Shown here: in pieces, positions 1 through 22,292 of the stretch
Layout of the letters: each line of letters begins with the position of its first letter
How positions within the stretch are numbered: position 1 is the first letter of the stretch
Assembly (NCBI GenBank): GCA_016839805.1
Contig: JAEOTO010000014.1
Coordinates: forward strand, 1-22,292
DNA length: 22,292 nucleotides
Direction: 5' to 3'
DNA from: Candidatus Hermodarchaeota archaeon
GTDB lineage: Archaea > Asgardarchaeota > Hermodarchaeia > Hermodarchaeales > Hermodarchaeaceae
Notes under the pieces: model-generated
What the model was told of the DNA's origin: nothing
Database searches by the model: none
What the model saw: only the letters and a program-made list of their open reading frames with translations
Made by a program: the position numbers and the translations under genes

Positions 1-2
1 AA

Positions 3-938
3 GAAAGGCTGGCTAAATCCACAGTCATTGTAGCAGGTATTGGTGCTTTAGGGACCATTGTTGCGTTAGACCTTGTATTAACTGGAATTGGTAAAGTCGT
101 CGTTATCGATTTTGACACCATTGAGCTATCCAACCTAAGTCGACAATTCCTATACGGAGACGAGGATGTCGGAAAATCAAAAGCTGTCATTGCCGGACAA
201 CACCTACGGGAATTGAACCCAGATGTGCAGGTCCTTGCTCTGAATAGTTCGATCCAAGAAGTTCGTCATTCTATTTACGAAGAGGCAGACCTCATTATTG
301 ACGGACTGGATACCTTTGAGGCCCGCCGATGGCTGAATTCCCTGTGCGTTCATAAAAACAAAGTTCTCATTCATGGTGGAATGTATGGCTGGTGGGGCAA
401 CGTTCAACGTGTAGTACCCTTTGAGACTGCATGCATCGAATGCCAACCTCTAGTGCCAGTTGAGCGATTGCAAAAAGCCTGTACACCACCTGGTGAACGT
501 CGAAAAACCGAAGAACCTCCACCCAAATTTCCTGCACTTCTTAGTATCGCGACTGTTATTGCCGGAATCCAATTCCAAGAAGCACTCAAACACCTCTTAG
601 GTGTTGGAATTCCCCTTGATAATTATCTCTTTTATGATGGCCTCCACCAACAGTTTACTACACTAAAACTTGCGCGTAATCCCAACTGTTTCCTATGCAG
701 TGACCGATACAGAGTAAAGGGTGAAATTTATGCGTTAGGTAGAAAGGAAACCGTGGCTGAACTAAAAAACCGCCTAATCATGAGTTTCGGACTTCAAGCC
801 CCGCGAATCATCCTTCGGGGTAGAGTACTTTCAGACGATCAAATACTAGGAAAATTACGGCTTAAAGAAAAAGAATCATTATTTATTCTTGATACCGCTC
901 TCGCTCAACCACTCAAACTCTTAGCAATGTTCAAATAA
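3..938 (+). CDS. Ubiquitin-activating enzyme E1-like (ThiF/MoeB/UBA family) with C-terminal ubiquitin-like fold, 5'-truncated by the window edge
   Basis: The frame of ORF 213..938 stays open back to position 3: ERLAKSTVIVAGIGALG (GxGxxG), DFDTIELSNLSRQFLY...VGKSK (adenylation signature), GLD...R, CIEC and CFLC Zn pairs, and ACT (candidate catalytic Cys). The tail TVAELK...RIILRGRVLSDDQIL looks ubiquitin-like. Confidence 0.93.
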   Translation, partial: ERLAKSTVIVAGIGALGTIVALDLVLTGIGKVVVIDFDTIELSNLSRQFLYGDEDVGKSKAVIAGQHLRELNPDVQVLALNSSIQEVRHSIYEEADLIIDGLDTFEARRWLNSLCVHKNKVLIHGGMYGWWGNVQRVVPFETACIECQPLVPVERLQKACTPPGERRKTEEPPPKFPALLSIATVIAGIQFQEALKHLLGVGIPLDNYLFYDGLHQQFTTLKLARNPNCFLCSDRYRVKGEIYALGRKETVAELKNRLIMSFGLQAPRIILRGRVLSDDQILGKLRLKEKESLFILDTALAQPLKLLAMFK

Positions 939-1701
939 TCGGGATTACTGTTGCTCGGACCAAAATCGCGACAACTATTACGAACACTGTTACACTGAAA
1001 GTGATGAGCAGCGCATTTCCTGTAGATAATCGATACCGTTCACGAATGCCCATGGAAATTAGAACAGCGCCCCAAAGCAATGCCAATGAGGCAAGACCAT
1101 ATACTACAAGCCAAATTGGATTAAGATACAATGGTGCAAGATATCCAGAGGTCGTATAGGGAAGAAACAACATTAGCAAGCCAAAGGAAAGAAGATTGAC
1201 AAACAAGAATGGCAACAGGGCATATTGACCGAGGAGAAAGGTTTCTGATAGATCTCCCTCACGCCCTGATAGGTTGACAATGATGTGGATAACACCAAAG
1301 TAAAATAGATTCAGGAGCATATAGAATAAGCAGAGGACGAAGAGGACACCAGTAAATCCCCACACGAGTCCTGGGGCAGGATTTACTATATGGTTTACCA
1401 TTGCCACGTACCAAAGAGAAATAGCAAGTAAATTCCCAAGAAAAATTAGCAATGGACCTTTGCGATCTGGTTCATGAGCAATATCCCAAAAGGCGACAGC
1501 TGGAAAACGTAGAACCCCCCATAGCCGCTGTCGTAAGGTTAGTCGACTTTCCCATTGTTTTTCAGGTCGTCGCATGAAAGGAAGAATGCGTTCGAATTGC
1601 TCAGTGCGGAAGCGATACCCACATTGAGGACATACAGCATCCTGTGCATCTACTCGAATCAAACATTCAGGACACCTTAATTTGGACAAACGTAACCACA
1701 C
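931..1701 (-). CDS. Yip1-domain membrane protein with N-terminal zinc ribbon
   Basis: N-terminal CPEC...CPQCG. LWGVLRFPAVAFWDIAHEPD..GPLLI is typical of the Yip1 N-terminal segment, followed by about 5 hydrophobic helices and W...L...GIR.RYRLS..NA. Converges on the E1 gene with an 8-bp overlap. Exact start uncertain. Confidence 0.8.
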   Translation of the reverse strand: MWLRLSKLRCPECLIRVDAQDAVCPQCGYRFRTEQFERILPFMRRPEKQWESRLTLRQRLWGVLRFPAVAFWDIAHEPDRKGPLLIFLGNLLAISLWYVAMVNHIVNPAPGLVWGFTGVLFVLCLFYMLLNLFYFGVIHIIVNLSGREGDLSETFLLGQYALLPFLFVNLLSFGLLMLFLPYTTSGYLAPLYLNPIWLVVYGLASLALLWGAVLISMGIRERYRLSTGNALLITFSVTVFVIVVAILVRATVIPII

Positions 1702-1833
1702 TCAATAATCAAAAAATGGAGAGAGACTTTATTTGCTTTCGCTTTGACACTCACGAAGAAGTGTTTGCGTTAGGAGCCCTCAATTTGAATTCTATAATGA
1801 AAACAGACTGAATTTCTCGGGCACAAAAGTTGC

Positions 1834-1850
1834 GACGAAAGGTTTAAGTT
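1834..1850 (+). promoter_or_regulatory. Putative archaeal promoter (BRE + TATA) for leuS
   Basis: gacgaaaggTTTAAGtt has a purine-rich BRE-like run directly before a TATA-like box. An SD-like aaggag lies about 10 nt before the GTG at 2019. Confidence 0.5.
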
Positions 1851-2018
1851 ATGAGGTATTACTCCTTTCTTCGAAGTGATCCCTATGGGGTATGACTTTC
1901 TCAGGCCAATGTAATAATTTTCGGGTACGTATGATATACCTCAGGTTACGGAGGGGATCGCGACGAATAACAAGCATTTTCAAAGCGATTTTTTACAGCG
2001 AAAAGGAGATTTGATACT

Positions 2019-4913
2019 GTGATTGACTCAAAGGAAATTGAATCAAAATGGCAGATGCGTTGGCGTGAAGCCAAGGCCTTTGAAGCGGACCCTAATCCAC
2101 AGAGACCCAAATTCTATCTAACGGTACCCTATCCTTATGCTAATGCCCCAATGCATGTGGGTCATGGACGAACCTATACTATCGGTGATATCATCGCCCG
2201 CTACAAACGTATGCAAGGATACAACGTCCTATACCCAATGGCTGCACACGTTACAGGTACCCCAGTATCAGGTGTCGCCAATCGAATTCGAGACAAAGAC
2301 CCAGAAGTACTAAAGTTATACAGATCCAATATCGCAATCTGGCGTCCAAAGAAAGACGTTGACACGGTGCTGGCGACATTTATTGACCCCATGGCAATCG
2401 CTCAGTTCTTTTCTAGCGCAATCGAAGGTGACCTTCGAAAATTAGGTTATTCAATTGACTGGCGGCGAAACTTTACAACCAACGATCCCGAATACAAAGC
2501 TTTCATTACCTGGCAGTTTAAACACCTGCATCAATTAGGCTACATTACAAAGGGTAGTTATCCAGTTCTATTTTGTGTTAATTGCGGTAATGCCGTGGGT
2601 GAAGATGACCTATTACAAGGCGAACATGCTAAAATCGCTGAATTCGTTGCTATCAAATTCCCCTTTGAGGATGGCTATTTGATTGCCGCAACCCTCCGAC
2701 CTGAAACAGTTTATGGAGTAACCAATGTTTGGATTAATCCGAATACAACCTACATCAAAATCCAAGTAAATGAGGAAATTTGGTTTGTGGCTCAACCCGC
2801 CGTCCGAAAGCTGGTTAATCAAAGATATCAATCGAAACGTCTGGATGAAATTCCAGGGACAGAGTTTATTGGAAAAACATGTAAATCGCCTGTTGAAGAG
2901 AGGGAGTTACTGATTCTTCCAGCAGAATTTGTTGACCCAGAGAATGCAACAGGTATTGTTTATAGTGTTCCATCTCATGCCCCCTTTGATTGGGCGGCAC
3001 TACGAGATATTCAGAAATCAAAGAAAGCACTTCAGGGATTCAAGCTAGACTTTGATGCCATTAAAGCGATTGAGCCAATCTCAATCATCGCCATTGAAGG
3101 TTATGGTGAACACCCGGCCATTGAACTCGTTGATAAGTTGAAAATTAAAGACCAGAAATCAATCACTAAATTAAACGAAGCCACAGAAACCCTCTATCGC
3201 GCTGAGTTCTATGAAGGAGTAATGAAAGACAATACTGGACCCTTCGCTGGACGCAAAGTCAGCCAAATCAAAGATGATGTCATCAGTTTTCTACAAGAAC
3301 AAAACCTGGCTTTCCAATTTTTCCAACCTGACCAAAAGCCAGTTACATGTCGTTGTGGCAACGATGTTGTAGTTGCGGTGCTTCCCGACCAGTGGTTTAT
3401 CAACTACGGAGATCTTCAATGGAAGACCCAGGCTAGAAAAGCATTAGACCAGATGTTTATCTTCCCAGAAGTTTATCGACGGTTATTTGAATCAACCTTT
3501 GACTGGCTAAAAGAGCGCCCAGCGGCCCGAAGGCGAGGTCTAGGAACACGTCTCCCGTTTGATAAAAAATGGGTCATAGAAGCGCTCTCCGACTCAACAA
3601 TTTACATGGCTTTTTATCTACTCATCCACCACATCCGAGCAAATCAAATTACCCCACAACAGTTAAGCTATGTTTTCTTCGATTATGTGCTTTTAGGAAA
3701 GGGTGATGTTGCCAAGATTGCTGAAAAATCGAAAATTCCTGAGGAAACATTAGTCGAAATTCGAAAAGAAGTCGAATACTGGTATCCAAACGATTTACGC
3801 CACACAGCCGTAGGTCACATCCCGAATCACCTTTCCTTCTTCATCTTCCACCACACAGCCATCTTTCCGGAGCAATATTGGCCAAAAGCAATCACATTGA
3901 ATGAATTTGTAATCCGTGAAGGCGAAAAGATGAGTAAAAGTAAAGGCAACTTTATACCAATGGCTGAAATCCCCCGACGATATAGTGCAGACCTTTACCG
4001 ACTGTATATTAGCCAAATTGGAGATTTACAGTCCATTATTGATTGGAAGGAAAAGGATGTAAACACAGCACGTCGCCGATTGAACCGGCTCATTCGAATC
4101 TTCTCTGATGCCTCTAAAATACCAGACACACCCATCGATGAGATAAAACTTAGCATGACAAGTCGATGGATCCTGTCAAAAATTAACACCACAATTCGAG
4201 ACGCCACCGAATCTCTTGAGAACTTCCGATTCCGTACTTACATCTTACAAACCTTCTTCCAGCTACTGAACCATGTCGAATTCTATTTACGTCGGGTGAA
4301 AAAGACCAGTCCAGAACGAAATCCGGTATTACGATACGTCGTTACAATATGGATTAAACTACTAACACCGGTAATGCCTCACTTGTGTGAAGAAATCTGG
4401 GAACGATTAGGTAGCATTTCCTTTGTCTCTTTAGAGAACTGGCCAATCCCCGAGGAAAAATTCATTGATGAAAAAATTGAGAAAGCCATGGACGTTGTAA
4501 AACAGACAATCGATGACATAAAAGAAATCAAAGGACTCCTAAAGGACAAAAAAATTGGCACTGTCCATATCTTCGTTAGTCCCGCTTGGAAGTACAGTGC
4601 CTTTAAGAAACTTATCAAAGCAGGTGCACCGCCCACTACGAAGGATTTGATGCAGATTCTGATGAAAGATGCCAAGTTACAGAAACGCGGAAAGGAAGTC
4701 AATGAATTAGTTCAGGCAATTGCAAAAGCCGGTGGTTACTGGACCTTTGTGGATAAAGCCACGGAGAAGAATGTCTTGACTGAAAACCGTGATCTCATCC
4801 AAGCTGAAACAGGATTGACTGTTGAAATCCAAGATGGCGATAAACCAAAAAAGTACCCAAAGAACCGTGCAGCCAAAGCGTTGCCCGGTCGCCCAGCCCT
4901 ATTCTTAGAATGA
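2019..4913 (+). CDS. leuS: Leucine--tRNA ligase (archaeal/eukaryotic type)
   Basis: PYPYANAPMHVGH (HIGH), IDWRR.FTT.DP.Y..FI.WQF, CP1 editing domain ATLRPET...GIVYSVPSHAPFD, KMSKSKGN, C-terminal KALPGRPAL; 964 aa. Confidence 0.98.
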   Translation: MIDSKEIESKWQMRWREAKAFEADPNPQRPKFYLTVPYPYANAPMHVGHGRTYTIGDIIARYKRMQGYNVLYPMAAHVTGTPVSGVANRIRDKDPEVLKLYRSNIAIWRPKKDVDTVLATFIDPMAIAQFFSSAIEGDLRKLGYSIDWRRNFTTNDPEYKAFITWQFKHLHQLGYITKGSYPVLFCVNCGNAVGEDDLLQGEHAKIAEFVAIKFPFEDGYLIAATLRPETVYGVTNVWINPNTTYIKIQVNEEIWFVAQPAVRKLVNQRYQSKRLDEIPGTEFIGKTCKSPVEERELLILPAEFVDPENATGIVYSVPSHAPFDWAALRDIQKSKKALQGFKLDFDAIKAIEPISIIAIEGYGEHPAIELVDKLKIKDQKSITKLNEATETLYRAEFYEGVMKDNTGPFAGRKVSQIKDDVISFLQEQNLAFQFFQPDQKPVTCRCGNDVVVAVLPDQWFINYGDLQWKTQARKALDQMFIFPEVYRRLFESTFDWLKERPAARRRGLGTRLPFDKKWVIEALSDSTIYMAFYLLIHHIRANQITPQQLSYVFFDYVLLGKGDVAKIAEKSKIPEETLVEIRKEVEYWYPNDLRHTAVGHIPNHLSFFIFHHTAIFPEQYWPKAITLNEFVIREGEKMSKSKGNFIPMAEIPRRYSADLYRLYISQIGDLQSIIDWKEKDVNTARRRLNRLIRIFSDASKIPDTPIDEIKLSMTSRWILSKINTTIRDATESLENFRFRTYILQTFFQLLNHVEFYLRRVKKTSPERNPVLRYVVTIWIKLLTPVMPHLCEEIWERLGSISFVSLENWPIPEEKFIDEKIEKAMDVVKQTIDDIKEIKGLLKDKKIGTVHIFVSPAWKYSAFKKLIKAGAPPTTKDLMQILMKDAKLQKRGKEVNELVQAIAKAGGYWTFVDKATEKNVLTENRDLIQAETGLTVEIQDGDKPKKYPKNRAAKALPGRPALFLE

Positions 4914-4917
4914 TTCC

Positions 4918-5109
4918 CTATGCGACTCGTCGACCATACTGGTGGGTTTCAGTACTAGTTTCGCCCAATGGCCATTCATGCTCACACTTGGGGCACTTGG
5001 CGTACCCACAATTTCCAATTGTGGCTGAGGGACAGTTACCACAGGCCATGATGCGACCATAACTTGTATCAAATCGAAACCCACATTTTGGGCAGACGAC
5101 GACAGTCAT
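4918..5109 (-). CDS. Small Cys-rich zinc-finger/metal-binding protein
   Basis: 63 aa with CPKC, CGNC, an extra C and CPKC (7 Cys). Fills the gap exactly and is co-oriented downstream of the metal-binding protein gene. Confidence 0.8.
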   Translation of the reverse strand: MTVVVCPKCGFRFDTSYGRIMACGNCPSATIGNCGYAKCPKCEHEWPLGETSTETHQYGRRVA

Positions 5110-5145
5110 GGCTCAAATCGCTCCGGGGCTTCCTCTTTATGCCTG

Positions 5146-5160
5146 GTAAAAAGGTTTTCG
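5146..5160 (-). promoter_or_regulatory. Putative BRE-TATA promoter for the small Cys-rich gene
   Basis: Minus strand reads cgaaaaccTTTTTAc, about 40 nt upstream of the ATG at 5109. Confidence 0.4.
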
Positions 5161-5165
5161 GAGAG

Positions 5166-6188
5166 TTAATCCTCTGAACGTGTGCATCGGATAAGGAGAA
5201 CTAACTCGATAACGGCAATGACACCCAAGACTGCAGCGATAATAATAATTGGCATGCTGATTGTTAGAAGATCAATAGCCGGTGGTATCCCACTACTGAC
5301 TCCCGTTACCACAACACCAGTATTGTATCCCATTATTCCAATGTAGTCTTCTAGGATAGAGAAGACGATTCGGACCCAAACAATCGGAACCCCTGAATCA
5401 GAGGATAATTGTTGAGCAAATTCACCTGCAGCTTGAAGCCGGGCAACATCTGACGCTAGAATCAGATTAATTGAACCATTTCTAAGTGCCTGTTCTACCG
5501 TGACGAGTTCAGGTCCAGAGATGAAGATATTCTCACCCTTCATGAGTAATCCTTTCACCTGAAGTCCTAAGGTGTCGGCAATGTAAGCTTCTGCAGGAAA
5601 TGTGATTATTACCTGTTTATTGGAGAGTTGATATTGTAGTTGTTGTTCAGCAATGAACACCTCGAGTTCTGCGAGCTTGGAGACAAACTCATCAAATCGG
5701 TTTTGCCAATATTGGGTATATGTTGAGTTTAAAGAAGTGCACAAATTCCTTGTGGCGTTGGCGATGGCTTTGGCGTTTTGAGGTGAGAGCCAATATCCAT
5801 GAAGATTTTGATCAGGCTCATGTAGGGGAAGCAGGTCTGCGCCAAACGCTAGATAATCATCAAGGGTGACATGAGGTTTCCCAACTAATGTAGCAAGCTC
5901 CTCTTCCCATTCAAAGTGCCCAGTTAGGACTAACATGTCAGCCGTATTAGCTACATCGATAACAGCTTGCGTGAGTGAAAACGCATGGGGTTCAACTCCT
6001 TCCGGTAGAAGAACAGACACCTCCGTTTGTTCTCCACCTACTTCTCGCACAATTCCAGCGAGGGATTGAATGGAAACTGCAATCCTCAAAGCCGGAGTTG
6101 TTTGTGCTGAGGTGCTGTGAAATATTCCAAGTGCACTAAGACTTAGAGTCATTATTCCAATTAGTGCAAGTAACTGGTTTCGACGCAT
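5166..6188 (-). CDS. Metal ABC transporter substrate-binding protein (ZnuA/TroA, cluster A-I) with signal peptide and C-terminal membrane anchor
   Basis: Signal peptide; LLPEGVEPHAF, ADML..G..EW and NLHGYWLSP.NA motifs; C-terminal hydrophobic helix. Confidence 0.9.
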   Translation of the reverse strand: MRRNQLLALIGIMTLSLSALGIFHSTSAQTTPALRIAVSIQSLAGIVREVGGEQTEVSVLLPEGVEPHAFSLTQAVIDVANTADMLVLTGHFEWEEELATLVGKPHVTLDDYLAFGADLLPLHEPDQNLHGYWLSPQNAKAIANATRNLCTSLNSTYTQYWQNRFDEFVSKLAELEVFIAEQQLQYQLSNKQVIITFPAEAYIADTLGLQVKGLLMKGENIFISGPELVTVEQALRNGSINLILASDVARLQAAGEFAQQLSSDSGVPIVWVRIVFSILEDYIGIMGYNTGVVVTGVSSGIPPAIDLLTISMPIIIIAAVLGVIAVIELVLLIRCTRSED

Positions 6189-6220
6189 TGTAATCGCCTT
6201 TGTTTAGATCTGTCACTTTT

Positions 6221-6289
6221 GTTATTAACTTCCAAAGCATTTTTTAATAATCCCGAATATTAATAATCTTTCGGGTATTTTTAATAATC
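6221..6289. promoter_or_regulatory. Divergent promoter/operator region with repeated TTAATAATC boxes and an inverted repeat
   Basis: TTAATAATC at 6244-6252, 6260-6268 and 6281-6289; inverted near-copy GTTATTAA at 6221-6228; CCCGAA(6252-6257)/TTCGGG(6270-6275) inverted pair. Confidence 0.6.
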
Positions 6290-6310
6290 AATACGCTTCA
6301 TGGTGTTGTT

Positions 6311-6703
6311 ATGCCGATTATCAGCATCTCGTTAGATGACCAGGATCTTCAGATTCTCGACCACCTTCAATCCATGGGCGGATTTACAAATCGATCAGAT
6401 CTACTACGCCAAGCCGTCCGGATCCTTGCTAACGAGGTCCAAGAGCTAGAAAAACTCACCGGCAAAGTATCAGCAGTGCTAACTGTTGTCTACGGGAAAA
6501 AGGGGAAAGGTATCGAGAGTAATTTTGTGCTGCATCGTCAGGCCACCCTCATTGATGCTCTACTCCATTCTCATACAGTGGACGGGAAGTGCATTGAAGT
6601 AATTGTAGTAAATGGTCCAGCCAAGGATGTACGCGAGTTAGTGAAGATGCTTAAGACGAATCGCAAAATCCGCACAGTGAAAGTATCAGTTATTGGAGAG
6701 TAG
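6311..6703 (+). CDS. nikR: NikR-family metal-responsive transcriptional regulator (RHH + ACT-like domain)
   Basis: MPIISISL...NRSDLLRQAV ribbon-helix-helix. H...HSH-x5-C-IE matches the spacing of the E. coli NikR ligands H76/H87/H89/C95. Confidence 0.88.
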   Translation: MPIISISLDDQDLQILDHLQSMGGFTNRSDLLRQAVRILANEVQELEKLTGKVSAVLTVVYGKKGKGIESNFVLHRQATLIDALLHSHTVDGKCIEVIVVNGPAKDVRELVKMLKTNRKIRTVKVSVIGE

Positions 6704-6707
6704 GTAT

Positions 6708-7517
6708 ATGAGCACGCAACCCCCCCTCATTGAAGCCGAAAATCTCTCGGTGAAATACTCAAATGGTGACCTCGCTCTTGAGGATGTCACCTTTACCATC
6801 GATTCCTCGACTTTCCTGGCAGTAATTGGGCCAAATGGTTCAGGGAAAAGCACACTTCTGAAAACGATGCTAGGACTTCTCAAACCTAATGAAGGTTCAA
6901 TAAAGGTGCTCGGATATGACGCAAAACGCGCATACAAGACCATTCGTCACCTAGTACGGTATGTCCCACAGCGTGACCAAATTGAACACACTGTGCCCAT
7001 GAAAGTCAAAGATATTGTACTTATGGGACGATTATTGAAGAAACCACCACCACGGTTTTCAACTACCAAGGATTCCGAATGTGCAAAAGCGGCCCTTCAT
7101 CGTGTGGGTTTAGATGAATTATGGAACCAGCCATTTCCCGAACTCTCAGGAGGGCAACGCCAACGGGTTCTTGTGGCGCGAGCCTTAGCAGGTGAAGGCC
7201 CCGTTATGATGTTAGATGAACCCATGTCAGGTGCGGATCACGATAGCCAAGTCCGAATTGTTGAAGCCCTTCAAGAATACTATAATGAAAATCAGGTCAA
7301 CATCATCATGGTTACACACGATCTCAACCCAATTCACATGGTTGTCAAAGACGTCTTGATGCTGAATCGGACCGTAATGGGAGTAGGGCATCCCTGCGCC
7401 ATTATGGATCTTGATCTTGTCAAACAGGTCTACGGACCAACAGCAAAAATTGTTGAACTAGACGGTCACAAATACTGCATCACCCACGATTCCGGAATTG
7501 ACCGCCATGATCATTGA
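6708..7517 (+). CDS. Metal ABC transporter ATP-binding protein (ZnuC/MntA-like)
   Basis: GPNGSGKST, YVPQ, LSGGQRQR, LDEP, VTHD; His-rich tail. The in-frame ATG at 6708 is preferred to the TTG at 6693. Confidence 0.95.
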   Translation: MSTQPPLIEAENLSVKYSNGDLALEDVTFTIDSSTFLAVIGPNGSGKSTLLKTMLGLLKPNEGSIKVLGYDAKRAYKTIRHLVRYVPQRDQIEHTVPMKVKDIVLMGRLLKKPPPRFSTTKDSECAKAALHRVGLDELWNQPFPELSGGQRQRVLVARALAGEGPVMMLDEPMSGADHDSQVRIVEALQEYYNENQVNIIMVTHDLNPIHMVVKDVLMLNRTVMGVGHPCAIMDLDLVKQVYGPTAKIVELDGHKYCITHDSGIDRHDH

Positions 7518-8358
7518 CATCATTAGCTTAATTGCATCATCTCCAGTGATGCAACGAGCTCTCCTTGCAACCGTATTAGTCGCAGTAATTGCCGCAACTA
7601 GTGGTACTTTCATGGTATTCCGAGGATTATCTTTCTTAACATCGGGTGTCGCTCATGCAGCCCTTGGAGGCGCTTCATTAGGATTGTTTCTCCAGGCCAC
7701 CGGAATTGCACCCTGGTTCGATCCTATCCTTGGAGCCGTTATTTTCGCGGTTTTTGTTGCTCTTTTAACAGCGTATGCCGGAGAAAGAGGAGTCGCTCAA
7801 AGGATGGAGGTCGCCGTAGGTGTGTCATTTGCCTTATCTATGAGTCTAGCTGTGTTTCTAATGTACTATCTCCCACCAACCATGATCCCCCAGATATGGG
7901 GTTACCTAATTGGCGACATTCTTCTTCTTGATAATTTGGATATTGTGTTATTAGTCGGAACGGCACTTTCTCTAGTATTGCTTGTAATTCTATTCAAGAA
8001 AGAGTTCGTGTACGTCAGCATCGATATGGAGGGATCGACCGCTCATGGCATGAACGCACGAGGATACCACTACCTAATGCTCATTTTTGCAGCTGTCGCT
8101 ATCGCTCTGACAACAAAAGCAGTTGGCGCAATCTTGGTATATGCGGTTCTTGTTGCTCCAGCGGCCGCATCCAATGAGATTTTAAAAACTGTAAATAGTG
8201 TAATCATTGGAGTCTTTGTTATCGCATTAGCATCAATGCTTGCAGGCCTAGCTGGGTCATTTACCATTCTTGCCTCTCCAAGTGCCATTGCAGGACTCAT
8301 CGCAGCCCTTTCCTACATTATCGCCATCCAAATAAAACGATTCACAAGAAAAGATTAG
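7507..8358 (+). CDS. Metal ABC transporter permease (ZnuB/ABC-3 family)
   Basis: G.F.V.RGLSFL...AHAALGG, YLIGDIL, D...A.G and VGAILV.A.LVAPAAA; multiple TM helices. The ATG at 7507 overlaps the end of the ATPase gene. Confidence 0.95.
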   Translation: MIIDIISLIASSPVMQRALLATVLVAVIAATSGTFMVFRGLSFLTSGVAHAALGGASLGLFLQATGIAPWFDPILGAVIFAVFVALLTAYAGERGVAQRMEVAVGVSFALSMSLAVFLMYYLPPTMIPQIWGYLIGDILLLDNLDIVLLVGTALSLVLLVILFKKEFVYVSIDMEGSTAHGMNARGYHYLMLIFAAVAIALTTKAVGAILVYAVLVAPAAASNEILKTVNSVIIGVFVIALASMLAGLAGSFTILASPSAIAGLIAALSYIIAIQIKRFTRKD

Positions 8359-8461
8359 CTGAAACCCCCTAAAACTGGCAAAGTAATATTTCACGTATAA
8401 ATTCGGTTTTACCACCTTTTATTAGAGATGCTTCCAGCCTTTTATTTGGAGAGCTGAGTCC

Positions 8462-9199
8462 ATGTCATCGAATTCTGAATACGCCCAGGGATTAGTACTA
8501 ATTAATGGACGTGCGTATCACGCAAAAGAAGTCCTACAAGCCCTTGAACGACAAGCCATGACCAACCTACGAATTGTAGGCAGCGAATTATGGGTTGGTA
8601 AAGAACGAGTCCGACCCCTTCCCAAAACAACGCCGGAACAAGCCATGAAACTAACCTGTTACGGTAGTCTAGCTTACTGCTGTGATTTGAACCGGGAATG
8701 CCATCTTCGTGATCAAACTCTCAAATTACTTGGAATATCAAAAGAAGAATACCAGGCCATTCAAACTGAATGCCATCAACAGTTCATTCGACAGTCTGAA
8801 CGGCGTTGGCCCAACGAGCAGTCACAGTCCTCTTCATACTCAGGAGGTAGATCACCAGATCCTTGGCGTGACCTTGAATCAGCTGAGAGTTTCGCACAAG
8901 GTCGAAGTTACTCGCAATCAGCAAAACCAAGTTCGAGTAGTTCCGTCGATTTAGGTGGACTTTTTAGCACTCCAAAGGAATATCAGTCACGCTCATTTTT
9001 TGACTCGGATCCTACGCCAAGTTTCTCATCACGATTAGCTCACGAATCTAGTAGCCCTTCATCTGATGGTTGGACCGCGTCTAGCTCTCCAACAATGAGC
9101 GCCTCACATTCACCCACACACGGTTTTTGTATTTACTGTGGACAGGACCTTCGAGAAGACAGCGACTTCTGCAGTAGATGTGGAAGAAGCCAAAAATAA
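8462..9199 (+). CDS. Hypothetical protein: Cys-rich domain resembling methanogenesis marker domain 9, Ser-rich linker, C-terminal zinc ribbon
   Basis: TCYGSLAYCC....C..RD..L..LGIS.EEY; long S/P-rich low-complexity segment; CIYCG...DFCSRCG. Confidence 0.7.
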   Translation: MSSNSEYAQGLVLINGRAYHAKEVLQALERQAMTNLRIVGSELWVGKERVRPLPKTTPEQAMKLTCYGSLAYCCDLNRECHLRDQTLKLLGISKEEYQAIQTECHQQFIRQSERRWPNEQSQSSSYSGGRSPDPWRDLESAESFAQGRSYSQSAKPSSSSSVDLGGLFSTPKEYQSRSFFDSDPTPSFSSRLAHESSSPSSDGWTASSSPTMSASHSPTHGFCIYCGQDLREDSDFCSRCGRSQK

Positions 9200-9255
9200 C
9201 AGAGAAATACCCTACTCACACATTAGCTAACTAAATGCTCAAAGCCGAAAAATGT

Positions 9256-9888
9256 CTAGCCCTTCTTCGCTAGTTTTCGTAGCGTGTCAATTTGTTTTTT
9301 GAGTTTTTTAAGATCCTGCTTCCATCGTTCAATTTTTTCTTGGTCGGCCTCGGTTTTATTCCCAGTTGTTGCCTGGAAATCATCTATTCGGCGTTCGAGC
9401 TCCAAGGCTCTACTACTAAGTCCCGCAATTCTAGCGTGAACCTCTGGCGTAGGTGAAATGATCTCGAGAAGGGTTTTAACGGTTACACGAATTTCTTCGA
9501 CGACCGTAGCAAATTGAGTGATGGTTTGGCGAATAGAGGATAAACTTTCACTTACTAGGGTCCCAGATTCTTCAGTAGGCCCTTTATGTCGAATCAGAAA
9601 AAGACGAACTTTGGAAAGAATATCAAAGTAGAGTTGGACTAATTCTTCTTCATCACGGAACCATGCTGAAAGAGGGTTCCATTTTGACACCATCTCATAG
9701 AGTCGTTCAAGATCTTGTCCTACTTCTTGAGCTTCTGGCGTCTCTTGAGCAAGGATAATGGCTTTTAGTTGGGGAATTAAGGAGATTATTTCAGCTTTGG
9801 CCTTGACTTCTTCTTGTGTAGCGATATCTGAACCCATGAGTCGTCGGTAGAGTTCTTCAAGCCGTTGAATGTTTTCGGTTTCATTCAC
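9256..9888 (-). CDS. Hypothetical alpha-helical/coiled-coil protein
   Basis: 210 aa, rich in E/L/K/Q with heptad-like periodicity in the C-terminal half; no recognisable motif. Confidence 0.7.
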   Translation of the reverse strand: MNETENIQRLEELYRRLMGSDIATQEEVKAKAEIISLIPQLKAIILAQETPEAQEVGQDLERLYEMVSKWNPLSAWFRDEEELVQLYFDILSKVRLFLIRHKGPTEESGTLVSESLSSIRQTITQFATVVEEIRVTVKTLLEIISPTPEVHARIAGLSSRALELERRIDDFQATTGNKTEADQEKIERWKQDLKKLKKQIDTLRKLAKKG

Positions 9889-9949
9889 GTCTATACCAAA
9901 TCCCCAACATCGGTATGATTTTTGATTGCATGGTTTACGAAGCGAGAAT

Positions 9950-10969
9950 TTAACGACCCAGACCTAGACGAATTTCACGTATGGTTTGATAATTGACTGG
10001 ATAGCCTAACATTGAATAGATGTGTTCGATTCCTGTGGCATCGGCAAGAGCCTTAGCGCGATTGTATTCCGCTTCATCTTCAAGAATCCAATGAGTCATC
10101 GCGAAATCTACCCCCGTTTTCTTGAGCCCATCGACGAAAGTTATATTCTCGATGAAATTGGAGAAATCGTTAGTTCCCGGATCAGGGAGAATAGGGGTCC
10201 ATGGGAATATTTCGATAGCTAGATTCTTGCTCATTTGTGCAAGAGCTTCAAGATCTAAGCCTAAATTCGTTCTAGTCCCGGTAACATAGCCACTCTCTGA
10301 ATCGATAGGATAAGATAGAAACACCGTTAGATCGGGTTTGACTTCTTTAGCAGCGTTAACCAGTTGTTGAATGATATTCGTCATTTTTCCAACACGCCAT
10401 TCAATCCATTGATTGTACAAGGCGGGATTAGCTGAAGGGTCAGCAATTTGAAAGGTATGCCGAAGGTCCGCGTACTTCGTGAATTCTTCACGGCAATCAT
10501 TACAGTAACAATAACTGGCATGAGGATAACCAAGATTGGCAAGAAATAGGGTCTGGATGGGTGTTTCAGCAACTTCTTTGACAACGGTAATTATGTGCTG
10601 AATAAAACCAGGTTTATTCGGGCACACAAGGACACCTAACGATTGACCATCAGTTGTGTATGTTTTAAATTCTTGATCAGCCGCAAAGAATGCGTCTGCA
10701 AATACGTTGATATATGCACCAGAGCGAATTCCAACCGCCTCGGTTGTATCAAGAGCTTCGCTGAAAAAGGTTGGATATTCTTCATTAGCAGGCGCTACTT
10801 TACTAGAATAAAAGACGCGTCCTGAGGGATCTTTGGCTACAGCAACAACATATTCCAGATATCCGCCATAACTGGCGAAGAAATCATCTAAACTGGTTTT
10901 CAAGCCACGAGGATCCACAATGAGAGTGACTCCCCGCGTAAGCAGGTCCCGGATCTCCACAATTTCCAC
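9950..10969 (-). CDS. Glycoside-hydrolase-like TIM-barrel protein (GHL10/GH42-like) with CxCxxC motif
   Basis: VCPNKP, YP...YCYCNDCREEF, WIEWR...T..I......K..KP and G.DLE.L motifs as seen in GHL-type barrels. Confidence 0.6.
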   Translation of the reverse strand: MEIVEIRDLLTRGVTLIVDPRGLKTSLDDFFASYGGYLEYVVAVAKDPSGRVFYSSKVAPANEEYPTFFSEALDTTEAVGIRSGAYINVFADAFFAADQEFKTYTTDGQSLGVLVCPNKPGFIQHIITVVKEVAETPIQTLFLANLGYPHASYCYCNDCREEFTKYADLRHTFQIADPSANPALYNQWIEWRVGKMTNIIQQLVNAAKEVKPDLTVFLSYPIDSESGYVTGTRTNLGLDLEALAQMSKNLAIEIFPWTPILPDPGTNDFSNFIENITFVDGLKKTGVDFAMTHWILEDEAEYNRAKALADATGIEHIYSMLGYPVNYQTIREIRLGLGR

Positions 10970-11114
10970 CTACTAGAGTAACTACCCAACACATTAGATA
11001 AAAGGCTCAATAAACGTTGCTATGGCACATTTTGGTGTTTCTAATCGTTAAGTGAAAATAATAACGTCGTCATGCTGATTAAATTTGAAGAACCGTCTAT
11101 TCATCGTCAGATAA

Positions 11115-14100
11115 CTAGCCAAAAAAGGTGTCTAGTCTACGCATTCCAATGGTGTCTAACCATTCAATGCCCAAGGCGTCTAATACTTGCTCAAATGTGC
11201 TTTTCACGAGATCCTTGTATTTTGCGATATCGATATCCTGTACCGTAGCCTGCTCAACGGGTTTTACCCCTCCAGTCGTTTTTACGAAGGCTATGATGTC
11301 GCCTGCGGTTACTTCGCGTCCAGCCTGCTGCAATTGTCGTGCAGCCTTCACGTGTTGAGGAGTAGTTTTAACATAGGCTTCGGGACTCTTCGTTAATTGC
11401 ACACGAATCGCCAACTCTTCTACTTTGAATTCACGACGTTCTAACATGGTTAACTTTTCGCGGGCAAGTTTGAGGATTTGTTCTTTCGCTGAAGAAAAGC
11501 CGTCAGCGTCACGGACTTGCCGGAGAATATCTATCATTTGCATGAAGGCCTCTTGGAGGAAGGCCGGTGTATTGCGTTTTTTCCCAGTGAGTCCCTTAAT
11601 ATCGACTTGATCAGCCTTAGAGACACCAAGATAATTCTTTTTACGACTAGAAAGGGCGACATAACGATATTCCTTCTCCACATCCAATTCGACTCGCAGT
11701 TCCTTCTCACTGTATTCAATTAATTGCTGCAATTGATCTTCCGTTGGATTCTCGAGAAACAAGCTATCAGTATCCCCATACAACACCGTCACGCCAATTT
11801 CTTCCGCTTTTTCAATCGTCTTCGTAATAGCATAACGACCCAAAGCCGTAATACTGTTTCCTGACCAGCACGCCTTGCCATTTCGTCGAACATAAAGCAG
11901 GTGATTAGGGACTTCCACACAGTAAACTTTTCCTTCATAATCAATCCATGACCGGTGATCTTTTACCTTATTCTGCATTGGTTCTAACATCTGATATGAA
12001 ACATAAATTTTGTAGAAATCTTGTGTATTTGATATCGTTGATGCATAGCCCATTTTTAATACAAGTTCTTGAAAACCATCAGCCAAATCCTTAGAAGAAG
12101 TACCATAGCTTCTTCCCCTCCAGCCATCACCTAGCATCATTGATTCAAATAGGATCCTTAATTGTCTTGAAGATAAGTTCAATAGGTCTCTTGGAATATA
12201 CTTGTCATGACTCTTCTGAAATTGCTTAAGATAAGAAAAAAGTTGTTTACTATGACATGTGAGATTCACTCCATAATCCTTAAACTCAAATGGTAGTTTT
12301 TTCAACCATCTCTTGATCTTCTCTCTTTTTTCTAAATCTGATTGAGTGATTATTACTTTGTATTTTCCTGATGTACATCCCTCGGCGAGCCATATCCCAA
12401 AGAATCGTAACCAATCATCCATCGGAATTCTCTTTTCTTGCTCAACATAACTTTTGAAGTGGTGTTCACTTTCAACGATTCTTCCTTTTTTATCTCTTGT
12501 TTTAATAGTAGTATCCACAAGTTTCTTCTTCATTATTGAAGGTAAAACGAACCACTCTTTTTCTTCACCATCCCACCCGGCGTTTCTTTTATATTTTACA
12601 TACTTGGGCATTTCAATAGGGGTTCTAAAGCCCCACCTTATTACCTGTTTATAGTTTTGTTTTCCCCGCCATCCCACGAACATATTATGATTTGGTGTTA
12701 CAAATAAATCGATATTACTACTAACCTGGGAAAACATCGGCCCAGAATATCGCTCTTCAATGTATTTTCTTGGTAACTCGTATTCTATTTTGCCATTCGA
12801 ACTTAATGTGGCAACTTTTTCACCAGGCCTTAAATCCTTAAACAATTTCCAACCGTTTTCTGTCAAAACTTCAGTGTCTTCAGAATAACACTCTGCGGCA
12901 GGAGCGCAATATAAGGGGAAGTGAGAAGCCCCAAGAACGCCGTAGCTGTTATGTGTTACAATTCCATTTGTGGTCACAAACCACCCATTTCCGGTTTCGA
13001 TATCGAATACAGGTTGGGGATGTGGTTCAATCTCGATGGACTTAACTCGAATAAGATTAGTTCCATTGAAGTCCATTATCCCCCGATATTTTCGTGCATA
13101 ATTCTTACCCGAAGTTTCTACGACACGAGTAATGTCAGCATCTTTATGCAGAGATGAATATTTTCCAAGTGCACTTAAGATAAAAATTAGATCTTTAGAT
13201 AATTGTAGACTTGCAGTGCTGTAACGACGCCGTCCTCGGAAATTGTAGTTCCCATCACCTTTAAAGTAGGTTTGGAGTAAAGCTGTAGCCCTTTCCTTAT
13301 TCAAAAGGGAGATTGGTATTCTTTTATTATTTGCATGAGTTCCACATAAAGTGCCAATGACAGAAGAAAGAATATTGGAATGGACAGTTATTGTCTTATC
13401 ACCATAGAAGACGACAGGCCAGTTTAACTCTCGTAGAAGTTTGAGAATTTCATGAACGTGTTGGGGTTTTTTCTCAAGCGATTGCGTAATAGTAAATCTG
13501 TTTTGTTGACCATGGCCTTCGGCAATATACCAACCTAATAGTTGAAAGAATTCCCTCGAAAGAGGAATTGAAATTGCCTGCCAAAAACCGCTGTAATGAG
13601 AGCTTTTACTTATTTTCACTTCAAAGAACCCAGGCGAAGCTATTCTGATAATATCTTTTTCTTTTTTTGAAAGATCGGCCCAATATGCTTTGTAGAGCTT
13701 TCGGCTTTTGCTGTAGCTGAATTTCTTGTTGATAATTTGAATTAGTTTATTATCAGTGGATTGATTTCTTCTATAGGAGAACCGTTTGTAGATGCTTCGA
13801 TGCATTCCGATTAGAAGATCGGTTGAATCAATGAGATCTGGAATAAATATTCGGCTAGGAGGTGAATCAGAAAGGGGCATTTGTCCACAGAGTAATAGTT
13901 CATCTCCTACTTTGAGTTCGCCCGCAGGAATTTCTAGTATCTGGAATTCCCTACCATATCTTCTTCCTGTTAGTGTTGAATAAATTGGTACAATGTGGTT
14001 AGAAGTACATCGTAACAATCTTCCATCATAAAGCGTTATTTTTAGAATCTTTGCTGTTCCAGTTTCAGCAAATCCTTTTATTGGCACAAAAATTGGCGTA

Positions 14101-16112
14101 CCGAAATGTCCATTATTCAAGTTTGAATTTATCGAGAGGATCTCATAATCTGCCCAAATATCTTTTAGAGAACCGACTGTGCGTTTTTCTATTTGTCCTG
14201 TGGGGGTTCGAATGATGACTTCTGCATCAAAGGGTAAACATGCATTGAGGAATACTTTGAGGGCTTGTTCGACAACGCTGAACCAGCTACGCTGTGAGGG
14301 GGAGAGGGTTTTATCTGTCGCACGGGGTTTGAAATGCTCGACCCGGACATCTCGGATCAACCCAATAATCTGGCTGGTAAGTCCTTCGCGACGTGTACAT
14401 ACCCAGTGGGGTGTTCCAGGAACGGTGTTGTCTTTACATTCAGGATGGTCACACCGTACGGTTTCGTAGCTCAGGTTGTAAGCTTTCATGATGCTAGGAT
14501 AAAGACTGGCGAAGTCAACAACAGTTACACCGAAGTGAACTCCCTCTTTGGGTTCGACGACGATGGCACCCAGGTATTTTTTACCTTTAATGATGGCTTC
14601 TGTGACGGCTTCGCCTTTGAAGGCGGCGATTTCGTCTTGGCGTGGAATTAGGAAGTTACGTTGTCGGTGGGCATAGTAGAGGAGGCTGCGAATCCAGTTG
14701 GATACTGCGGTTCGGGTGAGATCATGCATGCCTTGGTGTGAAAGGCGCATGAGGAGGAGAATTAAATTCATAACTAGGTCATTGTCAAATTGGGTAAGTC
14801 GCATGGTGAGGCTGGCATCTTGCCAGTTATACTCGGCAAGCAGACTCGTTGGAATTGTATTTATCGATTCAGTTAACTGGATTTTTCCTTCACCGAGTAA
14901 CGCTTGGCTGAGGTTTTCAAGTCGGACTTCGCGATATCGATTTTTGAATGCATAGATTTGGATGGATCGATTGTGGAAGAATCGGTATAAGTCGATATGC
15001 ACCCCATACTCAAGTTCAGCTTCAGGATTTCCTCGGAATCCCCCGCGCATTCGAATAGGATTATTTGAAGGAGGAATTCCGAGTTTCTTTGAACGGTTGA
15101 CAAGATACCGGAGATCAAAGTTATCCCCGTTAAAAGTAAGTAACAGTGGGGTTCGCCAGAGTATACGAAATACAGTTTCTAAGAGCTTAGATTCGTCATC
15201 AAAGAGCTCGATTTGAACCGTATCAGGAAGGTTTGGTGTACCCAACTCCTTACGCTCACGCCGGAGGATAAAGACACGTCCAGTGCCTGTATCATCAACC
15301 AACGAGATAGAAATTACTGGCTGAGGGGCTTCCTCTGGATCAGGTATCCGATCAATGAACTCCGATTCAACCTCGATGTCAAGGGCAAGTCTGGGAAATT
15401 TTGGTGCTTGGGTGAGGAAGAGCGGAAGATATTCATCAATCAGTTTTGTTAACTCCGCTTCTTCTTTGAACAGATTCCGAATTTTCGTAGCGTCCTCAGC
15501 TGAGAACTCTTGCGGAACTGGGATGAGTGCACCCTCTTGAACTCGGTAGAATAGTCCAGGGGTAAGGGCTCGATCCATTGTGTAACATTGAGTGTATCGA
15601 ATATCTGCTTCCCAACTGTGATCACGACCTAACTTTTCCCGAATCGATTCCGGTCGACCGCCAATTGCCAGAGGATCCTTGGCCACAATTACGGTGTATT
15701 GTTGCTCTTTATCCAAAAGGAGGTTAAACTTCGAAAGTTCTTCAAGCTTGAGAAACCCTGAATGGCCAATGACCTCTTTGCGTTGACCGAGTTCTTCACG
15801 GGTTAAATCTGTTAGACAGTAGGGGTGGTGCTCCGTTGTATCATTCCATTCGTAAATCTCTCCTCTCTCGACATCGTAGAGTTTTGTTTTCGCAACCCTT
15901 GCATCTCCCTGATAATCAATGTTCACTAGGACACCTGGTGGACCGGAGGGGGCCGTTTTTGGGTAGTCAGCGGGATGAATTGGCTGATCTTGTATTTGGT
16001 TAAGGAGTTGAGTTAACAATGACAAGTGTTGTTTCTTTTTCAAACTAGCTTTAGCCGGAGAACGGGATTTACTTTGAGAGGAGTCTGTCCATGAGGAGAG
16101 ATCACGTGGCAC
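11115..16112 (-). CDS. polB1: Family B DNA polymerase (PolB1 type) precursor with two inteins; predicted mature length 889 aa
   Basis: ExoI DIEV, ExoII FNGDNFD, ExoIII YNWQDA; motif A DFASLYPS; motif B QALKVFLNA/SYG; motif C YGDTDS; KKNY; GLTGKKRNTP (PolB1-like); C-terminal PIP-like RRLDTFF. 1665-431-345 = 889 aa. Confidence 0.96.
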   Translation of the reverse strand: MPRDLSSWTDSSQSKSRSPAKASLKKKQHLSLLTQLLNQIQDQPIHPADYPKTAPSGPPGVLVNIDYQGDARVAKTKLYDVERGEIYEWNDTTEHHPYCLTDLTREELGQRKEVIGHSGFLKLEELSKFNLLLDKEQQYTVIVAKDPLAIGGRPESIREKLGRDHSWEADIRYTQCYTMDRALTPGLFYRVQEGALIPVPQEFSAEDATKIRNLFKEEAELTKLIDEYLPLFLTQAPKFPRLALDIEVESEFIDRIPDPEEAPQPVISISLVDDTGTGRVFILRRERKELGTPNLPDTVQIELFDDESKLLETVFRILWRTPLLLTFNGDNFDLRYLVNRSKKLGIPPSNNPIRMRGGFRGNPEAELEYGVHIDLYRFFHNRSIQIYAFKNRYREVRLENLSQALLGEGKIQLTESINTIPTSLLAEYNWQDASLTMRLTQFDNDLVMNLILLLMRLSHQGMHDLTRTAVSNWIRSLLYYAHRQRNFLIPRQDEIAAFKGEAVTEAIIKGKKYLGAIVVEPKEGVHFGVTVVDFASLYPSIMKAYNLSYETVRCDHPECKDNTVPGTPHWVCTRREGLTSQIIGLIRDVRVEHFKPRATDKTLSPSQRSWFSVVEQALKVFLNACLPFDAEVIIRTPTGQIEKRTVGSLKDIWADYEILSINSNLNNGHFGTPIFVPIKGFAETGTAKILKITLYDGRLLRCTSNHIVPIYSTLTGRRYGREFQILEIPAGELKVGDELLLCGQMPLSDSPPSRIFIPDLIDSTDLLIGMHRSIYKRFSYRRNQSTDNKLIQIINKKFSYSKSRKLYKAYWADLSKKEKDIIRIASPGFFEVKISKSSHYSGFWQAISIPLSREFFQLLGWYIAEGHGQQNRFTITQSLEKKPQHVHEILKLLRELNWPVVFYGDKTITVHSNILSSVIGTLCGTHANNKRIPISLLNKERATALLQTYFKGDGNYNFRGRRRYSTASLQLSKDLIFILSALGKYSSLHKDADITRVVETSGKNYARKYRGIMDFNGTNLIRVKSIEIEPHPQPVFDIETGNGWFVTTNGIVTHNSYGVLGASHFPLYCAPAAECYSEDTEVLTENGWKLFKDLRPGEKVATLSSNGKIEYELPRKYIEERYSGPMFSQVSSNIDLFVTPNHNMFVGWRGKQNYKQVIRWGFRTPIEMPKYVKYKRNAGWDGEEKEWFVLPSIMKKKLVDTTIKTRDKKGRIVESEHHFKSYVEQEKRIPMDDWLRFFGIWLAEGCTSGKYKVIITQSDLEKREKIKRWLKKLPFEFKDYGVNLTCHSKQLFSYLKQFQKSHDKYIPRDLLNLSSRQLRILFESMMLGDGWRGRSYGTSSKDLADGFQELVLKMGYASTISNTQDFYKIYVSYQMLEPMQNKVKDHRSWIDYEGKVYCVEVPNHLLYVRRNGKACWSGNSITALGRYAITKTIEKAEEIGVTVLYGDTDSLFLENPTEDQLQQLIEYSEKELRVELDVEKEYRYVALSSRKKNYLGVSKADQVDIKGLTGKKRNTPAFLQEAFMQMIDILRQVRDADGFSSAKEQILKLAREKLTMLERREFKVEELAIRVQLTKSPEAYVKTTPQHVKAARQLQQAGREVTAGDIIAFVKTTGGVKPVEQATVQDIDIAKYKDLVKSTFEQVLDALGIEWLDTIGMRRLDTFFG
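11856..12890 (-). mobile_element. Intein 2 in PolB1 (345 aa) with LAGLIDADG homing endonuclease
   Basis: Starts CYSEDTEVLTENGWK after CAPAAE; block B VTPNH; FFGIWLAEG and MMLGDG; ends VYCVEVPNH...WSGN followed by +1 Ser. Confidence 0.95.
12948..14240 (-). mobile_element. Intein 1 in PolB1 (431 aa) with LAGLIDADG homing endonuclease
   Basis: Starts CLPFDAEV after KVFLNA; block B LRCTSNH; LAGLIDADG-like LLGWYIAEG and YFKGDG; block F/G VFDIET...GIVTHN followed by +1 Ser. Confidence 0.95.
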
Positions 16113-16201
16113 GCAGTATCGCTTCCGAACCGAATAAGGACCATCCCACTTTTTAGGGTTTAGCCCACTGATAGAACAGTCACTTAATAGGGGAATTCAC
16201 G

Positions 16202-16648
16202 ATGGGTTCCTGTTCGTTACCACTTAAAGAGATTGTTGTAGCAAGGTTTGAAGCTGGTGAAGATCTTCTTCTAAGCATCAAACAAGTCGTCGCTGATTAT
16301 GATGTTAAGGCGGGGATGTTCACGGTTATAGGAGCAGTTGATAAAGCACATTATGGATTCTATATCCCAAAGGAGAAAGCGTACACCACACATGTGTGGG
16401 AACCAAGCAGGCAGTCTTCTCCAGCCCTTGAAATTCTCAATTGCACAGGAAACGTAGCAATCTTGGACAATGAACCAATCGTTCATGCTCATATCATACT
16501 CTCAGGTGTGAAAGGTGAAATGCTGGGCGGTCATTTAATGGAAGGGTGTCGAGTGAATCCCACAGGGGAACTAACCTTAATCAAGGCAGAAGGAGTTTTA
16601 CAGCGAAAACATAATGATGCCTTTAATTTAGCGTTACTTTCGATTTGA
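16202..16648 (+). CDS. PPC/DUF296 domain protein
   Basis: RFEAGEDLL..I, IGAV, LEIL...GN, HAH and GGHL motifs. Confidence 0.92.
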   Translation: MGSCSLPLKEIVVARFEAGEDLLLSIKQVVADYDVKAGMFTVIGAVDKAHYGFYIPKEKAYTTHVWEPSRQSSPALEILNCTGNVAILDNEPIVHAHIILSGVKGEMLGGHLMEGCRVNPTGELTLIKAEGVLQRKHNDAFNLALLSI

Positions 16649-16735
16649 CCATAGTTTAATGCATCAGAAAAAGGCTTCACGAAAGACATTAAATCAACGT
16701 ACAAGTATCTAGTGGTAAGCGAGGTGTGATGGAAC

Positions 16736-18481
16736 GTGGCTTCGGCACATCCTCCAGCAGGGTTAACAATTTCGATTAGGGAACATGAACACACATTGTT
16801 GAATTCGGATAACACAATTACACGTTTTGATCCTCGTGGCCAGATGGTTGTGAAAAACAATTCACGAAAATTTGCCGTGTGGGATACAGAGCTTGAATTG
16901 AATCGACAGAATCGAACAACACTGGGTACTGACTCGCTTGATATTGGTCGATTAGATCCAATGAATGAATGGGAAAAAGACTTCATCATAAAAGAAATCG
17001 AAACCCCCATGCTCCTTCTTACAGAGACCATAGACACGTTCTATGAACGCGTAGGAATCAATAACGCCCTTGTATTTGAGTATGACATGCCAGTTGAAAT
17101 CAGCTTAAACCTTCGAAACCATTCAGGAGCGACTATTCAAGAAGTCGTCGTCTCCAAAGAGATACCACCCATTTTCAAAAATATACAACTCCAAAAACCT
17201 CAAGTCGGAAAAGCCGAATACGACTCAAAAACTGGTCGAGTTAGTTGGATAATCAAAGAAATAATTCCTGATCAAATGGTAGTTCAACGGATCAGAGCTA
17301 CAATTACTGCGGAAGATACTGAACCTAAATCGGGTGGAAAGGTATATGTCAATTACAAGGTTCCTGATGTAATTCGAAGCACACTCGTTCCAACGCTTCA
17401 TGGTTCAACTGAAACGGAGATTAGTGTTGAACGGGAAGAACATACAATGCGGACAGGTGTTTGGCGATGTAAAGCCTCGCTTACCAATTCCAGTGAATTT
17501 CCTCTCCGCATAGAACGTGTGCAAATAGTTCTCACTGCACCTGATAACGAGTTACTTTATGAAGGTACACCAAATCATCGTTTGGAATCTGGAGAAGTTT
17601 GGGGTCACGAATTCGAAGTTAGTGCCGAACAACCTGAATTTGATATCATTGCGTTATCATCCGTGGAAGCGCCGATTGTTCAAGAAATTGTTGGGTCAAT
17701 TGAAAAAGCCGAAGTTGTCTTTTCGGTGCTTCGAGTTGAAGGAAATAAACGAGTAGAGCCATTAGAGCTCTTAGCCTGGGAACCTGCACCTGTCGCTGTC
17801 ACACTTCAAGCCAAGAATACAGGGACGACTGAATGTGATGAAATAGTCTTCATTGACCCACTACCTCCAGGATTTGAAGCTCCGGAGGATACTCAAATCC
17901 GAGTTAGAGTCGGAGATAAACCCATTACACGTAGTCTGAAAGTCAATATCCGACCCGAGGATCGCGACATAAAGATTCCCCATACACTCTCGATTCAGTT
18001 GCACGATTTAATTGAAAATCATTCACCGATTAAACCGGGGGACACGGTTACAGCGAGTTATATGACCGTAGCTCGAGCACCTAAGCCTAATTATGAATAT
18101 CAGCTTCCTGTGACCATAAAGGCGAATACCTTTCCACCTGGACCACAGGCTTTGGTGGAAATTCCTGAATCCATGGCCCCAGTTATCAAAGTGCGATCAG
18201 TTGCTCGAAAGCTTCGAAAAACACGAACAGTTGCCCCCACCGAGAAAGAGGGTGAATTGTTAGTGACCGTGACCTTCGTAAACGAAGGAGAGACTAGCCT
18301 GCATGACCCAGAATTACAGGATCTCATTCCACCCAACTTTGAATACGTCGCTGTACCCTCCGGAGCACCAGAACCAGTGCTTCGAGAAACTCCGAATGGT
18401 ACCCTTGTAGGTTGGACTTTGCCGACGATGATGAGCCGAGAAAGTTTTGTCGGAAAATATATGTATCGTCCTAAGGCGTAA
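16736..18481 (+). CDS. Cytoplasmic multi-beta-sandwich protein; N-terminal region resembles a mu-homology domain, followed by Ig/DUF11-like repeats
   Basis: SD gaggtg 9 nt before the GTG; no signal peptide or TM segment; repeated V..T....N.G......V...D.[LI]P..F units; segments similar to the mu-adaptin C-terminal domain. Confidence 0.6.
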   Translation: [581 protein letters not shown]

Positions 18482-18490
18482 CTGTTGGGA

Positions 18491-19531
18491 TTAATAATAC
18501 CAGGTTTTGACTTTAGGTTCAACGAGGCCTCGTTTGGTATCGTCAGCATAAGCATAACATACAGAGTCCAGAGGACACCTGTTTTGGCATGAAATACTCA
18601 ACAAGTGAGTTGCCACATAGCAATTCGATGTGCAACCAGTCACACAAACTGGTGAGTCGAGCAAACAGCAATTACGCCCAAAATGCCAGAAAAAGTCATC
18701 AAGCTCTAAAACAGAACGGCTTGCATGCTTACTTACTAGCGAATATGCGTCGCCAATTCGTTCACGAAGCTTAACATCCTTCGCTAGACTGATAGAATAT
18801 CGGTTTTGAAGAGCTTTGGCAAGCTTTACAGAGGGGGTAACAACACCGGTTCGCAAAGCGATTCGAGTGAGATGATTATCTACTGGAATCCGTAATTGAT
18901 CAACATCTGTGTGTGTCCACAAGTTCCGTCGAAGAATAAACTTGAGAAAGAGGAAACTCTTCTTGTTGGCGGGGTCCTCATAGGCTTTGAATTCAGATAG
19001 AAGTAATAAAAGTCCAAGTTCGGTATTATCTGGGTCAGATGAGAGGCGGTGATTAGCAGAATTTAGTAGGGTGAGTACTGATCCTTCATACTTGTCTAGG
19101 AGCACCTGCCCACTGTTCCGTAGTAGTTCTGCCCGTTCACCGGGGTTTCCTATTGTTACGCGGTTCGGTGAACACACCGTATACCAGTTTATAATTTGTT
19201 TTTCGGTGATTTTTGCCATTTTTAATGGATGGAATAGCTGTGGGTTTCGAAGGAAGCGTTTCACACTCAGATGCCAAAGGAGATCTGCGCCCTGGAAGTA
19301 TTTGCCATCTACCTTTCCTTCAAAACTCTGCCCCAGGGGACTTGTTCGATGGTCGATTGCTGTGATGAAGAAAAAGAATCTTGCTGTATCTTCAGTCTTA
19401 GTATTTTTTGGAGGAAAGAAGTGTGGGTTCAGAAAATCCTCTGCATGTGGGTTTAATTTCTGAAGGTGGCGTCCCAGTTTTTGGCATTGGGGATGGAAAA
19501 TGGTTACTGAGTTATTCACAGTAAATGACAC
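18491..19531 (-). CDS. HhH-GPD/EndoIII-superfamily glycosylase-like protein with C-terminal Cys cluster (possibly related to queuosine-salvage hydrolases)
   Basis: DP..KK..L, IPVDNHLTRIALRTG (compare EndoIII VDTH..R...R.G), LDDFFW.FGR.CC....P.C plus additional Cys residues. Confidence 0.6.
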   Translation of the reverse strand: MSFTVNNSVTIFHPQCQKLGRHLQKLNPHAEDFLNPHFFPPKNTKTEDTARFFFFITAIDHRTSPLGQSFEGKVDGKYFQGADLLWHLSVKRFLRNPQLFHPLKMAKITEKQIINWYTVCSPNRVTIGNPGERAELLRNSGQVLLDKYEGSVLTLLNSANHRLSSDPDNTELGLLLLLSEFKAYEDPANKKSFLFLKFILRRNLWTHTDVDQLRIPVDNHLTRIALRTGVVTPSVKLAKALQNRYSISLAKDVKLRERIGDAYSLVSKHASRSVLELDDFFWHFGRNCCLLDSPVCVTGCTSNCYVATHLLSISCQNRCPLDSVCYAYADDTKRGLVEPKVKTWYY

Positions 19532-19593
19532 ACCTGAACCCCTGCAAATAGGAAGGAATAAAAGTCTTTGTTAGAAGAAACCTATGAAAAGAG

Positions 19594-20166
19594 ATGCCAC
19601 CAACAAAAGACGCTAATATTGATGATGTTTTCCGGCAAATGACTGAAATCCTCGAAAAAGCACTTACGCGAATTAATGAGGTAGAACAGCATATCTCAAA
19701 GGATCTAGAAAGCATTCGCCGTCAATTAGATGCCGTTGGAGTTCTAAAGGATAATATTGCGAACTTGAATAACCGAATTGATTCTCTCAGTAAAAAATTG
19801 ACTGAGTTGAGTAAATCGGAACCTCAAGAACTTAACCGGATGATGCTTCGGGCAATCAGCGAGTTAGATAAGCGGATGCAGATGTTTTCTGTCAGTGAGG
19901 TTTTATCCCGTCTCGAATCAGGAGGTAGCTTTTCATCACGTCCGAGAGCTAGTACTCCATCTGGTGTCACTGCTCCAACGGCTCAAACCCCCAAAAAATC
20001 ACCTCCACCACCTCCTGTAGCAAAGGCAGCAGCGCCCGAACCCGCGCCGAGTACACCTGCACCGGCTTCAGCTGATGCAATGCCTGAGGCGCATGGAACA
20101 GACCAACCTTGGCGTGAACGAATGCGGGAAAAATATGGCTTGAAAAAGAAGCCAGGAAAAGTTTAG
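19594..20166 (+). CDS. Coiled-coil protein with Pro/Ala-rich disordered tail (PPPPP) and basic C-terminal helix
   Basis: About 105-aa heptad region, then SPPPPPV, PAP repeats and WRERMREKYGLKKK. Confidence 0.8.
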   Translation: MPPTKDANIDDVFRQMTEILEKALTRINEVEQHISKDLESIRRQLDAVGVLKDNIANLNNRIDSLSKKLTELSKSEPQELNRMMLRAISELDKRMQMFSVSEVLSRLESGGSFSSRPRASTPSGVTAPTAQTPKKSPPPPPVAKAAAPEPAPSTPAPASADAMPEAHGTDQPWRERMREKYGLKKKPGKV

Positions 20167-20212
20167 GGGCCTTCTAGTTCAAACTACTTCTTGATTACGT
20201 AGAAGCAGAGTG

Positions 20213-20665
20213 TTATTTCTTTTGGAGCTCCAGGGTACGTCTAATGAGCCGTTCCATTCGCAAACAATACAAAGCATCTTGGGCTGCTTGGAGAGTTTCC
20301 CTTAGTAATTCTAATGTCTGAGCGTCTGCAGAAGATGTGCGAAGATCACCAAGCGACTCAAAACCTTGGGCAATCGTAGCCGCAAGCTGTGAATAATGGG
20401 TTACACTACTGCGCCGTTGTTCTCGTAAATTCGAAAGTAGCTCTTGAAATTGAGGCTCAATCGTCTCCAATCGCCCCTTAACTAATTGATCAATCTGGGC
20501 AATCGTCTCTCGCAATGTCGATACTTCTTGAGTGAGTGCCTCTAACCGGTTAAACAAGTTGGTAAATGCTTGAGTGACAAAGGGAATTAATGCGGCATCC
20601 CCTGAATCAGGAGCAGCAGGTGGGGGTCCAGGAGGCGCTGGGGGCTGGGGTGGTTGCTCAGTCAT
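20213..20665 (-). CDS. Coiled-coil protein with N-terminal proline-rich segment
   Basis: MTEQPPQPPAPPGPPPAAP followed by heptads; SD aggtga upstream; 14 bp downstream of the 129-aa gene. Confidence 0.82.
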   Translation of the reverse strand: MTEQPPQPPAPPGPPPAAPDSGDAALIPFVTQAFTNLFNRLEALTQEVSTLRETIAQIDQLVKGRLETIEPQFQELLSNLREQRRSSVTHYSQLAATIAQGFESLGDLRTSSADAQTLELLRETLQAAQDALYCLRMERLIRRTLELQKK

Positions 20666-20679
20666 AGTGCATCACCTAA

Positions 20680-21069
20680 TTATTTTCCTCCCTTATTTGA
20701 GGCTTCTAAGTCTTTTACGGCCTTGAGAACCGCATCTAAGTTAATACGGTTTGTCAACTCGTCAACGATTTCAATCACAACGCGGATAGCTTCTTCGATA
20801 TCCTTTAAATTACTAAGCTCCTTTGCCCGATCAACCTCAGCAATAAGTTGAGTTTCGACAAGTTGTCGTTGTTCTCGAAAAGTCGTGATATCACGATGGA
20901 TTTCTTGTGCGGCGGTATTCGCTTCTTTTATGGTTTTTTCCATTTGCTGAGAGAGATTTTGTGACAATTGCTCCATCGCAGACCGAGTTGAATTTAGTTG
21001 TTCAGCTAAGTTATCAATACCTTTTTCGACCTTCGTAATAGCTTCCTTCACAGCAGCTGCATCAGACAT
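20680..21069 (-). CDS. Small coiled-coil protein
   Basis: 129 aa, all-helical heptad pattern; SD-like gagggg; 17 bp downstream of the actin-like gene. Confidence 0.82.
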   Translation of the reverse strand: MSDAAAVKEAITKVEKGIDNLAEQLNSTRSAMEQLSQNLSQQMEKTIKEANTAAQEIHRDITTFREQRQLVETQLIAEVDRAKELSNLKDIEEAIRVVIEIVDELTNRINLDAVLKAVKDLEASNKGGK

Positions 21070-21086
21070 TTATTGTCCCCTCAAAT

Positions 21087-22124
21087 TTACATTTTTGTGG
21101 CACCTAGCCAACTACTGTACATTGGATATTCAGGGTCATAAACCTTAACGACAAGATGCGGTATTTGGATTTTTAGATCGGTTTTAAGCCGGGATTTTAG
21201 TCCTGTGAACATGGATCCTCCACCAGACAGTACGATGTTTGAAGCGAGTTCAGCCCGTACAGTAGTATCGACTCGTTGCAATACATCCGTAATACCATCA
21301 GTTAAGCCTTTGTCTCCTACTCCAAGAAGAGTGGGTTGGAATAATACTTCGGGTGCTTGCCAAGGAAGAGCAGCAAGCGAGAGTTGCTCACCCTGATAGG
21401 AGAAGTTCGCTGTCTCATTAAACTGTTTATCCAATTGAACAGGGTGCACCTGGCACAGGGATTGTTTGATGTCATTTATTGCTTTTCCATCATTGGCGAG
21501 TTGAGAGTATAATGAAGATAGTTCGGTTGTGGTAGCTTCGGCTTGATGAAGGAGAAGCTTACGAATTTCTGCAGACACAAAGAAACTTCCAGTGATTAGG
21601 GACAAAACATGTTCCTCCAAGAGAAATCCGCGATAAATTGGGGTGATATGGGTTACCGTATAGCCAATATCTACAATCAATCCCGTTTTTCGTCCCCAGT
21701 TAACCCATGTTAACACTTGTTGAATTGCAGCATCCACATGCAAGCACCCAAGTGCCTCTCGCAGGGTTTGAGACATATCGGTAACTTGGTCAGATTTAGA
21801 TTGCGGGAAAACTAGGAGCATTAATTCCACATTATCTCGGTGTTGATGTAATTCAGGAAATTGCTCCATTGCCAGATTACAAAGTTGAGCGACAAGGGTA
21901 GTATCCTTTGGTAGGAGCCCATCTTCAAACGGAAAGACCCAAGTGCTCCTCCCTGGATCAAGCTCATGAAAGATTGGGTTACCACTTTTATTCTCAGTAC
22001 TTTTGAGAGCTGCAGGCATGACTAATGGTTCTGGTCGTGTTGGAGGACCACATTTGATGTAGCCACTACCCAGGTCGATGATTAAACTCTTGGGAGTTTT
22101 ATTCACATTTGGGAGTCTAGGCAT
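21087..22124 (-). CDS. Divergent actin-related protein (actin/Arp family)
   Basis: IIDLGSGYIKCG (phosphate 1), FPFEDG (=YPIEHG), AIQQVL (=AIQAVL), GLIVDIG..VTHITPIY.G (phosphate 2), DIKQSLC, APEVLFQP.LLG, D..VR.EL..NIVLSGG.SMF.GL..RL, YSSWLGA. These are actin-specific rather than MreB-type motifs. Confidence 0.92.
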   Translation of the reverse strand: MPRLPNVNKTPKSLIIDLGSGYIKCGPPTRPEPLVMPAALKSTENKSGNPIFHELDPGRSTWVFPFEDGLLPKDTTLVAQLCNLAMEQFPELHQHRDNVELMLLVFPQSKSDQVTDMSQTLREALGCLHVDAAIQQVLTWVNWGRKTGLIVDIGYTVTHITPIYRGFLLEEHVLSLITGSFFVSAEIRKLLLHQAEATTTELSSLYSQLANDGKAINDIKQSLCQVHPVQLDKQFNETANFSYQGEQLSLAALPWQAPEVLFQPTLLGVGDKGLTDGITDVLQRVDTTVRAELASNIVLSGGGSMFTGLKSRLKTDLKIQIPHLVVKVYDPEYPMYSSWLGATKM

Positions 22125-22202
22125 TATGTTTGAAAACAGTTTCTGTCTCTGTGAGAAAAGCAGACTCTTTTTCAGGAAGGTTTAGAGGCGACGACGCGTT
22201 GT

Positions 22203-22292
22203 TTATTTCGCCTGTTGCTTTGCAAGCGTGGCTGCACTTTTCCAAGTAAAGTTGATTGCATCTTCCAGTGCGTAAACGTTAACTGGCAAATG
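22203..22292 (-). CDS. 3' end of an upstream gene, probably a second actin-like paralog (partial)
   Basis: The minus-strand frame from the window edge reads HLPVNVYALEDAINFTWKSAATLAKQQAK*. It aligns without gaps to the neighbour's C-terminus HLVVKVYDPEYPMYSSWLGA (8/20 identical). Confidence 0.6.
   Translation of the reverse strand, partial: HLPVNVYALEDAINFTWKSAATLAKQQAK

Follow-up and report, generated by a model that had tools for sequence, protein, structure and literature searches.

Does a run of actin-like and coiled-coil genes in an archaeon of the Hermodarchaeia encode a machine that acts on actin filaments? No machine for filament nucleation has been found in Asgard archaea (PMC9433394), which is why a genuine Arp-containing complex would matter. 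The regulators of lokiactin indicated by current work are mainly profilins and gelsolins (PMC13716822). A first-pass annotation had proposed that five genes in the window (the whole stretch of DNA analysed, 22,292 nucleotides, which is one whole contig, C49) encode a single dedicated complex built on a pair of actin-related proteins. The locus probably does not encode a machine dedicated to actin nucleation. On balance we favour an undescribed Asgard coiled-coil adaptor standing beside a lineage-specific, probably non-canonical actin, two modules within one conserved gene block. This reading draws on gene content, distribution, phylogeny, residue losses and single-chain folds.

Gene layout at the contig end

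Four genes lie on the minus strand. The first is cut by the contig end, leaving the final 29 codons of a shortened actin-like protein (ALP-A, 22203..22292), and is followed by genes for ALP-B (21087..22124, 345 aa), CC1 (20680..21069, 129 aa) and CC2 (20213..20665, 150 aa), separated by 78, 17 and 14 bp respectively. The gene for CC3 (19594..20166, plus strand, 190 aa) converges on that for CC2 across 46 bp; CC1, CC2 and CC3 are all coiled-coil proteins. The five open reading frames and the three minus-strand gaps are as first annotated, and the partial gene, taken there for a probable actin paralog, could be completed: contig C42 ends in the full 339-aa ALP-A gene (L056:14219-15238) and shares 127 identical bases with the window end in an exact overlap. 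Elsewhere in the same genome are genes for a lokiactin, a profilin and gelsolins.

Synonymous and non-synonymous codon differences from the nearest relative stand at 86:16 for ALP-A, 58:26 for ALP-B and 20:8 for CC1, and by this measure the three genes are under purifying selection. The ALP genes probably share a transcript with CC1, CC2 and an unrelated NIF3 gene, in agreement with the operon-like run described earlier. This is a matter of position, and no proof of a complex between ALPs and coiled-coil proteins. A promoter scan, made with a bacterial consensus that is ill-suited to archaea, was at chance level.

Actin-like proteins of the Hermodarchaeia

The tandem genes are an actin-family pair. 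ALP-A and ALP-B match the Pfam Actin profile (PF00022) with E=1.4e-33 and E=5e-35, and the predicted fold of ALP-B is that of actin (Z about 27, rmsd about 6 over about 290 residues), the structural alignment extending up to actin residue 346. The phosphate-1, phosphate-2 and adenosine motifs are invariant, and equivalents of D11, G13, G15, K18, Q137, D154, G156, K213 and G301/302 are kept in essentially all of the 27 ALPs compared. To judge from these residues, nucleotide is probably still bound.

Other parts of the molecule have been lost. The D-loop region in subdomain 2 is 13 residues shorter than that of lokiactin and most of the D-loop is gone; the span from D11 to P70 measures 47-48 residues in ALPs versus 61 in lokiactin. 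The ALPs also lack 20-28 C-terminal residues, with 6-14 residues after W340 (23 in one basal type) as against 34 in lokiactin, and ALP-B stops six residues past the W340 equivalent. Across the 27 ALPs, E24/D25, Y143, T148, E167 and H161 are lost together with the C-terminus, and the equivalents of H161, D157 and G158 are replaced. The actin residues that contact WH2 motifs and profilin are lost, as are the barbed-end groove residues that would take the lokiactin D-loop (Y143, T148, E167 and the C-terminus). P164, G168, F169 and L170 of the W-loop are invariant, and E259, L261, F262 and P264 at the base of the H-plug are conserved. The full D-loop and C-terminal subdomain-1 helices of a canonical polymerising actin are thus absent. 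With the D-loop gone, and with it the wall that the C-terminus lends to the barbed-end groove, ALPs are unlikely to co-polymerise with lokiactin in the normal manner or to bind WH2 motifs or profilin. The shortened ALPs offer a natural test of actin function without D-loop and C-terminus.

The actin phylogeny was a quick tree of 67 rows with long branches, built without eukaryotic Arp2 and Arp3 sequences, and only its strongly supported ALP clade was relied on. ALP-A and ALP-B form one clade on a long stem, confined to Hermodarchaeia (SH-aLRT 100), and each is the other's nearest kin among the actins in the tree; the clade lies outside that of lokiactin, and Hermodarchaeial lokiactins group elsewhere. 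It is represented in 18 of 18 Hermodarchaeial genomes, and the next-best matches among 301 Asgard genomes were ordinary lokiactins (about 1e-41). The best PDB profile match was HC1 (Hodarchaeal) actin with 141 bits, ahead of Arp1 with 131 and Arp2 with 126, and Arp3 was not among the best 60. No Arp2/Arp3-like pair emerged, and orthology of the ALPs to Arp2 and Arp3 is largely refuted.

Nor do the two proteins, which are 39% identical and differ widely at surface positions, form an obligate pair. Genus g2 retains a single A-type copy, and two further loci (L143 and L145) a single B-type copy; relatives thus make do with either paralog, and one copy is enough. We also considered whether the duplication is recent and restricted to this genus. 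A tree that groups A with B to the exclusion of the single-copy types was rejected (AU p=0.006), and the duplication is therefore older within Hermodarchaeia, with reciprocal losses. The Arp2/3-like pair of the first-pass annotation is accordingly unsupported, because A and B arose by duplication inside Hermodarchaeia and either of them can be lost.

At least one ALP gene lies directly upstream of CC1 in every Hermodarchaeial lineage seen, at a distance of 14-22 bp or overlapping, with the exception of g2 (109-279 bp). We counted this position against the two-module reading.

The coiled-coil trio

CC1 was modelled as one helix of about 85 residues followed by two short C-terminal helices, and CC2 is a probable paralog of CC1. 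CC3 comprises a coiled coil of about 105 residues, a variable Pro/Ala/Ser linker and a conserved C-terminal motif. CC1 was found in 110, and CC3 in 104, of 113 genomes from nine Asgard families, the genomes being kin and not independent. These families include Odin, Freya, Jord, Hel and Loki, and the eight besides Hermodarchaeia are without ALPs. The same profiles detected no trio in two large Asgard families (0/76 and 0/29), a result short of proving absence. The three genes are adjacent in Hermodarchaeia, Jordarchaeales, Freyarchaeum, Odinarchaeum, Helarchaeota and two further families, arranged as CC1>CC2><CC3 or running colinearly as CC3>CC1>CC2; Loki-type genomes still pair CC1 with CC2 and carry CC3 elsewhere. 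No actin-family gene was observed beside trio genes in 49 loci outside Hermodarchaeia, and three near-complete genomes (G019, G024 and G030) carry lokiactin at a distance of about 0.6 Mb. The trio is an older unit that predates the ALPs.

The five-gene order that the first-pass annotation had singled out is conserved in Hermodarchaeia. However, background adjacency was about 100% for 18 neighbouring pairs, housekeeping genes included, and nearly every pair over 30 kb was conserved, so that the synteny of the five genes is no higher than background. As the trio also occurs in eight other families without these actins, the proposal of one dedicated complex is unsupported.

Polyproline stretches and a WH2-like end had been taken as links to actin regulation. 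The CC2 N-terminus (residues 5-19, 20609..20653, minus strand) does carry 9 Pro in 12 residues and the CC3 linker a PPPPP (20002..20016, plus strand), both uncommon in the proteome (15 and 8 of 2044 ORFs have stretches of the CC2 and CC3 types respectively), but neither is conserved across the family. PPPPP is found in one of 37 CC3 homologs, the longest Pro run in the other 36 being 1-3. The Pro-rich CC2 N-terminus is limited to this genus and a sister lineage, the two shown to have both ALPs. We counted this coincidence, too, against the two-module reading, though the two lineages form one branch.

The CC3 tail (W173-V190, 20110..20163, plus strand) contains W.E.M..KYGLK..PG, which is invariant within Hermodarchaeia. 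CC3 homologs across the family end in [KR]PSD[LF]F (more broadly [KR]PS[DS][LF]F), and the Pro of the Hermodarchaeial tail aligns with that end. On this alignment the WH2-like end is the local form of a tail shared by the whole family. The resemblance to WH2 holds for the spacing of the helix W.E.M..KYGLK, but no match to Pfam WH2 (PF02205) was obtained at E<=10, a search that a short divergent WH2 can escape. An acidic C-terminal motif with tryptophan is absent, the Hermodarchaeial CC3 tail being basic. The helix is specific to ALP-bearing lineages, a restriction likewise counted against two modules. The Odin group has its own tail variant though it has no ALP.

Searches with the trio returned nothing specific. 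The CC1 model gave no match in Foldseek, generic long helices only in VIA-align (Z at most 7.3, none outstanding) and nothing specific in an Atlas fold search; Atlas feature searches gave Asgard clusters or weak leads only. PDB sequence profiles of CC1-3 matched designed or generic coiled coils. Scattered Pfam matches among trio members (Mod_r 2/40, Syntaxin 3/42, BLOC1_2 2/42) were weak, and no better than for unrelated coiled coils. A complex prediction for CC1+CC2+CC3 (partner CC3, with alignments) scored 0.00 with the partner fold uncertain, and is neutral on binding. In the same genome, which is 87% complete, ARPC2/ARPC4 (PF05856 and PF04045) and WH1/EVH1 were not found in searches in which no positive control matched. 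Trio genes are annotated only as 'hypothetical protein'. The first-pass annotation had not recognised the system, and a literature search found no description of either module, although a prior mention is possible; both appear to be undescribed.

In the two-module reading, CC1, CC2 and CC3 would most likely assemble as a heteromeric coiled coil, a rod about 12-13 nm in length. The rod would act as an adaptor, with the short conserved motif at the end of the flexible CC3 tail docking on a partner common to many Asgard lineages. Since eight trio-bearing families lack ALPs, the partner there cannot be ALP-A or ALP-B. The adaptor role is suggested by architecture, because no known family is assignable to the trio. 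ALP-A and ALP-B would form the younger module, as Hermodarchaeia-specific actin paralogs that probably retain nucleotide binding.

Alternative readings and known systems

An unlikely alternative, and the one that survives best, is that Hermodarchaeia recruited an actin to the older rod. One ALP, of either paralog, would bind it, perhaps through the CC3 tail helix, and serve as a pointed-end cap, an anchor or a nucleotide-dependent scaffold. The constant position of an ALP immediately upstream of CC1 and a tail helix conserved only where ALPs exist are consistent with this, a missing D-loop beside a conserved W-loop and H-plug base fits an end-capping subunit, and the short-loop Arp11 on dynactin's Arp1 filament provides an analogy. 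However, the synteny is at background, the groove residues for the lokiactin D-loop are lost as well, and lineage-specific tails also occur in Odin-type genomes without ALP. It is likewise improbable that Hermodarchaeia put a D-loop-less actin paralog on an ancient rod and so gained a complex for capping, anchoring or seeding lokiactin filaments; if true, archaea would have their first multi-subunit machine of the Arp type, a convergent counterpart of dynactin or Arp2/3.

Somewhat less credible is self-polymerisation of the ALPs into a second, MreB- or crenactin-like filament, with the coiled-coil proteins as accessory factors like crenactin's arcadins. The nucleotide core including Q137 is invariant and the genes are under purifying selection, and bacterial actins form filaments although they lack the D-loop and C-terminus of eukaryotic actin. 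Against this, the H161, D157 and G158 equivalents are replaced, the surfaces of the two paralogs vary widely at 39% identity, and the trio exists without ALPs. We give equally little credence to a distant kinship of the trio with a membrane-trafficking rod of eukaryotes (ESCRT-I core, BLOC-1/BORC or SNARE-like), the ALPs being unrelated neighbours. ESCRT-I has a stalk and headpiece, which the long helix and C-terminal hairpin of CC1 resemble; a roadblock-like gene lies upstream in Jord and Freya, and a mu-homology gene two genes away in Hermodarchaeia. However, the Mod_r, Syntaxin and BLOC1_2 matches are few and weak, and neighbours differ between lineages. A dedicated Arp2/3-like nucleator, with the ALPs as Arp pair and the coiled-coil proteins as WAVE/WASH-like activators working through polyproline and WH2, is very improbable: a tandem pair with short gaps, a Pro-rich CC2 in pair-bearing lineages and an encoded profilin are set against reciprocal single-copy lineages, ALPs nearest to each other and to Hodarchaeal actin among solved structures, no WH2 match, an unconserved PPPPP, lost WH2 and profilin surfaces, and a trio that predates the ALPs and occurs without them.

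The locus is a weak candidate for an Arp-containing complex, which would be a late invention of one class and would not be ancestral to Arp2/3. More robust is the finding of the coiled-coil family of three genes, which has a conserved tail motif and is near-universal in the nine Asgard families; its occurrence in closed genomes (Odinarchaeum, Freyarchaeum and Harpocratesius) makes it testable.

Asgard archaea carry lineage-restricted actin paralogs beside a conserved lokiactin, through gains, losses and duplications (Rodrigues-Oliveira et al., PMC9834061). The ALPs have the actin fold and nucleotide motifs in common with lokiactin and these actin-related proteins, but form a separate long-branch clade. 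With Arp2/3 and WASP/WAVE/WASH the locus shares two actin paralogs and nearby coiled-coil and Pro-rich proteins, whereas its ALPs are not Arp2/Arp3 orthologs, need not occur as a pair and have lost activator-binding surfaces, and no WH2-C-A module is present. Dynactin likewise combines actin-like subunits with helical partners. Its Arp11, which sits on the Arp1 filament, has a short subdomain-2 loop that the ALP loop resembles, while CC1-3 relate to the coiled-coil shoulder (p50, p24 and p150) only at the generic coiled-coil level, in sequence and in fold. ESCRT-I core, BLOC-1/BORC and SNARE bundles also have helical subunits of 110-200 aa and flexible tails with a short end motif, but the likeness is that of any long helix, with no specific sequence or structure match. 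In the crenactin-arcadin (arcade) cluster of Thermoproteales an archaeal actin homolog adjoins small uncharacterised genes; at the present locus Pfam scans revealed no arcadin similarity and, in contrast to that cluster, the neighbours are far more widespread than the actin and occur without it.

The locus and its surroundings

The ORFs, strands and gaps of 78, 17 and 14 bp reported in the first-pass annotation were all reproduced. The window spans the whole of contig C49 of the source genome (2.3 Mb, 87% complete), the closest named relative of which is a Hermodarchaeota MAG (92% identity in the actin-like protein ALP-B). The upstream actin gene, ALP-A, has 29 codons inside the window; the last 127 bases of contig C42 match the end of the window exactly, and that contig carries the complete gene, encoding an actin-family protein of 339 aa with 39% identity to ALP-B. 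ALP-A is preceded on its strand by a NIF3/DUF34 gene 33 bp away. The other genes are the helical CC1 (20680-21069), CC2 (20213-20665) and CC3 (19594-20166), the last convergent with CC2. Comparison with the nearest relative indicated purifying selection on all these genes.

The order NIF3, ALP-A, ALP-B, CC1, CC2 and convergent CC3 was kept throughout the genus in the genomes whose contigs permit checking. The flanking RNA methyltransferase, tRNA synthetase, peptidase, queuosine-salvage-like, mu-homology and PolB genes were equally conserved in order, and 18 neighbour pairs across approximately 30 kb were adjacent in nearly every genome having both members. Thus gene order, proposed earlier as a check on the five genes forming a unit, is conserved, but at such depth carries no weight, because the surrounding pairs are conserved to the same degree.

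The 581-aa mu-homology protein (16736-18481, plus strand), two genes from CC3 and conserved across all lineages of Hermodarchaeia, matches Adap_comp_sub (7e-8) and DUF11, and may be an adaptin-like eukaryotic signature protein. The queuosine-salvage-like gene (18491-19531, minus strand; PF10343, 4e-8) is divergent from CC3 and constant in position in all these lineages. The family B DNA polymerase (11115-16112, minus strand; 1665 aa) has intein and LAGLIDADG matches; its relatives range from approximately 876 to more than 1380 aa, so intein content varies. An IS605-type TnpB gene lies directly upstream of NIF3 in the source genome (L056:12275-13291), and related elements separate the mu-homology gene from the PCC gene in genomes G006 and G012. 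In genome G007, ALP-A and ALP-B are separated by an inserted gene of 288 aa (L042:9695-10561) that has no Pfam match and begins with a Cys/His-rich motif found repeatedly in that genome.

We lean towards reading the locus as an old coiled-coil adaptor rod together with a young, non-canonical actin, and not as an Arp2/3-like machine. The coiled-coil genes and the ALPs occupy one stable gene block and are probably co-transcribed.

The coiled-coil trio across Asgard archaea

Both CC1 and CC3 occur in the same nine families, Odinarchaeum, Freyarchaeum, Helarchaeota, Jordarchaeales and Loki-type genomes among them: of their 113 genomes, iterated profiles detected CC1 in 110 and CC3 in 104. The three genes lie side by side, arranged convergently as in Hermodarchaeia, in the Jord, Freya, Odin and Hel lineages and two further families. 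Second copies of the trio in two genomes run colinearly as CC3, CC1, CC2, inversion of CC3 in one Freyarchaeia genome (L075:7175-7792) gives colinear CC1, CC2 and CC3, and Loki-type genomes have CC1 and CC2 paired with CC3 distant. Flanking genes vary by lineage, and no actin-family neighbour turned up in 49 loci outside Hermodarchaeia (covering partly whole loci, partly three genes each side). The main evidence that the trio works as a unit is its togetherness through several rearrangements, and we infer a CC1-CC2-CC3 heteromer. The first Loki gene matches the CC1 and CC2 profiles alike (hhalign probability 93 and 97%), which makes CC1 and CC2 probable paralogs, with CC3 standing further off in profile comparison. 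The CC1 model consists of an 85-residue helix followed by two short helices.

Odinarchaeum CC2 lacks an ATG, GTG or TTG start (L077:8251-8652, L081:7844-8245, L078:7772-8173) and apparently begins at an ATT that is conserved and lies a few bases past a GGAGG site, so gene callers may miss it. Upstream of CC1 in Jordarchaeales and Freyarchaeum is a protein of 222-235 aa (L068:6801-7469, L076:9218-9907) whose N-terminus is weakly roadblock-like and whose C-terminus is probably a winged helix, a candidate trio partner there. In most Loki-type genomes CC1 and CC2 are followed on the same strand by a protein of approximately 290-300 aa that matches no Pfam family (L146:1513-2385, equivalents in L085-L100). 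Helarchaeota genome G239 has three trio sets, one directly upstream of a PolB-like gene, and G296 has two (L092, L093, L094, L079, L098). Family f8 has a solitary CC3 homolog with an acidic HLLRPS tail and no CC1 or CC2 alongside (L148:3632-4246).

Proline tracts and the CC3 tail

PPPPP was present in 1 of 37 CC3 homologs, which does not support it as a conserved functional motif. The proline-rich start of CC2 is real but limited to this genus and locus L123, both with the ALP pair; it was absent in the sister genus, locus L122, the B-only locus L143 and all homologs compared from outside Hermodarchaeia. Confinement to one branch points to a single event. Throughout Hermodarchaeia the CC3 tail keeps the invariant pattern W.E.M..KYGLK..PG; despite its WH2-like spacing, a Pfam WH2 search gave no match. 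The tail proline aligns with an end, conserved in lineages from Loki to Freya, that consists of an acidic stretch plus L[LIM][KR]PS[DS][LF]F. Judged from these alignments, the tail has the appearance of a conserved docking motif, with a partner that would be common to lineages without ALPs.

A Hermodarchaeia-only helix preceding the motif hints at a local ALP link and is the best remaining clue to one, but the Odin group also has a private tail variant. Recruitment of one ALP as a cap or scaffold we consider improbable. Slightly less probable is that the trio is a trafficking-type rod. Family, sequence and fold searches of the coiled-coil genes returned nothing above generic coiled coil. We continue to favour an old adaptor rod with a young actin.

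The actin-like proteins

The ALP profile matched 18 of 18 relatives within Hermodarchaeia (1e-64 to 1e-168) and, in 301 Asgard genomes, nothing beyond them above ordinary lokiactins (approximately 1e-41). Placed in one tree alongside lokiactins, further Asgard actin-related proteins and a small number of eukaryote-type actins, the ALPs all fall into a single clade on a long stem (SH-aLRT 100). Hermodarchaeia encode a separate lokiactin elsewhere, as well as profilin and gelsolins; in the source genome the lokiactin is split over two contig ends (L031, L034; G000 C9 start, C32 end). Several lineages carry one ALP instead of two, so the pair is not obligate: an A-type copy in the sister genus, a B-type copy immediately after NIF3 at loci L143 and L145, and a copy of basal type at L122. 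A tree constraining A and B together against the single-copy types was rejected (AU p=0.006), indicating duplication inside Hermodarchaeia followed by reciprocal losses.

The ALP-B model (mean pLDDT 77) has an actin fold, alignable to actin residue 346. Among 27 ALPs, equivalents of D11, G13, G15, K18, Q137, D154, G156, K213, G301 and G302 are retained, which makes nucleotide binding likely, and those of D157, G158, H161 and E214 are altered, so hydrolysis may differ. The D11-to-P70 span is 47-48 residues, against 61 in lokiactin, so most of the D-loop is missing; the chain continues for 6-14 residues past W340 (23 in the basal type), compared with 34 in lokiactin. The ALPs also lack E24/D25, Y143, T148 and E167, all of them invariant in lokiactins. 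In established actin structures, these positions make up the acidic patch to which the LKKT segment of WH2 binds, and the groove that accommodates the WH2 helix, profilin, gelsolin and the D-loop of the neighbouring subunit. Canonical co-polymerisation and binding of WH2 or profilin are therefore unlikely for the ALPs. The W-loop and H-plug base are conserved, compatible with an end-binding or self-assembly role; an independent ALP filament seems to us about as improbable as the trafficking-type rod.

The Arp2/3 complex requires both Arp2 and Arp3. The ALPs are one Hermodarchaeia-only clade with single-copy lineages, and their top solved-structure match is Hodarchaeal actin, above Arp1 and Arp2; an Arp2/3-like pair is not supported, and the full five-gene model is very improbable. 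Asgard actin paralogs have been described in general terms (PMC9834061), and Asgard nucleation machines are still unknown (PMC9433394). Neither the ALP clade nor the trio was described in the literature searched, which covered archaeal-actin reviews incompletely. The ALPs belong among the Asgard actin-related proteins, and they lie beside an apparently undescribed coiled-coil family.
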